A stretch of 64,000 bases of DNA. It comes from Armatimonadia bacterium. GTDB lineage: Bacteria > Armatimonadota > Zipacnadia > Zipacnadales > UBA11051. The position numbers and the translations under genes were made by a program. This document shows, one piece after another, positions 1 to 64,000 of this stretch. The notes beneath the pieces are model-generated. The model made no database searches, was not told the origin of the DNA, and worked only from the letters and a program-made list of their open reading frames with translations. Positions within the stretch are counted from its first letter, which is position 1, and every line of letters starts with the position of its first letter. The stretch is taken from positions 1,966-65,965 of the forward strand of contig JBDKRC010000027.1 in NCBI GenBank assembly GCA_039683575.1. Direction: 5' to 3'.

Positions 1-1413
1 GGCGTAGCGATTGACTTTGAGATGTATGGCTCAGAGATCATCTTCTATGACCGTGTCGGGTGCCTTGACTACAGCGATCTGGCTTTCAACGGCTTCCTGG
101 CGCAGGAGAAGCTGCCGCAGGAGCAGGTAGCCCCGGCGCAGCGGGTGACGTGGCTCACGCGGAAGCACCTCAGCGACAAGTACGAGGCCTACTATCGCAG
201 CACTCTCGAAGCGATCTGCCGGGACATCGAGCAGGCGACACATGCCGCCAACCCCGACTTCATCGTCGGCTTCTACTCCTGGAACTACAACAGTCCCTTC
301 TACGAAGCCTGCGCGCGCGGCTTTGGCACTGAGAAGATGCCCGCACTGCTGTGGCCCGGCACGACCTACAGCAGCGGGTATTCCGTGCCTGAAGTGGACA
401 ACCAGGTGCGCCTTCTGGGGCGCATTGGCGCACACTGCGTATTCATCCCGGGGCTTTGGCTCTGGCAGTTCCATGCCGACAATCTGGCGGCCAATGCCTA
501 CCTCAGCGCCAAGCAGGCTGGCGGATACTGGCTCTACGGGATCTACTCGATGTGGAGCGAGAGCGCGACCAAACGCAAGGTGCCGCATGTTAAGGCCGAG
601 GATTTCTGGGCCGCGCTCAAGCGAGCCAATGATGAGATCATCGCGGTTCGCAAGGACCCGCAGCACCAAAGCGCGCTGAAGGTTGACCTCAGCCGCTCGC
701 TGTTCCTGGGGATTGACCCGGCCACACTGGCCAAGCCCGTCAAGCTGCGGCTTCTGGAAGCAGCCCCCGCGATCCCGCCCCTGGACAAGCAGATTGCAGC
801 ACCAATTCGTTACACCGGCGTCTACCGGGCCTTCGGCGAGCAGGGCAAGAAGCTGACGTTCCGCGTCATGACACCGCGTCTGGGGGGCCATACCAATGGC
901 ACGGTGGCCTCGCTTCTGGGCCCGGACCACAAGGTTCTGGCAGAGGAACAGGTCGGCGTTGGCGAGACGAAGGATATGGTGATCGAGTGCCCGGCGACGG
1001 GAACGTACACTGTAGTGGCGCAAACCGGCAATCTGTGCTCGTACGTGGTCTCTGACGCGCCAGGCTTCGTCCTGGACGGGACAGATGGGCTGCACCTGAT
1101 GACGCGAGTGCAGCCGCTGTACTTCATGGTGCCGCCCGGCGTGAAGGAGTTCACCTTCACAGGCACAGGGCAGGGCGTGGAGCGCTTCGATGCCGGTATC
1201 GTGGCTCCGGATGGTACGGTGGTGGCGCACGCGGAGAACATCGGCAATACGACAGTGCTGAAAGTGGCGGTGCCGGCGGGACAGGACGGGCAGATCTGGA
1301 CGCTGGACCTCAAGCCACCGGCAGATGGGGTGCTGGAGGACGTGACCGTGCAGATGTCCAGCAACATCCCGCCGTATTTCGCGCGCGAGAGAGAGCGGCT
1401 GCTGGTGCCGTAG
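1..1413 (+). CDS. C-terminal part of a large glycoside-hydrolase-like (TIM barrel plus beta-rich domains) hypothetical protein, 5'-truncated by the window edge
   Basis: The frame is open from base 1 (GVAIDFEMYG...) to TAG at 1411-1413 with GC-rich coding bias. The IDFEMY motif and aromatic-rich barrel-like segment resemble GH-like proteins; family not assigned. Confidence 0.6.
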   Translation, partial: GVAIDFEMYGSEIIFYDRVGCLDYSDLAFNGFLAQEKLPQEQVAPAQRVTWLTRKHLSDKYEAYYRSTLEAICRDIEQATHAANPDFIVGFYSWNYNSPFYEACARGFGTEKMPALLWPGTTYSSGYSVPEVDNQVRLLGRIGAHCVFIPGLWLWQFHADNLAANAYLSAKQAGGYWLYGIYSMWSESATKRKVPHVKAEDFWAALKRANDEIIAVRKDPQHQSALKVDLSRSLFLGIDPATLAKPVKLRLLEAAPAIPPLDKQIAAPIRYTGVYRAFGEQGKKLTFRVMTPRLGGHTNGTVASLLGPDHKVLAEEQVGVGETKDMVIECPATGTYTVVAQTGNLCSYVVSDAPGFVLDGTDGLHLMTRVQPLYFMVPPGVKEFTFTGTGQGVERFDAGIVAPDGTVVAHAENIGNTTVLKVAVPAGQDGQIWTLDLKPPADGVLEDVTVQMSSNIPPYFARERERLLVP

Positions 1414-1453
1414 CCTGGGTGACGGCTGTGAAACAGTAGGTGGGTAGAAGTCG

Positions 1454-1487
1454 AAAAAGGTGGGTTCGAATTCGAACCCACCTTTTT
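1454..1487. terminator. Perfect 34-bp palindrome, likely bidirectional terminator between convergent genes
   Basis: AAAAAGGTGGGTTCGAA|TTCGAACCCACCTTTTT with A/T tracts at both ends; lies between the stops at 1413 (+) and 1515 (-). Confidence 0.8.
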
Positions 1488-1514
1488 GGTGCGCGAGGAA
1501 GAGGTATGGGGGGC

Positions 1515-2537
1515 TCAGGGCATCCGGATGGAATGCCTGCGCTGCAGGGTCTCGATCTCCTCAAGAACCTTGCCGGTTCCGATGGCGACCGAGGATATGG
1601 GGTCGTCGGCAACGTGCACCGGGATCTGGGTCTCGATCTGCAAGAGAGTGTCAATTCCCCGTAGCATGGCTCCGCCACCCGTGAGGGTGATACCGCGCTC
1701 GATGATGTCGGCGGCGAGTTCGGGCGGGGTCTTCTCCAGAATAGCCTTCACGGAACTGACAATCTGCGAGACGTTCTCGGAGAGGGCGTCGCGAACCTCG
1801 ATCGAGCTGACGGTCACGGTCTGGGGGAGGCCGGAGACGATGTCGCGCCCGCGGACCTCCATCTCTATTTCCTCTTCGTCGGTCTTCCAGGCAGAACCGC
1901 AGTGAATTTTGATGTTCTCAGCAGTCCGCTCGCCGATGTCGAGGTTGTAGACACGGCGGATGTGGCGAATGATAGCCTCATCGAGCATGTTGCCGCCCAC
2001 GCGCAGGGAGTCGCTCACCACGATGCCGCCGAGGGAGATGACGGCGATGTCGGTGGTTCCGCCGCCGATGTCCACGACCATGTTGCCGCCGGGGCTGGCA
2101 ATGGGCAGACCAGCGCCGATGGCGGCGGCCATGGGCTCTTCAATGGGGTAGGCATCCCGTGCGCCGGCCGCGCGGGCGGCATCCAGAGCAGCACGCTGTT
2201 CGACGCTGGTGGCGCCGGAGGGGATGCAGACGACGACGAGGGGCTTGAAGAAACGGGCGCGATTGCCGCAGGCCTTGCGCACGAGGAAGGCCAGCATGTC
2301 GCGGGTGACGCTATAGTCCGCAATGACGCCGTCGCGCAGGGGGCGGATGGCGACGATTGTGCCGGGGGTGCGGCCCAGCATCTGCCGCGCATCCTCACCG
2401 ACGGAGAGTACGCGCTTTGTGGCCTTGTCTATGGCTACAACAGAAGGCTCTCTCAGCACGACACCGCGGCCACGGGCATAAACTACGATGTTGGCGGTTC
2501 CAAGGTCAATCCCAAGCCGCTCGCCGATTCCTAACAT
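1515..2537 (-). CDS. mreB: Rod shape-determining actin-like protein MreB/Mbl
   Basis: GIDLGTAN, EPSVVA, RPLRDGVIAD, IEEPMAAAIGAGLP, VDIGGGTTDIAVISLGG and LTGGGA motifs. No mreC/mreD adjacent, so Mbl-like. Confidence 0.95.
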   Translation of the reverse strand: MLGIGERLGIDLGTANIVVYARGRGVVLREPSVVAIDKATKRVLSVGEDARQMLGRTPGTIVAIRPLRDGVIADYSVTRDMLAFLVRKACGNRARFFKPLVVVCIPSGATSVEQRAALDAARAAGARDAYPIEEPMAAAIGAGLPIASPGGNMVVDIGGGTTDIAVISLGGIVVSDSLRVGGNMLDEAIIRHIRRVYNLDIGERTAENIKIHCGSAWKTDEEEIEMEVRGRDIVSGLPQTVTVSSIEVRDALSENVSQIVSSVKAILEKTPPELAADIIERGITLTGGGAMLRGIDTLLQIETQIPVHVADDPISSVAIGTGKVLEEIETLQRRHSIRMP

Positions 2538-3814
2538 ACAGACTCCTCAACGGAATGCCGTTCCCGGCGGACCTGCGCGCCCAAAGCACACAGTTTGTTC
2601 TCGAAATTCTCGTAACCGCGGTCGAGAAGTTCGGCTCCAGCCACCTCGGTACGTCCTTCGGCGGCCAGTCCGGCCAGCACGAGGGCTGATCCCGCGCGGA
2701 GGTCGGTTGCGACGACGGGCGCGCCGTACAGCTTCTCGACACCCTTGATGATGGCCACGCGGTCCTTGACCTGGATGTCGGCGCCCATGCGGGCCAGTTC
2801 GTCGGTGTAGTTAAAGCGCATGTCGAAGATGGTCTCTTCGATGACGCTGGTCCCGACGGCGATAGTTGCGACGACAGCCATGTTGGGCTGGAGGTCGGTG
2901 GGGAAGCCGGGATACGGGCTTGTAGAGATTTCGACTGCTCGGGGACGCGTGTGGTTCCGCAAGCGAATCATATCGGGATGCCGCTCGATCTGCGCGCCGG
3001 CCTTGGCCAGCTCGGGCAGGACGACGTCCATGTGCTCGGCGCAGATGTTGGTGACGGTGATATCACCCTTGGTGACCATGCCCGCGACGAGGAAAGTACC
3101 GGTCTCCATGCGGTCCGGAATGGCCTGCCCCTCGGCGGGATGCAACTCCGGTACGCCATTGATGACCACGCGGGAGGTGCCGTGGCCCTGAATGTCAGCG
3201 CCACAGGCGCGGAGGAAGTCTTCACAGCAGACGACTTCGGGCTCGCGCGAGGCGTTCTCGATGATGGTGGTGCCCTCGGCCAGCGTGGCCAGTAGCATCA
3301 CATTGACCGTGGCGCCGACGCTGCGGGTGCGGTTGTCGAGGTAGACGGTATTGCCCTGGAGCTTGCCTGCCTGGGCGTACATAACGCCGTGCCGGTCCAC
3401 GACACTGGCCCCGAGGGCCTCGAAGCCCTTGATGTGCTGGTCCACGGGCCGCTGGCCGATGATGCAGCCACCCGGAAGCGGGACCTGGGCCTCGCCGAAG
3501 CGGGCGAGAAGGGGCCCGGCGACATAGAACGAGGCGCGCATGGCGCGGACGAGATCGTAGGGCGGGGCGACTGAGGTGATGTGGGAGGCGTCGATGCTGA
3601 GGCGGCCTGGGCCGAGCCAGTCACATTTGGCTCCGAGAGCCCTCAGCATTTTGATCATGGTGCCGACGTCACGAATCTGCGGCACATTGTTGATGATCGT
3701 CTGGCCAGGAACGAGGAGTGAGGCGGCGAGGAGCGGCAAGGTACCATTCTTGGAGCCGCTGATGCGAACTTCACCGTGCAGCGGCTGACTGCCGGAAATG
3801 TGGAGAGTGTCCAC
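2531..3814 (-). CDS. murA: UDP-N-acetylglucosamine 1-carboxyvinyltransferase
   Basis: ISGSKN, MRAS, LPGGCIIGQRPVDQH (active-site Cys), PGFPTDLQ and DLRAG motifs. Start moved to GTG at 3814 (VDTLHISG) behind an AGAGG RBS; the ORF-track extension to 4045 looks non-coding. Confidence 0.95.
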   Translation of the reverse strand: MDTLHISGSQPLHGEVRISGSKNGTLPLLAASLLVPGQTIINNVPQIRDVGTMIKMLRALGAKCDWLGPGRLSIDASHITSVAPPYDLVRAMRASFYVAGPLLARFGEAQVPLPGGCIIGQRPVDQHIKGFEALGASVVDRHGVMYAQAGKLQGNTVYLDNRTRSVGATVNVMLLATLAEGTTIIENASREPEVVCCEDFLRACGADIQGHGTSRVVINGVPELHPAEGQAIPDRMETGTFLVAGMVTKGDITVTNICAEHMDVVLPELAKAGAQIERHPDMIRLRNHTRPRAVEISTSPYPGFPTDLQPNMAVVATIAVGTSVIEETIFDMRFNYTDELARMGADIQVKDRVAIIKGVEKLYGAPVVATDLRAGSALVLAGLAAEGRTEVAGAELLDRGYENFENKLCALGAQVRRERHSVEESVC

Positions 3815-4092
3815 GGGCGCTTCCTCTCTTACGTGCGGTGTTTGCTGCGATTCGCGCCTCGGACCCTGTTTGCCAATACCAGTCCACGACGCAAGTGAAG
3901 CGTCGTCACGGTTCCTGCCACAGAGGCGGCTGCTAGAAGGAGGCTGGCAGAGCCGCGTGGGCCCTGACAACCGGCCCGGGAGTGTCCAATGCGCGCAATT
4001 GCGCACTTTTCGCCGCCAGCGGAGCTGCCGGGAACGGCGAATCACCGGATTACGAGGACCAACTCCGGTTACGCATACTCAGGCCAATGGTA

Positions 4093-4121
4093 ATGCTACC
4101 GCAAAGACGTGAGGTTGTCAA
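4093..4121 (-). promoter_or_regulatory. Candidate sigma70 promoter upstream of murA
   Basis: Minus strand reads TTGACA-N17-TAGCAT. Confidence 0.6.
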
Positions 4122-4172
4122 TCTGTGGGTGGGTAGGGGCAGGCAAAAGCAGGCAGCGGGTGGCGGGCGTGG

Positions 4173-4580
4173 TCAGGGCCTTCCAGCGACTTTGAGGCGG
4201 TTGAGGGCCCGCACCAGGGCGATCTCCGCCCGGACGGGGTCGACTTCAAGCTCGAGGCGGCGTGCGAGGCGCTCACGGGCACGCTCGGCGGCTTGTTCGG
4301 CGCGCTCGATGTCGATATCCGCTGCGCGTTCCACCGCATCGCCAATGATGGTGACTTTGCCGTCACGAATGTGCAGCATGCCTCCGGCGACGGCATAGTG
4401 CTGCCACTCGGTGCCCTGGCGCAGGCGCAGGTCGCCGATGCCGAGTTCGGCGATCAGCGGCGCGTGGTTGGGAAGCAGGCCGAAATAGCCGTTGATCCCG
4501 GGGGCCACGAGCCCGTCGACCTCACCGGTATAGATGGGGCCTTCGGGGGTCACAATCTCCACATGCAGTTGCTTGTGCAT
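4173..4580 (-). CDS. atpC: ATP synthase F1 epsilon subunit
   Basis: EIVTPEG, GYFGLLPNHAPLI and DIDIERAEQAAERARERL motifs; last gene of the atp operon. Confidence 0.95.
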   Translation of the reverse strand: MHKQLHVEIVTPEGPIYTGEVDGLVAPGINGYFGLLPNHAPLIAELGIGDLRLRQGTEWQHYAVAGGMLHIRDGKVTIIGDAVERAADIDIERAEQAAERARERLARRLELEVDPVRAEIALVRALNRLKVAGRP

Positions 4581-4650
4581 TCGGTACCATGCGGGCGTGA
4601 GGCCCGCCCTATTGTCGAGTCGATGAAGCGTGTCGGTTTCGCGTGTTGTC

Positions 4651-4681
4651 GGCCCGGATGCGGGCGAGACGCCCGCGCTAC
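4651..4681 (-). repeat. GTAG-type REP-like hairpin in the atpD-atpC spacer
   Basis: Reverse complement GTAGCGCGGGCGTCTCGCCCGCATCCGG is nearly identical to the copy at 58877 (GTAGTGCGGACGTCTCGCCCGCATCCGG). Confidence 0.75.
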
Positions 4682-4819
4682 GCGGGAGGGGGGCCCGAAG
4701 CCCACCGTAGGTTGGGTCGATACAGCGCGTTGGCTCGCGTCTGCCGCCCGGCTGGAAGCCGGGGCTATGATGGCGTCAGCTCGCGGCTGGAAGCCGCTCG
4801 TACGGCCGATCTGGGCGGG

Positions 4820-6226
<1,407 letters not shown>

Positions 6227-6275
6227 TCATGTGGAGGCGGTTGAGTAGACGATTCGTTATCTACCACGTCTACGA

Positions 6276-6343
6276 GCGGGCGAGGCGCCCGCACTACGCG
6301 TGGAGGGTGTAGCGGTCGGAGGCGGGCGAGATGCCCGTCCTGC
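6276..6343 (-). repeat. Two REP-like hairpins in the atpG-atpD spacer
   Basis: GCGGGCGAGGCGCCCGCACTAC (6276-6297) and GGCGGGCGAGATGCCCGTCCTGC (6321-6343); same core as the copies at 4661 and 8809/8873. Confidence 0.75.
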
Positions 6344-6368
6344 CGAGATTGGTTCGTTTTGCAGCGGC

Positions 6369-7232
6369 TTAGCCGCCCTGGGCGAGGGCGTCGGCGCCTG
6401 ATATTACTTCAAGAAGCTCGGTCGTGATTGCCGTCTGCCGCGCCCGGTTGAGCTCGAGGGTCAGGTTGTCGCGCAGATCCGCCGCGTTCTCGGTCGCCGC
6501 CGACATGGACGTCATGCGGGCCGCGTGCTCTGAGGCGATGGACTGCAGGAGCATGTTCACGATCTGGGCGTCTACCGTGCGCGGGAGCAGGCCGGCCAGC
6601 AGTTCCGGGGCGGGTGGCTCGAACAGGTATTCCGCTGCCGCCTCAGCCTCGTGCTCCTCGCCGACGATGGGCAGGAGCTGAAACAGCGTCGGGGGACGGC
6701 GCAGTGGCGAGACGAATTGCGTGTAGGCGATGTGAAGCTGGTCTATGCCGCCCTCGTCGAACATCCTGCGGGCCTGACGGGCGATGCGGCTGCCGTCGCG
6801 GCTCTCGTTGCCAGTCTCGGGGGTGTCCAGCTTCGCCACGACGTTCCAGCCCAGCCGGCGGGCGTAATCGGCGGCTTTGACGCCGATGGGCAGGACCTTG
6901 ACCGGGACCTTCTGGGCCTCGATAAACTGTTCGGCGGCGCGGAGAATGTTGGCGTTGTGGCTTCCGGCGAGGCCTTTGTCGCCGGCGACGACAATGAGCC
7001 CGATGTTGGCAACCGGGCGTTCCTGCAGATAAGGATGCAGGTCGGTCGGGACATTTCCGGCGAGGTTGCGCATGATCCCGCTCAGGTGCTGCAGGTACGC
7101 GCGGCTGGCCTCAACGCGCGGTTGAGTGCGCTTGAGTTTTGACGCCGCGACCATCTGCATGGCGCGGGTAATCTGCCAGATGTTGCTGACCGCCTTGATC
7201 TTTCGGCGGATCGCGCGCAGGTTCGAAGCCAT
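6369..7232 (-). CDS. atpG: ATP synthase F1 gamma subunit
   Basis: ITRAMQMVAASK, DKGLAGSHN and SEHAARMTSMSAATENA...NRARQTAITTEL motifs. Confidence 0.97.
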   Translation of the reverse strand: MASNLRAIRRKIKAVSNIWQITRAMQMVAASKLKRTQPRVEASRAYLQHLSGIMRNLAGNVPTDLHPYLQERPVANIGLIVVAGDKGLAGSHNANILRAAEQFIEAQKVPVKVLPIGVKAADYARRLGWNVVAKLDTPETGNESRDGSRIARQARRMFDEGGIDQLHIAYTQFVSPLRRPPTLFQLLPIVGEEHEAEAAAEYLFEPPAPELLAGLLPRTVDAQIVNMLLQSIASEHAARMTSMSAATENAADLRDNLTLELNRARQTAITTELLEVISGADALAQGG

Positions 7233-8744
7233 TTACTTCGCCTCAACGTGCTTGTTGATGAAGTCTTCAATGGCCACGCGCAGGGCCTCGAGATCATCAT
7301 CCGAGGGCTTGCCGGCACTCTCAAGCTTACCAGTGATCTCCGGATAGTGCTCGCGAACGTACTTGATCAGCTGCGGCTCAAGCTCCGGGATGCGCTCGGC
7401 TTCGATGCGGTCCCACTGGCCGGAGGTGCCGGCGTAGATGGTGATGACCTGATCGAACACGTTCATCGGCGCGTACTGCGGCTGCTTGAGCACCTGCATC
7501 ATGCGCTCACCGCGCTGCAGGGTGGCCCGGGTGTTGGCGTCGAGGTCTGAGGCGAACTGGGCGAAGGCTGCGTACTCGCGATAGTGAGCGAGATCGAGCT
7601 TGAGGCGCCCGGCGACGCGCTTCATCAGACCGGTCTGCGCGGCGCTGCCGACGCGACTGACGCTCACGCCGACGTTGATGGCGGGGCGCTGGCCGCCATA
7701 GAACAGGTCGGGCTCAACGTAGATCTGCCCGTCCGTGATGGAGACGAGGTTGGTCGGGATGTAGGCGGAGAAGTCGCCTTCCTGGGTCTCAACGACGGGC
7801 AGGGCGGTGAGGCTGCCGCCGCCGCGGGCGTCAGAGAGCTTCGCCGCGCGTTCGAGGAGTCGTGAGTGCAGGTTGAAAATGTCGCCAGGGAAGGCTTCGC
7901 GGCCCGGCGGGCGGCGCAGCAGCAGGGAGACTTCGCGGTAGGCGACCGCGTGCTTGGAGAGGTCATCATAGACGACCAGCGCATGGCCACCGTTGTCGCG
8001 GATCTCCTCGCCGATCGAGCAGCCGGCATAGGGCGCCGAGTATTGCAGGGCGGGCGCGTCAGAGGCCGTGGCGACGACGATGCAGGTGTACTCCATGGCG
8101 CCGTGCTCTTCCAGCACGGCCCGCAGCCGGGCCACGGCCGAGGCCTTCTGGCCGATGGCGACGTAGATGCAGTAGACGCCGGTGCCCTTCTGGTTGATGA
8201 TCGTGTCGATGGCGAGGGCGGACTTACCGATCTGCCGGTCGCCGATGATAAGCTCGCGCTGGCCGCGGCCGATGGGGATGACCGAGTCAACGGCCTTGAG
8301 GCCGGTCTGCAGCGGCTCGCTAACAGGCTGGCGCTCGATAACGCCCGGGGCGGGCTGCTCGAGCTCGGCCCATTTGTCGCTGACGATCGGTCCGCCGCCG
8401 TCGATGGGCTCGCCGAGGGGGTTGACCACGCGTCCGAAGAGCGCGGGACCAACCTTAGTACCGGCGATGCGCCCGGTACTGCGGACCTCGTCGCCCTCTT
8501 TGATATGCTCGTCGGAGCCGAGGAGGATGCAGCCGACATTGTCTTCCTCGAGGTTGAGCACAATGCCCATGACGCCGCCGGGGAATTCGATCAACTCCCC
8601 AGCCATGGCGGCGGAGAGCCCGTAGACGCGCGCGATGCCGTCACCGACTTCGAGCACGGTGCCGACGTCAACCATCTCGACGCGGCTCTCGAAGCCCTCG
8701 AGCTCCTGCCTCAGTATGCCTGTTACTTCCTCGGGTTTCAGCAC
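7233..8744 (-). CDS. atpA: ATP synthase F1 alpha subunit
   Basis: [52 protein letters not shown]. Confidence 0.98.
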
Positions 8745-8808
8745 GGCAAACTCCTGTTCATTTGCCTGGAAAGGTCATTTGTTGGCCGGAGGCCAGTTCG
8801 CGGAGGTG

Positions 8809-8894
8809 ACGGGCGAGACGCCCGTCCTGCGCGGGGTGAGGCGAAATCCCTACGGCGCGCCGGTTGTCCGTGACGGGCGAGACGCCCGTCCTAC
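8809..8894 (-). repeat. Two tandem REP-like hairpins in the atpH-atpA spacer
   Basis: ACGGGCGAGACGCCCGTCCTGC (8809-8830) and ACGGGCGAGACGCCCGTCCTAC (8873-8894). Confidence 0.8.
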
Positions 8895-8923
8895 GTGGAT
8901 TGAGTAAATGCGGCCACCGGCAC

Positions 8924-9460
8924 TCAGCCCGCGAGTTGCTTGCGGAGGCCCTCGAGGCGATTGCGAATGGTGCCGTCTATCAGCACATCACCTACGCGCA
9001 CGCGGAGGCCGCCGATCACGGCCGGGTCCACCGCGCTGCTGACGACGATCTGGGCCTGCAACGACTCAGAGAGCGTCTCGGTGAGGCGCTGCTGCTGGTC
9101 GGCTGAGAGCGGTACCGCGCTTACGACATGGGCGTGGCGCACACCGGCCGCCTCGTCCTGCAACTCGTCGTAGATCGTGCCGCTGGCGGCAAGAACCTCG
9201 ATGCGGCGCTTGTCCAGAAGAAGGCTCAGGAAGCGCTGCATGAGCGTGGGAGCGCCGTCGCCGATGAGACGCATCAATACCGAGCGCTTCTTGTCAACCG
9301 GCAGGCGGGGGCTCAGCATGGTGGCGCGCAAGTCGTCCCGCGACAGCCAGAGGTCCTGCAGGCCGGTCAGGTATGGCGCGAGGGCGGCAACCTGGCCGGT
9401 GGCCTGGGCCGCTTCGAAGAGCGCCTTCACATATCGTCGGGTGACAGTCTCGCTGATCAT
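8924..9460 (-). CDS. atpH: ATP synthase delta subunit
   Basis: RYVKALFE, LLLDKRR and VDPAVIGGLRVRVGDVLIDGTIRNRL motifs; operon position. Confidence 0.95.
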   Translation of the reverse strand: MISETVTRRYVKALFEAAQATGQVAALAPYLTGLQDLWLSRDDLRATMLSPRLPVDKKRSVLMRLIGDGAPTLMQRFLSLLLDKRRIEVLAASGTIYDELQDEAAGVRHAHVVSAVPLSADQQQRLTETLSESLQAQIVVSSAVDPAVIGGLRVRVGDVLIDGTIRNRLEGLRKQLAG

Positions 9461-9501
9461 CGGTAGGTTTCCGAGCCGCGTCTCAAAGCGTGTAACTCAC
9501 A

Positions 9502-9550
9502 GTAGGGCAGGCGGCTCGCCTGCCCAGCCCGGACGAGCCGCCCGCGCTAC
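9502..9550. repeat. Inverted REP-like doublet in the atpF-atpH spacer
   Basis: GTAGGGCAGGCGGCTCGCCTGCCC ... GGACGAGCCGCCCGCGCTAC. Confidence 0.65.
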
Positions 9551-9568
9551 TGGACTTTGAGTGCGGCG

Positions 9569-10066
9569 CTAGTTCTTCGCTTGCTTTATGTCGCTGATGA
9601 AGCCGTCAACCAGCGCGCCCTGACGCTCCTCGTCGAGCGACTGGCGGATGACCTTTTCGGACATCTCGAGGGCGAGGTCGGCTACGGTGCTCTTGAGGTC
9701 CTCCAGCGCAGCTTCCTTGCTGCGCTCGAGTTCCAGGCGGCCTTGCTCGACCATGTCCTGGCGCTGCCGCCGGGCCTCTTTGTGGAGATCCTCGATGGCA
9801 GTCTTGGCTTCCACCGTCATGCGCCCGATGTCCTCGCGCGCGGCTTCACGCTGGGCGGCCAGTTCTTCCTGGAGCCGGGCGTGCTGCTGCTGCGCTTCGT
9901 CGTTCAGGCGCTTGGCCTCATTGATCTGCCCCTCGATCTCCTTGGTGCGCTGGCCCATGAACTCAGACACGGGCCTGTAAAGGAACCGCCGGAAGACCCA
10001 GAGCAGTACCAGGAAGCCGACGACGTTTACTAATAGAGATCTCGGGTCGAAGCCGAGGCTTTCCAT
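9569..10066 (-). CDS. atpF: ATP synthase F0 b subunit
   Basis: One N-terminal TM helix (LLVNVVGFLVLLWVFRRFLYRP) followed by a long coiled coil. Start moved to ATG at 10066 (MESLGFD) behind an AAGGCAGGAAG RBS-like tract. Confidence 0.92.
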   Translation of the reverse strand: MESLGFDPRSLLVNVVGFLVLLWVFRRFLYRPVSEFMGQRTKEIEGQINEAKRLNDEAQQQHARLQEELAAQREAAREDIGRMTVEAKTAIEDLHKEARRQRQDMVEQGRLELERSKEAALEDLKSTVADLALEMSEKVIRQSLDEERQGALVDGFISDIKQAKN

Positions 10067-10105
10067 GGACTTCCTGCCTTTTGCGAATCGTCGCCAAGGT
10101 GCGCC

Positions 10106-10177
10106 GTAGGGGCGGACCGTGGTCCGCCCGGTGTGGGCGCAATATGGCAATGCGGGCGGACCACGGTCCGCCGCTAC
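10106..10177. repeat. Inverted REP-like doublet in the atpE-atpF spacer
   Basis: GTAGGGGCGGACCGTGGTCCGCCC ... GCGGGCGGACCACGGTCCGCCGCTAC; a third copy of this core is at 33472-33497. Confidence 0.8.
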
Positions 10178-10181
10178 GGCA

Positions 10182-10475
10182 CTAGTGCGGTACGGCTCCA
10201 CCGGTCGCGGCGCTGGTGGCGGCGGCCGCGGCATCTACGAGCGGCTTAATGTTGCCCTGGAGCAGGAAGAAGACCAACAGCGCGTAGATAACCAGGGATT
10301 CGATGAAACCGAGGGAGATGATCAGCACGCGCTGAATGTCGGAGACAGCATCAGGCTGTCGGGCGATGGCCTCGAGCGCGGCCGCGGAGGCCTTGCCCTG
10401 CCCAAGGGCGGCACATAGTACGGCGACCGGTACGGCGAAACCCACAGCCAGAGCCAGTGCAGCTTCAAAAGACAT
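10182..10475 (-). CDS. atpE: ATP synthase F0 c subunit with Ala-rich C-terminal extension
   Basis: GQG...ARQPD...FIESLVIYALL hairpin. Start moved to ATG at 10475 (MSFEAAL) behind a GAGAAGAGAGG RBS. Confidence 0.95.
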   Translation of the reverse strand: MSFEAALALAVGFAVPVAVLCAALGQGKASAAALEAIARQPDAVSDIQRVLIISLGFIESLVIYALLVFFLLQGNIKPLVDAAAAATSAATGGAVPH

Positions 10476-10574
10476 GATGTTTCCCTCTCTTCTCAGATCC
10501 GGGACAAGCCGCAAGGCTGTCCTCGATATAAAGCGACCGAAATATGTACAAGGTCCGGAATATCGATTTCTCGC

Positions 10575-10643
10575 GTAGGTCGGTTCGTCTCGAACCGACA
10601 CCGCCGGCAACGTATCGGGTGGGTTCGAGACGAACCCACCTAC
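10575..10643. repeat. Inverted REP-like doublet in the atpB-atpE spacer
   Basis: GTAGGTCGGTTCGTCTCGAACCGAC ... GGTGGGTTCGAGACGAACCCACCTAC; a related copy is at 45111-45135. Confidence 0.8.
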
Positions 10644-10654
10644 GCGCCGAAGGG

Positions 10655-11509
10655 CTACCCCTGCACCTGCTCGCCTTTGATCTCCAGCGAGTGCGCCGGG
10701 ACCTTCGTCTCTTCCTCGTGGTGGTCCTCATGGCCGCCGAGGGCCAGGGAGATATACACGGCGGTGAGCATCGTGAAAATGAGCGCCTGAATGAACCCGC
10801 CAAAGATCGCGAAGGCGACCATGAACAGGTGAATGGGGATCGGGATGAAGATGGCCTGCTGGATCTTGGCGCCCAGCTTGATCAACTCGGCGACCACGGT
10901 GTCTTCACCGAAGATGTTGCCGAAGAGACGGATCGAGAGCGAGAGGGGCTTGGCCAACTCGCCGATGACGTGGATGGGGATGTTCAGCGGGGCCATCCAG
11001 GTCGGCTCGCCCACGAAGTGCTTCAGGTAGCCGAAACCGTGCGCTCTGAAGCCAGAATACTGGACGTATACGAAAACCGTCAGCGCGAGAGCCGCGGTCA
11101 TGTTGATGCTGGCAGTCGGCGAGAGGAAGCCGGGGATGATGCCGAGGACGTTCATGCAGAAGATGAAGATGAAGCAGGTGGCCAGGAAGGCCAGGTACTT
11201 CTCGCCGATGGGGCCCATGACGCCGACAGCGAAGTTGCGGAAGACGTCGTAGGTCCATTCCCAGAGGTTCTGCCACCCCCGCGGCACGCGCTTCATGTTG
11301 CGCGTGCCGGCAATGATGGCGATGATAAGCAGCAAGAGCACCGTGTATGTCGCGAGGGTCTGCGGGTTTACGAAACCCCGTAGCGTCTCGGGCACGAACG
11401 GCTCAATCGCATTGTACCAGGTGGCGTGATGCTCGCCCACGGAAGTCTCCAGTGAGAAGAAGGGTGCGGTCGCTTGACCGGCACCGCCCTGAAACACAAT
11501 AATCGGCAA
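10655..11509 (-). CDS. atpB: ATP synthase F0 a subunit
   Basis: PRGWQNLWE, NVLGIIPG...SPTA, LSLSIRLFGNIFG (essential Arg) and IQALIFTMLTAVYI motifs. Confidence 0.96.
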   Translation of the reverse strand: MPIIVFQGGAGQATAPFFSLETSVGEHHATWYNAIEPFVPETLRGFVNPQTLATYTVLLLLIIAIIAGTRNMKRVPRGWQNLWEWTYDVFRNFAVGVMGPIGEKYLAFLATCFIFIFCMNVLGIIPGFLSPTASINMTAALALTVFVYVQYSGFRAHGFGYLKHFVGEPTWMAPLNIPIHVIGELAKPLSLSIRLFGNIFGEDTVVAELIKLGAKIQQAIFIPIPIHLFMVAFAIFGGFIQALIFTMLTAVYISLALGGHEDHHEEETKVPAHSLEIKGEQVQG

Positions 11510-11550
11510 ATATCGCCGTGAGTTTAGCCCGCTAGATTCTGCTACGGCGT

Positions 11551-11922
11551 TCAGCTAACACTCCTACGCGGGGCCGGGCGCAGTTGCGTCATGAAGATCG
11601 TGAACACGATCAGGGCGACTGTATACCCTGTTGCCAGCCATACCGGGTTGGCGTGCCACCGCGTGATGAGCAGGCCCAGAAGCACTGCCACGACGAGCAG
11701 GTGCCCCCATCGCCAGAGGCTCGCCAGAAGCCGCAACGGACCGCTCAGCCCGCTTGTGACGCCATAGGCGCCAAAGGCCACGGAGCCGAGGGATACCGCC
11801 CCTACCACCACCCCGGCGGCAAAACTGAGACCGGCGGAAAGATTGACTGCGAAGCTGAGGGTGACGGCCACTGCTGCGGCGATCACAAGTGCAATCACCA
11901 GCACAACCTGCCCCGCGCGCAC
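11551..11922 (-). CDS. atpI: ATP synthase subunit I-like membrane protein
   Basis: 123 aa with four hydrophobic helices, directly upstream of atpB. Confidence 0.75.
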   Translation of the reverse strand: MRAGQVVLVIALVIAAAVAVTLSFAVNLSAGLSFAAGVVVGAVSLGSVAFGAYGVTSGLSGPLRLLASLWRWGHLLVVAVLLGLLITRWHANPVWLATGYTVALIVFTIFMTQLRPAPRRSVS

Positions 11923-11923
11923 C

Positions 11924-12166
11924 CTACTTTTTCCCTGCTACGGCAATGATCCGCGCCATCTGAGCAAACCCTGCAACCGTGCCGAGGAGGAAACCGATGA
12001 TGAGCAGCCACGGCGCTGTTCCGAACTGCTGGTCGAGCCAACGACCGCCGAGAGCGCCGATGGCGATCGCTGCGGCCATGGTGAAACCGGCACCACTTAG
12101 CACCGCCACCACCCGAAGCGCGCTACCGGTTCTCGCCGCGCTCTTCCGGCCATCCTCCTCGCTCAT
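11924..12166 (-). CDS. atpZ: AtpZ/AtpI-family small membrane protein
   Basis: GALGGRWLDQQFGTAPWLLIIGFLLGTVAGF signature; start moved to ATG at 12166 (MSEEDG). Confidence 0.85.
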   Translation of the reverse strand: MSEEDGRKSAARTGSALRVVAVLSGAGFTMAAAIAIGALGGRWLDQQFGTAPWLLIIGFLLGTVAGFAQMARIIAVAGKK

Positions 12167-12176
12167 TATGGGCGGG

Positions 12177-12205
12177 ATGATACACCTGTGCAACGGCGGT
12201 GTCAA
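12177..12205 (-). promoter_or_regulatory. Candidate sigma70 promoter of the atp operon
   Basis: Minus strand reads TTGACA-N17-TATCAT, ending 10 nt before the atpZ ATG. Confidence 0.75.
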
Positions 12206-12236
12206 CAAGTAAATCGGGAAAAGTTTCTCTGTATAC

Positions 12237-12250
12237 GTGAAATATTTCAC
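12237..12250. promoter_or_regulatory. Perfect 14-bp palindrome, candidate operator (Rex-like core)
   Basis: GTGAAATATTTCAC in the divergent intergenic region between the atp operon and the 12317 gene. Confidence 0.45.
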
Positions 12251-12316
12251 TTGCTCAGCACGCGTTGCACAAACTCCCAGGGAGGGCATCCCGAGCCACA
12301 GGAGGAAGCACCAGTC

Positions 12317-14662
12317 ATGCCCGCCTCCGCCTCTCCCCCACTCTCTGGCTCACGCTATGCCGCCATTGCCCTCAGCGGGGCTGGTTTGGCAGCCGGCGTG
12401 GCGCAGGGGGTGCTCCTTAGGCAGCTTCTGAACCTTGCTGCGGGCAACGAGCTGACCATTGGCCTCATGCTCGCCGCCTGGTTCTTCTGGGGTGCCATGG
12501 GTGCCCTGCTCGTGGCCAGGAGGGGCGAGCGTGACGAGGGTCAGAGATCGCTGCTGCGGGTGCTTAAGCTTTCGGTGACGCCACTGCCAGCCATGATGGT
12601 TGGCATGGCGGTAATCGCACTCGCGCCGCCCGTACTCGCCAAGCTGCCCAGTAATCTCGGAGCGCAGCCGGGCCAGGTGCTGGGGCTACTGCAGATGCTG
12701 GTGCTAAGCCTGCTGGCGGTGCTTCCGTCCGGGATTGTGGCCGGGGCGCAGTTTGCGGCCGGGATGCGTCTCTACGGGAGCTACCGTCCGGGCCCCCATG
12801 CGGCGGGGAATGCGTATGCACTCGATGCGCTGGGGCACCTGACCGGTGGCGTGCTGGCTGCGGTGCTGCTGTTCGGCGGAGCCACCGCCCGGGAGATAGC
12901 GTTTTGTGGCGGAGTTTTGGCCCTGTGGGGCGCCGCGGGGCTCTGGACGCAGGCGCGCAGGCCCACGGGGCAGCAACTGCGCCCGCTGCAGGCCGCCCTG
13001 CTCGTGGCGCTGGCGACCACCTGCTACTTGCCGGCTCTGGTGCCTCTGCCTTCCCCGCTCATCTGGCGGGGGGAGAAGGTTCTAGCTGAGAAGGAGACCA
13101 TCCACGGCAGCCTTGCAGTGACGCGCTTTGGCCCTGACGGCGCGTACTTCTACCTCAATGGCGTCCCCGAGGCGTCTTCTCCGCCCACTCCGGGCATTCA
13201 GCACCTCATCCACTTCCCGCTGTTGCAGGTGAGCAAGCTGCGCACGGTGCTGCTGATCGGCGGCGGGGCGACCGGAGGGCTGCGGGAGGTGCTGCAGTAT
13301 CCCGGCGTCTCTCGAGTAACCTATGCCGAGCTTGATCCGGGCCTGATTGACCTCGCACGACAGTACACAGTGGGGGCCGACCGGCAGGCGCTGTCGGACC
13401 CGCGGGTGAGCATCCATTCCGGCGACGGGCGGCTGCTGGTGAAGCAGATGCCGCGCCATATGGGCCTCGGGCCGCCGTATGATGCGGTGATCCTCGGCCT
13501 GCCAGACCCGTCCACGGCGCAAATCAACCGTTTCTATACGGCGGATTTCCTCAGGGAAGCCGCTCGGGTGCTCAAGCCTGAGGGCGTGCTGGGGTTACAG
13601 GTGCCGTCATCGGACACGTATCTGGGTGACGAGCTTCTGCGGCTCGACGCGGTGCTGCTTCGGACGGTGCAGGCGGTATTTCCACAGGTGGCGCTGCTTC
13701 CAGGGGATCCGATGGTCATCGCCGCCACCCGTAGCGGGAAATTGACCGAGGATGCGGACGTTCTGCGAGCGCGCATGGATCGTCTCACGATTGAGGCGCC
13801 GGAGTTCCGGGCCCATGCGTGGGACCGACTGTTCCCCTTCGAGGTCAGCAGGGCCCGCGAGAGCTTCGCGGAGGCGCCACCACTGCCGCTCAATACGGAC
13901 GGGCAGCCGATTGCGTACTTCTACGACCAGGCCTACTGGGTGGCACAGTATAGCCGCAGTTCGTGGGCGTTCTTCCGGCTGCTGGAGCGCCTGGACCTGC
14001 GCGACGCGTTGGTGGCGCTGGGGGCTCTGCTGGTGGTACTGGGACTACCGGGCCTGTTCTCTGCGCGGGTGCGGTGTGGATACGTGTCGCTGGCGATCTT
14101 CGGCACTGGCTGGATTGCCATGGCGCTGGAGGTCACACTGCTCTTCGCGTTCCAGGTGTACTATGGCTATGTCTATGCCCAACTGGGGATCATCACCGGG
14201 GCGTTCATGATCGGGCTGGCCGTGGGGGGCATCGGGGCGGGACGACGGCTTGAGCGGCTGGGTGCGCGGGGCACCGAGGGGCTGCTGATAGGGCTGCAGG
14301 GCAGTGTCACGGTGCTGGCACTGGCGCTGCCGGGGCTCCTGGCGCTCATCGGAGGGGAGAGCGCAGGAGGTGGGTTCCTGCTGCCCAATCTGGTCTTCCC
14401 AGCGCTGACGGCGGTGGTAGGGGTGCTCGTCGGGGCCGAGTTCCCGGTGGCCAGCCGGCTGCTACAGGGCCAGGGGCATCCAGCAACTGCGGCGGCGGGA
14501 GTGTATGCGGCGGACCTGCTGGGGTCGTGCGCAGGGGCACTGGTGGCCGGAGCGGCGCTGCTGCCGGTGCTGGGGCTGTATGCCACGTGCTACGCAGCAG
14601 CGGGCGTGAGCGCCGTCCTGGCCCTGCTGCTGAGCCTGCGCCTACTCCACCGGTTCCGTTAG
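12317..14662 (+). CDS. Membrane-embedded spermidine-synthase-like protein (TM bundle - SAM/dcSAM Rossmann domain - TM bundle)
   Basis: VLLIGGG...EVLQYP...YAELDP, DGRLLV, LPDPSTAQINRFYT and YAADLLGSCAG motifs, with many TM segments. Start moved to ATG at 12317 behind GGAGGA. Confidence 0.8.
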   Translation: MPASASPPLSGSRYAAIALSGAGLAAGVAQGVLLRQLLNLAAGNELTIGLMLAAWFFWGAMGALLVARRGERDEGQRSLLRVLKLSVTPLPAMMVGMAVIALAPPVLAKLPSNLGAQPGQVLGLLQMLVLSLLAVLPSGIVAGAQFAAGMRLYGSYRPGPHAAGNAYALDALGHLTGGVLAAVLLFGGATAREIAFCGGVLALWGAAGLWTQARRPTGQQLRPLQAALLVALATTCYLPALVPLPSPLIWRGEKVLAEKETIHGSLAVTRFGPDGAYFYLNGVPEASSPPTPGIQHLIHFPLLQVSKLRTVLLIGGGATGGLREVLQYPGVSRVTYAELDPGLIDLARQYTVGADRQALSDPRVSIHSGDGRLLVKQMPRHMGLGPPYDAVILGLPDPSTAQINRFYTADFLREAARVLKPEGVLGLQVPSSDTYLGDELLRLDAVLLRTVQAVFPQVALLPGDPMVIAATRSGKLTEDADVLRARMDRLTIEAPEFRAHAWDRLFPFEVSRARESFAEAPPLPLNTDGQPIAYFYDQAYWVAQYSRSSWAFFRLLERLDLRDALVALGALLVVLGLPGLFSARVRCGYVSLAIFGTGWIAMALEVTLLFAFQVYYGYVYAQLGIITGAFMIGLAVGGIGAGRRLERLGARGTEGLLIGLQGSVTVLALALPGLLALIGGESAGGGFLLPNLVFPALTAVVGVLVGAEFPVASRLLQGQGHPATAAAGVYAADLLGSCAGALVAGAALLPVLGLYATCYAAAGVSAVLALLLSLRLLHRFR

Positions 14663-15943
14663 TGCCTTCATCTGGCCCTCGTGGTGTCGAATGGCCTTGC
14701 GGATGGCCGGCAAACGCATGGTAAACAGTGCGGCAGAAACCAGCGAGAGCATTCCACCCAGCCAGACGGTGATCGGCGCGCCAATGTGGGTTGCCGCGAA
14801 CCCGCCCCAGAGGCTGGCGAGAGGCCCCGAGCTCATGAAGGCCATGGTGTACAGCGCCATCAGCCGTCCCCGCTTGTCGTCGTCCACCAGCATTTGCAGC
14901 AGGGTGTTCGTCCCCGCCATCTGCACCATCATCCCGAAGCCGATGAACAGCAAAATGCCCATTGACAGTGGCAGAGAGGTGGAGCGGGAGAAGAGTATGA
15001 GACCGACGGAATACGCGGTGAGTGCCGCAACGATGATTCTGTCGAGCCCTCCAATGCTTTTGCGCGAGGCCAAAAAGAACGCGCCAGCCACTGCACCCAC
15101 GCCGATGGTGGCAATCAAGAGGCCCAGAGTCTGGGGGCCGCCATGGAGCACGTTCTTGGCGAAAACCGGCATCAGCGTCATGTACGGACCGCCGAACAGT
15201 GTTACCAGACTGAGGTTCAGCAGGAGGTAGCGCAGGGCTTTGAAATGCCACACATAGGAAACGCCCTCCCTCAGGCCCTGCAGCCCCGCGGAGGTCGAAC
15301 GCATGGTCTCACGGGGCCGAACCTTCATCACGAGCAGCGCCCAGATGACCGCGATATAGCTGACCGCGTTGAGCAGAAAGCAAATGCCGGCGCTGGTAAT
15401 GGCGAGGATAAATCCCGCCACGGAGGGGCCGACGAGGCGGGCGGCATTGAAAATACTGGAGTTCAGCGCGATGGCGTTGCCAAGGTCGGCCTTGTCATCC
15501 ACCATCTCGGCCACAAAGCTTTGCCGCAGCGGGATGTCAAACCCGTTGACGCAGCCCAGGAAGATCGCCAGCGCAAAGAGGTGCCACACCTCCACGCGGC
15601 CCGTCAGCACCAGCGTCGCCAGTATCCCCGCCTGCAACATCGCGGCGCACTGGGTAAAAACAACTAGCCGGTGGCGGTTGAAACGGTCGGCGGCAAGGCC
15701 CGCCCACGGCGCGAGCAACAGCGCTGGGATCTGGCTCGAAAAGTCCAGCGCCCCCAGCATCCACGGCGAGTGCGTCCAATTGTACACAAACCACTGCAGG
15801 GCCATCCGCTGCATCCACGTCCCGATATTCGACACGCCCTGCCCCATAAAAAACAGCCGGTAGTTGCGGTAGCGCAACGCCCGGCCGGTCCACTTGAGAG
15901 CCGCGATACGATCCTGAAAAGAAGCCACGACGACAAACCCCAC
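14642..15943 (-). CDS. MFS transporter (DUF894/EntS-like H+ antiporter type)
   Basis: ALRYRNYRLFFMGQGVSNIGTWMQ, AIALNSSIFNAARLVGP and RGRLMALY motifs; about 12 TM helices. Confidence 0.9.
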   Translation of the reverse strand: MGFVVVASFQDRIAALKWTGRALRYRNYRLFFMGQGVSNIGTWMQRMALQWFVYNWTHSPWMLGALDFSSQIPALLLAPWAGLAADRFNRHRLVVFTQCAAMLQAGILATLVLTGRVEVWHLFALAIFLGCVNGFDIPLRQSFVAEMVDDKADLGNAIALNSSIFNAARLVGPSVAGFILAITSAGICFLLNAVSYIAVIWALLVMKVRPRETMRSTSAGLQGLREGVSYVWHFKALRYLLLNLSLVTLFGGPYMTLMPVFAKNVLHGGPQTLGLLIATIGVGAVAGAFFLASRKSIGGLDRIIVAALTAYSVGLILFSRSTSLPLSMGILLFIGFGMMVQMAGTNTLLQMLVDDDKRGRLMALYTMAFMSSGPLASLWGGFAATHIGAPITVWLGGMLSLVSAALFTMRLPAIRKAIRHHEGQMKALTEPVE

Positions 15944-16035
15944 TTGAGCTGCAAGAGGCCCGAAAAAGCACTCGGCCGGCTAAGGCCAACTGGATTGTAG
16001 CATATCCCAGATCGCAAATCTACTTGAGACCTAAA

Positions 16036-16815
16036 CTATTTTTTCGGGCCGTCGATGACGAATATCCACTTCAAGAGCTCCGAGTGGCGATAGACGATGC
16101 TCCGTCGCTTGCCGTCAGTCCAGGTATATGTGGCCACGCCGTTGGGCTTGCGGAGCATCGCATGCACGGCCAGCGTAAGTGAGGGGCTGCCAACCTGGCT
16201 GGGGTCCAGGAAGATGCGCTCGGTGAGGATATGGAGGGTCGTGATCCTGCCAGATTCATCGAGGCCCCAAAAGCCCCAATCGCCGGGCAGGCTCAGGGTG
16301 TTCGTCAGGCGACGGCTCAACTCATCAAGGTAGATCGAGGCCCCGACGGCGCCGATCATCTGCTTGTCGCGCATTACGGGCACCGCCACAACCACGCTGG
16401 AGCGGCCGGTGAATTTGCCGGTCACGAGGTCGCCGATAGCCGTCTCTCCGGCCCTCAACTTGGCAAAGTAGGGCCGATCTTTCAGCGAGAGGCCTGTGGT
16501 ATCGGCACCGATCGCGCGATAGGTGCCATCGGGGCGGGCGAACCAGACCAACCCCGAGGTCGGCGGCTGCACTTCGGCCAGGAGAGGCGCCAGCTTATCC
16601 CAATCCCCCGCGCCCGCCGCGTCGGAGGCGGCAATGACGCGAAGCGCCTGTGCGGTCGAGGTCAGTTGGGACTCGGCGAGGCTGATCATCGCCCGCAGCG
16701 ACACCTCTGCCGGAAGCATCAGGTCAGCGGGGGCGGCATGGGCGGCAGGCATGAGAACCGTGATGAGCAAGAGACACAGAAAGGCTGAGAACAACCGAGA
16801 CATGGTGAGCGACAT
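16036..16815 (-). CDS. Exported stand-alone Cache-domain protein
   Basis: Signal peptide; LSLKDRPYF...IGDLVTGKFTGRSSVVVAVPV...GAVGASI Cache-like motif; ATG at 16815 behind GGAGG. Confidence 0.7.
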   Translation of the reverse strand: MSLTMSRLFSAFLCLLLITVLMPAAHAAPADLMLPAEVSLRAMISLAESQLTSTAQALRVIAASDAAGAGDWDKLAPLLAEVQPPTSGLVWFARPDGTYRAIGADTTGLSLKDRPYFAKLRAGETAIGDLVTGKFTGRSSVVVAVPVMRDKQMIGAVGASIYLDELSRRLTNTLSLPGDWGFWGLDESGRITTLHILTERIFLDPSQVGSPSLTLAVHAMLRKPNGVATYTWTDGKRRSIVYRHSELLKWIFVIDGPKK

Positions 16816-16955
16816 GGTATGACCTCCGCGTGATGGTTGGGTCTGTCTTAACAATGACTATCCTCGAAGCCAATAGGCTCAGCGGCTCCTGGCGGCCAGT
16901 TCCTCAGCCTCCTGCCGGAAACGCCCACGGCCAGGCAGGCCACGCATGCTGCACA

Positions 16956-19184
16956 CTACGCCTCTGCCACCACGGCCGGATCGCACGACAGGGTCACCCT
17001 CTCCCCCACTCCCATGCCGACCGTCAGTAGCTTGCCTTCCCTGACCTCCACGGTGCCATCGTCGCGCCGCACGACCGCCGGGCCGTCGAAGGGGTTGGCC
17101 ATCGTCAGGGTTTCGCCGGCTTCGCTGACGACCTCTACCTTCACGGCTTTGCCCCGCTCCCACCGTCCGGACACCAGGAAGGCGCCCTCGGCGCGGAGGC
17201 CCTCGAAGGACGCCTCCGGCCACCACCGCGGCACGGCGTTGAACACCCGCAGCACACCACGGCTGGTCTGCACCAGCATCTCCATGACCGCTGCCGAGGC
17301 TGCGAGGCAGGCTTCAATCTGCATGATGAGCGGACGTCCGGCCATGATGGTAAAGCCGCGGAACTGTGCGTCATGGGTGCTGGCATAGCCCCGGTTCATG
17401 AAGGCGCGGCGGTACAGCCCCAAGATCGTGTCGGCCATCTCGCCGTTGCCGATGCGGCCGAAGAGAATCGACGCCCAGGGCATGCACCAGCCCGTCCAGC
17501 GTCCCATGCCCATGTCGGTGAGGTGCCACATGGAGCCATGCACCAGACCACGCTGCTCGTCGTCGCTCTCATAGTCGAAAATGTCGAAGGGGTAGATCCC
17601 GGCAAGGTGGGAGTGGTGACGGTGGCTTTCGCTGAGGGGTTGGCCCTCCCAGAGCTGTATCTGGCCGCTCTCGACAGTTGCCAGCGGCAGGCGGGCGTGG
17701 ATGTCCTGCCACTTGCGGCGGTCCGCCGTGTCCACACCGAGGAGTTCGGACGCCTCGATCAGCTTCTCGCACAGGAAGTGGATGTTTGCGAGCTGGAAGC
17801 TGGCGTTCACGCCCCAGGCGTCTTTGCCCGCCCCGCCGAACTCCGGCGAGACGCTCACCGGCAACGAGTACTGAGTACCATCGTCATCCAGCATCGCCTC
17901 ATAGACACGCATGGCGCCCTTGAGGAACGGGTATGCGGTGTCGCGCAGGAAGTCGCGGTCCATGCTGTAGCGGTAGCGCAGCCACAGTAGCTGTCCCGTC
18001 CAGGCGGTCGAGCCGTGGTCTATCGAGCCGGTCCAGAAGCCGCCCATGCAGGTGCAGCGGTCGTCTACCGCGTGTGGGAGCATCAGGCCATCCTGCACAT
18101 CCACGAAAGCCCGGGCGTTGCGGCGCAGGATCGGCTCCCACTCCTTGAGCATCTTCACCAGCGGGTCGAGTGCCTGTAGCTGATTGCCGCCATATGCCGG
18201 CCAGTAACACTCCTGCAAATTGATGTTGAAGTGGTAGTCGCTGGACCAGGGGGGCATGGTGTACTCCTCGACCCAAGGCCCTTGCAGGGTCGCCGCCGGG
18301 CCGCCGGGCCAGGAGAGCCCGGCGAGCTTGTACATGCCGAGGTAGTAGAGCAGTTCGCGGTCGGGGTCGGGAAGGCTGATGGTGGCGCATTGCTTCCAGT
18401 AGTCGCGCCACCAGTCGGCGACCTGGGAGGAGGCTTTGTCGTAGCCCGGCTGCGCGGCCTGCTCCACAAGCTCCCGTGCGGCGGCCTTAGCGGCCTCTGG
18501 CGTCTCGCCATACACACTGCAGACCAACAGGTCCGCTTTGCCGCGCGCGGCGATTTTCAGGCATCCTACGCACATCGCCGGCTCGCCGGGACATTCCTGC
18601 ACCCAACCCGTGAAGTCGCCATCGGCGAACTCCTGCGCGGGCGGGAAGCCATATTGGCGGTAGTGCTGCATGACCTCATCATGGTAGACGGGACGGAGCG
18701 TCAGTACGGCCTCAGCGCCACGGACCGTGATCGCAATAACCGGCTTGTCGCGCACGATGACAGCCTTCAGCACCCCGCCGGGAGCGAATTCGATCTGGCC
18801 CTCGCCGCGCGCCAGGTCCAGTCCGCCGGAGGCGATGTTGAAGCCATCATGGAGCTTCAGGTCTACGCGTCCCATCGGCAGGCGCGTCGGGCGCTTGGGC
18901 GTGTGCTCATCGGTGCGGGTGTCCTCGAACGCAGCCCGCAGGCTTTCCTCGTCCTCGGCCACCAGCCACTTCTTCAGGTTCGCCCAGGTCGCGGTCTCAT
19001 TCCAGCCGATCCCGCCGCGGTGGTCCCAGTAGTCGGCGCGGTTGATGGTAATGCGGATGTCGGCGCCCTCGCCCCAGATCAGGGCTCCAAAGGTGCCGTT
19101 GGAGAGAGGTATGCCGTAATGGGTGGTCTCGAGGGGGAAATCAAACTCCAGCCGGCTGGCGAGGAAGGGTGAAGTCGAGGGCAC
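16956..19184 (-). CDS. GH95-like (alpha-L-fucosidase family) inverting glycoside hydrolase
   Basis: PPWSSDYHFNINLQECYW, SPEFG, HRHHSHL and FEGLRAEGAFLVS motifs; start moved to GTG at 19184 behind AAAGGA. Confidence 0.8.
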   Translation of the reverse strand: MPSTSPFLASRLEFDFPLETTHYGIPLSNGTFGALIWGEGADIRITINRADYWDHRGGIGWNETATWANLKKWLVAEDEESLRAAFEDTRTDEHTPKRPTRLPMGRVDLKLHDGFNIASGGLDLARGEGQIEFAPGGVLKAVIVRDKPVIAITVRGAEAVLTLRPVYHDEVMQHYRQYGFPPAQEFADGDFTGWVQECPGEPAMCVGCLKIAARGKADLLVCSVYGETPEAAKAAARELVEQAAQPGYDKASSQVADWWRDYWKQCATISLPDPDRELLYYLGMYKLAGLSWPGGPAATLQGPWVEEYTMPPWSSDYHFNINLQECYWPAYGGNQLQALDPLVKMLKEWEPILRRNARAFVDVQDGLMLPHAVDDRCTCMGGFWTGSIDHGSTAWTGQLLWLRYRYSMDRDFLRDTAYPFLKGAMRVYEAMLDDDGTQYSLPVSVSPEFGGAGKDAWGVNASFQLANIHFLCEKLIEASELLGVDTADRRKWQDIHARLPLATVESGQIQLWEGQPLSESHRHHSHLAGIYPFDIFDYESDDEQRGLVHGSMWHLTDMGMGRWTGWCMPWASILFGRIGNGEMADTILGLYRRAFMNRGYASTHDAQFRGFTIMAGRPLIMQIEACLAASAAVMEMLVQTSRGVLRVFNAVPRWWPEASFEGLRAEGAFLVSGRWERGKAVKVEVVSEAGETLTMANPFDGPAVVRRDDGTVEVREGKLLTVGMGVGERVTLSCDPAVVAEA

Positions 19185-19276
19185 TGTGGGGTCCTTTCGA
19201 GGCGTTGGTGGGCGGTTCTTTTGGCCGCTTTCACAAAGGAGAGCGGCCATTTTGGTCTATGCTGCCCTGGTCTTTG

Positions 19277-22177
19277 CTACTTGCCCAGATAGAGGGCGGT
19301 GGTTTCGCCGGGGCTTAGGCGAATCTTCAGGTATGAGCCCTCGCGGTTGGTGGTGAAGGGCACTGTGACCCCGCCTGGGACCATTACGTCTGTGGCTTGC
19401 TTGACGGGCTGGCGTACGTGGACCGTGGCTTCAGCGGGCTTGTCCACATTGCGGTTGAGAAGGAAGAGGTAGCGGTCGCCATTTTCGGCAACGCGGAGGA
19501 CCGTTTCGAGGTCGGTGTTGTCGCTGCTGGCCGCCGGGGCGGCGTAGCTGGCGATGGACTTCCACAAGTCGAGGCGCTGGCTACCGAGCGTGGCGAGGGA
19601 ATCGGCGCGGAGGAAGTCACCATTGAGCTTGCCGGAGCGCAGCGCGGAGCTGGCGGCGTCTTTCCCGGGGCCAAGTCTGGCCTCGAGCACGCCGGAGGGT
19701 CGGGCCAGTTCATCGTACTTGCCGGCCTGGCCGAGGGTGACAAGCAGTTTGCCGGGCTCCATGAAGCCCAGCAGCTTGCGCTGGAGGTCGGCGGAGAGGT
19801 AGCTGGCTTGCGGGACGATGACCACGTTGTAGTCGCTGAACTTCGCACGATTCTGCTCGAAGTACTCATCGGGGACGAGTTCGTAGAGGATGCCGCCCTT
19901 GTAAAGCAGGTCGTGGAGGCCGAGTATCTCCGAGTAGGCGGTGAGGTCGGGACGCTCGTTGCGCATGGTGGCGCTGGGCTGGAGGACCAGCACCCTGGAG
20001 GGGGCGATCTGGCTGTGGGTCAGGACCCAGTCGAGGTTCTCCATTGCACGCTTGGCGACGGCGAGGCCGGGGGCGCAGTAGCGGACTGTGGTGAGGTCCC
20101 ACTGGGGGTTGAACCAGTTGCCATTGTACTCAAAGATGTAGGCGCCACCGGTGTATGAGTACCACTTCATCTGCAGCGAGCGGCCCCAGATGGCGGTGCT
20201 GCTGATGTGCTTTTCGAGGCCGCGGCGCTGGGCGCGCTCGTCGTCCACGCGGTTGCCCTCCTCCTGCTTGCCCCAGAAGTCCTCCATGTAGCCGAGACCC
20301 TTGCTGTGGAAGCGGCTCAGGCTGTTGAGGTAGACGTTGCCAACCTGCATCTGCGGCGCGCCACGATGGTAGGAGAGCACGTCGCAGGCTTCGACGGCGT
20401 CGGCGCCGTTGATGAGGTGGAGCAGGGCGCTGTGGCGGGCGACGACCGGTTTGGACGGGTCGGCGGCTTTGAGGGTGGTGTAGATCAGGTTGAGGTAGTC
20501 GCGATAGGAATCGTCGCGGAAGGCCTCGAAGACGGCGACGAGCGGGGTGACTTCCTTGCGGCCGATATAGGCGTCGGGCGGGGGCTGGACGGCGGCGAAG
20601 TCGGCATAGGTGGTACCGAGGGCCTGGTTGAGGGCGGCGATGGTCTGGTATTTGGCCTGCAGCCAGGTACGGAAGGCGGCTTCGGCGTGGGGGCCGTAGC
20701 CGGTCTCGCGGAGGCCCTTACTGGTTGTGAAGTAGGGATAGGCTTCCTGAGCGACCTCATAGAACAGAATGCGCGGCTCGTTTTTGCAGAAGGTGGCGTA
20801 CTTGGTCAGGTAGTCCTTGATATAGGCGCGGACGGCGGGGTGGAAGTAGTTGAGCGAGCGGTCGGTGCCGCGGGATTCGCCTTTGAGGCCATCCTGGGAG
20901 AGCTTGAAGAAGTCGGGTTCGTCCTTGTACTTGTCCACGAGCCACTGGGGGGCGTACATGTATTCGTGAAGGCCAAAGCCGAGGTAACCGAACGTGCCGG
21001 AGTAGCCGAGCGCCTGCAGGTCATCGCAGGCTTTGGTGATGTTGCTGAAGTCTGTCTCGGTCTCGGTGTGGACTTTGGGGGCACCGGGTGCGGAGGAGTG
21101 GAACTCGAGATCGAAGGGCCTTTCCCAGGCAGAGAACTGGGTGGGGCTCCAGCAGCCGTAGAGCAGGCGGTTGAGCTTGCCCGAGGGCTGGAAGGGCTTG
21201 ACCGAGCGGGGCTGGCGGCCGAGCTCTTTCGGGAGGGAAGCGGGCTTGAACGCCGATTGGGCGCGGGCCATGTCCGCTTTGAGGGTATCGAGGGTTGACT
21301 GGAGCTTATTCGCTTCGGCGGTGAAGGCGGCCATGTCGGCGTCGGCTTTGGACTTGAAGGCCTTGATGTAGGCGAGATAGGTCTGGTTGAGTTGCTCGTC
21401 GGCGGCGGTGAAGCGGGCCTCCATGTCCGCGTCGGGCTTCTGGCCGACGTAGGCACGGGTGCGCTGGAGGTTGCGGAGCTGGTGCTCGACGTCGGCGGAG
21501 GCGAAGACGAGGGCATTGTAGCGCGCGCCGGACTGGTAGAAGGCGTCGCTGGCCGTCTGGTGCTTGACGAAGCGGCTAATCGGGCCGGAACCGGTCTCAA
21601 CGCCCATGGTCTGGTTGGTCCAGACGTCCACGGGGAGGTTGTCGGTGGTGCCGAGGTTCTCGATGGTGATGTCGTCGAACCACACGCGGCCGACGGCGTT
21701 CTCGACCGAGAGCATGAACTGCGCAGTCGATTCGATGGTGGAGGAGATGATCAGACCGCTGCGGGCAGTCCAGTCGCCCGATTGCTTCTCGCGGATCTGC
21801 TGGGGGATGGAGCGGTCCTTGATGGTGCCCTCGTCGGCGGCGCGCCAGTTGATCCGGAAGCCGATGGCGGAGGACGGTACCGCTTCGTCTTTGCGGATAT
21901 AGACCGTGATGCGGTAGAGCTTGCCCGGCTCGAACGTGGCCGCGGGGGCGCAGGCGAAGAGGCGGTCGCCGGAGCGGGTCGCGGTCACCTTCAGGGACTG
22001 CTTGCCGCTGTGGGCGGCGGTGGGGTCGAGTTCCATGGTGGACTGGGACTCAGAGGGCCACTTGGTCCACTTGAGCTCAGAGGCCTCGAAGTCCTGGTTG
22101 TCGAGGAGTTGGAGGTTCTGGGCGGAGGCCAGGGAGGCCAGGATGACCGGCAGAGCTAGAAGGTGGGCTATTCTCAT
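19277..22177 (-). CDS. Secreted GH42-like beta-galactosidase with N-terminal CBM4/9-like domain and C-terminal trimerisation-like domain
   Basis: Signal peptide, NQDFEA...HSGKQSL CBM motif, NYFHP...FYEVAQE, FRTWLQAKYQTIAALNQALGT (GH42 hallmark) and YNVVIVP. Confidence 0.7.
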   Translation of the reverse strand: MRIAHLLALPVILASLASAQNLQLLDNQDFEASELKWTKWPSESQSTMELDPTAAHSGKQSLKVTATRSGDRLFACAPAATFEPGKLYRITVYIRKDEAVPSSAIGFRINWRAADEGTIKDRSIPQQIREKQSGDWTARSGLIISSTIESTAQFMLSVENAVGRVWFDDITIENLGTTDNLPVDVWTNQTMGVETGSGPISRFVKHQTASDAFYQSGARYNALVFASADVEHQLRNLQRTRAYVGQKPDADMEARFTAADEQLNQTYLAYIKAFKSKADADMAAFTAEANKLQSTLDTLKADMARAQSAFKPASLPKELGRQPRSVKPFQPSGKLNRLLYGCWSPTQFSAWERPFDLEFHSSAPGAPKVHTETETDFSNITKACDDLQALGYSGTFGYLGFGLHEYMYAPQWLVDKYKDEPDFFKLSQDGLKGESRGTDRSLNYFHPAVRAYIKDYLTKYATFCKNEPRILFYEVAQEAYPYFTTSKGLRETGYGPHAEAAFRTWLQAKYQTIAALNQALGTTYADFAAVQPPPDAYIGRKEVTPLVAVFEAFRDDSYRDYLNLIYTTLKAADPSKPVVARHSALLHLINGADAVEACDVLSYHRGAPQMQVGNVYLNSLSRFHSKGLGYMEDFWGKQEEGNRVDDERAQRRGLEKHISSTAIWGRSLQMKWYSYTGGAYIFEYNGNWFNPQWDLTTVRYCAPGLAVAKRAMENLDWVLTHSQIAPSRVLVLQPSATMRNERPDLTAYSEILGLHDLLYKGGILYELVPDEYFEQNRAKFSDYNVVIVPQASYLSADLQRKLLGFMEPGKLLVTLGQAGKYDELARPSGVLEARLGPGKDAASSALRSGKLNGDFLRADSLATLGSQRLDLWKSIASYAAPAASSDNTDLETVLRVAENGDRYLFLLNRNVDKPAEATVHVRQPVKQATDVMVPGGVTVPFTTNREGSYLKIRLSPGETTALYLGK

Positions 22178-22312
22178 CTTCAGTCTTTCACCTGATCGCA
22201 GAGGTTACTGTTCGGTCAGCCGCCCGACTGGAAGCCGGGCTCTGGTGCCACAATCTCACTCATTGGAATGAGTTCGCGGCAAGGATGCCGCTCGTACGAC
22301 CGATACGACAGC

Positions 22313-23146
22313 TCAGTCATCTTTACCGTCGAATAGGGCTTCGGCGGCGCCCCAGAAGAACTGGTGAATGTCCTCGTCTGAGAGTCCCATCCCGTGAAGC
22401 AGGTCGAGGTCCTTTTGGATCATGGCGGGAGCGCTGCGCGGGAGGCTGCCGGGATAGGTGTCGGTGCCGTACATCAGGCGGCCGGACTGGCAGAACGTCG
22501 TAGCTTTGTGCAGGGCGTCTGTGCGCCATACGTCGGGTGTGCCACGCGAGCAGTCGATCCACATCCGGCTGCCCTGCTGGCGCGTACCGGCGACGGAGCG
22601 AAAGTGGCCGAAGAGGGCGAGGCATTCGTCTGTCCAGGGCCAACTGATGTGGGCCATGGCGAACTTGAGGCGTGGGAAGTTGATGAGGGCCTCGTAGAAC
22701 ACGGGGCGGCAGAAGCGGGAGCTGTCGCCGAAAGCGTAGAGGATGCCGGAGTGGAAGTGGATGGGCTTGCCGAGGGCCTCCATCTTCTCGTAGAGCGGGT
22801 AGAGGAACTCGTCGCTGGCATACCAGTGGTTGGGGATCATCTTGATGCCATGCAGGCCGCGGTCCACGAGAGCGTATTCGACGAGGTCAAGGATGCCTTC
22901 GGTGCGCGGGTCGGCCCAGAAAAGGGCGTAGATGCGGTCGGGGTCGGCGGCCTGGATCGCGGCGGCGCTGTCGATGGCGGCGCGGAACTCGGCAGCGGGT
23001 GGCGGGGGGCAGAGCTCGCGGATGTTGCCGGGGTGCTGGCTGAAGAAGCTGATGCGGGTCAGACCCACGGCGTCCATGGCGCGCAGGACGTCATCGGCGG
23101 TTTCGGTACCGTTGTAGGTGTGGACATGGCAGTCCCAGGTTTGCAT
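22313..23146 (-). CDS. Amidohydrolase family (amidohydro_2) metal-dependent hydrolase
   Basis: DCHVH, GIKMIP, IHFHSG, MAHISWPW and LMYGTD motifs; ATG at 23146 behind GGAGG. Confidence 0.85.
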   Translation of the reverse strand: MQTWDCHVHTYNGTETADDVLRAMDAVGLTRISFFSQHPGNIRELCPPPPAAEFRAAIDSAAAIQAADPDRIYALFWADPRTEGILDLVEYALVDRGLHGIKMIPNHWYASDEFLYPLYEKMEALGKPIHFHSGILYAFGDSSRFCRPVFYEALINFPRLKFAMAHISWPWTDECLALFGHFRSVAGTRQQGSRMWIDCSRGTPDVWRTDALHKATTFCQSGRLMYGTDTYPGSLPRSAPAMIQKDLDLLHGMGLSDEDIHQFFWGAAEALFDGKDD

Positions 23147-23213
23147 GAAAGGCCTCCGGAAAGAGTAACGGCGAAAACGGAAAACAGTCGAACGCGAGAC
23201 GACGTGGGACACG

Positions 23214-23291
23214 GAGATTCTTCGCTTGGCGGACGCGGACGTCCGTGCTCAGAATGACAAGGCTGGGTGACAACTGACAACTGACAACTGA
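23214..23291. repeat. Half copy of the GTCATxCTGA...GATxCTTCG repeat family plus a (TGACAAC)x3 heptamer tract
   Basis: GAGATTCTTCGC...GCTCAGAATGACA (23214-23259) matches 63709-63736; TGACAAC x3 at 23268-23288. Confidence 0.65.
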
Positions 23292-25445
23292 TCACGGCCA
23301 GAAGGCGTAGGTTGTAGTGTTTGTGAACAGGCCGTAGAGGATCCATAAGCAGCCGGTTACTACGTCGGCCAGGATCAGACCGAAAGCGCAGGCTCTGACG
23401 CCCCGCATGGCTTTCATGCCCGCGTAACGCATGACTACTGTCTTGGTGGTCCAGGCCAGGAACATTGGAAACCACATGTGGGCCATGTACCAGGTGGTGG
23501 AGAGGGCGAAGCCGGCGGGATGCAGCGGCCAGCCGATCCACCGGGTGCGCAGGAGCATCATGCCGAAGTAGACGCCGTAGCCGATGACCGTGGCCCAGAT
23601 GCGGCCCCACTGCACGCTTTGGTTAAGTGTGATCCAATTGGCGAGTTGGTTCCACGCTTCCATGCATGAGCCGGGCATCCACTTGGCCCAGTTCATCCCC
23701 AATCCCTCTTTGTACCCCAGGTAGAGCGTCAAGAAGAAGCCCAGCGCGACGGCGAAGGGTACCATGACCATGCCCGCGAGCAGCAGGCGGCGTTCGCTGC
23801 CGCCGGTTTGGCGGGCGAGGTAAAGGCCCTCAAGCTGGTGCGGGAAGGGGATGTTGCGCAGGCCGCGCGTGAAGCCCATGAAGAGCGACAGCGAGGTGAG
23901 GTTCTGCAGGCCAAGGAGGCGCGGGCCGAGGATGTTGCCCTGGGTGACCGTGGGGCCGAGGCGCTCGAGTTCGTGGGTGGGAAGGCCCATCTCAGCGCGG
24001 ATGCGACCCACGATGATGGTCATGGCGTAGTACTGGATGAAGAAGCCAAGAATGACGAGCGGCGAGAGCTTGGTGTACCAGGCGATGATACAGACGCCGA
24101 CGAAGCCGGCGAGGAAGATCAGGAAGGAGGTGCGGTAGGACAGGGCCTCGCCGGAGTCGTCCTCGGGGAGGAGGTTGGAGTCCGACTGTAGGGCGGGGGC
24201 TTGTACCCCGCCGGTGGTGGCGCCCGAGCGGCCGGGTACGAGCCCCGGCCCTACAGCGGAGGCTTCGGAGCGGCCGGCAAGCCAGGCTTCGAGGTCGGTC
24301 CTGATTCTGATCCAGACACGGCGGAAGTAGCCACGGGCCGCCCAGAGGGAGAAGCCGAGGATGGCGAGGTAGCCGCCGAAGCTCTGCTCCTTCATATAAG
24401 GAAATTCCCGAATGTTGGTGAGACCCAGCCACGCGACAAAGATCGCCTCGGCTTTCCAGAAGAGGTAGAAGAACCAGAGCGAGAGGCTGAGCTCGGTCGG
24501 GAGCAGGAGGCCGAGGCCGATGACGAAGGGGTAGAAGCAGATCCAGAAGCGGCCGACGGCGTTCCAGGGCTTGGCGATGAAGTACTTCTGGAGGTTGAAG
24601 GTCTCGCTCTGGCTGATCTTGATCGCCGCGCGTGGGATGGAGGGGTAGAACTCGTGGAAGCCATTGAGGAGGTTGATGACGACGATCAGAGCGGCGGCGG
24701 CCCAGAAGGCCCAGTGGCGGAAGGCCCGCGGGTTGGTTTGCGAGAGTTCGTAGGGAAGCTGGACGATCGGGAAGCTCATGCGCTCCTGCTCGACCCAGCG
24801 TTTACGCAGAATCACGGCCAGCCCGGCGGGAGCGGCCCAGAGGATGGTATACAGGAGCCACCAGCGCAGGACCGGGCCGAGCCACGGGCGGTAGTTGCGG
24901 GGCTCGAAGATGCTGGTGCCACCGAGCCACAGACGGTTGAGGGCGGGCTGGTCGTTGACGGTCATGGAGAGCGGAAGCTCCTCCATGAAGAGGTCTTCCC
25001 AGTGGTTGACCTCGTTGGCGAACACGGCCGGGCCCTGCATGGTGGCGAAGGTGGTCTTCATCGTGTCAATGCCCAGCGGCCCGGTGCCGAGGGACAGAAG
25101 AATGAAGAAGGCGATGAGCTCGGCGGGGGCAAAGGCGATCCTGGGGGCGAAGCGTAGCAGGGCGGCGTTGACCAGCCGAAAGAGGAACAGTAGGAAGACC
25201 ACGTTGTAGAAAAGCGCGACGACAGTGGGGTCCTCGACGCCACGGGGGCCGGTGAGGTAGGTCATGAAGTAGGCGTTGAGGGGCGCGACCAGGAAGGCGA
25301 TGATGATGACACGCCAGGATATGCCGCGGGCGAGCGGAAAGGGCTTTGCGTCGGTGCTGGGAGTGACGGCGGCAGGATTGGGGTGCGAAGGTTCGTGCAA
25401 GATCAGGGCTCCGGATGGTGTTTCTGCGGCAGATGCGTGTTTCAA
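23292..25445 (-). CDS. DUF6785/DUF6784-type polytopic membrane protein (putative transporter) carrying an in-frame REP doublet
   Basis: About 16-18 hydrophobic segments; RKRWVEQERMSFPIVQLP and WPLHPAGFAL motifs typical of this family; family named from memory. Confidence 0.7.
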   Translation of the reverse strand: MKHASAAETPSGALILHEPSHPNPAAVTPSTDAKPFPLARGISWRVIIIAFLVAPLNAYFMTYLTGPRGVEDPTVVALFYNVVFLLFLFRLVNAALLRFAPRIAFAPAELIAFFILLSLGTGPLGIDTMKTTFATMQGPAVFANEVNHWEDLFMEELPLSMTVNDQPALNRLWLGGTSIFEPRNYRPWLGPVLRWWLLYTILWAAPAGLAVILRKRWVEQERMSFPIVQLPYELSQTNPRAFRHWAFWAAAALIVVINLLNGFHEFYPSIPRAAIKISQSETFNLQKYFIAKPWNAVGRFWICFYPFVIGLGLLLPTELSLSLWFFYLFWKAEAIFVAWLGLTNIREFPYMKEQSFGGYLAILGFSLWAARGYFRRVWIRIRTDLEAWLAGRSEASAVGPGLVPGRSGATTGGVQAPALQSDSNLLPEDDSGEALSYRTSFLIFLAGFVGVCIIAWYTKLSPLVILGFFIQYYAMTIIVGRIRAEMGLPTHELERLGPTVTQGNILGPRLLGLQNLTSLSLFMGFTRGLRNIPFPHQLEGLYLARQTGGSERRLLLAGMVMVPFAVALGFFLTLYLGYKEGLGMNWAKWMPGSCMEAWNQLANWITLNQSVQWGRIWATVIGYGVYFGMMLLRTRWIGWPLHPAGFALSTTWYMAHMWFPMFLAWTTKTVVMRYAGMKAMRGVRACAFGLILADVVTGCLWILYGLFTNTTTYAFWP
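24188..24254. repeat. Intragenic inverted REP-like doublet
   Basis: GTAGGGCGGGGGCTTGTACCCCGCC (+, from 24188) and GTAGGGCCGGGGCTCGTACCCGGCC (-, from 24254), inside the 23292-25445 ORF. Confidence 0.8.
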
Positions 25446-25522
25446 GGATGATGACGGGCGGCGACCCCAGAGGGTCGCACGGAGAGCCCTCCCACACCAC
25501 TGTAATGGTCCAGGCGACGACC

Positions 25523-26938
25523 CTACTGGTAGAGCTTGATACGGGCGTAGCTGATTGTGTTCTGGGTGCCTGCGCGGGGTCCGAGAAGCTCCAGAGTGTT
25601 CGAGGGCAGGGAGCCGCCGCGAGGCGTGGTGGTGAAGAAGTCCACCAATGGGTACTGCAGGGGCAGTCTGAGCGGCGTCCCGAAGGTCCCGTCGGCGCTC
25701 AGTTCGCTCACCCGGTTGTCGTACGTGCGCTTGCCGTCGGCGGCGATGTTCAGAAGGCTGTAGCAGACGATCAGGCGGCCGTCAGGCGTGATCTGGAAGC
25801 GCGGTTTGCCCTGCGGAATGTCTGGGGAGCCGAGCTGGCCCTGGAGCAGCGGTTTCTTCAGGAGCACACGGCCGTCGCGAACCTGGGCGTACATGATGGA
25901 GTGCAGGCGGGTCTTTATGTCCGGGAAGTACTTGTCGCGCAGGCGCAGGTCCACCGGGGCCTCAAACCACAGAATGTGGGCTGTGCCGTCGGGAGCGACG
26001 TAGAGATCGCCGGGGAAGAGCCAGCCGCCGGTGGCCATGGTGTTGCTGAGTTCGATCCAGGGGGCGAAGTCCTGCTTGCTGAGGTCCGGGGTCCAGGTGT
26101 AGTACAGGCGCCGCCAGCGATTGCCCCACTGACGGCCCATCTTCTCCTTGTCGGCGACGGGGTCTCTGACGCGGTCCCAGTTGTCGAAGGCGGCCGCTCC
26201 GCAGAAGTGGACGGCGCGGCCCTGCAGGGCGACGGTGGGGTAGTTGGCGCGGCAATGTACGGCGCCGTAGGGCTCCACGTCGCCGGCGGCAAGGTCAGGC
26301 CAGGAAAGGTAGCCGCTGCGCAGGGTGGCACCGGTGCGGTCGAGCAGGGCCCAGTGCGAGCCGTCGTTGCCGAGGTTATTGAGCAGCAGGCAGTCGCCGG
26401 AAGGGCCGTCCGCTGTGAAAGTGCGGTAGGAGTGCTCGGTGAAAGCGGGTTGACCGGACCACTGCGGCGCGATGGTGACGAAGGGGGCGGCCGGGTCTGA
26501 GGCTTTGAACCGGAGGATCTCCGGGCGCGCGGGGCCGCCGCCCTGCTGCTGCGGGTCGGTGAGAAGCGTGGGGTTGACCGACATCAGCAGGCGGCCATCC
26601 GGGAAGGCGGCGAGGGGACAAGGCTCGCGCGTGCGGTCCTTCGGGTCGGTCTGCACGAGCTTCCAGCCGGTGGGAGTGCGGCGGTAGAGCGTCCAGCGGA
26701 CGTTGTTGAGCGGTTTGACGTTCGGGAGGGTTTCAAGGCCGCTGGCGAAGACCTCGTCGCCCGAGCGGGCGAGGCAGGTGGAACTCCAGCACCACATCGG
26801 GTCGGAGCCGTTGTCAGCGGGGGTGTAGGTGAAGACCTCTTCCTCGGCCTCGACGACAGGGGCGAGCGGGGCGCGCGAGGGCTGAGCGGCGGCGCAGGAG
26901 GCGAGCACGAGCAGCGCAAGGAGGAGGGTGGTTGGCAT
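25523..26938 (-). CDS. Secreted hypothetical protein, possibly beta-propeller/BNR-like
   Basis: Signal peptide MPTTLLLALLVLASCAAAQ at ATG 26938; beta-rich sequence; no firm family. Confidence 0.65.
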   Translation of the reverse strand: MPTTLLLALLVLASCAAAQPSRAPLAPVVEAEEEVFTYTPADNGSDPMWCWSSTCLARSGDEVFASGLETLPNVKPLNNVRWTLYRRTPTGWKLVQTDPKDRTREPCPLAAFPDGRLLMSVNPTLLTDPQQQGGGPARPEILRFKASDPAAPFVTIAPQWSGQPAFTEHSYRTFTADGPSGDCLLLNNLGNDGSHWALLDRTGATLRSGYLSWPDLAAGDVEPYGAVHCRANYPTVALQGRAVHFCGAAAFDNWDRVRDPVADKEKMGRQWGNRWRRLYYTWTPDLSKQDFAPWIELSNTMATGGWLFPGDLYVAPDGTAHILWFEAPVDLRLRDKYFPDIKTRLHSIMYAQVRDGRVLLKKPLLQGQLGSPDIPQGKPRFQITPDGRLIVCYSLLNIAADGKRTYDNRVSELSADGTFGTPLRLPLQYPLVDFFTTTPRGGSLPSNTLELLGPRAGTQNTISYARIKLYQ

Positions 26939-27152
26939 GGGGGGATGGTTCGTCGGGGAGGGAGCGGGGACCTGCGTGGACAGCCCGACAGGAATGTCGG
27001 GCGTACACCGGAGGGGAGGCGGAGGCATGGCGGGGCACCTCTGGGGCAGGGGCGGGAGTTGGAGGCGGTGCTGGCAGAGCGGGCGGTAGACACGCGAGAG
27101 GTCGCGCTTGGGGGAGCGCTCCTACGGAATGAAAAGGCAACGCGAGCAGGCG

Positions 27153-27785
27153 TTAGCCGAAGTGGCCCCACATGTCGTTGCCGCTGACGGGGGTTTGCCT
27201 GATCAGGTTCGTTTTCAGCCACTTGACGTGACCATCCACGAAAGCGCAGTTAGTACCGTCGTTGTGCATCATGCCCACCGAGTACGTGCCGCTGAAGCGC
27301 CCTGGCACTTCAATGGGACAGTAGACGCTGGGGCAGACCTGCGTGCCTGTGGTGGCGGAATCCGCAAGCAGGAGCACCTGTGCGGGATATTGGTAGCTGT
27401 CCAGCGGCACGGTGTTGGCGCCGCCGCCATCGACCGTGACGTGAGGGTCGTTGACGCCATAGTTGCCCTTGACGGTTCCCACGCCGCCGGCGACGTATTG
27501 GTTGGACGGGCAGCGCAGAACCTGGGTGTTCTTCATATACGGAACCAGAAGGTCGGGCCAGCAGTAGTAGACGCTGGGATGGGTCCACTGCGACGAGAAC
27601 CTGCCATCGTAGTCCTGACAGTACATCAGGATGCTGAGAGCAATCTGTTTCTCATTGGACTGGCAACTGGCCTGGCGGGCTTTCTCGCGGGCCTTAGCGA
27701 AGACGGGAAAGAGGATGGCCGCCAGGATCGCAATGATGGCAATAACGACCAGCAACTCAATCAGTGTGAAGCCGCGTCTCATCAT
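27153..27785 (-). CDS. Prepilin-type N-terminal cleavage/methylation protein with H-X9-DG C-terminal motif (DUF1559-like)
   Basis: [42 protein letters not shown]; [15 protein letters not shown]. Confidence 0.92.
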
Positions 27786-27814
27786 CAGCCCTCCTCAGGG
27801 GACTATGTGAATGC

Positions 27815-29089
27815 CTACTCCATGACCTCAGAAGCGAATGTACTGCGGTAGACCTGCTTGCCCCAGTCAAGGTCTTCAGGGAAGATCACTGCGCCGCTGC
27901 CGCGTAGGTGACCTCCCTGTAGCTCAAAGTCAATGACCGCGCGGCGGAGGCTCGTGTCGCGGGGGGCGTTGGCCCAGTCGGGCTTGCTGCCGCCGAAGAG
28001 GTCGAAGATGCGCTCCCAGGTCTGCTGGTCGCGAGCACCCTCGGCTGGATGCAGATACCATTCGGCGAGGCAGGCCGCGATGTTGGGCGGGCGGGGGTCG
28101 AGGTGCTCGAACTGGGGGTCAAGCAGCCATGAGGTGCAGGTGAAGGCGCGGTACTTCAGGTCCGGGAAGTGCTTGGCGTAGAAGTCGCGGGCGTGGACGA
28201 AGGACTCGCCGCACAGGGCGTAGTCCATCGAGCCCTTGGCCGGAATGTGGACAGTGACGACCGGGTCGCCCTTGCGCAGGACCTCGCGCCATTCGGAGGT
28301 ATCGAGGGTAACGGTCCTGGGAAGGACGTGGCCGAGCGGCGAGACCGGGTTGCCGCTGATGGTCTCAACTGATTCGATCAGGCGGGATTTCCAGAGGTTG
28401 TCCCACACCTCTCCCCCATCGGCGCTCGCGAACTGGCCGTCGGGCCGGAAGAGGCAGCCGTCCTCGGCGAGAGCGATGACCCGGCCGCTGGCAGTGTGGC
28501 GGTACCAGCGGAAATTGTGGTAGTAAGAGCCGGGGAGGTACTCCAGGCGGCTGAGCTTGTGGAGATTGCCGCGGACGTGGTGCTGCAGCCAACCCATGCG
28601 CGGGAAGCGCCAGACGCCCTGGAGGCGCTTGAAGTCGAGAATCCAGGTTTCGAGGCTCGCCAGGCTCTCGATGGTGTCCTCGAGCTCAATGCCGCGCCCG
28701 GCGTGGATCGCCAGCATGTGCGGGTAAGCCGAGAGGGTCAAGAGGCCATAGAAGAGCAGCCCAGCCGGGCCCATGGCATCGGGGAACTCGGGCCATTCAC
28801 CGACCTTGGGTTCGTACCCGGAATCGCAGATGAGCCAGCGGCAGTGCCATAGCAGGCGCTCGAGGGGGAGGTTGCCGAGTGTGGCGACGGAGGCTTCGGC
28901 GAGGACGTCAGTGACGCCGGGGTCGAAGCGGAGGGTCTGGCAGGTCTGACGGACCCAGTCTTCTTTAAGATAGAAGGCCCCGGGAGTGAAGGTGCGAGCA
29001 GACTGGGGCCAGGTGGCGCGGATGATGTCGGCGCAGTTGACGCCGAAGGCAGCGCAGACGGCGATGGGATCGCGGAGGTCGGTGGTCAT
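27815..29089 (-). CDS. N-acyltransferase-like protein (DUF5596/GNAT-like C-terminal)
   Basis: LSRLEY, TVHIPAKG and FTCTSWLLDP motifs; start moved to ATG at 29089 (MTTDLRD). Confidence 0.7.
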   Translation of the reverse strand: MTTDLRDPIAVCAAFGVNCADIIRATWPQSARTFTPGAFYLKEDWVRQTCQTLRFDPGVTDVLAEASVATLGNLPLERLLWHCRWLICDSGYEPKVGEWPEFPDAMGPAGLLFYGLLTLSAYPHMLAIHAGRGIELEDTIESLASLETWILDFKRLQGVWRFPRMGWLQHHVRGNLHKLSRLEYLPGSYYHNFRWYRHTASGRVIALAEDGCLFRPDGQFASADGGEVWDNLWKSRLIESVETISGNPVSPLGHVLPRTVTLDTSEWREVLRKGDPVVTVHIPAKGSMDYALCGESFVHARDFYAKHFPDLKYRAFTCTSWLLDPQFEHLDPRPPNIAACLAEWYLHPAEGARDQQTWERIFDLFGGSKPDWANAPRDTSLRRAVIDFELQGGHLRGSGAVIFPEDLDWGKQVYRSTFASEVME

Positions 29090-29316
29090 GGTGATAGGGA
29101 CTCTACAGGATGTACAGGATAGGGACTGATGGGCAGGATACGGCAGGTCACATTCGCCGTCCTGCGGGACGCCATTCGCCATTCGGCCCATTTTGCCCTC
29201 CATGTGCTGTCGGGAAGTGGAAAAGAGGTGGCCACGGTTGAGCATGATGACGCGGAGCAGCGTCAAGTATAGGGGGATCATCCCGGGGGAGGCTCAACTG
29301 GAAGGAAGCGATCACT

Positions 29317-30522
29317 ATGTACCGTGTCCCCAGGTTATCTGCGCTACTTGCTTTGTGTTTGCTGCTGGCATTGATGCTAAGCGGCAGCGGGCCATCTGCG
29401 ACTGCACCCGTGGTGCAGGGGTCCGCGGCTGTGGCGAGCGAGACGGCGGCTGGCGGGTCCAATGCCGGTGGTCTGCTACCGGTGCTGATCGGCTTTACAA
29501 AGGCACCCGGAGCGGCCGAACAGGGCCTTGTCAGGGGAGCCTCCGGCAAGATCAAGTACACCTACCACATCATCCCCGCAATCGCCGCACGCCTGCCTGC
29601 GCAGGCGGTCGCGGCGCTGGCGCACAATCCCAGGGTGGCCTACATCGAAGAGGATCCCATCGCCATGGCGAGCGCCGACACAGTGCCGTGGGGGATTACG
29701 CGGGTCAAGGCTGACCTGCTCTGGGCAGGCAACACCGCCTCCGGCGTGAAGGTGGCGGTCATCGACACGGGCCTTGACTACCGCCACCCCGACCTGGCGC
29801 CGAACTACAAGGGCGGGTATGACTATGTCAACCGGGATACTGACCCGATGGATGACAACGGGCACGGTACCCATTGCTCAGGGACGGTGGCTGCGGCGGT
29901 AGAGGGGACGAATGTTGTGGGCGCTGGCCCCGGCATCGCCCTGTATGGGGTAAAGGTGCTCAACTGGGCCGGTTCGGGCAGCTACAGTGACATCATTGCC
30001 GCGCTCCAGTGGTGCGTGACGAATGGCATGCAGGTGGCGTCAATGAGCTTCGGCGGCAGCAAGGGCTCGACTTCCCTGCAGAACGCCTGTGCCGCCGCGT
30101 ATAGCGCCAACGTGGTGCTGGTTGCCGCGGCGGGTAACTCGGGCAAGGCTAACGGCAGGGGCAACACGGTTCAGTACCCGGCCAAGTATTCGAGTGTGAT
30201 CGCCGTCGCCGCCATCGACAGCAACAACTTCCGCGCGTCATGGTCTTCATCTGGCGCTGAGGTTGAGATCGCCGCGCCTGGGGTGAGCATCGTGTCGGAC
30301 AGGCTTGGTGGCGGACTTATCACCTACAGCGGCACGTCAATGGCGTGCCCGCATGTAGCGGGTTGCGCTGCACTGACCATTGCTTCGGGAGTTACAAAGG
30401 CAGCCACCGTGCGCAACCGACTGGACGCTACGGCACTGGACCTGGGCGCGGTGGGGCGAGACGCACTGTATGGGTATGGATTGGTGGACGCGCAGCGCGC
30501 GGTGCTGCAGGCTTCGCCGTAG
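29317..30522 (+). CDS. Secreted subtilisin (S8) serine protease with I9 propeptide
   Basis: Catalytic triad VAVIDTG / HGTHCSG / GTSMACPHVAG; signal peptide; YGYGLVDA end. Confidence 0.95.
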   Translation: MYRVPRLSALLALCLLLALMLSGSGPSATAPVVQGSAAVASETAAGGSNAGGLLPVLIGFTKAPGAAEQGLVRGASGKIKYTYHIIPAIAARLPAQAVAALAHNPRVAYIEEDPIAMASADTVPWGITRVKADLLWAGNTASGVKVAVIDTGLDYRHPDLAPNYKGGYDYVNRDTDPMDDNGHGTHCSGTVAAAVEGTNVVGAGPGIALYGVKVLNWAGSGSYSDIIAALQWCVTNGMQVASMSFGGSKGSTSLQNACAAAYSANVVLVAAAGNSGKANGRGNTVQYPAKYSSVIAVAAIDSNNFRASWSSSGAEVEIAAPGVSIVSDRLGGGLITYSGTSMACPHVAGCAALTIASGVTKAATVRNRLDATALDLGAVGRDALYGYGLVDAQRAVLQASP

Positions 30523-30555
30523 TGGGCTGAGGTTGGGGGAAAGCACTGAGCCATA

Positions 30556-30590
30556 GCGTGCCTGTGCCGGCGTGGAGCCGGCGCAGGCAC
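30556..30590. terminator. Hairpin downstream of the subtilisin gene
   Basis: GTGCCTGTGCCGGC / GCCGGCGCAGGCAC inverted repeat. Confidence 0.45.
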
Positions 30591-30625
30591 TGTGGGCTAT
30601 AGCGGGTAAGCTAGCAAGGGGTGGC

Positions 30626-30856
30626 ATGGAGATGCGACTGTCCGACATAGAGGTGGTTAGCGCGGGGAACCATTGCGAGCTGCGCGCGCAGGTTACCTGC
30701 GATCCGACCGTTGCGGCCCACCCAAATGTCTCAGAGTGGTTCGCCGGCGGGAAGCCGTGTGAGCTATGGTATCGCTTCCCAAAGGAAATGCAGCAAAAGG
30801 CTATACGCGAGCGTTTGGCGACCGCTGAGCGCAGCCATGCGTTATCAGGCACCTAG
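30626..30856 (+). CDS. Small hypothetical ORF (76 aa), possibly a truncated gene remnant
   Basis: ATG behind AAGGGG; protein-like N-terminus (MRLSDIEVV...ELWYRFP) that degrades into a nondescript tail next to the repeat array. Confidence 0.4.
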   Translation: MEMRLSDIEVVSAGNHCELRAQVTCDPTVAAHPNVSEWFAGGKPCELWYRFPKEMQQKAIRERLATAERSHALSGT

Positions 30857-30922
30857 CCGTGATGCCGCCGCCAGAATGGTTGCAGATCGTCGTCGGCGGT
30901 AGCCCAAGCAGCTTGCAGTATC

Positions 30923-31004
30923 CCTCAGATATGCAACCCACCCCAAAGCCTCGGCAGCCGCTGCTCCACCGGCAGTAGCGTCACGCAGTGATCGTGCGGC
31001 TCGG
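30923..31004 (-). pseudogene. Copy C: 82-bp duplicate of the extreme 3' end of the DUF2961 gene
   Basis: Aligns with 32368-32449 with about 8 mismatches; encodes EPHDHCVTLLPVEQRLPRLWGGLHI* versus EPHCHCVELLPVEKRLPRLWGGLHI*. Confidence 0.85.
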
Positions 31005-31352
31005 CTATTGCTGCTCTCTCGGCTGGGCACTCTTCCGCCGTGCTTCGCGGCGTAGCCTCAACTCCAACAACTCGATGCCGAGGGACATCCCCAGAGGCAC
31101 GCCCCAGATTCCGCCGCTGACGGCGCCAAGCAGAAGAGCCTGATGGAATTCACGCGGAGAGAGACTACCGGGACTCGGCCCTTCGTAGACGATTGCCGGG
31201 AATAGGAACCCGACCATCACAAAGCCCACAAGCGCCCCTTTGAGCAGCGAGAGCACGTAACGTCGGCGCGGGTGCTTGAGCATGACAGATGCGACGCTCC
31301 ATGCTGCCAGGAGAGCGCTTGGAGCCAATACATTGATGTCGCCGCGTGTCAT
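31005..31352 (-). CDS. Cargo 2: small membrane hypothetical protein (115 aa, about 3 TM)
   Basis: ATG 18 nt after the stop of copy B, behind a purine-rich RBS (GAGGGGAAGAGAAAG); its stop abuts copy C. Confidence 0.7.
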   Translation of the reverse strand: MTRGDINVLAPSALLAAWSVASVMLKHPRRRYVLSLLKGALVGFVMVGFLFPAIVYEGPSPGSLSPREFHQALLLGAVSGGIWGVPLGMSLGIELLELRLRREARRKSAQPREQQ

Positions 31353-31368
31353 GGCGTCTTTCTCTTCC

Positions 31369-31662
31369 CCTCAGATATGCAACCCGCCCCACAGTCTCGG
31401 CAGCCGCTTCTCCACCGGCAGTAGCTCCACACAGTGGCAGTGCGGCTCCGTCTGGTACCAGTACGCCGTGCTGCTGTAGTCGTGGAACATGTTGTTGGCA
31501 TGGCCGTGCTCGATGGAAAAGAGCAGGCTCTCCTGGAACGGGATCGGGTCCTGAATGTGGTAGCGGTACTGGCTACGCTTGCCCGTGTAGTCGGCGTTGG
31601 TTTTGAAATGGTAGCCGTAGTACGGGGTGCAGAAGGTCTCCTTGAGGCGGTTGTAGTTCCAC
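31369..31662 (-). pseudogene. Copy B: 294-bp duplicate of the 3' end of the DUF2961 gene
   Basis: Ungapped alignment to 32368-32661 with about 15 mismatches, 12 of them synonymous (only S>F and H>R change the protein). Confidence 0.92.
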
Positions 31663-31764
31663 AACCGTCGCGAAATAAGTAGACTCACCCGAATATAGAG
31701 GTGGACAAGCCCCACCTGCTGCGTCGCCATCGATCAGAACTCCGTGCATGTGAGGTAGACTGCT

Positions 31765-32349
31765 CTATGGCGTCTCACCCAGCGCCACAATCACCTTCGC
31801 ATTCAGATCGTGCAAGTGGATGATGAACTTGAGGTACGTGCCAAGGATTATTACTAGTTGATTCCAGTGAATTTCGGAGAGGCTGCCCAGGGATATCCAT
31901 TCGTCGTATTGCTGCTTGTACCTTACATTGGCATGTGCTAGCCCGCCCCACATGAACGTGTCCAGAATCTGACCATGAGTGAGACAGGTATTCTCTGTGC
32001 GAAACGGTGACGGCGAAGCTAGATAGTCACTCAGGCATCGTTGCGTCTCAAAGAATGCCTGTCGAAGCTCCTGACGAATCAGTGCCTGGCTGTATGCTTC
32101 GGTCACCTTGTGCAAAGAACAGAGATCCGACTTATTCACGAACAACCTGAAAGTGAGTACAAACGCCTCGATAGATTCTTGGGGCGGGCCTCGCCTCTCG
32201 ACGACGGCCGGTTCGCCTACCTTGGCGTGAGTCGACCAGCCGGTGCTCTCGAACAGCACCGTCCGACTGAAACTCGTTTGCGCCAGCTTCTCAGCCTTTT
32301 CGTTGAAAAGCCTTAGGGACTGGAGTATTTGTTCTCTAGTCACTTCCAC
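31765..32349 (-). CDS. Cargo 1: lower-GC helical hypothetical protein (194 aa)
   Basis: GTG at 32349 behind a GGGGG RBS, 20 nt after the DUF2961 stop; many A/T-ending codons unlike the flanking genes. Confidence 0.75.
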   Translation of the reverse strand: MEVTREQILQSLRLFNEKAEKLAQTSFSRTVLFESTGWSTHAKVGEPAVVERRGPPQESIEAFVLTFRLFVNKSDLCSLHKVTEAYSQALIRQELRQAFFETQRCLSDYLASPSPFRTENTCLTHGQILDTFMWGGLAHANVRYKQQYDEWISLGSLSEIHWNQLVIILGTYLKFIIHLHDLNAKVIVALGETP

Positions 32350-32369
32350 GTTCCCCCTTCGGTGTCGCC

Positions 32370-33392
32370 TCAGATATGCAACCCGCCCCAAAGCCTCGGC
32401 AGCCGCTTCTCCACCGGCAATAGCTCCACGCAGTGGCAGTGCGGCTCGGTCTGGTACCAGTACGCCGTGCTGCTGTAGTCGTGGGACATGTTGTTGGCAT
32501 GGCCGTGCTCGATGGAAAAGAGCAGGCTCTCCTGGAACGGGATCGGGTCCTGGATGTGGTAGCGGTACTGGCTGTGCTTGCCTGTGTAGTCCGCGTTGGT
32601 CTTGAAGTGGTAGCCGTAATACGGGGTGCAGAAGGTCTCTTTGAGGCGGTTGTAGTTCCACGCGCCGCAGAAGTAGTCTTCGGTGCCCGTGCCGTGCAGC
32701 GACGGGGGCCACTTTTCGCCATCAATGAAGAACATGTCGTCGCCCTCACCCCACCAGCCGGGAGTCTCGGCGTCGATGTCGAGGTGGCAGCCGACGTAGT
32801 GGCCGCGGCCCTTGGCCTCGAGAATCACGTAGTTCCCCGCCCCGCCGATGTTCCTCTCCTCGGCCAGTTGCTCAGCCTCGCACCATTCGCGGCGCCACTG
32901 GGCGTGGAAGCGGCCTACGTTGTCGGGGGCGGAGGTGTACTGCTCGTAGTCAATGTAGAAGTAGTAGACGGTGTCGCTGGTGTCGCACTCGCTGGTGACT
33001 TCCACGCGGGCGCCGTTAGCGAAGGGCATGGGGAAGTAGCAGTTGAAAGCGCGGTCCCACATGGAAAGGGCGGCGGAGGAGAAGTAGGTGGTGGCGGCGT
33101 GGCCGAGGCCGAAGAAGTCCCCGACGGGGCACTCGACCGACGGGTTCTCCTCACCGTCCCAGTAGATGCGCAGTACGAGCTTGCGCAGGTAGTCACGCTC
33201 GCCGCAGGAGATTGTGGTCCAGAGATGGGTCAGGCACCCCGGGCCGGAGAGGTCGGCAAGGACACGGGTTTGGCCGGGCTCGACGACCCAATAGTCCTTG
33301 TTGCCGCCGGTCTGATCCCAGCTTGAGGAGCGCAGGGCGCGGTAGTCGCGGAGAGTGGCGAGGTCGCGGAGGGAGCTGCCGGGCATGATCAT
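32370..33392 (-). CDS. DUF2961 / GH172-family glycoside hydrolase
   Basis: RSSSWDQTGGNKD, GPGCLTHLW, CPVGDFFG, WWGEGDDMFFIDGE...HGTGTEDYF and IEHGHAN motifs. Confidence 0.9.
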   Translation of the reverse strand: MIMPGSSLRDLATLRDYRALRSSSWDQTGGNKDYWVVEPGQTRVLADLSGPGCLTHLWTTISCGERDYLRKLVLRIYWDGEENPSVECPVGDFFGLGHAATTYFSSAALSMWDRAFNCYFPMPFANGARVEVTSECDTSDTVYYFYIDYEQYTSAPDNVGRFHAQWRREWCEAEQLAEERNIGGAGNYVILEAKGRGHYVGCHLDIDAETPGWWGEGDDMFFIDGEKWPPSLHGTGTEDYFCGAWNYNRLKETFCTPYYGYHFKTNADYTGKHSQYRYHIQDPIPFQESLLFSIEHGHANNMSHDYSSTAYWYQTEPHCHCVELLPVEKRLPRLWGGLHI

Positions 33393-33423
33393 GGGGTGAG
33401 GCCTCCAGGTAGGAGAAGTGAGC

Positions 33424-33497
33424 GTAGGAGCGCTCTGGGGAGCGCTCCTACCGGTTGGTAAGCGGACGGAAGCGGGCGGACCACGGTCCGCCCTTAC
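33424..33497. repeat. REP-like cluster
   Basis: Perfect inverted repeat GTAGGAGCGCTC/GAGCGCTCCTAC (33424-33451; half copy at 27111-27125) plus GCGGGCGGACCACGGTCCGCCCTTAC (33472-33497). Confidence 0.75.
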
Positions 33498-33521
33498 GCG
33501 TTTGAGGTTGCGCGGCTGAAG

Positions 33522-34178
33522 CTACTCTTGCTCGATGCTCAGCAGCGAGTCGGCGGTGGCGCTGTCTATCGCCGCGGGCTTGAGCCACTTGGCGTGACCG
33601 TCGCAGAAGGCGTAGTTGCAGCCGTCGTTGTGGCGCTTGAAGCTGGCCCCGGTCGGGACCCAGCCGCGCGGGTTGGTCGATTCGCAGATGTCGTCCTCGT
33701 TGCCATCACTTTCCATGAGGAAGATGATGCTGGAGGAGTCCTCGAGGGACGCGAGCCACTGGCCGGTTGGCGGGGTCGGGGCGCCTGCGTCCTGGTGGGC
33801 GTCGTTGATGGCATAGCTGGCCTCGAGGCCGTCATCATCGTAGCGCCCGTCGAACTTGGTGCCGGTGGGACGATGGCTGGGGCAGAAGAAGATCTGGGCG
33901 TTCTTGCAGTACGGCATGAGGACGCCGCGCCAACTGCCGTCGCCGGGATCGTTGCCAGTGCCCACGTAGGCGTAGTCCTCGGCTGGCAACGCCTCGTCGC
34001 AGTCCTGCGCGTAGCTGAGGGCGGCCGTCATGAGCTGCTTGATGTTCGAGAGGCAGCTTGACTGGCGGGCCTTTTCACGGGCCTTGGCGAAGACGGGAAA
34101 GAGGATGGAGGCCAGAATCGCGATAATCGCGATTACCACCAGAAGCTCGATCAGCGTGAACCCGCGCCTGCTGCGCAT
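33522..34178 (-). CDS. Prepilin-type N-terminal cleavage/methylation protein with H-X9-DG motif (DUF1559-like)
   Basis: [42 protein letters not shown]; [16 protein letters not shown]; ATG at 34178 behind AAGGAGG. Confidence 0.92.
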
Positions 34179-34248
34179 GATTGACGCCTCCTTTGGTTGC
34201 CCCAAACAGGGCGATTCGGGATATGTGCGACCCGCGGAAGCGGGGTTG

Positions 34249-34686
34249 CTACTCCAATTCGAAGCAATACGGCTCATGCTGCTCGTCAAGGGCGAGCAAC
34301 TCCATGCACCTGGTCTTGAACTGGATGATCCCCATGTCGGGGTCGTCAGGACCGCTGTAGTACTTGTCCATCATTGGAATGCCCTTCCACAGCAGGCTGC
34401 GGAGTTCGGCCGTGTCTACGACCGTGGCGGTGCCGGAAAGAGTCGCGACTTGCCAGTCGTCTTGTTTAGAGAAGAGCATCTGGGCGTGATTGTTCGCACT
34501 AATCTGGTGCATTTTTCGCGAATCTTTGCCACAGACCAGGTAGAAAGTCCAGGGGGCCTTGGGGTCTTCATAGAGTGCGCCCATCCACCGCATCCGAGGC
34601 TTGCCTTCGGAGTCCACGGTGGCCAGGACGTGTACGTTACTGACGGCTTGCATGACGCTACGGACGCGGTCAGGAAGGTCTGCCAT
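34249..34686 (-). CDS. Pyridoxamine 5'-phosphate oxidase-like FMN-binding protein (general stress protein 26 type)
   Basis: [15 protein letters not shown]...SRKMHQI...FSGPDDP-like motifs. Confidence 0.8.
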
Positions 34687-34827
34687 CTCTCCACCTCGAG
34701 TTCGTGATACCAGTCATCTTCGCCACTTGCACAGGAAGTCCTTCTCAGGGCATGGAATCGCGTGAACCGTCGTGCGGCCGTCCCCGTCGCTAAAGATGAA
34801 GATGGCGCACAAGAGGAGGAGAGAGCG

Positions 34828-35160
34828 ATGAGGCTTAGCGAGGAGCGCATCATGGCGCCGGTGGAAGGCAGTGAGCCGCTGAAGGTGTTTGAGGCCCAGA
34901 AGCTGGGCATGGAGGTGCCGGAGTGGACGCTGCACCGCGACCGGCTGGAGCGAATGTGGCGTTTTCCGACCTTCGAGGCGGCGCTGAGCTTCGTCATCGA
35001 TGTGGCGCAGCTGGCGGCGAGGGCCAATCATCACCCGGATATGCACATCTCGTACAAGACAGTGCGACTGGAGTTGTCTACGCACAAGATCGGCGGACTG
35101 TCCCGCAACGACTTCATCATGGCGGCGCAGATCAACGAGATGGCGATGCAGCCGGCGTGA
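34828..35160 (+). CDS. phhB: Pterin-4a-carbinolamine dehydratase
   Basis: AARANHHPDMHISY...LSTHKIGGLSRNDFIMAAQI; ATG at 34828 behind GAGGAGG. Confidence 0.9.
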   Translation: MRLSEERIMAPVEGSEPLKVFEAQKLGMEVPEWTLHRDRLERMWRFPTFEAALSFVIDVAQLAARANHHPDMHISYKTVRLELSTHKIGGLSRNDFIMAAQINEMAMQPA

Positions 35161-35176
35161 CGAGGGGAGGCAGCTG

Positions 35177-35941
35177 ATGGCGGAGCGGGAGTTACGGGGG
35201 CAGGTGGCGCTGGTGACCGGCGCAGCGCGGCGCATCGGCAGGCATATCGCGCTGGCACTGGCCGCCGAGGGGATGGATATCGTCATCCACTATAACCGGT
35301 CAGAGGCGCAGGCGCGCGAACTACAGGAGACCATTCAGGAGTGGGGCTCAACGGCATGGACGCTGCAGGCGAACTTCCGGGATGAGGGGCGCGCCCACAG
35401 GGTGATCGAACGGGCGGCGGACATGGCAGGACGGCTGGACCTGCTGGTTAACAATGCGGCGAGCTTCGACGCCGAGCAAGTGCCGGAGTTGACGTTCGAG
35501 ACCATGGTCGACGCCCTGGCGGTGGATGCGTGGGCGCCATTTGCGTTAAGCCGGGATTTCTGCGAACGAATCGGGCACGGGATGGTTATCAACCTGATCG
35601 ACTCACGTGTTACCGACTACGATTTCAGCCACACGGGCTACATCCTGGCCAAACACGTACTGCTGAAGATGACAGAGATGCTGGCGCTGCAGTATGCGCC
35701 GCAGGTGCAGGTTAACGGCATTCTGCCGGGACTGATCCTGCCCCCGCCGCATGAGGACGCGGCCTATCTCGACGCGCTGACGGATACGGTGCCCTTGAAG
35801 CGGCATGGCGATCCGGACGATGTGGCGGCAGCAGCGGTGTTTCTGGCCAAGAGCACGTTCATGACCGGAGCGATGATTCATGTGGACGGTGGGAGACGGC
35901 TCAAGGAATACGGGCACGGCAGCAGTTATCCACATCAATGA
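35177..35941 (+). CDS. Pteridine reductase-like SDR (PTR1/FolM type)
   Basis: TGAARRIG, IHYNRS, LVNNAA, YILAK (YxxxK) and VNGILPG motifs; ATG at 35177 behind GGGGAGG. Confidence 0.85.
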   Translation: MAERELRGQVALVTGAARRIGRHIALALAAEGMDIVIHYNRSEAQARELQETIQEWGSTAWTLQANFRDEGRAHRVIERAADMAGRLDLLVNNAASFDAEQVPELTFETMVDALAVDAWAPFALSRDFCERIGHGMVINLIDSRVTDYDFSHTGYILAKHVLLKMTEMLALQYAPQVQVNGILPGLILPPPHEDAAYLDALTDTVPLKRHGDPDDVAAAAVFLAKSTFMTGAMIHVDGGRRLKEYGHGSSYPHQ

Positions 35942-36281
35942 TCTGCTGGCCAGATGCGTGCTGGGGGTGTCGGCGGAGGAGCGGCGCGAGAAGCAGGACG
36001 TGGTGATTAACATGTCCGTGACCGCCGACGTGCTCGCCGCGGCTGCTGCGGATGACTTCGCCCAGACTCTGGACTACAGCGCGCTGAAGAAGCGGGTGTT
36101 TGAGTTTGTGGAGGCGTCGGAGTTCGTGCTGCTGGAGACGCTGACCGAGCGGGTAGCGACGCTTTGCCTGGAGTTTCCGCAGGCGTCCGGAGTGACGGTG
36201 CGCATAGAGAAGCCCTCGGCCCTGCGCTTTGCGCGAAGTGTGGCGGTCGAGATCACGAAGGAGCGGGAAGCAGCCTGGTAG
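35880..36281 (+). CDS. folB: Dihydroneopterin aldolase / FolB-FolX family
   Basis: GVSAEER...QDVVIN, LDY, LLETL and KPSALRF motifs. Start uncertain: ATG 35880 or ACG 35916. Confidence 0.85.
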   Translation: MWTVGDGSRNTGTAAVIHINDLLARCVLGVSAEERREKQDVVINMSVTADVLAAAAADDFAQTLDYSALKKRVFEFVEASEFVLLETLTERVATLCLEFPQASGVTVRIEKPSALRFARSVAVEITKEREAAW

Positions 36282-36772
36282 CCACGCGCGCATACATCAG
36301 CTTTGGGTCTAATATCGCGCCGGAGGAGAATGTCCGGCGCGCACTGTTGCTGCTAACAAGGGAAATGCGGGTGGTTGGGCTGGCGACGGTGTACCGCACG
36401 AAGCCGGTGGGACGGCCGGAGCAAGGTGATTATCTCAATGGTATCGTGGCGGTGGAGACTGAACTTGGCGAGGGGGAATTGCGGGCAGCGCTGCGGGAGA
36501 TTGAGAGAAGACTGGGTCGGGTGCGGAGTGAGGACCGCTACGCCGCGCGGACGATGGACCTGGATCTGGTCGGATACGGGAAGACAGTGGCACAGGAGGC
36601 GAGCGAGCGGGCGTTTGTGGGGGTACCGCTGGCTGAGCTGGCGCCGGGGCTTTGTGTAAGTGGCGGAGAGGAGACCGTGGAAGAAGCGGCGGGACGGATG
36701 AGCCGTGAGGAGATGGTGGCGCTGCCGGAGTTGACGCGGCGGCTGCGAGAGGAGTTGGGCCTTGAACACTGA
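36275..36772 (+). CDS. folK: 2-amino-4-hydroxy-6-hydroxymethyldihydropteridine diphosphokinase (HPPK)
   Basis: [22 protein letters not shown] and RTMDLDL motifs. Start uncertain: CTG 36275 or TTG 36164. Confidence 0.88.
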
Positions 36773-37328
36773 GCGGGTTAAGAAGCTGGTGCAGGAGCTG
36801 TTGGCGGAGTTGGGCGAAGACCCTGAGCGGGAGGGACTGCGGGATACCCCACGCCGGGTAGCGGAGTCGCTTCACTTCCTGACCCAGGGCTACCATGAGA
36901 CCGTGGAAGAGACAATAAGCGGTGCGATGTTCACGCAACAGACGCACAACATGGTGCTCCTGCGCAATATCGAGCTATACAGCCTGTGCGAACACCACCT
37001 GCTACCGTTCTTCGGACAGGTGCACATTGGCTATATCGCACGCGACCAGGTTGTGGGGATCAGCAAGTTGGCGCGCCTGGTGGACCTGTACGCGCGGCGG
37101 CTGCAGCTACAGGAGCGGCTCACGGAGCAGATCGCACATGCGATGATGGAAATGGGAGTGGAGGGCGTGGGCGTGGTTGTTGAGGCACAGCACCTGTGCA
37201 TGATGATGCGAGGAGTGCAGAAGCAGAATTCGGTGATGATCACGTCGGCGGTGCTGGGGGCATTTCGCGACAATGCCGTTACGCGCAACGAGTTCCTGAA
37301 CCTGATTGGGCACAGTCTCGGGGCGTAA
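36762..37328 (+). CDS. folE: GTP cyclohydrolase I
   Basis: [42 protein letters not shown] and HLCMMMRGV motifs; TTG start overlapping folK. Confidence 0.97.
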
Positions 37329-37359
37329 CGGATTGCGCGACTGAGGGACGCACAAAAGG

Positions 37360-37417
37360 GAGCGTAAGCGCTCTCTCCCGCTGGTCCCGTAGTGGGAGAG
37401 AAGCCTACGCTCCCGAA
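37360..37417. terminator. Long imperfect hairpin between the convergent folE and moaA-like genes
   Basis: GGGAGCGTAAGCGCTCTCTCCC ... GGGAGAGAAGCCTACGCTCCC. Confidence 0.55.
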
Positions 37418-37479
37418 ACGTTTGTGAGGATCACCACCGGTCCGGCCTCTGGAGAGTCCTCCCACCTACTTGAGGTAGG

Positions 37480-38430
37480 TTAGCCGCCGAGACGACGGCG
37501 GGATGGTTGGGTCAGTGGCAACACCGGGCAGTGCGCTGGTTTGGCTGCGACGGCTTGGCGCAGGAGAGCCTGCAGGCGCTGCGGATGGTGCAGGGCCGGT
37601 CGCAGGTCTACTACGATGGGATCGATGGCGCAGCCGTGTGCGCGGCCGTCCACCGTCACAGGGACGCGGTGGCAGCGGGTACAGCCGGGGGCACGCTGCC
37701 AGCCGAGGAGGCCTACCGTGCCGAGGGCCAGCGGGATGTGGTATAGATCGGTGATGCCGGGGCTGGTCACAGGATGCAATTCACCCAGCCGCCACAGTTC
37801 CTGCGCGACCTCGGCCAGCGGTACGTGAAGCGCCTGGTAATCAGGGCCCACAGGAGGGTACTCCAGGAAGCGGACTTGCCAACGGTTGCGAGTAGTCAGG
37901 TCGGCAAGCTCCCCTATTTCTCCATCATTGAGGCCGCGACTGATTACGGCGTTGAGCCTGATGGGGCCCAATCCGGCTGCTTCGGCGGCGGCGAGGCCTT
38001 CCCAGACGGCGGGGAGGCAGTCTGAGCCGGTCAGGAGGCGATAGGTCCTGGGGTTGCGGCTGTCCAGGCGCACGTTGAGGCGCTGGAGGCCGGCGAGTGC
38101 CAGCGGCCGGGCCTGATCGGCGAGAAGCGTACCGTTGGTGGTCAGCGCCACCTCCGAGATGCCGGGCACCGTGGCGACGACGTGCACAAGGTCAATGATA
38201 TCAGGCCGCAGGAGCGGATCGCCACCGGTGAGACGGACGCGGGTGAAGCCGAGGTGGGCGGCTGCGGTCACGATTGCGCGCAAGTCTTCGAGAGCGGGAG
38301 CGGGAGGTGAGGCTGGGGAGGTGCAGCAGAGGCAGCGCACGTTGCAGGCGCCCCAGACGGACAGGTGCAGGCTGTCTACGCGCCTGCCCCTCCTGTCCGA
38401 CACGCACTGCCCCTGCCCTGCTCTGTCCAT
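37480..38430 (-). CDS. Diverged MoaA-like radical SAM/SPASM-twitch protein
   Basis: CNVRCLCC, RLTGGDP, LTTNG, CTRC...GC and C-terminal GG; several canonical MoaA residues are altered. Confidence 0.8.
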   Translation of the reverse strand: MDRAGQGQCVSDRRGRRVDSLHLSVWGACNVRCLCCTSPASPPAPALEDLRAIVTAAAHLGFTRVRLTGGDPLLRPDIIDLVHVVATVPGISEVALTTNGTLLADQARPLALAGLQRLNVRLDSRNPRTYRLLTGSDCLPAVWEGLAAAEAAGLGPIRLNAVISRGLNDGEIGELADLTTRNRWQVRFLEYPPVGPDYQALHVPLAEVAQELWRLGELHPVTSPGITDLYHIPLALGTVGLLGWQRAPGCTRCHRVPVTVDGRAHGCAIDPIVVDLRPALHHPQRLQALLRQAVAAKPAHCPVLPLTQPSRRRLGG

Positions 38431-38545
38431 GATTGCTCCTGGGCTGAAGGACGGACGGGGAGGAGCGGGGGTTCAAGACGGAGGCGACGCGGTAGTCGCG
38501 ATCAATTGATCGCTCGTACACGGGAGATTCATCTGGTGGGTCGGG

Positions 38546-39679
38546 CTATTTCAGCCAGCGGTCGAGCCAGTCGAAGGCCTTCTCCTGCATCGGGACGTTG
38601 AACTCGTGCGGACCGTCGTAGGTGACGCCCTGGAAGCGGTCGGGGACGCCGGCCTTGGCGTAGACCTTGCTGATCTTGTCGTACGCCTGCTGCACGCCCT
38701 CGTTGGTGAAGAGGCCGTCCTGGGTGCCCTGGATGCACATCAGGCCAGCGGGCGCGGCCATGCTGACGACGTCTGGGAGGTCTTGATACTGCCACAGTCC
38801 GGGAATCAGGCCCCAGTAGCCGATGCTGGTGAGTTTGGCCTTGAGCATGGCCTCGTAGGAGCACATCCAGCCGCAGACGACGGCGGCCTTGACGCGGGGG
38901 TGCAGGCCCGCCAGATGGGCCGAGCGGAAGCCGCCGACCGAGAGACCGCAGCAGCCGAGACGGTCGGGGTCAACCTCGGGGCGGGTCGCGAGATAGTCCA
39001 TGGTGCGGTAATCGTCCATGAACATCACGCCGGCCCAGGTGACGCCGGCTTCGAACAGGCCGACGGCGGTGCGGCCGGTGAAGTCGCCACTGCGGCGGTG
39101 GAAGGCTCCGATCTCCTCCTCGCTCATCTTCTCGGGATCGCGCCAGGACGGGGGATCTTCGTCGAGGACGAGGCGGCGCTCGCCCCAGTAGAACATGTCA
39201 ATGACCAGGACGACATAGCCCCGCCGCGCGAGTTCGCTGGCCCAGCTTCGTCCGCCGTACCCCATCTTCTTGAAGCCCGTCAGTGCCGGGTGCTCGTTTT
39301 CCACCTCGACGATCTTCTCTTTGCCCCACGCGAAGAAGGCGCCATGGTCGTGCAGGCCGACGATGCCTGGACAGGGGCGCGGGGCGTTGTCGGGGATAAG
39401 CAGAAAGGCGGGCACGCGGATGTGAGACGTAGTGTTGAAGTAGAGCTTCTCACGGACGTAGCCACGGCACTGGACGCGCTCCACGACCTCTGGGGCCGGG
39501 GCGACAGGCGGGGGATCGTAGTGCAGAAGCCCCCGGAGGTTGGCGCGGGCCTCGGTCTTCCAGGCTTCGAGGTCGGTGAAGCCGGGGTTGAGGTAGGATA
39601 GCGATAGCGACGAGTCATCGAGGAGTTGGCGGGTGAAGGGGTACAGAGTGCCGAGTTGGGCGCCGGGGGTGATTTCCAT
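38546..39679 (-). CDS. Alpha/beta hydrolase (dienelactone hydrolase / abhydrolase_7-like)
   Basis: PAFLLIP, IVGLHDHG, GCCGLSVGG nucleophile elbow, QGTQDGLF and GPHEF. Confidence 0.85.
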   Translation of the reverse strand: MEITPGAQLGTLYPFTRQLLDDSSLSLSYLNPGFTDLEAWKTEARANLRGLLHYDPPPVAPAPEVVERVQCRGYVREKLYFNTTSHIRVPAFLLIPDNAPRPCPGIVGLHDHGAFFAWGKEKIVEVENEHPALTGFKKMGYGGRSWASELARRGYVVLVIDMFYWGERRLVLDEDPPSWRDPEKMSEEEIGAFHRRSGDFTGRTAVGLFEAGVTWAGVMFMDDYRTMDYLATRPEVDPDRLGCCGLSVGGFRSAHLAGLHPRVKAAVVCGWMCSYEAMLKAKLTSIGYWGLIPGLWQYQDLPDVVSMAAPAGLMCIQGTQDGLFTNEGVQQAYDKISKVYAKAGVPDRFQGVTYDGPHEFNVPMQEKAFDWLDRWLK

Positions 39680-39780
39680 AGCAGATGAGCCTCCGCGGGA
39701 GATGGTGGAGTATTCGACGTGTTGGGTGGTAGTGCCTTCTGGGAGGACGAGAGCTGATAGGCGGGGAACTTTCTCCCGCT

Positions 39781-41997
39781 ATGAAGAAGCATTCCCACAT
39801 CCTGCTGCCCCTCGCAGTGTTCGTGCTCGCGCTGGGCGTGCGGCTGGTCTACCTGCTGCAGCTTCGCCACTCGCCCGGGTTCGCGTGCCCGATCATGGAC
39901 GCGGCGTACCATGACCAGTGGGCGCGACAGATTGCGGCGGGTGACTGGGTGGGTCGCGAGGCATTCTTTCGCGCTCCGCTATACCCTTACTTCCTGGGGA
40001 CGATGTACGCCGTCTTTGGGACGAATTACCTGGCAGTGCGGGTGGTACAGTTTGTGCTGGGGGCGCTGACGTGTGTGCTCATCTACTGGCTGGGGCTCAG
40101 CACGCGCGGGCGCGCAGTTGGCTTGCTTGCAGGGCTGGGCGCGGCGCTCTATGGGCCGATGATCTACTACGTGGGGGAACTGCAGCTACCGGTGCTGGAA
40201 ACGCTGTTTGCGGCAGGTCTGCTGCTGTCAGTGGCGGTGGCGATGAAGCGGCCGGAGCGGATGGGGCCGTGGGCTATGGCGGGCTTGAGCGTAGGGCTGT
40301 TTGCGCTCACGCGGCCCAATGTGCTGGTGTTTGTGCCGGTGCTGGCGATCTATATGCTGCTGAGGCTGGAGCGGAAGGCGGCCTGGAGGGGGATTGGGGT
40401 TCTGGCGCTGGTGACTGCGGTTTGTATCGCTCCGGCGACGATACGGAACTATGTGGTCAGTCATGACTTTGTGCTGATCTCGTCGCAGGCGGGCGTGAAC
40501 CTGTATATCGGCAACAACCCGCAGTCGGACGGGGTGACGGCGGTGGTGCCGGGGACGCGGGCGACGTGGTGGGGAGGGTACCGGGACACCATCAACATCG
40601 CCGAGCGGGCGGCGGGGCGGGCTCTGAAGCCTTCCGAGGTATCGGGGTACTGGATGAGGCAGGCGCTGGGGTTCATCGCGTCCCAGCCGGTCGAGGCCCT
40701 GCGGCTGACGCTGAAGAAGACGTTCCTGTTCTGGTATGGGCATGAGCTTGGCAACAATGAGGTGGTATATGCGGCGACGTGGCACTCGCCGCTGCTGGGG
40801 GCGCTAATGTGGCGGTGGGGGCCGTGGCGGTTCCCGTTTGGGTTGCTGGGACCGGTGGCGCTGGTCGGGATGGGACTGGTGCTGTTCCGGCGTGAGCAGT
40901 CGCTGATGCCCTCGGCCCTCTTTGTGCTGGCATACAGCGCGTCGGTGATCGCGTTCTTTGTCTGCTCACGGTATCGCATTCCATGTATGCCGGCGCTGCT
41001 CGTGTTGGCGGCGTATGCGGTGGTGGAAGCGGTGCAGGGGGCGCGAGGGAAGCAGTACCGGCTCCTGCTGGGGATGGTCGTGGTGGCGACAGGGCTGATC
41101 CTGCTGTTGAATCATGACTTCTATGGCGCGGGGGGCCTTGATCTGGAGAAGGCGCACCTGGACGATGCGTTCCGTTACGGGCAGATCGGGAAGGTCGCTG
41201 AGGCGGAGCGGGAGTACAGGCTGGCGATTGCAGCGGAGCCGACGCGGATTGAGCCGCGGTTCGGGCTGGCGCGGCTGCTGTACAAGCAGCAGCGCCTCGA
41301 TGAAGCCAAAGAGCTATACCGTGGGGTGCTGAGCCAGGACCCGAACCGGTGGGAGGCGCTGGTGGGGATGGCGGAGGTGCTGGGGGCGGAGAAACGGCCC
41401 GGAGAGGCCATTCCGCTGCTGCGGCGGGCGATTGCACTGGACCCGGCGGGCACGGAGGCATACGGGGTGCTGGCGGGGTGCCTGCAGGCGATGGGGCGCA
41501 AGGCCGAGGCGGAGCAGACGCTCCTGAGCGCACCGCGCGACGAGGCTGGTGGGGAACTGATTGACCGTCAGCTCGCGCAGGCGGCCTTTGAGAAGGGGGA
41601 CTATGCAGGGGCGGAGGAGCTTTACCGGAAGGCGCTGGCACGCCAGCCGGGGGATGCAGCGACGCTATTGCTGCTCGCGCAGAGCCTGCTGAGCCAGAGC
41701 AAGCTGGCAGAAGCGGAGGAGGCGGCTCGAAAGTCCCTGGATGCAAGGCAGAGCGCCGAGGCGTGGCAAGTTGTGGCGATTTGCCGGATCAGCCAGAATG
41801 ATGCACAGGGGGCCATGGTAGCAGCGACGCGGGCGGTGGAGTTGGACCCGGCGGCGCTGCAGGCGCGGTTCATCCTGGCGGGATGCCTGTACGAGCGAGG
41901 ACAGCGGGAGGCTGCGGCCAAGCACTGTAAGGAGATCCTGCGCCAGCAGCCGGGCTTCAAGCCGGCAAAGGACTTGCTGGAGCATTTGGGACAATAG
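39781..41997 (+). CDS. GT39/PMT-like membrane glycosyltransferase fused to TPR repeats
   Basis: DAAYHDQWA...FRAPLYPYFL, LTRPN, GVNLYIGNN and RYRIP motifs; C-terminal TPR repeats. Confidence 0.85.
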   Translation: MKKHSHILLPLAVFVLALGVRLVYLLQLRHSPGFACPIMDAAYHDQWARQIAAGDWVGREAFFRAPLYPYFLGTMYAVFGTNYLAVRVVQFVLGALTCVLIYWLGLSTRGRAVGLLAGLGAALYGPMIYYVGELQLPVLETLFAAGLLLSVAVAMKRPERMGPWAMAGLSVGLFALTRPNVLVFVPVLAIYMLLRLERKAAWRGIGVLALVTAVCIAPATIRNYVVSHDFVLISSQAGVNLYIGNNPQSDGVTAVVPGTRATWWGGYRDTINIAERAAGRALKPSEVSGYWMRQALGFIASQPVEALRLTLKKTFLFWYGHELGNNEVVYAATWHSPLLGALMWRWGPWRFPFGLLGPVALVGMGLVLFRREQSLMPSALFVLAYSASVIAFFVCSRYRIPCMPALLVLAAYAVVEAVQGARGKQYRLLLGMVVVATGLILLLNHDFYGAGGLDLEKAHLDDAFRYGQIGKVAEAEREYRLAIAAEPTRIEPRFGLARLLYKQQRLDEAKELYRGVLSQDPNRWEALVGMAEVLGAEKRPGEAIPLLRRAIALDPAGTEAYGVLAGCLQAMGRKAEAEQTLLSAPRDEAGGELIDRQLAQAAFEKGDYAGAEELYRKALARQPGDAATLLLLAQSLLSQSKLAEAEEAARKSLDARQSAEAWQVVAICRISQNDAQGAMVAATRAVELDPAALQARFILAGCLYERGQREAAAKHCKEILRQQPGFKPAKDLLEHLGQ

Positions 41998-42065
41998 AGC
42001 CGGAGGTTTGCCACGAGCCTACGCCGAAGCAGTCAACATCACGCCGCATCTGCAGGAGGTCTGTC

Positions 42066-43652
42066 ATGTACCGACTCACCATTCCGTTGCTGTTGCTGTG
42101 TGCTGCTCTCGCGAGCGCACAAACTGTGTGGGTGGCATCGCCGTGGGAGCACGTTCTGAAGACGTCCGAGCCGGGGACGGTGACGGCGGCGACACTGCAG
42201 TCTGCTGCCAATGAGTACGAGCCTTTCCGCGTGATCGTGCGGGCGGGCGAGACGGCGTTGCCGAACGTAACCCTCAAGGCCTCGGCTCTCAATGGACCGA
42301 AGGGAAGCATTGCGGCCAGGGACCTGACACTCTTCAGGGAGTACTATCTGAACGTATCCGCGCCCAGCCTGCGCTCGACCGCGCCGACGGGATGGTACCC
42401 GGACGCGTTGATCCCGTTTGTGGACCCCATCACGGGCAAAGATATCGAAGGCGCGAAGTATGACGCCACGCCGTACACCATCGAGCCCAGCAGCAATCAG
42501 GGGTACTGGATCGACGTCCATGTGCCGAAGGGGACGGCGCCCGGGGACTACAGGGGCACGGTGACCGTGACCTCGGCGGGCAAGACAGTCGCGACGGTGC
42601 CGGTGTCGCTGACGGTTTGGGGCTTTGAACTCCCCGAGACCATTGCCATGCAGTCGAACTTCGGTAGCCTGGGCAGCCGGCTGGCCAAGAAGAACAACCT
42701 GCAGCCCAACTCACCCGAACTGGCAGCGACCGAGGACTTGTACATCGATGAGTTCCTGGCGCACCGCGCCGTGCCGGGGAGCCTCGGCAACATCTGGCCT
42801 ACGGTCAAGGATGACGGAACTGTCGATGACAGCCAGACGGGGGCGCGACTACGGGACCTCGTAGTGAACAAGCACGTGAACGCGCTGAAGCTGCCGTTCT
42901 CGATGAGTGATCCCGAGAAGTGCAAGCGGGACCTGCGGGCGTATGCGAAGTACCTGCGTGAGAAGGGTTGGCTCAAGCTGGCGTATGTATACATGCGGGA
43001 TGAGCCTAACAATGCAGAGGACTATGAGACGGTACGCAAGCAGGGGGCGTTGATCAAGAAGGCCGACCCGGAAATTGGGCGGATGTGCACCGAGCAGACG
43101 ATCAGCTCGAACCCTGAGTGGGGCAACCTGTACGGCGCAGTCAACATCTGGTGCCCACTGTGGGGGCTTTGGGACGAGCCGACAGCCAAAGAGCGGTTGG
43201 CAGCAGGCGAGCGGCTGTGGAGTTACACAGCGCTCTGCCAGGGCAATGCGCCATTTTGGCAGGTAGACTTCGCACCGGTGAGTTTCCGCGCGCCGTTCTG
43301 GATTAGCTGGCGCTATGACATCGAGGGCTTCCTGTACTGGTCAAGCATCTACTGGGACGCGTATGAGGACGTGTGGAACAACCCGCACTTCCGCGACAAG
43401 TACTGGGGCGAGGGCATGCTGGTCTACCCGGGCCTTGAAGCCGGGATCAAGGGACCGGTAACGTCCATACGGCTCAAGCTCGTGCGCGAGGCGCTCGAGG
43501 ACTTTGAGTACATGACGCTGGCGGCGAAGCAGGGCAAGGGCGAGCGCGTGGACCACATCGTCAACAGCGTGGTGCAGTCGTTCCAGGTGTGGGATCACAA
43601 TCCAGAGGAGTATGCGAAGGCACGAGAGAGGCTGGCGCGGCTCATCCAGTAG
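42066..43652 (+). CDS. Secreted DUF4091/DUF6067-type (GH123-like) glycoside hydrolase
   Basis: AANEYEPF, YMRDEP, EGFLYW, EGMLVYPG and SIRLKLVREALEDFEY motifs. Confidence 0.8.
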   Translation: MYRLTIPLLLLCAALASAQTVWVASPWEHVLKTSEPGTVTAATLQSAANEYEPFRVIVRAGETALPNVTLKASALNGPKGSIAARDLTLFREYYLNVSAPSLRSTAPTGWYPDALIPFVDPITGKDIEGAKYDATPYTIEPSSNQGYWIDVHVPKGTAPGDYRGTVTVTSAGKTVATVPVSLTVWGFELPETIAMQSNFGSLGSRLAKKNNLQPNSPELAATEDLYIDEFLAHRAVPGSLGNIWPTVKDDGTVDDSQTGARLRDLVVNKHVNALKLPFSMSDPEKCKRDLRAYAKYLREKGWLKLAYVYMRDEPNNAEDYETVRKQGALIKKADPEIGRMCTEQTISSNPEWGNLYGAVNIWCPLWGLWDEPTAKERLAAGERLWSYTALCQGNAPFWQVDFAPVSFRAPFWISWRYDIEGFLYWSSIYWDAYEDVWNNPHFRDKYWGEGMLVYPGLEAGIKGPVTSIRLKLVREALEDFEYMTLAAKQGKGERVDHIVNSVVQSFQVWDHNPEEYAKARERLARLIQ

Positions 43653-43685
43653 CGGACGGCGTTGATAGCTGATAGCAAAGGCAAG

Positions 43686-43720
43686 AAAGCGGGGACCGAC
43701 ACTGTGTCGGTCCCCGCTTT
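43686..43720. terminator. 17-bp perfect inverted repeat, likely bidirectional terminator
   Basis: AAAGCGGGGACCGACAC-T-GTGTCGGTCCCCGCTTT between the convergent stops at 43652 and 43744. Confidence 0.8.
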
Positions 43721-43743
43721 GTTTTGGGTGGGTTCCCTCTGCC

Positions 43744-45087
43744 CTACTTCGCTGGGAAGACGCCCATCAGGGCTTCTACGAAGAGTTCGTGGCCGCGAGC
43801 GTCGGGGTGGTTGATCCAGTTGGCTTCGTAAGTGATGTATGGGATGCCCTGGCGCCAGAGGCGGCACCATAGCGCTGAGCCGTCGGCGAGGGCGATGTTG
43901 TTTTCGCGGGCGAAGGCTTTCAGGTCGCGGACATACGGGCGGGGGTCCTCGTCGAAGCGCGCTTCGGTGACCTTCATCCAGTCCGGGCGCGTGAGGTGGG
44001 GGGCGATGAGGATGACTTCGGCTCCGGTGCCGGTGATCTGGGCCATGATCTCTGTGTACTGCTTATTGAGAGCGTCGCCATTGAGCCAGGCGTCATTGAC
44101 GAACTCAATCGTGACCAGGTCGGGCTTGGGCTCTAGCACGTCGCGCACAAAGTCCTTTTCGCTGCCGCGGGGCTGGGCCATGTAGGTACGGCTGTCCCGG
44201 CCGCCCCAGCCTGCGGTGCGAAGCTCGATCTGCGCCTGCGGGAAGCGCTTGCGAAGCTCGGCAGCGAAGCGGTTCTGGTACCACAACTCGGTCTGGTTGC
44301 CGACGCCGCCGCCACAGGTGACGCTGTCGCCCCAGGCGATGATGAGCACCTTCTCGCCCTTGCGCAGCTTGGCGAGGGTCTTGGGCAGCAGCTTCTCGGC
44401 CTGCGCCTCGGCGGTCACTGGCACCGTCGGCTCGATCGGATAGAGATTCGCGTCGGCGAGCTTAGTGGTCGGTCCGGACAGCCAGACGTTGGCGATGGCG
44501 GTTTCGCCGGCGGACGGCGTGGGCGGCTTGGCAAGGTTGGCGGCAGGGGTGCCTGGGACGACCTTTAGCTGGCCGTTGGCCTCTACCACGATGCTATCGA
44601 GGCGACAGGGGACGTAGTCGTAGTCGAGATATACCTTCTGCTTCTCGGCGATGCGGCTGCCTTCGATGCGGCCGAGGGCGGTCCAGTAGCTCTCCAGACC
44701 GTAGTCTTTGTCGAGTACGAAGGCCTCGGCGTCTCCGGGACCGGACTTCACCTTCAAGCTGCCTTCCACCAGCAACCCGGTGCAGACGCACTCCTGGGCG
44801 GCGAGGGGGCGCGGGTGCAGGCCGCGGCGATACGGGGCGGCTTTGGGGTCGAACATCGGCAGGCTGGCGTACTCCTCGTCGCGTACGGAAACGGCCTGCG
44901 GGGGAGCTATGGTCACTACGACGGGTTGGGCGACGTTGATGGCACGTCCGCCGAGGTTGACCTGTCCAGGGCCGACGCGCACCTGCCAATCACCGGATAC
45001 CTCAATAGGCATGCCTTTGTGGGCGGGCATGGCGGAGACGAGAGTTGCGGCCAGGAGGGTAAGGGCGAGGGTTGTCCAGAGGTGCAT
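43744..45087 (-). CDS. Secreted SGNH/GDSL hydrolase
   Basis: WGDSVT, AGWGG, IEFVND and NHPDARGH blocks; signal peptide. Confidence 0.88.
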   Translation of the reverse strand: MHLWTTLALTLLAATLVSAMPAHKGMPIEVSGDWQVRVGPGQVNLGGRAINVAQPVVVTIAPPQAVSVRDEEYASLPMFDPKAAPYRRGLHPRPLAAQECVCTGLLVEGSLKVKSGPGDAEAFVLDKDYGLESYWTALGRIEGSRIAEKQKVYLDYDYVPCRLDSIVVEANGQLKVVPGTPAANLAKPPTPSAGETAIANVWLSGPTTKLADANLYPIEPTVPVTAEAQAEKLLPKTLAKLRKGEKVLIIAWGDSVTCGGGVGNQTELWYQNRFAAELRKRFPQAQIELRTAGWGGRDSRTYMAQPRGSEKDFVRDVLEPKPDLVTIEFVNDAWLNGDALNKQYTEIMAQITGTGAEVILIAPHLTRPDWMKVTEARFDEDPRPYVRDLKAFARENNIALADGSALWCRLWRQGIPYITYEANWINHPDARGHELFVEALMGVFPAK

Positions 45088-45143
45088 AATGGGGCTCCTG
45101 TGACGGTGGTGTGGGTTCGAGACGCACCCAACTACGCGTTAAG

Positions 45144-46097
45144 CTAGAGCGGAGTGACCTGGGCCGCCTCGACGCCGCCATGTTCCTTGAGGAAGCGTTC
45201 TACTTCGCGGCGGCGCGGGAGACTTGGCTGGGCACCGAATTGCGTGCAGGCAAGCGCCCCGCAGGCGTTGCCGAAAGCGAGAGCGTGGTTGACGGGCAGG
45301 CCCTCCGCCAGGGCTACTCCAAGCCCGGCGGCAAAGGCGTCGCCGGCACCGGTGGTGTCTACTACGCACACCGAGTAGCCGGACACGAGGCGGCAGCCGT
45401 CGGGGTCGCAGACGATGCAGCCATCCGGGCCGCGCTTGACGATGGCGATTTTCACGCCCTGCGCGTGGATCTCGCGGGCGGCTTTGGCGGCGGTGGCGTG
45501 ATCGGTTACTTCGTACCCGAGCACGGCCTCGGCCTCAGTCTCGTTGGGCGTGAGGATAGTCGCCTTGTTCCAGTTCTTCGGGAGCTTGCCCATGGCGGGC
45601 GTGGGGTCCATCAGGACTGGCGTCTGGCCACTGATCGCAATTTCGACGAACAGCTCCACGCTCTCCAGCGGAACGGCGAACTGGACCAGAGCGATATCTG
45701 CCTGACGGATAACCGGTGTGGCATCATCAACGTAGCGCGGGGCACACTCGAGATTGGCGCCGCCGACCGAGAGAATGCTGTTCTGGCCGTCAGGCGAGAG
45801 CGCGATAAAGGCCGAACCGGTGGCCACATCATCGTCGGAGCCGATGTACCGGGTCTCGACGCCCTCCCGGCGGAGATTGTCGAGGAGTTGCGGGCCGAAG
45901 CAATCCTGCCCGACGCGGCCGATGAGAGTGGTCTGTGCGCCCAGACGGGCGGCCGTAACGGCCTGGTTGGCACCTTTGCCGCCGGCCACGAACTTGAGGT
46001 CCGTGCCCAGCAGGGTCTCGCCGGGACGCGGCATGCGCTCGGCGCGCATGACGAAGTCCTGGTTGATGTTGCCTAGTACCGCCACTTTGGGAGCCAT
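45144..46097 (-). CDS. rbsK: Ribokinase (PfkB family)
   Basis: GGKGANQAV, GRVGQD, PNETE and DTTGAGDAF motifs; ATG at 46097. Confidence 0.9.
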   Translation of the reverse strand: MAPKVAVLGNINQDFVMRAERMPRPGETLLGTDLKFVAGGKGANQAVTAARLGAQTTLIGRVGQDCFGPQLLDNLRREGVETRYIGSDDDVATGSAFIALSPDGQNSILSVGGANLECAPRYVDDATPVIRQADIALVQFAVPLESVELFVEIAISGQTPVLMDPTPAMGKLPKNWNKATILTPNETEAEAVLGYEVTDHATAAKAAREIHAQGVKIAIVKRGPDGCIVCDPDGCRLVSGYSVCVVDTTGAGDAFAAGLGVALAEGLPVNHALAFGNACGALACTQFGAQPSLPRRREVERFLKEHGGVEAAQVTPL

Positions 46098-46167
46098 ACT
46101 GCCCTCGCCTGATGCAGGAATGATCACATTGGTGAGCGTTCCTGCAGGAGTGGTCACATTGGTGAGC

Positions 46168-46944
46168 CTACAGGCCCGTGCGGGTGAGCGTGAGGCCGAC
46201 GTTGATGCGATCCCAATCTACTACGCCCAGCATGCCGATGAGGTGGAACTGTTCGCCACTGTGCCACAGATCGTACGCGGTGCCGAAGTTGGGGTTCCAG
46301 CCGTCATATTCGCCAAAGAGCTTCCAGCGGGGCTGTGGCTGGTAGCTAACGCCGCCAAAGGGGCGGTTGTGGAAGCGGCCGTTGCCGTAGCCCAGGGTGT
46401 AGTACATGGGCTTTTCCTCGGTTCCGGCTTCGCGGGTGGCGACGATGAAGAATGACTTCCCGGCGCCTTCGCCAGGCCGCGCCACGGTGGCAGAGCGCTC
46501 GTTGAACAGATCTACGACGCCGACGGAGATGCCAGGGTGATTGGCAGTTTCGCGCTTGACCTGGAACTGCACGTTGTAGGCGGATTCGAGGCTGCCGCCG
46601 TTGCCGGTGCCCATATCCATGAGCCAGAGAGCGTGCTCGCCGAAGAGGCCCAGGCCCCAGGCAAACGTGCCGTTGACGTCGTCGCCTTCCCAATCTGTGG
46701 GGAAGTTGCCGGTGAAGTCCGCGACGGAAGCGGCAAAGCTGTAGTTGCCCGCGCCGGGGGTATAGCCGACGGGGATATTCATCTGGAAGGCGCCATCGAA
46801 GCCGGCATGGCCGGCAGGATCCACTCCGTAGCCGCCGCCGGGCAGCCCGGAGGAGTAGCGGAACTCGGGAAATTCTCTGAATTCATCGGCCCAGACGGGG
46901 GCAGAGAGGGCTGCGACTACGGTAACGATGAGAAAATAACGCAT
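46168..46944 (-). CDS. Outer-membrane beta-barrel-like protein (YjbH-like)
   Basis: Signal peptide, alternating aromatic beta strands, YTLGYGNGRF...GEYDGWN. Confidence 0.55.
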   Translation of the reverse strand: MRYFLIVTVVAALSAPVWADEFREFPEFRYSSGLPGGGYGVDPAGHAGFDGAFQMNIPVGYTPGAGNYSFAASVADFTGNFPTDWEGDDVNGTFAWGLGLFGEHALWLMDMGTGNGGSLESAYNVQFQVKRETANHPGISVGVVDLFNERSATVARPGEGAGKSFFIVATREAGTEEKPMYYTLGYGNGRFHNRPFGGVSYQPQPRWKLFGEYDGWNPNFGTAYDLWHSGEQFHLIGMLGVVDWDRINVGLTLTRTGL

Positions 46945-46995
46945 GGGGGGACTTCCTCCTGAATCGATGGTGGTAGCTTAATGCGGGGGCAGGTG

Positions 46996-47952
46996 TCAGT
47001 CAACATCTTCTATGACTACCCGCTCCAGGGCGTGAATAAGCTCGGCCTCGAGATCACGTATGTCACCGAGATCATCCCGGCGCTGGTCAAGCCAGTCACG
47101 ATCCTCCGGGAGGCCGGCCGGTTCGATGATCTCGGGGGCGACTTGTAGGGCTTCGAGGCGAGTGACGATGCGCTGGGCCAGGGCGGCGGTCTCTTCGAGA
47201 GGCTCGGTGGCGTGCTGAACCAGCTCAGAGGTGTCGGCAAGGAAGGCCGCGGCGGCGTCACGGGCTTCGATCAAGCCAGAGAGCAGTAGCTGTTCAGCCA
47301 GAAAGCGCTCAAGACGGGTCAGAGGCGGGCCATACGGCTCCTCGGCCGCCAGAATACCGGACCAATGGGCGTACTGAACCTGGGCGTGGTGCAGAAGAGG
47401 CAGAGCGCGGACTAGCGTTGCCAGTGCCAGCGCGTCCGGGGGAGACCCCGGCGCTGGATCACCCAGCAGGAGAAGCAGATCGACCTGCGGAGGGTGGCGG
47501 TCGAGACGGCGGCCCTCGTAGGCGTAACCGAGGAGGTCTTCACCCTGCGCGCCGGCGAGGAGGGACCAGGCGGTGGGGTTGGCGCCCCAGCCGAGAGCGA
47601 GGACGGGACGACCGGCAGTGATCTCGGCGCGCACGCAGTCTTCGACCACGGCGGGAGTGGGCGAGACGAGTAGCGTGGAGCGGTGGCCAAGAGCCTCAAG
47701 GGCCTCCACGAGCGGCAGAGAGGGGTCGAGTGACGGGAGAAAGCCGTCAGTGAGGTCGAGAGTGAAGGCCGCGCCGGTGACGGCCATGAGGGCGTCGTAG
47801 GTGACGGTCTGCTTGAGGTGGTTGAGGGCCAGACACAGGGCGGCAACCAGCGACGAGCGGCCGTCGGCGCGAGTGGGGGCGCGGAGGCCGTCGAGGAGTT
47901 GAAGGTTGTCGTTGAGGCCCTGGTCGGGGCCGTCAAAGAGGCGTCTGAGCAT
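46996..47952 (-). CDS. Hypothetical protein (weak resemblance to BtrH/DUF4872-like papain-fold proteins)
   Basis: 318-aa ORF filling the gap with normal codon bias; YDALMAVTGAAF and GRPVLALGW segments. Confidence 0.6.
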   Translation of the reverse strand: MLRRLFDGPDQGLNDNLQLLDGLRAPTRADGRSSLVAALCLALNHLKQTVTYDALMAVTGAAFTLDLTDGFLPSLDPSLPLVEALEALGHRSTLLVSPTPAVVEDCVRAEITAGRPVLALGWGANPTAWSLLAGAQGEDLLGYAYEGRRLDRHPPQVDLLLLLGDPAPGSPPDALALATLVRALPLLHHAQVQYAHWSGILAAEEPYGPPLTRLERFLAEQLLLSGLIEARDAAAAFLADTSELVQHATEPLEETAALAQRIVTRLEALQVAPEIIEPAGLPEDRDWLDQRRDDLGDIRDLEAELIHALERVVIEDVD

Positions 47953-48005
47953 CGAGGACCTCAGGCGTGGCGTTAGCGGGCGCAGGTACAGAACGCACCG
48001 TACGG

Positions 48006-49187
48006 TTAGAAAGTGAACTCGTAGGTGACTTTGTCCACAGCCCCGGGCAGGCTCAGGATGCCGTCGGCAACAGTGTAACTCGTTGAAGGCTGCCCTCCAC
48101 AGGTGGCGCTCTTGATGTTGGAGAGATTCAAGGCGCCAAGGTTGAGGCGGACATCTTTGGCTTGCTCGACGGTAACTGTCAGTCTGGCGGGCTGAGCGGG
48201 TTCGTTGTCCTTGGCCGGGGTAGCCGGAGCGAGGACCGCGTCACACCTGGCGAAGGTGTTGGGCGCGCCGGGGGCAACGTAGAGCCAGAAGTACCACTTG
48301 GCCTCGTCGGTGACGAGGTGCTGAGCCAGGGGGGCTGTACTGGGCTTGACCTGGCGAGAGAGCCATTCGAAGCCGCGCTCGGTGAGCATATCATGCCCGC
48401 CGGTCCAACTGTAGAACTCCGCCCGGTGCTTTAGAGGGCGCAAGACCTCATAGGTTTTCCATGATTGTGTAACCCAGATGGTCTGGTCCTTGTCGCCGTG
48501 ACAGATCTGAAGGTTGGTGTTCGCCGCGTTGGTCAGGAAGGTGCGGGGGCTGCGGCGCAGGTACTCGAAGTCGACCTCAGCGCTGTCACCGGGCTTGCCA
48601 CCCGCCACGGCCTCGATATGCGGGGCGTAGCCGTTTTGCTGGGCGTGCCAGTCTGAAAGGCTGCTGACAGGGCACCAGGCGGAGACGCCGGCCCAGATAT
48701 CGGGGTACTTGCCGGCCATCATCAGTGACATGTGGCCGCCGCCGGAGCCGCCGATGATGTAGATGCGGCTCTCATCAACGCGGTAGGTGGACTTCATGTG
48801 GTTGACCGCATCGAGGATATCGTGCTGGGCCGGTAGCGACGCACCGGCCTCGCGCGGGGCGGGGTTGGTGGTGACATTCGCACCGCGGAAGTTTGGAAGG
48901 ATCATCAGCCAGCCGTACCTGGCGCATAGTGGAGCCATGGCGGCAGTTTGCTGGCGGTAGTCGGCGGACCAGGTGTGGATGCCGACGAGTAGAGGCGTCG
49001 GTTTGGTCGCGTCGAGGTTTTCGGGGACACCGACTATGACAGGCTGCTGCTTGCCATCTAGCGAGGACGTGAGAGTGACTTCGGTGAGAGCCATCCCCTT
49101 GACAGGGGGTAGATTTTGGGCGGAGGAATCCACTATGAGACCGAGGGAAAAGATGACGACGAAGGCACTGAGAAGGTACGGGAGCAT
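48006..49187 (-). CDS. Secreted S9/esterase-like alpha/beta hydrolase
   Basis: PLLVGIHTW, IYIIGGSGGG nucleophile, CHGDKD and GGHD. Confidence 0.82.
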   Translation of the reverse strand: MLPYLLSAFVVIFSLGLIVDSSAQNLPPVKGMALTEVTLTSSLDGKQQPVIVGVPENLDATKPTPLLVGIHTWSADYRQQTAAMAPLCARYGWLMILPNFRGANVTTNPAPREAGASLPAQHDILDAVNHMKSTYRVDESRIYIIGGSGGGHMSLMMAGKYPDIWAGVSAWCPVSSLSDWHAQQNGYAPHIEAVAGGKPGDSAEVDFEYLRRSPRTFLTNAANTNLQICHGDKDQTIWVTQSWKTYEVLRPLKHRAEFYSWTGGHDMLTERGFEWLSRQVKPSTAPLAQHLVTDEAKWYFWLYVAPGAPNTFARCDAVLAPATPAKDNEPAQPARLTVTVEQAKDVRLNLGALNLSNIKSATCGGQPSTSYTVADGILSLPGAVDKVTYEFTF

Positions 49188-49264
49188 GATTCTGGTCCTG
49201 AGATCGGGATTTTGGCACTATTTCAGGCAAAGGTATTAGGCATCGGGGGCTCTGTGGCCTCCCC

Positions 49265-49293
49265 TTGAAACGGATTTTCCGGTATACTATGTT
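49265..49293 (+). promoter_or_regulatory. Candidate promoter for the long greA gene
   Basis: TTGAAA-N17-TATGTT. Confidence 0.4.
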
Positions 49294-49362
49294 ACGTACG
49301 AAGGGACTCATGCCCCGAAAGAGGAATCATCCCCCCCGTCATCTGCCACCAAGGAGTCGTTT

Positions 49363-52023
49363 ATGTCTGATTTCCCCGAACTGTCCGCGCGCCTGCAAGC
49401 GCTCTTGCAGCAGGAAACTGAAGCACCCTCGACCCTCAGCGCCGAGCAACGCCAGCAAATCACAGCGATCTTTGCCGAGGCCTGCGAGGACGACCGCCTC
49501 GAACTGGCGGCCGTCGTGCAGCGAGCCCTCGACGAGCAACCCGGGCACCTACTCGCGCTTTACGCACGTGCGACCGCTGAGGAACTGGCGGAGGAGAAGG
49601 AATCCGCCGGGAACCTGTACCTGCAGATTGTGCAGGCTCTCGCCTCCCAGAAGGACTGGGAAGGCGTCTTGGCAGTTGCGGTGCAAGCCATGCCCATGAG
49701 CGGCGACTACCGCCTGGTACGGCTGGTGCGGCGTGCCGGGGAGAAGGGGAACCTTGACATCACGGCGGCGATGCAGGTGGCGCAGGAGGAGTGCGCGGAC
49801 TCGCCGGATCTGCTGTGGGAGCAAAGTAGGGAAGCCGATGAACGGGGAGATATCGACGAGGGGCTGAAGCTGGCCCTGGCGGCCCTGGAGGGGTATGTGG
49901 GGCTGAAAGAGCCGGAACATGCCGAGGACCCGCTGCTGCGAGCGCTCGAGGCCAATGACGTGGCGACCTACGAGCGGCTGCTGGCGGTCATGCGCCGGAT
50001 GGCGGCGGCCGGGCAGGTGGAACTGCTGAGCACCGCGTTTGAGCTGGCCGAGGAGAAGCTGTTCGACCTGGACATGGCGGAGGACCTGGCCGACGCGCTG
50101 GTCTACATACTGGAGAAGCGGCCGGAGCTGGCGGAACTGCGGAAGCTGTACGCCCGGGCAATCATCAAGCCGCTCGGCGGCTATGACGCACTGCAGCAGG
50201 TGGCGGCAGAGACCGGGCTGGACAACCCCGCGGTGCCGATCGAGGATGCGCTGGCGGCGTTCCAGGAGGCGGCAGCCTTCAGCCCCGGGGCCTACGTAAG
50301 CCACCGCAGCTGGGGCGTGGGACGGATCACGCGGCACGAAGACGACGAGTTGACGATTGACTTTGAAGAGAAGCCACAGCACAAGATGGCCGCCCAGATG
50401 GCGAAGTCCGTGCTGCTGCCGCTATCGCGTGATTCGCTGCAGGTTCAGCGGGCCACCGGCCTGGACGCGCTCAAGCGCGAGGCGGATGACAACCCCGCGA
50501 ATATCGTATACCGGCTGATGATGGAGAGTGGCGGCGAGATCGTGACCCCGGACATCAAGATGCGACTCACGCCGTGGCTGGTGCGCGAGGAAGGGTGGTC
50601 AACCTGGTGGCGCAAGGCCCGCAAGGCCATTGAAGAGGACCGGCGGATCGACTCTTCGCAGGCCTTCCGGCATCTTTACCGCGAGGCGCAGCGGGGTGGG
50701 GAACCGGAAGTGCCGCTGCTCAACCTTGACCCGCGCAAGGGGATCAAGGGCGCCATTTCGATGATTCATAAGCTGCTATCGCAGCACCCGCAGACCAATG
50801 AGCGGGCTAAGATGCACTATGGCCGAACTCTGCGCGACTGGCTCAAGGATACCCACAAGCTTGAAGACTGGGTACGGGCGCTGCCGCTGATGGAGCGCTG
50901 GTACCCCGAGCGTGAGGCGGAGTGGCTGGTAGAGGCTGAGAAGGCGCTGCCGAGCGTGCCACTGACGCTGGCAGGCGAAGAACCCGACCAGATGGTGCTC
51001 CTGGAACTGGGCCTCAAGAGCAGGGCATGGAAGGATGCAGCTTTCTCCGCCTTGTCCTCGCGGTTTGACTCAGTCAAGGAGAAAGGCCTGCAGGTCCTTG
51101 GCGAGCGGGCGCGGGACACTTTGTGGGAGGATTTCACTGATCTTCTGACCACCGCGGGGCACTACCAGCAGAAGATGGCCGTGGCGGAGATGATCCTGAA
51201 TAAGGAACTCACGCGCGATGACACTGGCGACGAACTGCCCATTGATCCGTGGATTCTGCTTCATGCGACGCTGTCGGTGGTTGCCAGCAAGTCAGCGCAT
51301 GCCGGCCGCGGCATGGCAAACAGGCTGCTGAAGGCGGCGGGACCGCTGGTGGAGGCGTTGAAGGGCCGCGAGCTGTCGGAGGAGATGAACGAGATCTTCA
51401 ACACCTTCCGGCGCCGGCCACTCGAGGGTGAGGTGCAACTGGCGGTGGAGGCGCTCTTGCAGGCGGTCGAAAAGGCAGAACTGGCGCATGACATCCTCAG
51501 AATTCACCAGCCGTACCAGGAAGATGAGGCGAAGCCGCCGGAACTGGACCCGCGTCTCACGCTGATGACTCGGCAGACGCTCGAAACACAGACTGAGCGG
51601 ATGCGCGAGATGGAACACCAACTGGCCGTCGAGATCCCGCAGGAGATTGCCAAGGCGCGGGCCCTGGGCGACCTGAGCGAGAACGCCGAGTACCATGCGG
51701 CGCGCGAGCGGCAGGGCATTACCAAGGCGCTGTACGACAACCTGCTGGCGCAGATGGAAACGGCACTGGCGATTGAGGACGTACACCGTGCACCGGGCGT
51801 GGCCGGAGTAGGCAAAGAGGTGCGGCTGCGTGAGGTGGAGAGCGGCGAGGAGCAGTCGGTATGGGTACTCGGTGAAGGCGACACGCAGTATGGCCACGAG
51901 GTAGTGTCCTACAAGGCTCCTCTAGGCCAGGCGCTCGTGGGCAAGAAGGTTGGGGACGTGGCGCAGGTTGGCGAGGACGGGCCGCAGTACGAGGTTCTGG
52001 CGATTGAGGAGAAGATGCCGTAA
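49363..52023 (+). CDS. greA: Long-form transcription elongation factor GreA (about 730-aa helical N-terminal region plus C-terminal GreA domain)
   Basis: IAKARALGDLSENAEYHAARERQ and SYKAPLGQALVGKKVGD motifs; ATG behind AAGGAG. Confidence 0.88.
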   Translation: MSDFPELSARLQALLQQETEAPSTLSAEQRQQITAIFAEACEDDRLELAAVVQRALDEQPGHLLALYARATAEELAEEKESAGNLYLQIVQALASQKDWEGVLAVAVQAMPMSGDYRLVRLVRRAGEKGNLDITAAMQVAQEECADSPDLLWEQSREADERGDIDEGLKLALAALEGYVGLKEPEHAEDPLLRALEANDVATYERLLAVMRRMAAAGQVELLSTAFELAEEKLFDLDMAEDLADALVYILEKRPELAELRKLYARAIIKPLGGYDALQQVAAETGLDNPAVPIEDALAAFQEAAAFSPGAYVSHRSWGVGRITRHEDDELTIDFEEKPQHKMAAQMAKSVLLPLSRDSLQVQRATGLDALKREADDNPANIVYRLMMESGGEIVTPDIKMRLTPWLVREEGWSTWWRKARKAIEEDRRIDSSQAFRHLYREAQRGGEPEVPLLNLDPRKGIKGAISMIHKLLSQHPQTNERAKMHYGRTLRDWLKDTHKLEDWVRALPLMERWYPEREAEWLVEAEKALPSVPLTLAGEEPDQMVLLELGLKSRAWKDAAFSALSSRFDSVKEKGLQVLGERARDTLWEDFTDLLTTAGHYQQKMAVAEMILNKELTRDDTGDELPIDPWILLHATLSVVASKSAHAGRGMANRLLKAAGPLVEALKGRELSEEMNEIFNTFRRRPLEGEVQLAVEALLQAVEKAELAHDILRIHQPYQEDEAKPPELDPRLTLMTRQTLETQTERMREMEHQLAVEIPQEIAKARALGDLSENAEYHAARERQGITKALYDNLLAQMETALAIEDVHRAPGVAGVGKEVRLREVESGEEQSVWVLGEGDTQYGHEVVSYKAPLGQALVGKKVGDVAQVGEDGPQYEVLAIEEKMP

Positions 52024-52065
52024 GGCAGGGCGTAGGGATCAGGGTCAGGAACGGATCAGACCGTC

Positions 52066-52161
52066 TGTCATCCTGAAGCCGCACGTCCGCGTGCGCAAAG
52101 TGAAGGATCTCGGTTAGCCACCCGGGATCCTTCGTCGCATACGGGGCCTCTCGGGCTGACA
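52066..52161. repeat. GTCATCCTGA...GAAGGATC / GATCCTTCG...TGACA hairpin element
   Basis: Same terminal motifs as 63672-63736 and 23214-23259. Confidence 0.6.
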
Positions 52162-52207
52162 GGCGGACGACTGGTAACACGGAATATCGAGACGGCTGGA
52201 GGGTGTC

Positions 52208-54385
52208 ATGCTCAGGCAGACTGCCGCGCCGCTGGTGATGCCGTATCCGCGGGAAATGAGTGTCGGGCGGGGAAAGGTCGGGCTTGAGGGGGTGATGATA
52301 CTCGCGGAAGGAGCGGCGGCGAAACGGGCTGGCAAGGCGCTCGCGGCGGGGCTGAAGGACCTGGGGGTGCCCGTGTGGGATGACGGGTATCCGGTCTCTC
52401 TCGTTGTGCTCGAAGAGGCGGACATGCGGGTCAGCCATGAGATGTATGACCTGCAGGTGAAGCGCGAGGGGACGATCATCGCGGCGCCGGCGTATGAGGG
52501 GCTGTACTACGGAGTGCAGACGCTGCTGCAGTTGGTTGAGCCCTCGGCCCCCGAGAAGGCCACAGGCGACGCCGCACCCACGCGGGGCCTCCTGCCGCTG
52601 TGCAGCGTCACAGACTGGCCGCTGAAGCAGATTCGGGGTATTCACACCTACCTGCCCTCGCGGGAGAATCTGCCCTTCTTCAAGCGCTTCATCGAGTGGA
52701 TGGGGCGGCACAAGCTGAACACGATCTTCCTGGAAGTCGGCGGGGGAATGGAGTACCAGCGGCATCCGGAAGTGAACAAGGCCTGGAAGCGCTTCTGCAA
52801 GGAAGCCATGGCCTACCCCGGGGGGCCGGACGCGCTGCAAGACTCACAGTGGTTCTTCAAGAATTCCACCCACACAGAGTTGGCCGGCGGCAGCTACCTG
52901 ACACAGAAGGAATGCCGCGAGATCGTCAAATGGTGCCGCGACAACGGCATCGAGGTCATGCCCGAGGTGCAGTCGCTCAGCCACTCCTACTACCTCACCA
53001 TGGCCCACCCGGAGATCGCCGAGGTGGCCGAGGACCCCTGGCCGGACAACTACTGCCCCAGCAATCCCCGCAGCTATGAACTGTACTTTGAGATCCTCGA
53101 GGAAATCATCGAGGTCTTCGAGCCGCGCCTGATCCACATCGGGCACGACGAGGCGTATATCTTCAAGTTCTGCCCAAAGTGCAAAGACCGCGAGGCAGCG
53201 GAGATATATGCCACCGACATCACGAAGGTGCATGACTGGCTGGCGGAGCGGGGGATCAAGACTGCAATCTGGGGCGACAAGCTGCTGGAGATCCACCACC
53301 CCAACGGTACGACCTATGGCGGCGTGGAACGCAACATTACGCGCTATGGCAAGCAGTTCCACCTGCCGGCTACCAACCGCTGCGTGGACCTGATCCCCAG
53401 GGACGTCCTCATCTTCGACTGGTACTGGAGCCTGAGCTACGAGTCGGCCAAGATGCTCGCCGACAAGGGCTTCCAGATGATCTACGGCAACTTCCACGGC
53501 CCCAGCTTCCAGGATTGGGCCAAGCACCGCCAGAACCCGGCGCTGCTCGGTGGTGAGACTTCGCTGTGGTGCGAGGTGGACGAGTATTCGATAGGGCGCA
53601 ACGGGACCTTCCACAACATCCTGTGGGGCGCCAATGACCTCTGGTCGGACTTTGATCCCGATGCGGACCGGGCGAAGATCGTGAGCGACATAGCGGCGGT
53701 CATGCGGCGGGACCGCCAGAGGCTGGGGAAGCACAAGTCGGTAGTCCTCTCCCCCACTCCCAAGCAGTTCCGGCCGGTTGACATGACGACCGCCGGCGCG
53801 CGGGGGATGTACCCCGGCGACAGCCCCGAAGGCGGCCTGAGCTGCCTGCCACGCGGCAAGCAGAAGCTCGGCGGCGTGGAATTCCTCATTCCCAAGGACG
53901 GCAAGCAGAAGGCGACGGTGCCGGCGGTAGACTGGCATGTGCGGTCGTGCCCGCCGATACCGGTGGACGGCAAGGCCGAGGCGCTGGCCTTCCTGCACAC
54001 CACGACGGTGCCGCGCGTCCATGCGCCGACGTACTACAGCCTGAACCTGGGCCCGAACCTGATCGGGGCCTATCTGGTGGAGTATGAGGACGGCAAGACG
54101 GTCGAGGTGCCGCTGGAGTATGGCTGGAACATAGACAGCTTCAACAGCGGCTACATGATCGGCAAGGGCGGCGACCAGACCGACGTCATCGGCGCGTATG
54201 ACTATGCCGCCGACCCGGTGCTGGCGGGCGAGACGCCCGAGGGGCGCAGGTACACAATCTTCATGTACGAATGGGTGAACCCACGACCGAAGGTACCAAT
54301 CCGCAACATTCGGCTCACGTGGCAGGCTGGGTACAGCGGCGGGGTGATTGCGCTTTTGGCGGTGACGGTTGTTGAGCGGCTGTAA
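52208..54385 (+). CDS. GH20 beta-N-acetylhexosaminidase-like protein
   Basis: GLYYGVQTL, DWPLKQIRG, VMPEVQSLSH, IHIGHDE (catalytic DE pair) and IWGD motifs. Confidence 0.85.
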   Translation: MLRQTAAPLVMPYPREMSVGRGKVGLEGVMILAEGAAAKRAGKALAAGLKDLGVPVWDDGYPVSLVVLEEADMRVSHEMYDLQVKREGTIIAAPAYEGLYYGVQTLLQLVEPSAPEKATGDAAPTRGLLPLCSVTDWPLKQIRGIHTYLPSRENLPFFKRFIEWMGRHKLNTIFLEVGGGMEYQRHPEVNKAWKRFCKEAMAYPGGPDALQDSQWFFKNSTHTELAGGSYLTQKECREIVKWCRDNGIEVMPEVQSLSHSYYLTMAHPEIAEVAEDPWPDNYCPSNPRSYELYFEILEEIIEVFEPRLIHIGHDEAYIFKFCPKCKDREAAEIYATDITKVHDWLAERGIKTAIWGDKLLEIHHPNGTTYGGVERNITRYGKQFHLPATNRCVDLIPRDVLIFDWYWSLSYESAKMLADKGFQMIYGNFHGPSFQDWAKHRQNPALLGGETSLWCEVDEYSIGRNGTFHNILWGANDLWSDFDPDADRAKIVSDIAAVMRRDRQRLGKHKSVVLSPTPKQFRPVDMTTAGARGMYPGDSPEGGLSCLPRGKQKLGGVEFLIPKDGKQKATVPAVDWHVRSCPPIPVDGKAEALAFLHTTTVPRVHAPTYYSLNLGPNLIGAYLVEYEDGKTVEVPLEYGWNIDSFNSGYMIGKGGDQTDVIGAYDYAADPVLAGETPEGRRYTIFMYEWVNPRPKVPIRNIRLTWQAGYSGGVIALLAVTVVERL

Positions 54386-54427
54386 AGCCGCCCGGACAGT
54401 TTGACTATCGGAAGGCAGGAGCAGACA

Positions 54428-55225
54428 ATGAAACTTGGTGCGAATTCGGTTCTGTTTGGCGGCTATGACATGGACACCGCCTTCAAGTACACGGCCATGG
54501 CGGGCTATGACGGTATTGAACTGTCGGCCATCGGCGGCATGAGCGAGCATCTCGTGATTGACCGCTGGCAGGAGCTCGTGCAGCCGATCAAGGACCTGGC
54601 CGAGAAGTACGGACTTGAGCTTCTGGCGATGGAGCAGCCCTCGCAGGACCGCGCGATCATGGAGCAGGCCTTCGCCGCCGCGGCGGAGATCGGCATCCCC
54701 ATCATCAACTGCGGCCCCGGCGGCAAGAGCGATGACGAGGAGACGCTGAAGGCCTCCATCGAGTCGCTCAACTCGCTCGCGGACCTGGCCGGGACCTATG
54801 GCGTGACACTGTGCGTGAAGGCCCATGTCGGCGCCTCCATCTACAACACGCCGACGACACTGAAAGCCATGGAGCAGATCACCAGCCCCCATTTCGGCAT
54901 CGACATGGACCCCTCGCACATCTGGCGCGCGGGCGAAAACCCGGTAGAAGCCATCGCCGCGGTAGTCTCCCGCGTCAAACACGTCCACATCCGCGACTGC
55001 AAGGGCCGCCAGCAAAGCCCCGGCACCCCGGAAATGCAAGCCAACGGCCGCGGCGACATAGACCTGGTAGGCTACATCCGCGTCCTGCACGAAGCCGGCT
55101 ACGATGGTCCGCTGAACCTCGAGATCATCGGCGCGAAGGAATACACGCTGGAGCAATGCTGTGTGATAGCGGCGGAGAGCCGCGGGCACATGCAGGCGTG
55201 TCTGCAGGCTTGTGGGGCGAGGTAG
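54428..55225 (+). CDS. Sugar phosphate isomerase/epimerase (xylose isomerase-like TIM barrel)
   Basis: GYDGIEL, IDMDPSH, HVHIRD, GRGDID and GPLNLE motifs; ATG at 54428. Confidence 0.85.
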   Translation: MKLGANSVLFGGYDMDTAFKYTAMAGYDGIELSAIGGMSEHLVIDRWQELVQPIKDLAEKYGLELLAMEQPSQDRAIMEQAFAAAAEIGIPIINCGPGGKSDDEETLKASIESLNSLADLAGTYGVTLCVKAHVGASIYNTPTTLKAMEQITSPHFGIDMDPSHIWRAGENPVEAIAAVVSRVKHVHIRDCKGRQQSPGTPEMQANGRGDIDLVGYIRVLHEAGYDGPLNLEIIGAKEYTLEQCCVIAAESRGHMQACLQACGAR

Positions 55226-55322
55226 GGCCGACCGCCGAAGAGGTGCATTGCTGAGCGGGCGCCGCGACGGCATGAGTGGGAAAGCCACCACGTTTGCCGT
55301 TAACTCAAGAAGGGGGAATACC

Positions 55323-57677
55323 ATGCCAGACGACGCTGAGCCGCACGTTGAGGCGAGGAGCGGCCCAGACGGGCCGGGGGACCAGCCAGCCATAGACTAT
55401 GACTGGCTGGGCTTCAGCCGTAACGTCAAGGGCTTGTGCCAACTGCTCACCGAAGTCGAGACGCCCTTTGTTCTGGGCATCTACGGCGATTGGGGTACCG
55501 GCAAGACTAGCCTGATGCGGCACCTTCAGAAGGCGCTACGGGATGCAGGACATCTCACCGTCTGGTTCAACCCATGGAAATATGACAACCGGGAGGAAGT
55601 CTGGAAGGCCTTCGTTCGGGCCGTATACACAGATGTCAGGCACCAACAGACATTCCTGAAGTTCGGCTTGCAGCACGTAAAAGATACCATAGAAGATGGT
55701 GCGCGCCAGATCGCCAACATGGTTGGAAGAATGGCGGGCGTAGGCGATACTGGCAATGAAGTGCACGACCTGCTCAATCTTGACAAACAGTTTCTCAATG
55801 CCTTCGAGGACGAGTTTGAAAGACTTCTGCGAGAGGCGCTCTGCCTGGCAAGTCAGCACAACAAGGACCACGGAAAGGAAGCCGTCGCTCCGCGCCTGAC
55901 CGTCTTCGTAGATGACCTTGATAGGTGCAGTCCTGAGGCCGTCCTTGAAGTGATCGAGGCGCTCAAGCTCTATCTCGAGGTGCCGAATTGCCTCTTCGTT
56001 CTGGGGATAAATCAGGAAGTGGTTAGCCAGGCCGTACACCAGAAATATGGATTGCCAACGATGCGAGGCGCTGATGGCGACGCGGAGACTGCCGAGGCAG
56101 TCGCCTATCCGCTGGGTCTACGGTATCTGGAGAAGATCGTTCAGCTTCCCTTCCATCTTCCGCCTACTGACGACGCCGACCTCAAGACATTCTTGTCCGA
56201 GGTGAACAGGCTGACACCACCACCGGAAGGGGTTCGCGAGGCGCAGTGGGTGGAGTACCTCACACTGGTGGCCAATGCCACCAACCGCAACCCACGCCAG
56301 ATCAAGCGCTTCGCTCTGACGTTGCGGCTTTTGAGCGGTATCGCGCCAAGCACAATCCGCGTAACCGGCTCCGCCCTGGAGACACCGTTTGACAGACTGA
56401 AGCTGGCGAAAATCGTTTTGGTACAGTTCGTGGACTACCAACTGTACAAGCTAATCCGCAATGTGCCCGAGGCGCTGCTCGATAGGCAGACAAGGGCACA
56501 AGAGCGGTTGGGAGCGACTGCTGCAGAGAGTCCGACCGCTCCGAGGGAGACCCGTCACGTCAGTCCCAAACTGGATGAGATTCTGTCGCGACGGCCACTG
56601 TTCAGCAATGCGGAGGAGGTATCCTGCTACGTAAGGCACTCCGCCGGAAGCCCCTCCGAGCGCGGCAGCCATGAAGCGCAACCGGAACTCGAGTTGGCAC
56701 TGGAGCGGTACTACAAAGTTGACAGCGTACCTTCTGACTACCTGTTGAACCTTCTAGCGGATCTTGATACCAATGCTCTGAGCGAACATGTGGAGGCACT
56801 GGCGAGGACTATGAACGAACCTGACGACCCGCGTAATTTCAAGGTTGCGCTGCTCCTCGGGTGTATCGGTCGGCGTGCGAAAGCAGGAGTGCCCTCACTC
56901 GAGCGAGCCGCCGCTATGCCGTCGTCACTAACGACAACCGCTGCCCAGGTAGCCCTGACGTTGCTGACAGACAACGACACCGCGGTGAGAGACTCCATTG
57001 CGAACTGGGCGGTTCACGACCATCCTGCTATTCGGTGGATGAGCATGTACGCGCTGGCGCGGACGCCTGCCCTCCGACAGTTGGCTGTACCCCTTGCGGC
57101 TAATGCGCTGGAAGATAGTGACGACATAGTGCGGTATCAGGCGGTAGATACACTCCGGATGATTGGCACCAAAGAGGCAGGTGTCGTCCCCGCGCTCGTG
57201 CGAGCCGTGGATGTCCCCAGCACCAGCGCTAGTTACTGGGCCCAACTTGACCTCGACTACACTCATCGGGTACTGAAGGACGACGTTCCCGAACTTGCAG
57301 CACTTCTGTCCCACGAATCAGCGCTGGTGGTTGAGTACGCTGCCAAGGCATTGGGACGGGTCGGAAGAGGAGCGGCAAGCGCCTCGCCCGGGCTGAAAGC
57401 GGTTGCCCTAACTAACGAGAGGCCTAAGACGCGGACGGCGGCAGTCAGGGCCATGGGGCTGATTGCGGAACCCGTCCCCGAGAATGTGGAGGCGCTTCTG
57501 CAGGCGGCCCACGACAGATCTGTGTCTGTCCAGGCGGCGGTTGCAGTAGCCCTGGGCCGGATTGGTGCGAAATCTGGCGCTGTGACCGACGCACTACGCC
57601 ATCTCGCTGCTGCTACGCACGCGCCCCTTGTCTCTAGGTCAGCGCAGAAAGCACTTGATCGCCTGACGCAGCTATAG
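55323..57677 (+). CDS. KAP-family P-loop NTPase fused to C-terminal HEAT repeats
   Basis: GIYGDWGTGKTS, VWFNPWKY, VFVDDLDRC, YLEKIVQLPFHLP and NPRQIKR motifs; repeated VR.AA..ALG.IG units; ATG at 55323 behind AAGGGGG. Confidence 0.9.
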   Translation: MPDDAEPHVEARSGPDGPGDQPAIDYDWLGFSRNVKGLCQLLTEVETPFVLGIYGDWGTGKTSLMRHLQKALRDAGHLTVWFNPWKYDNREEVWKAFVRAVYTDVRHQQTFLKFGLQHVKDTIEDGARQIANMVGRMAGVGDTGNEVHDLLNLDKQFLNAFEDEFERLLREALCLASQHNKDHGKEAVAPRLTVFVDDLDRCSPEAVLEVIEALKLYLEVPNCLFVLGINQEVVSQAVHQKYGLPTMRGADGDAETAEAVAYPLGLRYLEKIVQLPFHLPPTDDADLKTFLSEVNRLTPPPEGVREAQWVEYLTLVANATNRNPRQIKRFALTLRLLSGIAPSTIRVTGSALETPFDRLKLAKIVLVQFVDYQLYKLIRNVPEALLDRQTRAQERLGATAAESPTAPRETRHVSPKLDEILSRRPLFSNAEEVSCYVRHSAGSPSERGSHEAQPELELALERYYKVDSVPSDYLLNLLADLDTNALSEHVEALARTMNEPDDPRNFKVALLLGCIGRRAKAGVPSLERAAAMPSSLTTTAAQVALTLLTDNDTAVRDSIANWAVHDHPAIRWMSMYALARTPALRQLAVPLAANALEDSDDIVRYQAVDTLRMIGTKEAGVVPALVRAVDVPSTSASYWAQLDLDYTHRVLKDDVPELAALLSHESALVVEYAAKALGRVGRGAASASPGLKAVALTNERPKTRTAAVRAMGLIAEPVPENVEALLQAAHDRSVSVQAAVAVALGRIGAKSGAVTDALRHLAAATHAPLVSRSAQKALDRLTQL

Positions 57678-57743
57678 CGCTATATAGGCGGCGCGACGAC
57701 TACTGCCGTCGCGAAGCTCATGAGCACCATCGAGGAGCTAACC

Positions 57744-58880
57744 ATGCTATCCAACCTAACCACAATCCATAGCCGTCGCACCGGACGCTTCTCCTCCTGG
57801 GACACCTCGGGCCGCAATGCCGATGCCTGGACGATTGCGCCCGGGGAGACGCGTGTTCTCGCCGACATCTCCGGCCCTGCCCAGATCACCCACCTGTGGA
57901 TGACGCAGGCGAACCACTATCGCGAGTGCCTGCTGAAGATCACATGGGACAATGCCGCCTATCCCAGCGTGGTCGCGCCGCTCGGGGACTTCTTTGGCCT
58001 GGGGCATGGGCTGGTTAGCTCGTACCAGTCGGCGCTCTTCACGGCCTCGACGGCCAGGCCGAATCAGTTCAACCAGGGCTGCGCGCTGAACTGCTATGCG
58101 CCGATGCCCTTTCGCGAGCGGTGCGTGGTGGAGCTTATGAACGAAAGCGACCAGCCGCACCGGCAGTACTTCTATGTGGACTATGAGACGCTGGAGGAGG
58201 TGCCGGAGGACGCGGGGTACTTCCACGCGGAGTTCCGGCGCGCGAACCCCTTCGGCGGCTGGGGGCATGAGATTACCGTCAATACCCCGCTGGCCAACGC
58301 GGTCAATGTCGAGCGGCAGGCGTGGGCGAGCAACTATGTCATCATGGAGAGTCGCGGGCGGGGGCATTACCTCGGGTGCAACCTGTCGGTGACGAACTTC
58401 CAGGGCACCTGGTGGGGCGAGGGGGATGACATGATCTGGGTGGACGGGTACAAGTGGCCGCCGGACCTGCACGGGACGGGTAGCGAGGACTATCTCAACC
58501 AGGCGTGGGGGATGCAGGACAACGCGTTCATGCGCAACGGTTCTTCGATCTTCGAGGGCAACACGAAGGGCTATCAGACGAGCTATGTCTTCCATCTGGA
58601 AAACCCGGTGCGCTTCCAGAAGGAGATCAAGGTAACCATCGAGCACGGGCATGCCAACCATCTCGCCAACGAGATGAGCAGCGTGGGCTACTGGTACCTC
58701 GACAAGCCGGGGAAGGTAGCCGAACCGCCGCCGGTGGCGCAGAGATTGCCGGTGCTGCGCGACAACCAGGGCCACTGGCTGCACGACCCAGAGCGGCAGT
58801 GCCCCGGCAAGCCGGTGAAGCTCACTGACGAGATGCGGCAGAATAAGAAAGAATGGAAGCGTCGCGCCAATCCCGCGTAG
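57744..58880 (+). CDS. Second DUF2961 / GH172-family protein
   Basis: RFSSWDTSGRNAD, APLGDFFG, WWGEGDDMIWVDG...HGTGSEDY and IEHGHAN motifs; ATG at 57744 behind GAGGAG. Confidence 0.9.
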   Translation: MLSNLTTIHSRRTGRFSSWDTSGRNADAWTIAPGETRVLADISGPAQITHLWMTQANHYRECLLKITWDNAAYPSVVAPLGDFFGLGHGLVSSYQSALFTASTARPNQFNQGCALNCYAPMPFRERCVVELMNESDQPHRQYFYVDYETLEEVPEDAGYFHAEFRRANPFGGWGHEITVNTPLANAVNVERQAWASNYVIMESRGRGHYLGCNLSVTNFQGTWWGEGDDMIWVDGYKWPPDLHGTGSEDYLNQAWGMQDNAFMRNGSSIFEGNTKGYQTSYVFHLENPVRFQKEIKVTIEHGHANHLANEMSSVGYWYLDKPGKVAEPPPVAQRLPVLRDNQGHWLHDPERQCPGKPVKLTDEMRQNKKEWKRRANPA

Positions 58881-58922
58881 TGCGGACGTCTCGCCCGCAT
58901 CCGGCATAACGGAGGACGTCAT

Positions 58923-59609
58923 ATGATCGCAGTCATCAGCATGGACCAACAGGGCACCTACGACCAGAACGACGGCGGGACCGGGATGAAGCGCAAGTTT
59001 GAGAAGCTGACCGGCGCGCCGGTGGTCACCTTGCATTACTCGCAGGCCTCGCCGGAGTACATGGCGCGGATCAACCCGCAGGCGGTCTTCATCGGCGGCT
59101 TCGGGTATGGCTGGCGTACCATCAAAGTGCCGGACCTGTACCCGATCAGCGATTTCCTGCACGAGACCGAGATCCCCGTATACGCGGCGTGCGGCGGGCA
59201 TCAACTGGTCGGCTACTGCTTCAACCACGATCTGCGCAAGGTCAAGCAGCTTCAGGACCAGCCGATGCGCAAGCTCCGCGCTGATGAGCCGGACTATGGG
59301 CCGAGGTCGTATTGCTCGGGGTTCTACATGGCGACCGGCTACGCGGTAGTGGAGACGCTGAAGCGCGATCCGCTGTTTGCGGGCCTGAAGAAGAAGATCC
59401 GCGTGCGCGAGTCGCACTACTGCGAAGTCAAGAAGCTGCCGAAGGGGTTTGAGCTACTCGCCACGAGCCCTGAGTGCAAGATCGAGGCCATGAAGCACGT
59501 GGACAAGCCATTGTACGGCTGCCAGTTCCACGCGGAGACGTGGCTGGAACCGTACCTGGACGGGCGCAAGGTGATGGAGAACTTCTTCCGGATAGCCGGC
59601 TTGATGTAG
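58923..59609 (+). CDS. Class I glutamine amidotransferase-like protein (stand-alone)
   Basis: AACGGHQL (Cys), RESHYCEV and QFHAE (His-x-Glu). Confidence 0.85.
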   Translation: MIAVISMDQQGTYDQNDGGTGMKRKFEKLTGAPVVTLHYSQASPEYMARINPQAVFIGGFGYGWRTIKVPDLYPISDFLHETEIPVYAACGGHQLVGYCFNHDLRKVKQLQDQPMRKLRADEPDYGPRSYCSGFYMATGYAVVETLKRDPLFAGLKKKIRVRESHYCEVKKLPKGFELLATSPECKIEAMKHVDKPLYGCQFHAETWLEPYLDGRKVMENFFRIAGLM

Positions 59610-59616
59610 GGATACT

Positions 59617-59700
59617 AACGAAAACAGAAGGACAGAAGACGGAAAACAGTTCGGACAAGACCGGTCTCCGGCTGTTTTCTGTTTTCCGTTTCCCGTTTTC
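59617..59700. repeat. Inverted heptamer tracts forming a long imperfect hairpin
   Basis: GAAAACA/GAAGGACA/GAAGACG/GAAAACA versus CTGTTTT/CTGTTTT/CCGTTTC/CCGTTTT; a related GAAAACG-GAAAACA pair is at 23173-23186. Confidence 0.6.
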
Positions 59701-59723
59701 GCCTCTTCTGATCGGAGATCGTT

Positions 59724-60944
59724 GTGTCTGACAACCCCGAACGCGAACAATCCTCACTGACCCAGATCGTGCTACTCTGCGCTTCATTCTTCTTCCTGTT
59801 CTTTGGCGTGGGGGCCGTGCAGCAGTTCCTGGTGCCCATTCTCGTGACGCGTACCCACGTGTCCAATACCGCGGCGGCGGCAACCTTCTCACTGGTGTAT
59901 TTCGGCGGCCCGGTGTGGTTGTGGCTATATAGCTACTACTTCCGCGTGCTGCGGGAGAGGTGGAGCATCATCCTCGCGGGGCTGACGTACACCCTGTTTG
60001 GGGTGCTCGTATACCTGGCGCATGACTGGAAGCTCGCGGTGCTCGCGGCGCTGATATGGGGCTGGGGAGGAGAGACGTTGTGGGCGACGGGGCCGGCGCA
60101 GGTTATCAACGTCAGCGATCCCAAACGGCGCGGAAGCGTGTCGGGGCTGTTCCAGAGCTCGACGTACTCCGGGCAGATGCTCGGTGTCATCCTGCTCGGA
60201 TACCTCCTGAGCCGCTCCGCGACGCCCGAGGCCGGCCACGACGCAGTACTGCTGACTGCCATCGGGATTAGCGCCATTGGCAATGTCCTGTCGCTGTTCC
60301 TGCGGGTCAAGCCCAAGGAACTGCCGCCCGCGAAGCTGTCGGACGCCATACTGGCGATGAAGCGGACAGCAGGACGGTACCTGGTGCTGCTGTCAGTGGC
60401 CAACTACCTCGGATGGGGACTGGTACTGACGAGCTTCACGATTCTGGTGGCACGGGACATGGGCGAGGGCGCGAAGCTGCACTGGATCATCCTGCCCTAC
60501 TACGTGGGACGCCTGATCGTGGCATGGATCGCTGGCCATACCTCCGACAAGGTCGGGAGAGAGAAGGTCATGATCGCCGGGTTTGCGCTGGGCGCAGTCA
60601 GCCTGTGCATGGTAGCGATTGCGCAATCGGTGCCTGTGGTCGCGGGGGCGTCGCTGGTGTTGGGGATGCAGTCCGCGATGGTCAGTGTGGCGATGACGGC
60701 TGCGGTGGGCGACTACATCAAGCCCGACGAGCGTCACCTGGTGTTCGCCGGGACGAATGCGTGGGGTTACCTGACAGCAGGCACGACGATGATCCTGTCG
60801 CCGCTGCTGCGGGACCTTGTGGGCAACTTCTCTCTCTCATTCTTCGTTTTCGCCGGGTTCTACGGCATCTGCGCGGTAATCGCGGCGAAGATGCGGGAGC
60901 GGCTGGCGGCGGAGAACCTGGACGGCGACGCGGCGGCTGTGTAG
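59724..60944 (+). CDS. MFS transporter
   Basis: About 12 TM helices; RRGSVSGLFQ and GHTSDKVGR loop motifs. Confidence 0.85.
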   Translation: MSDNPEREQSSLTQIVLLCASFFFLFFGVGAVQQFLVPILVTRTHVSNTAAAATFSLVYFGGPVWLWLYSYYFRVLRERWSIILAGLTYTLFGVLVYLAHDWKLAVLAALIWGWGGETLWATGPAQVINVSDPKRRGSVSGLFQSSTYSGQMLGVILLGYLLSRSATPEAGHDAVLLTAIGISAIGNVLSLFLRVKPKELPPAKLSDAILAMKRTAGRYLVLLSVANYLGWGLVLTSFTILVARDMGEGAKLHWIILPYYVGRLIVAWIAGHTSDKVGREKVMIAGFALGAVSLCMVAIAQSVPVVAGASLVLGMQSAMVSVAMTAAVGDYIKPDERHLVFAGTNAWGYLTAGTTMILSPLLRDLVGNFSLSFFVFAGFYGICAVIAAKMRERLAAENLDGDAAAV

Positions 60945-61013
60945 TCATCGGTGCGGAACAACATTGTCGGACATCTGTTGTGAAGTCGTAGCATGATGAA
61001 ACGGGGAGCAACC

Positions 61014-62258
61014 ATGATACGGCATATGCTCGTCCTGGTACTGTGCCTCTCTGCACTGGCAGCAGCGGCCCAGCCCGCCGCTGACGCCGCGAAGCCGTGG
61101 GAGACGTGGCAGCCGCCCCAGGTGGTGCTGCCGCAGCCAAATGCCTTCGACACTTACCTCAAGGCCATCGACCTCAAACTGCGCATAGACCAGCAGCAGG
61201 GCCTGGGCGGTAATCCCCCACCGCCTCCACCGGATGGAGCACGAGACCGCTGGGGCGAGGGCCCACAGGGGGTGCCGCTTCCGGAGCGGGTGGCACTGTA
61301 CGCCGAGGTCCTGACTCTAGTGCGCCAGGCTTTGCGCCAGGAGTGCCGAATCCCGCTTCCGACCGCCTTTGATGAGATGTTGCCCTATCTGGCGGATTTC
61401 AGGGGCCTGGTGCGGCTCCTGGCGATGGAAGCGGAGGTCAAGCGCATTGAGGGCGACTATGGGGCTGCGGCGGAAAGTGCACTTGATGCGCTGCGGGTTG
61501 GTCAAGCCGCCTCCACGCAGCGGATTCTGATCTCGGGACTGGTAGGCATCGCCTCCGAGGCGATAGCGTTTGCGTCCCTGGATGAGACGATACCCGGGCT
61601 CTCGGCTGCGGAGTGCAAGACGGTGCTGGCGCAGTTGCTTGAGATTGAGCGAACGCGGGTGCCAGTGGCGGAGTGGCTGACAGGCGAGGAGGTCTTGACG
61701 CGGGGCTACTTCAAGCAGATAGTCATCGACCCGAAGAAGCACGAGCAATTCCTGGCGGAGGCTAAGGATCTGGGCCCGGAGGCAGACAAGGTATTGGCGG
61801 AGCTTGGCCCCAAGGGCTGGGAGTATATTGGCGAGACGTACGAAGCCCTGCAGCAGTATGCGGCCTTGCCGGGCGCGAAGCGGCCAGCCGAGCCCGCCGT
61901 GCCCGACAGCACCTTCATGAAGATGATCGTGCCTGCCATGACCAGGGTTGTCTTCAAGGCGGATCAATCGTTGACGGCTTTCCGGCTGCATGAGGCGGAG
62001 TTGGCGGTGCGGGCGTACCTGCTGGAGACTGGACGTCTTCCTGAGAGCCTGACCGCGCTGGTGCCCGGCTATCTCCCTGCAGTCCCGGCTGATCCGTTCG
62101 GCGAGGGGCCTCTGCGGGCCAAGGCGGCGACCAACTCACTGCTCATCTATAGCGTCGGGCCTGATGGCGTGGATGATGGTGGCAAGCCGCACAAGGAGCA
62201 GTTCACGAGTCGCGAAAGCAAGGGTGACATCGTTGTCACTGTCGCAATACCACGATAG
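61014..62258 (+). CDS. Secreted helical hypothetical protein with GspG-like C-terminal motif
   Basis: Signal peptide; LPESLTALVPGYLPAVPADPF...LIYSVGPDGVDDGG. Confidence 0.7.
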   Translation: MIRHMLVLVLCLSALAAAAQPAADAAKPWETWQPPQVVLPQPNAFDTYLKAIDLKLRIDQQQGLGGNPPPPPPDGARDRWGEGPQGVPLPERVALYAEVLTLVRQALRQECRIPLPTAFDEMLPYLADFRGLVRLLAMEAEVKRIEGDYGAAAESALDALRVGQAASTQRILISGLVGIASEAIAFASLDETIPGLSAAECKTVLAQLLEIERTRVPVAEWLTGEEVLTRGYFKQIVIDPKKHEQFLAEAKDLGPEADKVLAELGPKGWEYIGETYEALQQYAALPGAKRPAEPAVPDSTFMKMIVPAMTRVVFKADQSLTAFRLHEAELAVRAYLLETGRLPESLTALVPGYLPAVPADPFGEGPLRAKAATNSLLIYSVGPDGVDDGGKPHKEQFTSRESKGDIVVTVAIPR

Positions 62259-62260
62259 TC

Positions 62261-62339
62261 TCGCGTGGCAGGCATGCTCCGCATGCCGGAAGCCCATAGC
62301 GAGACGAGTTCCGGCATGCGGAGCATGCCTACCACGCGA
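62261..62339. repeat. 31-bp inverted repeat (1 mismatch), REP-like doublet
   Basis: TCGCGTGGCAGGCATGCTCCGCATGCCGGAA / TTCCGGCATGCGGAGCATGCCTACCACGCGA. Confidence 0.8.
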
Positions 62340-62357
62340 TCTGGGATGGGAGCCCAC

Positions 62358-63656
62358 ATGGAACATGGCAAGATCGTCCTCATCGGCGCAGGCAGCGCCT
62401 CATTCACAGTCGGGCTCGTGGCCGACCTGCTGATCTCGGATATCGCGGATGAGTGGACCGTCGGGCTGGTGGACATTGACGAGCGGGCCCTGGGCGTGGC
62501 GCGGGGCCTCGTGGAGCGAATGGTGCAGGTCAAGCAGGCGCCTGTGACCGTCGAGGCGTCGCTGGACCGGACGGCAGTGCTGCCGGGCGCTGACATCGTG
62601 GTCACCACCATCGCAGTCGGCGGACGACCGGCATGGGAAGCCGATGTGGTGGTGCCCCAGAAGCATGGTATCTACCAGCCTGTCGGCGACACGGTCTGCG
62701 CCGGGGGCATTTCGAGGGCGCTGCGGCAGATTCCACCCATGCTGGACATCGCGCGGGACGTGGCGCGCCTCTGCCCCACTGCGTACTTCTTCAACTATGG
62801 CAACCCGATGGCGGCGATCACGCGGGCGGTCAACAAGGCCACCGACGCCACCCTGACCGGCCTCTGCCACGGCGTGCAGGGGACGCTGCGGCACCTGTGC
62901 AACTTCATCGGCGTGTCCTACAGCGAGATCAGCTCGCTGTACTTCGGCATGAACCACCTGACATGGATCACGCACTTCACGCGGCATGGCGAGGACCTCT
63001 GGCCGCTGGTGGATGCGAAGCTGGCAAGCGAGCCGCCGTCGGACAATCCCTTCTCATGGGAGCTATACCGCACCTACGGGGCCTTCCCCGCGGTGCTGGA
63101 CCGGCATATCACCGAATTCTACTCGGAGCGATTTGCCCGGGGCGGGTACTACGGCAAGCGACTGGGCGTGGACGAGTTTGACATCCTGGGCTGCATCCAC
63201 GGCGGTGACGAGCGGTATGAGAAGATGGCCGCGCAGGCAGAGGGACGCGAGCCGCTCGAGGAGAGCCTGTTTCAGCGCACGCTCGGGGAGCACGAGGCGC
63301 TGATCCCGATCCTCGAGTCGATGTTCTCCGACCGGCAGCGCATTTTCCCGATGAATGTGCCGAACCGAACGGTGGCGGGCGTGCCTGAGGGGTTTGTGCT
63401 GGAGATGCCGGTAGTGGCGGCGCGGGCGGGGTGTCTCCCGACGGCGCTCCCGCCGGTGCCGACGTCCTTGCTGGCGATCACGAATGAGGCGCTGTACGGG
63501 GTGGAACTCACGGTCGAGACAGCGCTGACGGGGGACCGCAAGGCCTTCGTCGAAGCGCTGCTGTATGACGGGTGCGTGCAGGAGCTAAGCGCGGCGGAGG
63601 CGCTGGCGGATGACCTACTGGCCGCACACAAGGCGCATTTGCCTCAGTTTGCCTAG
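62358..63656 (+). CDS. Family 4 glycoside hydrolase (NAD+/Mn2+-dependent, alpha-galactosidase/glucosidase type)
   Basis: IGAGS, GDTVCAGG, NYGNP, GLCHG and GMNHLTW motifs; ATG at 62358 behind GGGAG. Confidence 0.9.
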   Translation: MEHGKIVLIGAGSASFTVGLVADLLISDIADEWTVGLVDIDERALGVARGLVERMVQVKQAPVTVEASLDRTAVLPGADIVVTTIAVGGRPAWEADVVVPQKHGIYQPVGDTVCAGGISRALRQIPPMLDIARDVARLCPTAYFFNYGNPMAAITRAVNKATDATLTGLCHGVQGTLRHLCNFIGVSYSEISSLYFGMNHLTWITHFTRHGEDLWPLVDAKLASEPPSDNPFSWELYRTYGAFPAVLDRHITEFYSERFARGGYYGKRLGVDEFDILGCIHGGDERYEKMAAQAEGREPLEESLFQRTLGEHEALIPILESMFSDRQRIFPMNVPNRTVAGVPEGFVLEMPVVAARAGCLPTALPPVPTSLLAITNEALYGVELTVETALTGDRKAFVEALLYDGCVQELSAAEALADDLLAAHKAHLPQFA

Positions 63657-63671
63657 GCATTGCAGCACGGC

Positions 63672-63736
63672 TGTCATGCTGAACGAAGTGAAGCATCCCC
63701 CGGCCGCGGGGATTCTTCGCTGCGCTCAGAATGACA
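63672..63736. repeat. GTCATGCTGA...GAAGCATC / GATTCTTCG...CAGAATGACA hairpin element
   Basis: TGTCATGCTGAACGAAGTGAAGCATCCC ... GGGATTCTTCGCTGCGCTCAGAATGACA. Confidence 0.7.
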
Positions 63737-63760
63737 AAAGTGATTCGAAGAGACTTCCAC

Positions 63761-63812
63761 ACATAAGCAAGAGGAGCGCCAGGATAGCCCTGGCGCTCTT
63801 CTTGTTTGTGTG
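63761..63812. terminator. Long hairpin between convergent genes
   Basis: CACACATAAGCAAGAGGAGCGCCAGG ... CCTGGCGCTCTTCTTGTTTGTGTG. Confidence 0.6.
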
Positions 63813-63824
63813 TCGAGGAGTGGG

Positions 63825-63998
63825 CTAACGCAGCTTCGTGATCCACTGCACCATCTCTTCGCGAGTTTCGTCGGGGTCGGCGCTGGAGGGGTCAAGGGCG
63901 TCCAGCCACGCCTGGGCCTGCTTCGCAACCGCCGCGCGGGCGGGCTTGGCCTGTTTGATAGCCTTCTCGAGCGTCGTCACATACCGCACGTCGTCCAC
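63825..63998 (-). CDS. C-terminal fragment of a gene running in from beyond the window (DUF4091-like tail)
   Basis: Open minus frame VDDVRYVTTLEKAI...REEMVQWITKLR*; not in the ORF track because its start is outside the window. Confidence 0.6.
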   Translation of the reverse strand: MDDVRYVTTLEKAIKQAKPARAAVAKQAQAWLDALDPSSADPDETREEMVQWITKLR

Positions 63999-64000
63999 GG

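Follow-up and report, generated by a model that had tools for sequence, protein, structure and literature searches.

How did an inverted pair of GTAG-headed hairpins of the REP type come to lie within the coding region of a polytopic membrane protein, and is it put to use there or simply tolerated? The question is raised by positions 24186-24256 of the 64-kb stretch of Armatimonadota DNA analysed here (hereafter the window), where the doublet is embedded in a gene on the minus strand (23292-25445) encoding a DUF6785+DUF6784 protein. The open reading frame (ORF) counts 717 aa, the likely ATG start at 25400 giving a 702-aa product, and Pfam reports DUF6785 at 3e-116 together with DUF6784 but no OPT domain. 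Since codons 397-420 of this ORF cover 24186-24257, the placement of the doublet inside a DUF6785-type ORF, as proposed in the initial annotation, is borne out.

Regarding the architecture of the element, a repeat search confirmed the arms of the inverted pair with the sequence originally quoted, that is two arms of 28 nt each (24186-24213 on the plus strand and 24229-24256 inverted on the minus strand), which are complementary at 25/28 positions (89%) and oriented head-out. They are separated by a spacer at 24214-24228, which measures 15 nt by repeat search or 17 nt between strict 25-nt motifs, and the sole two differences between this element and that of a second strain (24219-24220) fall within it. 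In both arms, a hairpin with a 7-bp stem and a 7-nt loop comes after the head CT-GTAG-GG, as is characteristic of GTAG REPs, and each arm folds on its own with the stem placed 3' of the GTAG. In the first arm, the stem is formed by 24192-24198 and 24206-24212 around the loop GCTTGTA, and the sequence fits the family consensus GTAGGGCGGGGGCTTGTACCCCGCC; in the second arm, whose head is at 24251-24254, the stem variant GGCCGGG/CCCGGCC (the other arm variant having a GGCGGGG stem) retains perfect pairing through a double change that is unique among the 129 copies examined. The hallmark of a REPIN is two inverted REPs that are set a short spacer apart and fold together as one long hairpin, and a REPIN-like hairpin is predicted in the mRNA over 24181-24260 (minus strand), including a short TCCG/CGGA inverted repeat on the flanks. 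The predicted folding energy reaches -64.5 kcal/mol (z = -5.7) for the RNA in a 106-nt context of the doublet and -32.2 kcal/mol (z = -5.3) for the DNA at 24184-24258.

The chance origin of such a doublet is ruled out. When inverted repeats were required to match at 25/28 positions or more across a spacer not exceeding 40 nt, the window yielded four loci (10100, 10571, 24186 and 62259), and 20 first-order Markov simulations yielded none. A search for the 13-mer head alone in the 64-kb window was not significant (5 found vs. 3.6 expected), and the evidence therefore rests in the whole architecture. The likeness first drawn with three intergenic doublets of the window could be retained in part: the doublets at 10106 and 10575 do exist and share the head-out architecture of the one at 24186 but have other stems, whereas at 9502 the two hairpins form a looser heterodimer. 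The exact subfamily of the 24186 doublet occurs once in the window, where the remaining 11 GTAG-hairpin sites are all intergenic according to a codon-usage gene caller and belong to other GTAG-REP subfamilies.

Beyond the window, the pattern GTAGGGCSSGGSCTYGTACCSSGCC was retrieved in at least 91 stretches from at least 15 assemblies, nearly all of them metagenome-assembled genomes (MAGs) of Armatimonadota and often at contig ends. Among the 129 family copies in the loci examined, 105 are intergenic with our own gene caller and most others lie upstream of the real Met start, the extragenic share being about 90%; 16 head-out doublets are found, with spacers mostly of 22-27 nt. The stem bases pair in all copies but one (GG/CC in 80, GC/GC in 47 and CG/CG in 1). 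Seven loci with apparently intragenic copies (L031, L056, L059, L060, L083, L095 and L098) proved to be start overcalls with the real Met start downstream of the REP, and for L040 no orthologue that could settle the coding status of its REP was present among the loci examined. RAYTs (REP-associated tyrosine transposases) are Y1/HUH enzymes recognising REP hairpins in single-stranded DNA. In five related loci (L017, L021, L033, L088 and L092), ORFs scoring 104-110 bits on the NCBIfam model NF047646 (cut-off of 80 bits), with Pfam Y1_Tnp matches as well, carry the same REP some 10-50 nt from the end of the RAYT coding region; in L088, the RAYT is apparently disrupted and the distance refers to the stop codon that ends its downstream continuation, while in L092 REP copies stand on both sides. 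It is thus in relatives only that a RAYT flanked by the same REPs is encountered, and it is likewise in related genomes that the copies are many, dispersed and chiefly extragenic. The reading put forward at the outset had been made to depend on recurrence of the motif between genes, which is what related genomes display for the most part, next to RAYT genes. Judged by sequence, the motif is a true REP/REPIN family.

In the host protein, the 72 nt of the REP-coded stretch (24186..24257, minus strand) are read as 24 codons giving AVGPGLVPGRSGATTGGVQAPALQ, i.e. residues 397-420 of the 717-aa ORF or 382-405 of the 702-aa product. They form the centre of a lineage-specific loop expansion of about 40 residues relative to insert-free orthologues (T383-P428; 24162-24299, minus strand), where they are flanked by TDLEAWLAGRSEAS and SDSNLLP, neither being REP-derived as far as recognisable. 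The best Foldseek match of the host protein is the barley transporter YS1 (7wst; E = 1.3e-6, TM 0.60/0.70, 11% identity), which suggests a fold like that of this OPT-family member. The AlphaFold model has a mean pLDDT of 84.8 and a pTM of 0.87, with values below 50 at residues 1-37 and 400-421 only, the latter being the sole low internal segment; the REP-coded stretch is accordingly modelled as a disordered, Gly/Pro/Ala-rich loop. This loop is central in the transporter and probably cytoplasmic, given its Arg-rich flank and the positive-inside rule. The expectation that the repeat adds both peptide to a loop and a strong hairpin to the mRNA is therefore upheld by the 24-residue stretch of predicted disorder and by the fold z-score given above. 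The junction peptides of the REP-coded stretch are SEASAVGPGLVPGR and SGATTGGVQAPALQSDSNLLPEDDSGEALSYR.

Orthologues reveal one loop in many states. Between the conserved VW and GEA motifs, insert-free orthologues have about 13 residues vs. 53 in the window protein, and in the closest of them, P0002 (76% identity to the window protein), the loop is about 40 residues shorter. The alignment places the REP within the extra stretch, as anticipated, but not in exact coincidence with it, since the doublet covers 24 of the roughly 40 extra residues and the other 16 or so are not REP-like; when the corresponding 60 or so nt were tested as an older decayed hairpin, a weak 5-bp complementarity was seen, from which no claim is made. 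In the same loop, an intact REPIN is present in L001 and in the CAZZDO MAG (L082+L046), the left arm is split by a 21-nt hairpin of a second family in L002, and the right arm alone is left in L003 and L004, the latter also with a second-family REP. The REP insert is partly deleted in L102 and reduced to a relic in L101, the inserts of L005-L007 are unrecognisable, and L008 has a loop without insert. Two of the inserts seen in orthologues were considered as REPs and rejected, namely that of L005 (P0003), AT-rich and unrelated to REPs, and an independent 17-aa insert in the basal orthologue P0025, which shows no REP features. The same arms are moreover translated in different frames, the right arm being read GGVQAPALQ in the window and RGTSPRPT in L001, L002 and CAZZDO, so the peptide is not conserved.

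The reading we favour, with a probability of roughly 85%, is that a REPIN of a RAYT-tied family dispersed over Armatimonadota genomes sits in a loop of an OPT-like transporter as a tolerated passenger rather than as a functional module. A REPIN copy would have landed in the codons for the central transporter loop, presumably by RAYT-mediated insertion, and its survival could be accounted for by a loop that accepts extra length, by a size of 72 nt that preserves the reading frame and by the lack of a stop in the frames used, the GTAG arm containing TAG in a single frame out of three and the inverted arm having no stop in any. Within the clade, the same loop has received palindromic inserts repeatedly and loses them by decay and deletion, and it is this succession of hits and losses in one loop that points to a tolerated passenger. 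We infer from it that the insert is neutral. Of the two possibilities initially offered, a tolerated or an exapted repeat, the former is thus retained, while the latter finds no support, sisters having deleted or decayed the element and the arms being read in different frames.

Conceivably, though we consider it doubtful, all of these inserts go back to one REPIN acquired in the loop before the 12-member clade diversified and transmitted vertically with subsequent decay, P0002 having lost it secondarily. All 11 other members of this clade (SH-aLRT 96) bear an insert at the same place, an AU test fails to reject an insert-bearing clade without P0002 (p = 0.084), and the window and L003 both read ...ALQS(D/E)... 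in the same frame after the right arm. Yet P0002 branches together with the window lineage (SH-aLRT 96), and its loop is exactly outgroup-like in length and pattern, which would demand the precise loss of about 120 nt, mostly non-REP. Besides, three subclades differ in stem subfamily, spacer (15-17 vs. 27-31 nt), frame and distance to the EDD motif, near-consensus arms are hard to square with gene third positions only 56% identical, and the lineage-specific second-family REPs of L002 and L004 indicate repeated hitting in any case.

Far less probable is the exaptation of the hairpin, in mRNA or DNA, as a module recruited by the host and kept by host selection, for which the roles proposed are that it may pause translation between the transporter halves, stabilise or process the mRNA, or serve as a protein-binding site. 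The high stability predicted for the mRNA hairpin and the unique compensatory double change keeping the 7-bp stem of the second arm would be in keeping with such a role, as would the comparison of L001 with CAZZDO, which share an inherited insertion: their arms are identical at 52/54 positions (96%), while the spacer (19/27, 70%) matches the third codon positions of the gene (71%). With an identity that far above both yardsticks, the arms are not evolving neutrally, a point that counts against the favoured reading, since being a pure passenger is not enough in itself to account for it. Extragenic copies of the family nonetheless show equal stem conservation, which thus belongs to the REP family as a whole rather than to the 24186 site. 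Sister lineages have the element half-deleted (L102), split in one arm (L002), deprived of one arm (L003 and L004) or decayed (L005-L007 and L101), P0002 does without it in a transporter that is still conserved, the shift of frame between lineages leaves no conserved peptide, and Rfam returned no family match at E <= 1 in 22000-26500.

We tentatively suggest, as a possibility somewhat against the odds, that the loop acts as a landing pad for REPs, the resident hairpin attracting either the RAYT machinery or recombination directed by hairpins. Other REPs, whether of this family or not, would subsequently settle within the first or next to it (L002 and L004 being instances), its arms would be held near consensus and its spacer left to neutral drift (compare L001 with CAZZDO), and deletion would remove elements, L102 being an example. 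Were this the case, REP systems would regularly generate differences in the length of transporter loops, and a coding site of this kind would offer a natural, clock-calibrated test of REPIN arm maintenance.

With respect to known systems, the translated REP doublet is a clear example of an event type already described in other bacteria. The precedent originally invoked, in-frame coding insertions in Rickettsia, holds but is too narrow, intragenic GTAG REPs, dimers included, being documented outside Rickettsia, with the dimers coding for 20-30 aa (Di Nocera, De Gregorio & Rocco 2013, BMC Genomics 14:522, PMC3733652). GTAG REPs are mostly extragenic in that survey, with a minority wholly within ORFs, and REPs occupying roughly the same site in orthologues are reported once, for recB in Xanthomonas campestris and X. 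oryzae (PMC3733652). A short GC-rich stem-loop behind the GTAG head, the RAYT association and the subfamilies with alternative complementary stem bases are common to both sets, and the head-to-head dimers with 20-100-nt spacers described there count as a likeness to the 24186 doublet. Neither an Armatimonadota host nor this stem and loop is in that catalogue, however (the term Armatimonad appears 0 times in the paper), and here a whole series, i.e. intact, nested, half-deleted, decayed and empty, is found in one loop across an orthologue clade. In Pseudomonas fluorescens SBW25, the replicative unit is the REPIN, an inverted REP doublet with its spacer forming a long hairpin; doublets are over-represented, their arms are more conserved than the spacer, and a RAYT with the same REPs on its flanks mobilises them in trans (Bertels & Rainey 2011, PLoS Genet 7:e1002132, PMC3116915). 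The present family is alike in doublet layout, over-representation of doublets, long hairpin, arms more conserved than the spacer and, in relatives, a RAYT flanked by the same REPs; contrary to the SBW25 REPINs, described as extragenic, the copy at 24186 is translated. Rickettsia palindromic elements, as cited in that GTAG-REP survey (Ogata et al., via PMC3733652 refs 13, 14), lie in frame in ORFs of functional proteins, to which they add surface or loop peptides; in R. conorii, RPE-4 and RPE-6 form a CGTC-tagged super-family without dedicated transposase, and RPE-1 is longer (PMC3733652). The element at 24186, GTAG-tagged, 72-80 nt long and RAYT-linked, falls outside these families and works like them without being a member.

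Armatimonadota hence joins the phyla with a REP/RAYT system, and a membrane transporter the proteins bearing translated REP dimers. The main value of the locus lies in the natural series within one orthologous loop, where nearby codons supply a neutral yardstick (the third positions and spacer set above against the arms); REPIN arm conservation becomes measurable at fixed positions, with selection, conversion and re-insertion as candidate causes.

That the arrangement stems from an assembly error at a multi-copy repeat, from a pseudogene or from the fusion of two genes is hardly credible: short-read contigs do break at the REP and the CAZZDO orthologue is split over two contigs exactly there, but both flanks are halves of one conserved 700-aa protein folding as a single OPT-like domain in the model, the independent MAG L100 (96.5% DNA identity over 11.6 kb) carries the identical doublet arrangement, a 74-nt contig from run X2 covers 24185-24258 with zero differences, the REP stands on single contigs in L001 and L002, and 29 synonymous vs. 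5 non-synonymous differences between the host genes of the window and L100 rule out a pseudogene. Such a ratio implies that the gene works and, judging from this comparison, it is under purifying selection and functional; it is presumably still made. In three metatranscriptomes, the gene body is matched by two short contigs, which lie on either side of the REP and may be due to DNA carry-over, and no transcript contig crosses the REP. Joints skipping the element, i.e. empty-site alleles, were absent from four DNA metagenomes searched as assembler contigs, in which rare variants are hidden. In the source habitat, the REP exists in many copies: metagenome contigs break at it, a practical warning that assemblies can be interrupted at the repeat within the host gene, and word depth rises to 1400-2600 over 24188-24211 vs. 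about 6.5 in the flanks (200-400x).

The element at 24186-24256 is a real and well-supported REPIN, i.e. a head-out pair of GTAG-tagged REP hairpins, lying in frame in a permissive OPT-like transporter loop. It reads CTGTAGGGCGGGGGCTTGTACCCCGCCG - 15 nt - CGGCCGGGTACGAGCCCCGGCCCTACAG, and an inverted-repeat search gave 89% complementarity between the two 28-nt arms at a spacing of 15 nt. A single arm consists of the GTAG head and a 7-bp stem with a 7-nt loop (DNA fold of -9.3 kcal/mol per arm), both arms and a short TCCG/CGGA flank forming a long hairpin at 24181-24260. As RNA in a 106-nt context, the element folds at -64.5 kcal/mol (z = -5.7; 0/200 shuffles equally good), and inverted repeats as strong occur at four loci in the window (10100, 10571, 24186 and 62259) vs. 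none in 20 Markov simulations. The fourth (62259-62345, 25/28 matches or more) is intergenic, with 60993-62258 and 62346-63656 as the adjoining genes. Codons 397-420 of the host ORF (23292..25445, minus strand; 717 aa, or 702 aa when translation begins at ATG 25400, the start chosen in a public annotation and by a codon-usage gene caller) correspond to 24186-24257, exactly 72 nt, translated as AVGPGLVPGRSGATTGGVQAPALQ. The REP doublet translated in frame inside a transporter ORF, as read in the initial annotation, was borne out in every detail.

The repeat belongs to a genuine REP family, tied in relatives to a transposase of its own, the RAYT (REP-associated tyrosine transposase). Five loci of different genomes have an ORF with the HUH motif and a Pfam Y1_Tnp match that reaches 104-110 bits against NCBIfam NF047646, 'REP-associated tyrosine transposase', where the cut-off is 80. 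In 5/5 the same REP is found within about 10-50 nt of where the RAYT coding sequence ends, the distance in L088 being measured from the stop of the downstream continuation of an apparently interrupted reading frame. This RAYT frame (L088:5680-6440), with an early ORF end and its continuation in a downstream segment, may represent a pseudogene or result from a sequencing error. The REP forms a tandem array beside the RAYT in one locus and is found on both sides, in inverted orientation, in L092; this layout is the REPtron arrangement of the literature (PMC3733652). MAG JAUVVY01 also has REP units in tandem, five or more per array, at periods of 33 nt and 41 nt (L033:6578-6734 and L047:772-960), the L033 array beginning about 40 nt past the stop of a RAYT gene.

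Scanning one genome per species with the pattern GTAGGGCSSGGSCTYGTACCSSGCC retrieved at least 91 stretches in at least 15 assemblies; among the matches listed, almost every one carries an Armatimonadota label (Armatimonadia, Zipacnadia), several 'WS1' MAGs are present, and the motif has many copies per genome, frequently at contig ends, as expected of an assembly-breaking repeat. In wastewater metagenomes, assembler word depth reaches 1400-2600 across 24188-24211 vs. about 6.5 in the flanks, and contigs with different flanks terminate in the REP arm. In the loci compared, 105 of 129 copies are intergenic (genes from a codon-usage log-odds caller), in line with the expected extragenic recurrence of the motif in related genomes; seven apparently intragenic copies were discarded as start-codon overcalls, the REP lying upstream of the real Met on inspection. 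Sixteen head-out doublets were found among these 129 copies, usually with arms spaced by 22-27 nt and bordered by short inverted flanks, and the two variable stem positions stay complementary (GG/CC in 80 copies, GC/GC in 47, CG/CG in one) save for one unpaired copy. Elsewhere in the window, GTAG hairpins (4660, 6274, 8872, 9502, 10106/10155, 10575/10618, 33424, 37372, 45112, 58877 and 62313) all lie between genes and are of other stem subfamilies, among them those at 9502, 10106 and 10575, initially given the same architecture as the element. Single exact copies on contigs binned as Planctomycetota (L051, JAPLOD01) and Anaeromyxobacteraceae (L054, DASTPH01) could reflect binning error or a wider spread of the family.

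The host protein carries the Pfam domains DUF6785 (3e-116) and DUF6784 (2e-26). Its confident AlphaFold model from 35 homologues (mean pLDDT 84.8, pTM 0.87) is an all-helical polytopic membrane protein, where the REP-coded segment lies between helices 371-389 and 437-456 and pLDDT is below 50 only at the N-terminus and at 400-421, i.e. the REP-coded peptide. Because the top PDB match of the model is the barley transporter Yellow Stripe 1 (YS1, 7wst; OPT family; E = 1.3e-6, TM 0.60/0.70), the name 'transporter' seems reasonable at fold level, and DUF6785+DUF6784 may represent a divergent OPT-like transporter family. By the positive-inside rule, the Arg-rich stretch directly ahead of the REP peptide (RGYFRRVWIRIR) suggests a loop on the cytoplasmic side. 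Neighbouring genes encode glycoside hydrolases (GH42-like, GH172). The source MAG belongs to Armatimonadia and comes from wastewater or sludge.

The distance between the conserved motifs VW and GEA is about 13 residues in 22 of 35 aligned homologues vs. 53 in the window protein. The prediction that orthologues without REP have a shorter loop, with the insert mapping to the repeat, held: the REP lies inside the extra loop and accounts for 24 of its ~40 residues, TDLEAWLAGRSEAS ahead of the REP peptide and SDSNLLP behind it being among those not covered. In a maximum-likelihood tree computed without loop columns, a 12-member clade (SH-aLRT 96) comprises three subclades, (P0002,(window,P0001)), (P0003,(P0006,P0008,P0010)) and (P0016,(P0004,P0005,P0007,P0009)); all members have an insert except P0002, the nearest relative of the window lineage, with a loop of outgroup length. 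Loop DNA was compared for 11 clade orthologues plus P0025, a basal orthologue outside the clade. The REPIN is intact, with a 27-31-nt spacer, in locus L001 and in the CAZZDO MAG, whose orthologue is split between contigs L082 and L046 exactly at the REP. In L002 the head of the same element is mutated to GCAG, and a second-family hairpin of 21 nt, or seven codons (GCGGACG-GAA-CGTCCGC), interrupts the left arm; in L102 the same element has lost most of its right arm through an in-frame deletion. L003 and L004 have a right arm only, of the GC/GC stem subfamily, L004 having in addition a second-family REP (reverse complement GCGTGGTGCGGACGTCTCGTCCGC) matching the intergenic window copies at 58877 and 6274. 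A relic is left in L101, inserts without recognisable REP in L005-L007, and no insert in L008 (P0002). The P0003 transporter loop (within L005:5001-7145) carries an AT-rich insert of ~40 residues (…CEKSAALPFLSECANKANTGSYRDMQ…) that has no trait of a REP, the rest of the gene being GC-rich.

Independent REP hits in the three subclades are favoured by the insert-free P0002 and by the differences in stem subfamily, spacer and reading frame. The inserts may also go back to a single hit, since a tree with the insert-bearing rows as one clade is not rejected (AU test, p = 0.084). In either case, L002 and L004 with their second-family inserts are direct evidence of more than one hit in the loop. The insertion in L001 and CAZZDO, with common flanks, equal spacer length and 19/27 identical spacer positions, is clearly one inherited event. 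Since their arms are identical at 52/54 positions vs. this 19/27 and 71% of third codon positions of the gene, the arms are kept near the family consensus and the spacer drifts at about the neutral rate, which fits the stronger conservation of arms than spacers reported for REPINs generally (PMC3116915). In the second arm of the window element, a double change absent from all other REP copies examined leaves the stem perfectly paired. Such conservation could result from hairpin-templated correction, conversion by other copies, re-insertion or selection.

The host gene works. The same doublet is found in L100, from a second MAG of the species (96.5% DNA identity over 11.6 kb), and of the 34 differing positions in the gene, 29 are synonymous and 5 are not, with two of these 5 in a single codon of the REP spacer. 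Metatranscriptome contigs matching the gene body on either side of the REP are weak evidence for a working gene. The peptide itself is not what is conserved: the window and L003 read the right arm as GGVQAPALQ, and L001, L002 and CAZZDO as RGTSPRPT. From the initial 'tolerated or exapted' alternative, tolerance is retained; exaptation is disfavoured by these different readings of the arm and by the deleted or decayed elements of sister lineages. The survival of a REP in coding sequence is not improbable, since the GTAG arm carries a TAG stop in one of three frames and the inverted arm none in any.

GTAG REPs had been described at the outset as almost always extragenic, with in-frame cases in Rickettsia; intragenic GTAG REPs were already catalogued in 2013, more than half being dimers coding 20-30 residues, and in one pair of orthologues the REPs sit at roughly matching positions (PMC3733652). 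The window element, a dimer coding 24 residues, resembles these. Translated GTAG REP dimers are thus already known, and what is new here is the phylum, the host protein and a good decay series. In another Armatimonadia MAG, a single same-family REP is in frame (TVGRGLVPRPA; L043:1771-1795) in a 715-aa glycoside-hydrolase-like gene, whose window orthologue (52208-54385) has KDGKQKAT and no REP at that site, which makes a clean filled-site/empty-site comparison for another gene. L040:1698-1722 probably represents one more in-frame case, in a third gene: a REP arm there reads GGVQAPALQ as codons 43-51 of a 596-aa ORF with a protein-like N-terminus.

Follow-up and report, generated by a model that had tools for sequence, protein, structure and literature searches.

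Repeated gene ends and changing cargo downstream of a GH172 gene in Armatimonadia: a possible case of sequential 3′-end displacement

In bacterial pangenomes it is common to find hotspots of gene gain that hold no mobile-element gene, and the entry of new genes at such sites is mostly inferred. In the 64-kb stretch of DNA analysed here (the window), the end of a glycoside hydrolase gene recurs twice downstream of the intact gene, and an orphan gene occupies each of the two intervals, which raises the question of how these genes came to lie there. The reading preferred here, to which we would give about an even chance, is that the region directly 3′ of the GH172 gene is a strain-variable insertion hotspot that was built by sequential displacement of the gene's 3′ end.

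Anatomy of the array

The array is anchored by an intact GH172/DUF2961 glycoside hydrolase gene on the minus strand (32370-33392, 340 aa; ORF list and Pfam, DUF2961 at E = 1.7e-88). Its product matches at 100% the representative P0001 of a cluster whose members are named Armatimonadia GH172, and the clusters of this orthologue (P0001-P0005) comprise about 40 members; an exact-protein look-up of the product returned no record, and its context was drawn from relatives. The first-pass annotation had claimed three direct copies of the gene's tail, and repeat search, BLASTN against the whole window and in-register alignment agree that these are real: repeat A, the 3′-terminal 294 bp of the gene itself up to 2 nt beyond the stop codon (32365/32368-32661), repeat B, a displaced 3′ end of 294 bp plus stop with its reading frame intact (31366-31662), and repeat C, a displaced 3′ end of 82 bp which is still joined to the ancestral downstream flank and appears to be the oldest (30923-31004), all three being co-oriented on the minus strand according to repeat search and BLASTN. 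B matches the gene over 297 nt at 94.6% identity (E = 8e-133) and lies inside an ORF (31371-31730, P0130) in which DUF2961 is detected at a Pfam E-value of 2e-16, and C matches it over 82 nt at 90.2% (E = 6e-27). Neither the repeat search nor BLASTN of the gene found a further tail copy in the window, which also holds a distant GH172 paralogue at 57720-58880 (about 69% nucleotide identity).

All three copies retain ...CTGCCGAGNCTNTGGGGNGGGTTGCATATCTGAGG and diverge right after it. The 15 differences between A and B in 292 nt comprise 12 synonymous single-nucleotide codon changes and two changes of amino acid, from H (CAC) to R (CGT) and from S (TCC) to F (TTC), while the 8 differences between C and A in 80 nt amount to three amino-acid changes (6 nt) and two synonymous ones; with three amino-acid changes in 27 codons, repeat C is now decaying. 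The inserted DNA is flanked by direct repeats of the target's 3′ end, and the target gene is restored.

Past A and AAGGGGGAAC comes cargo 1 (31765-32346 or 32340, minus strand), an orphan gene of 191-193 aa with a GTG start and a G + C content of 0.52 as against 0.64 for the window. Past B and GAGGGGAAGAG comes cargo 2 (31005-31352, minus strand), a 115-aa predicted membrane protein with an ATG start, the stop codon of which directly abuts C. Cargo 2 is the older downstream neighbour, still attached to B; at the related locus L167 a cargo-2 homologue (73% nucleotide identity) is likewise placed after a GH172 fragment. The family of cargo 1 is large (about 1,800 clusters when grouped at 50% identity) and uncharacterised. 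The AF2 model of cargo 1 (pLDDT 94) had no match with E < 0.08 in Foldseek searches against PDB and BFVD, nor a recombinase-like fold, and the predicted fold of the family is new; a scan of viral contigs for cargo 1 found nothing. For cargo 1, cargo 2 and the cargo of the relatives, nothing usable was obtained from Pfam, NCBIfam, PHROGs or PADLOC, and none carries a toxin or immunity annotation. A promoter and terminator scan gave nothing above background and no promoter-like site on the coding (minus) strand.

Beyond C, the ancestral flank includes the remnant of a convergent gene (30572-30856, plus strand), in which the N-terminal 55 aa are fused to the C-terminal 20 aa of a protein that is intact, at 390 aa, in locus L175 (BLASTP of the window ORF against the L175 product, and locus alignments). 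The conserved right flank holds an S8 peptidase (29317-30522, plus strand) and a NAT_N/GNAT_C protein (27815-29281, minus strand), both assigned by Pfam, and over 27815-30522 it is 95-96.5% identical in nucleotide sequence to loci L174 and L175. The left flank (33424-34686, minus strand) holds a REP-like palindrome (33424-33451), a DUF1559 pilin-like gene (33522-34169, minus) and a PNPOx gene (34249-34686, minus). The order PNPOx ... GH172 ... NAT/GNAT is also found in L161 and L163, and the left flank of L167 has a cut 207-aa ORF that aligns to the pilin-like gene of the window.

Among the about 50 ORFs across the 64 kb no integrase, transposase or recombinase Pfam domain was found, in agreement with the recombinase-free window described at first, and the precomputed Pfam listings of the called genes of related loci (genes cut off at contig ends excluded) likewise contain no integrase or transposase. 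Nor is an integrase carried by the inserted genes, as cargo 1 and cargo 2 match nothing in Pfam, NCBIfam, PHROG or PADLOC. The first-pass annotation had called the array integron-like, a term that can be kept as an analogy only: the window has no IntI, its three repeat ends show no attC-like folding on either strand (z-scores of -0.7 to +1.3, DNA folding against shuffled sequence), and Rfam gave no match at E <= 1. It is extremely improbable that this is a genuine cassette array of the integron type, or a template/variable repeat pair of a diversity-generating retroelement (DGR). The resemblance is one of superficial layout, i.e., co-oriented, promoterless small genes split by a recurring sequence in the former case and a near-identical second copy of a gene 3′ end in the latter. 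However, within the 64-kb window an integron is ruled out by the lack of IntI, of attC-like folding, the repeats folding no better than shuffled sequence, and of an Rfam match, and a DGR by the absence of a reverse transcriptase domain from the window (Pfam) together with the A/B mismatch spectrum (C>T 5, A>G 3, T>C 2, G>A 2, others 3), which consists mostly of transitions of all kinds, is synonymous and is not adenine-specific.

The locus in related strains

The succession of GH172 gene, cargo and displaced 3′ fragment recurs in four independent assemblies of close relatives, with a different cargo in each: a 269-aa gene followed by a 257-bp fragment (L175), a 152-aa membrane protein followed by an 89-bp fragment and a cupin gene (L174), a membrane protein of ~120 aa followed by a 145-bp fragment, the cargo-2 homologue and a 47-bp fragment (L167), and a 154-aa membrane protein followed by a 26-nt motif (see below) and a 294-bp fragment (L171). 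L163 has neither cargo nor fragment; in L161 there is a 422-aa gene but likewise no fragment. Fragment lengths in the window and its relatives are thus 294, 257, 145, 89, 82 and 47 bp, and in the locus alignments each fragment is contiguous with older downstream context: C and its flank match the 257-bp fragment of L175 and its flank, the two right flanks being orthologous, B with cargo 2 matches the L167 fragment with the cargo-2 homologue, and the distal fragments of L171 and L167 both lead into NAT/GNAT. The picture originally drawn from the window, stacked layers each made up of a GH172 3′ end and a downstream gene, with older 3′ ends pushed distally, is borne out by these comparisons. Likewise, invariant downstream genes without cargo turnover had been named beforehand as a refuting outcome, and the relatives show the opposite, a strong turnover of the cargo while the WGGLHI end recurs. 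About ten different sequences start 0-5 nt from the GH172 stop codon, which is tighter than would be expected for random joints, unless these positions mark the end of detectable homology.

A general property of the GH172 family can be rejected: at none of 160 loci, taken from JGI metagenomes and GTDB genomes and sharing no more than 64% amino-acid identity, is the gene's own 3′ end copied downstream. Also rejected was a chance or common scar: a self-BLAST of 1.89 Mb finds such scars only at Armatimonadia GH172 loci and at L172; the scan missed the scar at L168 because of its ±8-nt filter, this one being seen separately, and its one other match, at L007, is a repeat of the REP type that neighbours a Cas6-like ORF. 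As scars are absent from ~1.7 Mb of other loci, the process is strongly localised.

Given that the source is a metagenome-assembled contig, the layers might instead stem from different strains, one layer per strain, and have been chained by the assembler through the shared repeat, and the exact run of 67 nt shared by A and B would indeed let a path in a de Bruijn graph switch at small k. Such a co-assembly chimera is very unlikely, however, as graph switching has no way to produce the observed junctions between unique DNA and the middle of a gene, as fragments in such arrangements are also present in assemblies from Logan, ENA and JGI and in two further NCBI MAGs, and as one L167 contig independently carries a fragment, the cargo-2 homologue and a further fragment.

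The fragments resemble alleles. Between A and B, dS is 0.27 and dN 0.009, giving a dN/dS of 0.03 (Nei-Gojobori), which supports the early suggestion that B is a functional allele and not a decayed fresh duplicate; B compared with the L171 fragment gives 0.05, and pairs of full-length alleles fall into the same range (0.03-0.05). Six 105-aa fragment ORFs from different assemblies are each closest to a full-length allele and not to another fragment. The GH172 gene is a recombination mosaic between strains: in three of three comparisons with the window, its last ~200 nt are 89-93% identical, below a mid-gene peak of 95-98%. That the B-type fragments have been kept allele-like suggests that exchange between fragments and full-length genes is continuing.

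These same 105-aa ORFs (MS[LP][LR]ISRRL + WNYNRL...GGLHI) begin with a short basic leader peptide, and the 294-bp fragment with its leader might itself be a selected product, namely a free GH172 C-terminal piece whose translation is coupled to that of the upstream cargo. Selection of this kind would account for the intact state of the fragment, and the six intact ORFs in different assemblies, the fragment-to-fragment dN/dS of 0.05 and the overlap of the start codon with the upstream stop codon in L171 (ATGA) and L168 (GTGA) are in line with it. However, other fragments are decaying, i.e., the 145-bp fragment of L167, which has an in-frame stop and a frameshift, repeat C with its mostly non-synonymous changes, and the degenerate fragment of L174; moreover, the intact fragments are closest to full-length alleles and form no clade of their own, as gene conversion predicts, and a promoter-like site was not found on the coding (minus) strand. 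A selected fragment is therefore unlikely.

The junction motif and the route of insertion

Immediately upstream of repeat B lies a 26-nt junction motif, or leader, TGAGTCTACTTATTTCGCGACGGTTG (31662-31687, minus strand), of the form TGAGTC...CGACGSTTG, which has one match in the window against 0.01 expected by chance and is conserved in L171 and L168-L170. In L171 it sits exactly at the junction between cargo and fragment, as in the window. In L168-L170 it accompanies a 60%-identical cargo-1 homologue behind a Gfo/Idh/MocA gene that is unrelated to GH172, the homologue being followed by a 58-bp copy of the Gfo/Idh/MocA gene's tail, and in L168 the motif overlaps the stop codon of the homologue. 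A diverged copy TAGAGCAGTCTACCTCACATGCACGGAG may be present at the cargo-1 stop codon of the window (31740-31767, minus strand), a weak similarity that was judged by eye against L168. The DNA of two distinct loci of the cargo-1 family was examined: whereas in L168-L170 the order is cargo, motif and tail of the upstream gene, in L172/L173 the tail scar lies 38 bp from the cargo-1 homologue and derives from a convergent neighbour. A hairpin at the joint of motif and B (CGGTTGT/ACAACCG, z = -2.2) is not conserved in L171.

In contrast to what the first-pass annotation had assumed, the B junction is not private to this genome. Besides the window, at least six assemblies have the motif followed by the 294-bp fragment, behind upstream genes that differ; one of them is L171, the locus encoding P0133, and others are the contigs behind P0124, P0127, P0192 and P0194, for which protein sequence alone was available. 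Such a motif is not expected at a random illegitimate joint, and its presence there therefore counts against displacement, as do the tight spacing of sequence starts at the GH172 stop codon and the strong localisation of the scars, while its conservation, also at an unrelated gene with a duplicated tail, leaves room for a site-specific system that acts in trans. The cassettes would then be miniature integrative elements mobilised by a site-specific recombinase whose gene lies elsewhere in the genome, which we regard as possible, if doubtful. The gene 3′ end would serve as attB, the motif would be the element end or a recombinase-binding site, the shorter fragments would have arisen by erosion from an att repeat originally 294 bp long, and the elements might be compared with CIMEs or with tycheposon arrays that are separated by partial tRNAs. 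Besides the recurrent 294-bp junction and the joint occurrence of motif and cargo-1 homologue at a different target gene with a duplicated 3′ end, this reading gains from a weaker match (TGAG-N14-GACG) at the L175 junction, from the sharp localisation of the phenomenon, and from the same cargo family being found with unequal fragment lengths (L174 vs L171, and L167 vs the window), which fits erosion. However, no recombinase was found in the 64 kb or among the Pfam matches of the called genes of related loci, and the motif is missing at the 257-, 145-, 89-, 82- and 47-bp junctions, bar the weak match at the first of these. Furthermore, motif and cargo do not form one fixed element, as the motif is preceded by cargo 1 in the window and by the 154-aa membrane protein in L171, and a search of all collected loci with a motif consensus built from four sequences matched only the source loci.

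The variable start points of the fragments (47-294 bp) argue against one fixed site-specific crossover and fit one-ended homologous/illegitimate recombination followed by deletion. Since the 294-bp motif junction recurs and the shorter fragments could be erosion products, the crossover position may nevertheless be fixed.

Under the preferred reading of sequential displacement, DNA from a related strain would arrive with a GH172 end and the gene that follows it there, and would recombine homologously within the last ~0.3 kb of the resident gene, while its far end would join illegitimately upstream of the resident stop codon. Homology-facilitated illegitimate recombination is one possible route; in the equivalent alternative, a circularised fragment would enter by a single Campbell-type crossover. 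The single crossovers of an element made up of 3′ end and cargo that the first-pass annotation had proposed are likewise an inference. The GH172 gene would stay intact and acquire a new downstream gene, and the old 3′ end with the old downstream genes would be shifted one step further off, so that C and the ancestral flank would be the oldest layer, B with cargo 2 the next and A with cargo 1 the newest. The direct repeats would then allow RecA-type recombination among themselves and with the alleles of other strains, which could swap cassettes, overwrite fragments with the sequence of functional alleles, or loop cassettes out, and older fragments would be shortened from their 5′ side by deletions. 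We know of no demonstration of homology-facilitated illegitimate recombination in Armatimonadota.

Known arrays and implications

A sequential displacement model has been put forward for rhs C-terminal displacement arrays and for the effector-immunity modules of the V. cholerae T6SS (Jackson et al. 2009, PMC2935791; Kirchberger et al. 2017, PMC5361080), with homology-facilitated illegitimate recombination as the proposed mechanism. As in the array described here, every displaced module is preceded by a repeat of a conserved piece of the anchor gene, insertion takes place beside the intact gene and moves earlier modules distally, the displaced pieces retain their old downstream partner, arrays vary between close strains, no integrase is involved, and homologous recombination later moves whole arrays. 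In contrast, the anchor here is a glycoside hydrolase and not a toxin, and its C-terminus is nearly invariant (two amino-acid differences between A and B), so that there is no gain for the anchor at the protein level. The cargo consists of unrelated orphans (membrane proteins, a cupin, and the 193-aa protein with the predicted new fold) with no evident effector-immunity logic, and the conserved 26-nt junction motif is a further difference.

Integrative elements, too, accrete in tandem, either at the end of a gene or at a tRNA gene. In Streptococcus thermophilus, the 3′ end of fda is a site of ICE and CIME accretion. For tRNA genes, an example has been described with the tycheposons of Prochlorococcus (Hackl et al., bioRxiv 10.1101/2020.12.28.424599). 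Shared with both systems are the replacement 3′ end brought in by the element, the partial target copies left between elements, the persistence of degenerate integrase-less elements and a hotspot island with strain-specific cargo; the locus differs from them in that neither the 64 kb nor the related loci showed an integrase, in that each module, at 0.35-1.2 kb, is a single gene, and in its variable fragment starts. Integron arrays resemble the locus in that small ORFs, co-oriented and mostly without promoters of their own, are lined up behind a single point of entry and the most recent lies closest to it, but here there is no IntI, attI or attC structure, and the spacer is a copy of the end of a coding gene.

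A further, unlikely possibility is that the 26-nt motif, and possibly the cargo-1 family, mark an undescribed cassette system which would dock at the 3′ ends of ordinary chromosomal genes, duplicating or carrying the target's tail, and which would be mobilised by an unknown recombinase or purely by RecA via the tail repeats. Such a new cassette system, in effect an integron-like platform without the integron integrase, would be indicated if recombination were found to take place at the junction motif.

The locus keeps the scars of gene entry in several strains, and as the displaced gene tails are still attached to their former neighbours, the order of events can be read from them. These scars are found in a little-studied phylum, at the gene of a housekeeping-type enzyme rather than at a toxin locus, which suggests that genes are gained by displacement-type accretion in general, and not only in polymorphic toxin systems.

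The GH172 array in the window

The intact GH172/DUF2961 gene of the window (340 aa; 32370-33392, minus strand; Pfam E 1.7e-88) is followed by two displaced copies of its own 3′ end. Repeat A, the last 294 bp of the gene (32368-32661, minus strand; identified by repeat search), recurs in the same orientation as repeat B (31366-31662, minus strand; 94.6% identical, BLASTN E 8e-133), while repeat C (30923-31004, minus strand; 90.2%, E 6e-27) is a copy of the last 82 bp. Cargo 1, an ORF of 191-193 aa (31765-32346, minus strand), follows A, and cargo 2, a membrane-protein ORF of 115 aa (31005-31352, minus strand), follows B, its stop codon abutting C. In the alignment, all three copies share the terminus TGAGG, beyond which divergence sets in at once. 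No further copy of the GH172 3′ end was found by BLASTN in the 64-kb window.

A and B differ at 15 nucleotides, 12 of the differences being synonymous, with two amino-acid replacements (dS 0.27, dN 0.009, dN/dS 0.03). Changes in C are mostly non-synonymous, and this repeat is decaying. In all details checked the array is as described in the first-pass annotation, which had also reported the lack of a recombinase; a Pfam scan of about 50 window ORFs found no integrase, transposase or RT domain, nor do the precomputed Pfam listings of called genes at related loci contain one. The repeats showed no better folding than shuffled sequence and have no match in Rfam.

A distant GH172 paralogue lies at 57720-58880. 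The segment 55212-58880 (plus strand) comprises an 821-aa KAP-family P-loop NTPase with HEAT repeats directly upstream of this 386-aa paralogue, the NTPase matching the PADLOC models QatA, PifA and PDC-S20 with E down to 3e-31.

Cargo turnover and layering in relatives

Members of the 90% protein cluster of GH172 are annotated as Armatimonadia MAG proteins; the source contig measures 91.7 kb. Relatives whose protein is 88-91% identical have the gene order PNPOx, GH172, NAT_N/GNAT_C. In locus L163 REP-like hairpins and then the NAT/GNAT gene directly follow GH172; between the two genes, L161 and L162 have a 422-aa gene, and the window has all that extends from cargo 1 to an S8 peptidase. With respect to the question already raised from the window sequence, whether cargo varies while the GH172 tail recurs, this is indeed found in four independent assemblies of closer relatives, which show displacement with differing content (flank nucleotide identity 92-96%, except for about 76% at the NAT/GNAT flank of L171). 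In L175 (GCA_039679245.1) GH172 is followed by a 269-aa gene, a 257-bp fragment and the ancestral flank; in L174 (GCA_039698095.1) by a 152-aa membrane protein, an 89-bp fragment, a cupin gene and the flank; and in L167 (Logan SRR19071532) by a membrane protein of about 120 aa, a 145-bp fragment carrying an in-frame stop and a frameshift, a cargo-2 homologue, a 47-bp fragment and NAT/GNAT. L171 (Logan SRR27460530), where GH172 itself is off the contig, has a 154-aa membrane protein, a 294-bp fragment and NAT/GNAT.

The fragment junctions are real, since they join mid-gene sequence to unique DNA, which graph mis-joins cannot create, so that assembly chimerism is a very improbable explanation; the stacking order of the layers in the window contig is taken only as assembled, because A and B share an exact run of 67 nt.

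Every fragment has kept its older downstream neighbours, from which the succession of events in the window can be read. C and the L175 fragment have a common right flank running into a convergent 390-aa gene, of which L175 has an intact copy and the window a 94-aa remnant (30572-30856, plus strand); the L174 deletion differs from that of the window, and the gene has therefore decayed independently in the two. The 94-aa ORF fuses in frame the N-terminal 55 aa and the C-terminal 20 aa of this gene. The cargo-2 family follows both B and the 145-bp fragment of L167, and NAT/GNAT is reached from the fragment of L171 as well as from the distal one of L167. Starting from GH172 followed by the ancestral flank, insertion of a new 3′ end with cargo 2 would thus have left C behind, and a subsequent insertion of a 3′ end with cargo 1 would have left B behind.

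Signs of homologous exchange, and the junction motif

Between B and the L171 fragment dN/dS is 0.05, in the same range as for pairs of full-length alleles (0.03-0.05). Six 105-aa fragment ORFs with the same junction, from different assemblies (P0130, which contains repeat B, P0124, P0127, P0133, P0192 and P0194), are spread over three different 90% clusters, and the nearest relative is in all six cases a full-length allele and not another fragment. Fragments therefore seem to be continually overwritten by, or re-formed from, functional alleles; selection on the 105-aa product itself is an improbable alternative. In all three strain comparisons with the window, the last 200 nt or so of GH172 are 89-93% identical as against a mid-gene peak of 95-98%, as would be expected if the tail travels together with the cargo. 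Within 1 kb, GH172 alleles (window 32370-33392 versus L167, L174 and L175) alternate between blocks of 84-89% and of 96-100% identity, and such mosaics in close strains indicate that intragenic homologous recombination is frequent.

The best-supported mechanism, to which we give about an even chance, is sequential 3′-end displacement, with GH172 homology as the anchor for recombination. Incoming DNA would be joined homologously in GH172 at one end and illegitimately at the other, or else would enter as a circularised fragment through a single crossover; afterwards the cassettes would be exchanged by RecA-type recombination, and the fragments would undergo gene conversion and erosion by deletion. 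The same model has been put forward to explain displacement of rhs C-termini (PMC2935791) and the effector-immunity arrays of the V. cholerae T6SS (PMC5361080).

The main rival, a trans-acting site-specific system resembling tycheposon or CIME accretion, is rather unlikely, yet several observations favour such a more specific process. The 26-nt motif it would use, TGAGTCYRCNNATYYSRCGACGSTTG, lies exactly at the cargo/B junction (31662-31687), its single match in the window (0.01 expected by chance), and also at the L171 junction despite a different upstream gene. In L168 (1123-2037), and likewise in L169 and L170, a 60%-identical cargo-1 homologue, whose stop codon the motif overlaps, sits behind a Gfo/Idh/MocA oxidoreductase gene and is followed by the motif and, 42 bp further on, by a 58-bp duplicate of the oxidoreductase 3′ end (95% identical, stop codon included). 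On the AT-rich contig L172 (2982-3691) the 3′ end of a 358-aa membrane-anchored gene is repeated as a 65-nt copy (82%), which is located 645 bp downstream of the gene end and 38 bp from a second cargo-1 homologue; between 3′ end and copy lies a 170-aa HExxH ORF. This scar, in an unrelated organism, is of the same kind. No such scars were found in about 1.7 Mb of other loci scanned. Finally, about ten different sequences begin 0-5 nt from the GH172 stop codon.

As to other repeats, a REP-like palindrome, GTAGGAGCGCTC...GAGCGCTCCTAC, occupies intergenic positions in the window (33424-33451, 27114-27125), in L163 (6856-6930) and at the 3′ end of L168; the common GTAGGAGCGCTC suggests that the L168 host is a related organism. 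A second, 35-nt family (GTGACGGGCGAGACGCCCGTCCTGCG...) is found among and next to the ATP synthase genes (at 4657, 6319, 8806 and 8870). A 35-nt G + C-rich hairpin just after the GH172 stop in L161 (4627-4661) has an inverted, 94% identical window copy (24180-24214) within the reading frame of DUF6785, where the window does not align to L161; this may be a REP-like element inserted into coding sequence.

Cargo families and the GH172 anchor

Cargo 1 is a member of a sizeable family of uncharacterised, stand-alone proteins of about 190-200 aa (a profile search gave 1,838 50%-identity clusters at E <= 1e-3 and 522 at E <= 1e-30), for which no Pfam, NCBIfam, PHROG or PADLOC model was found. Invariant residues include N13, G51-P52, T63, R65, S75, Y83, G132 and H136 (alignment A1), and the AF2 model (pLDDT 94, pTM 0.89) has no fold match in PDB or the viral BFVD. 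The 269-aa L175 cargo (1235-2044) carries the sequence RHCLVH, an R-x4-H motif that recalls HEPN nucleases, and has no Pfam, NCBIfam or PADLOC match. Known GH172 enzymes are difructose-dianhydride synthase/hydrolases and D-arabinofuranosidases (PMC8605356, PMC10115798); no tie between these activities and the cargo was found.

Arrays formed by displacement, and accretion in tandem at the 3′ ends of genes, are already known in kind. New here are the anchor, an ordinary glycoside hydrolase that remains unchanged as a protein; the cargo, made up of unrelated orphan genes; the phylum, Armatimonadota; and the link between a conserved junction motif and a large, uncharacterised family of proteins.
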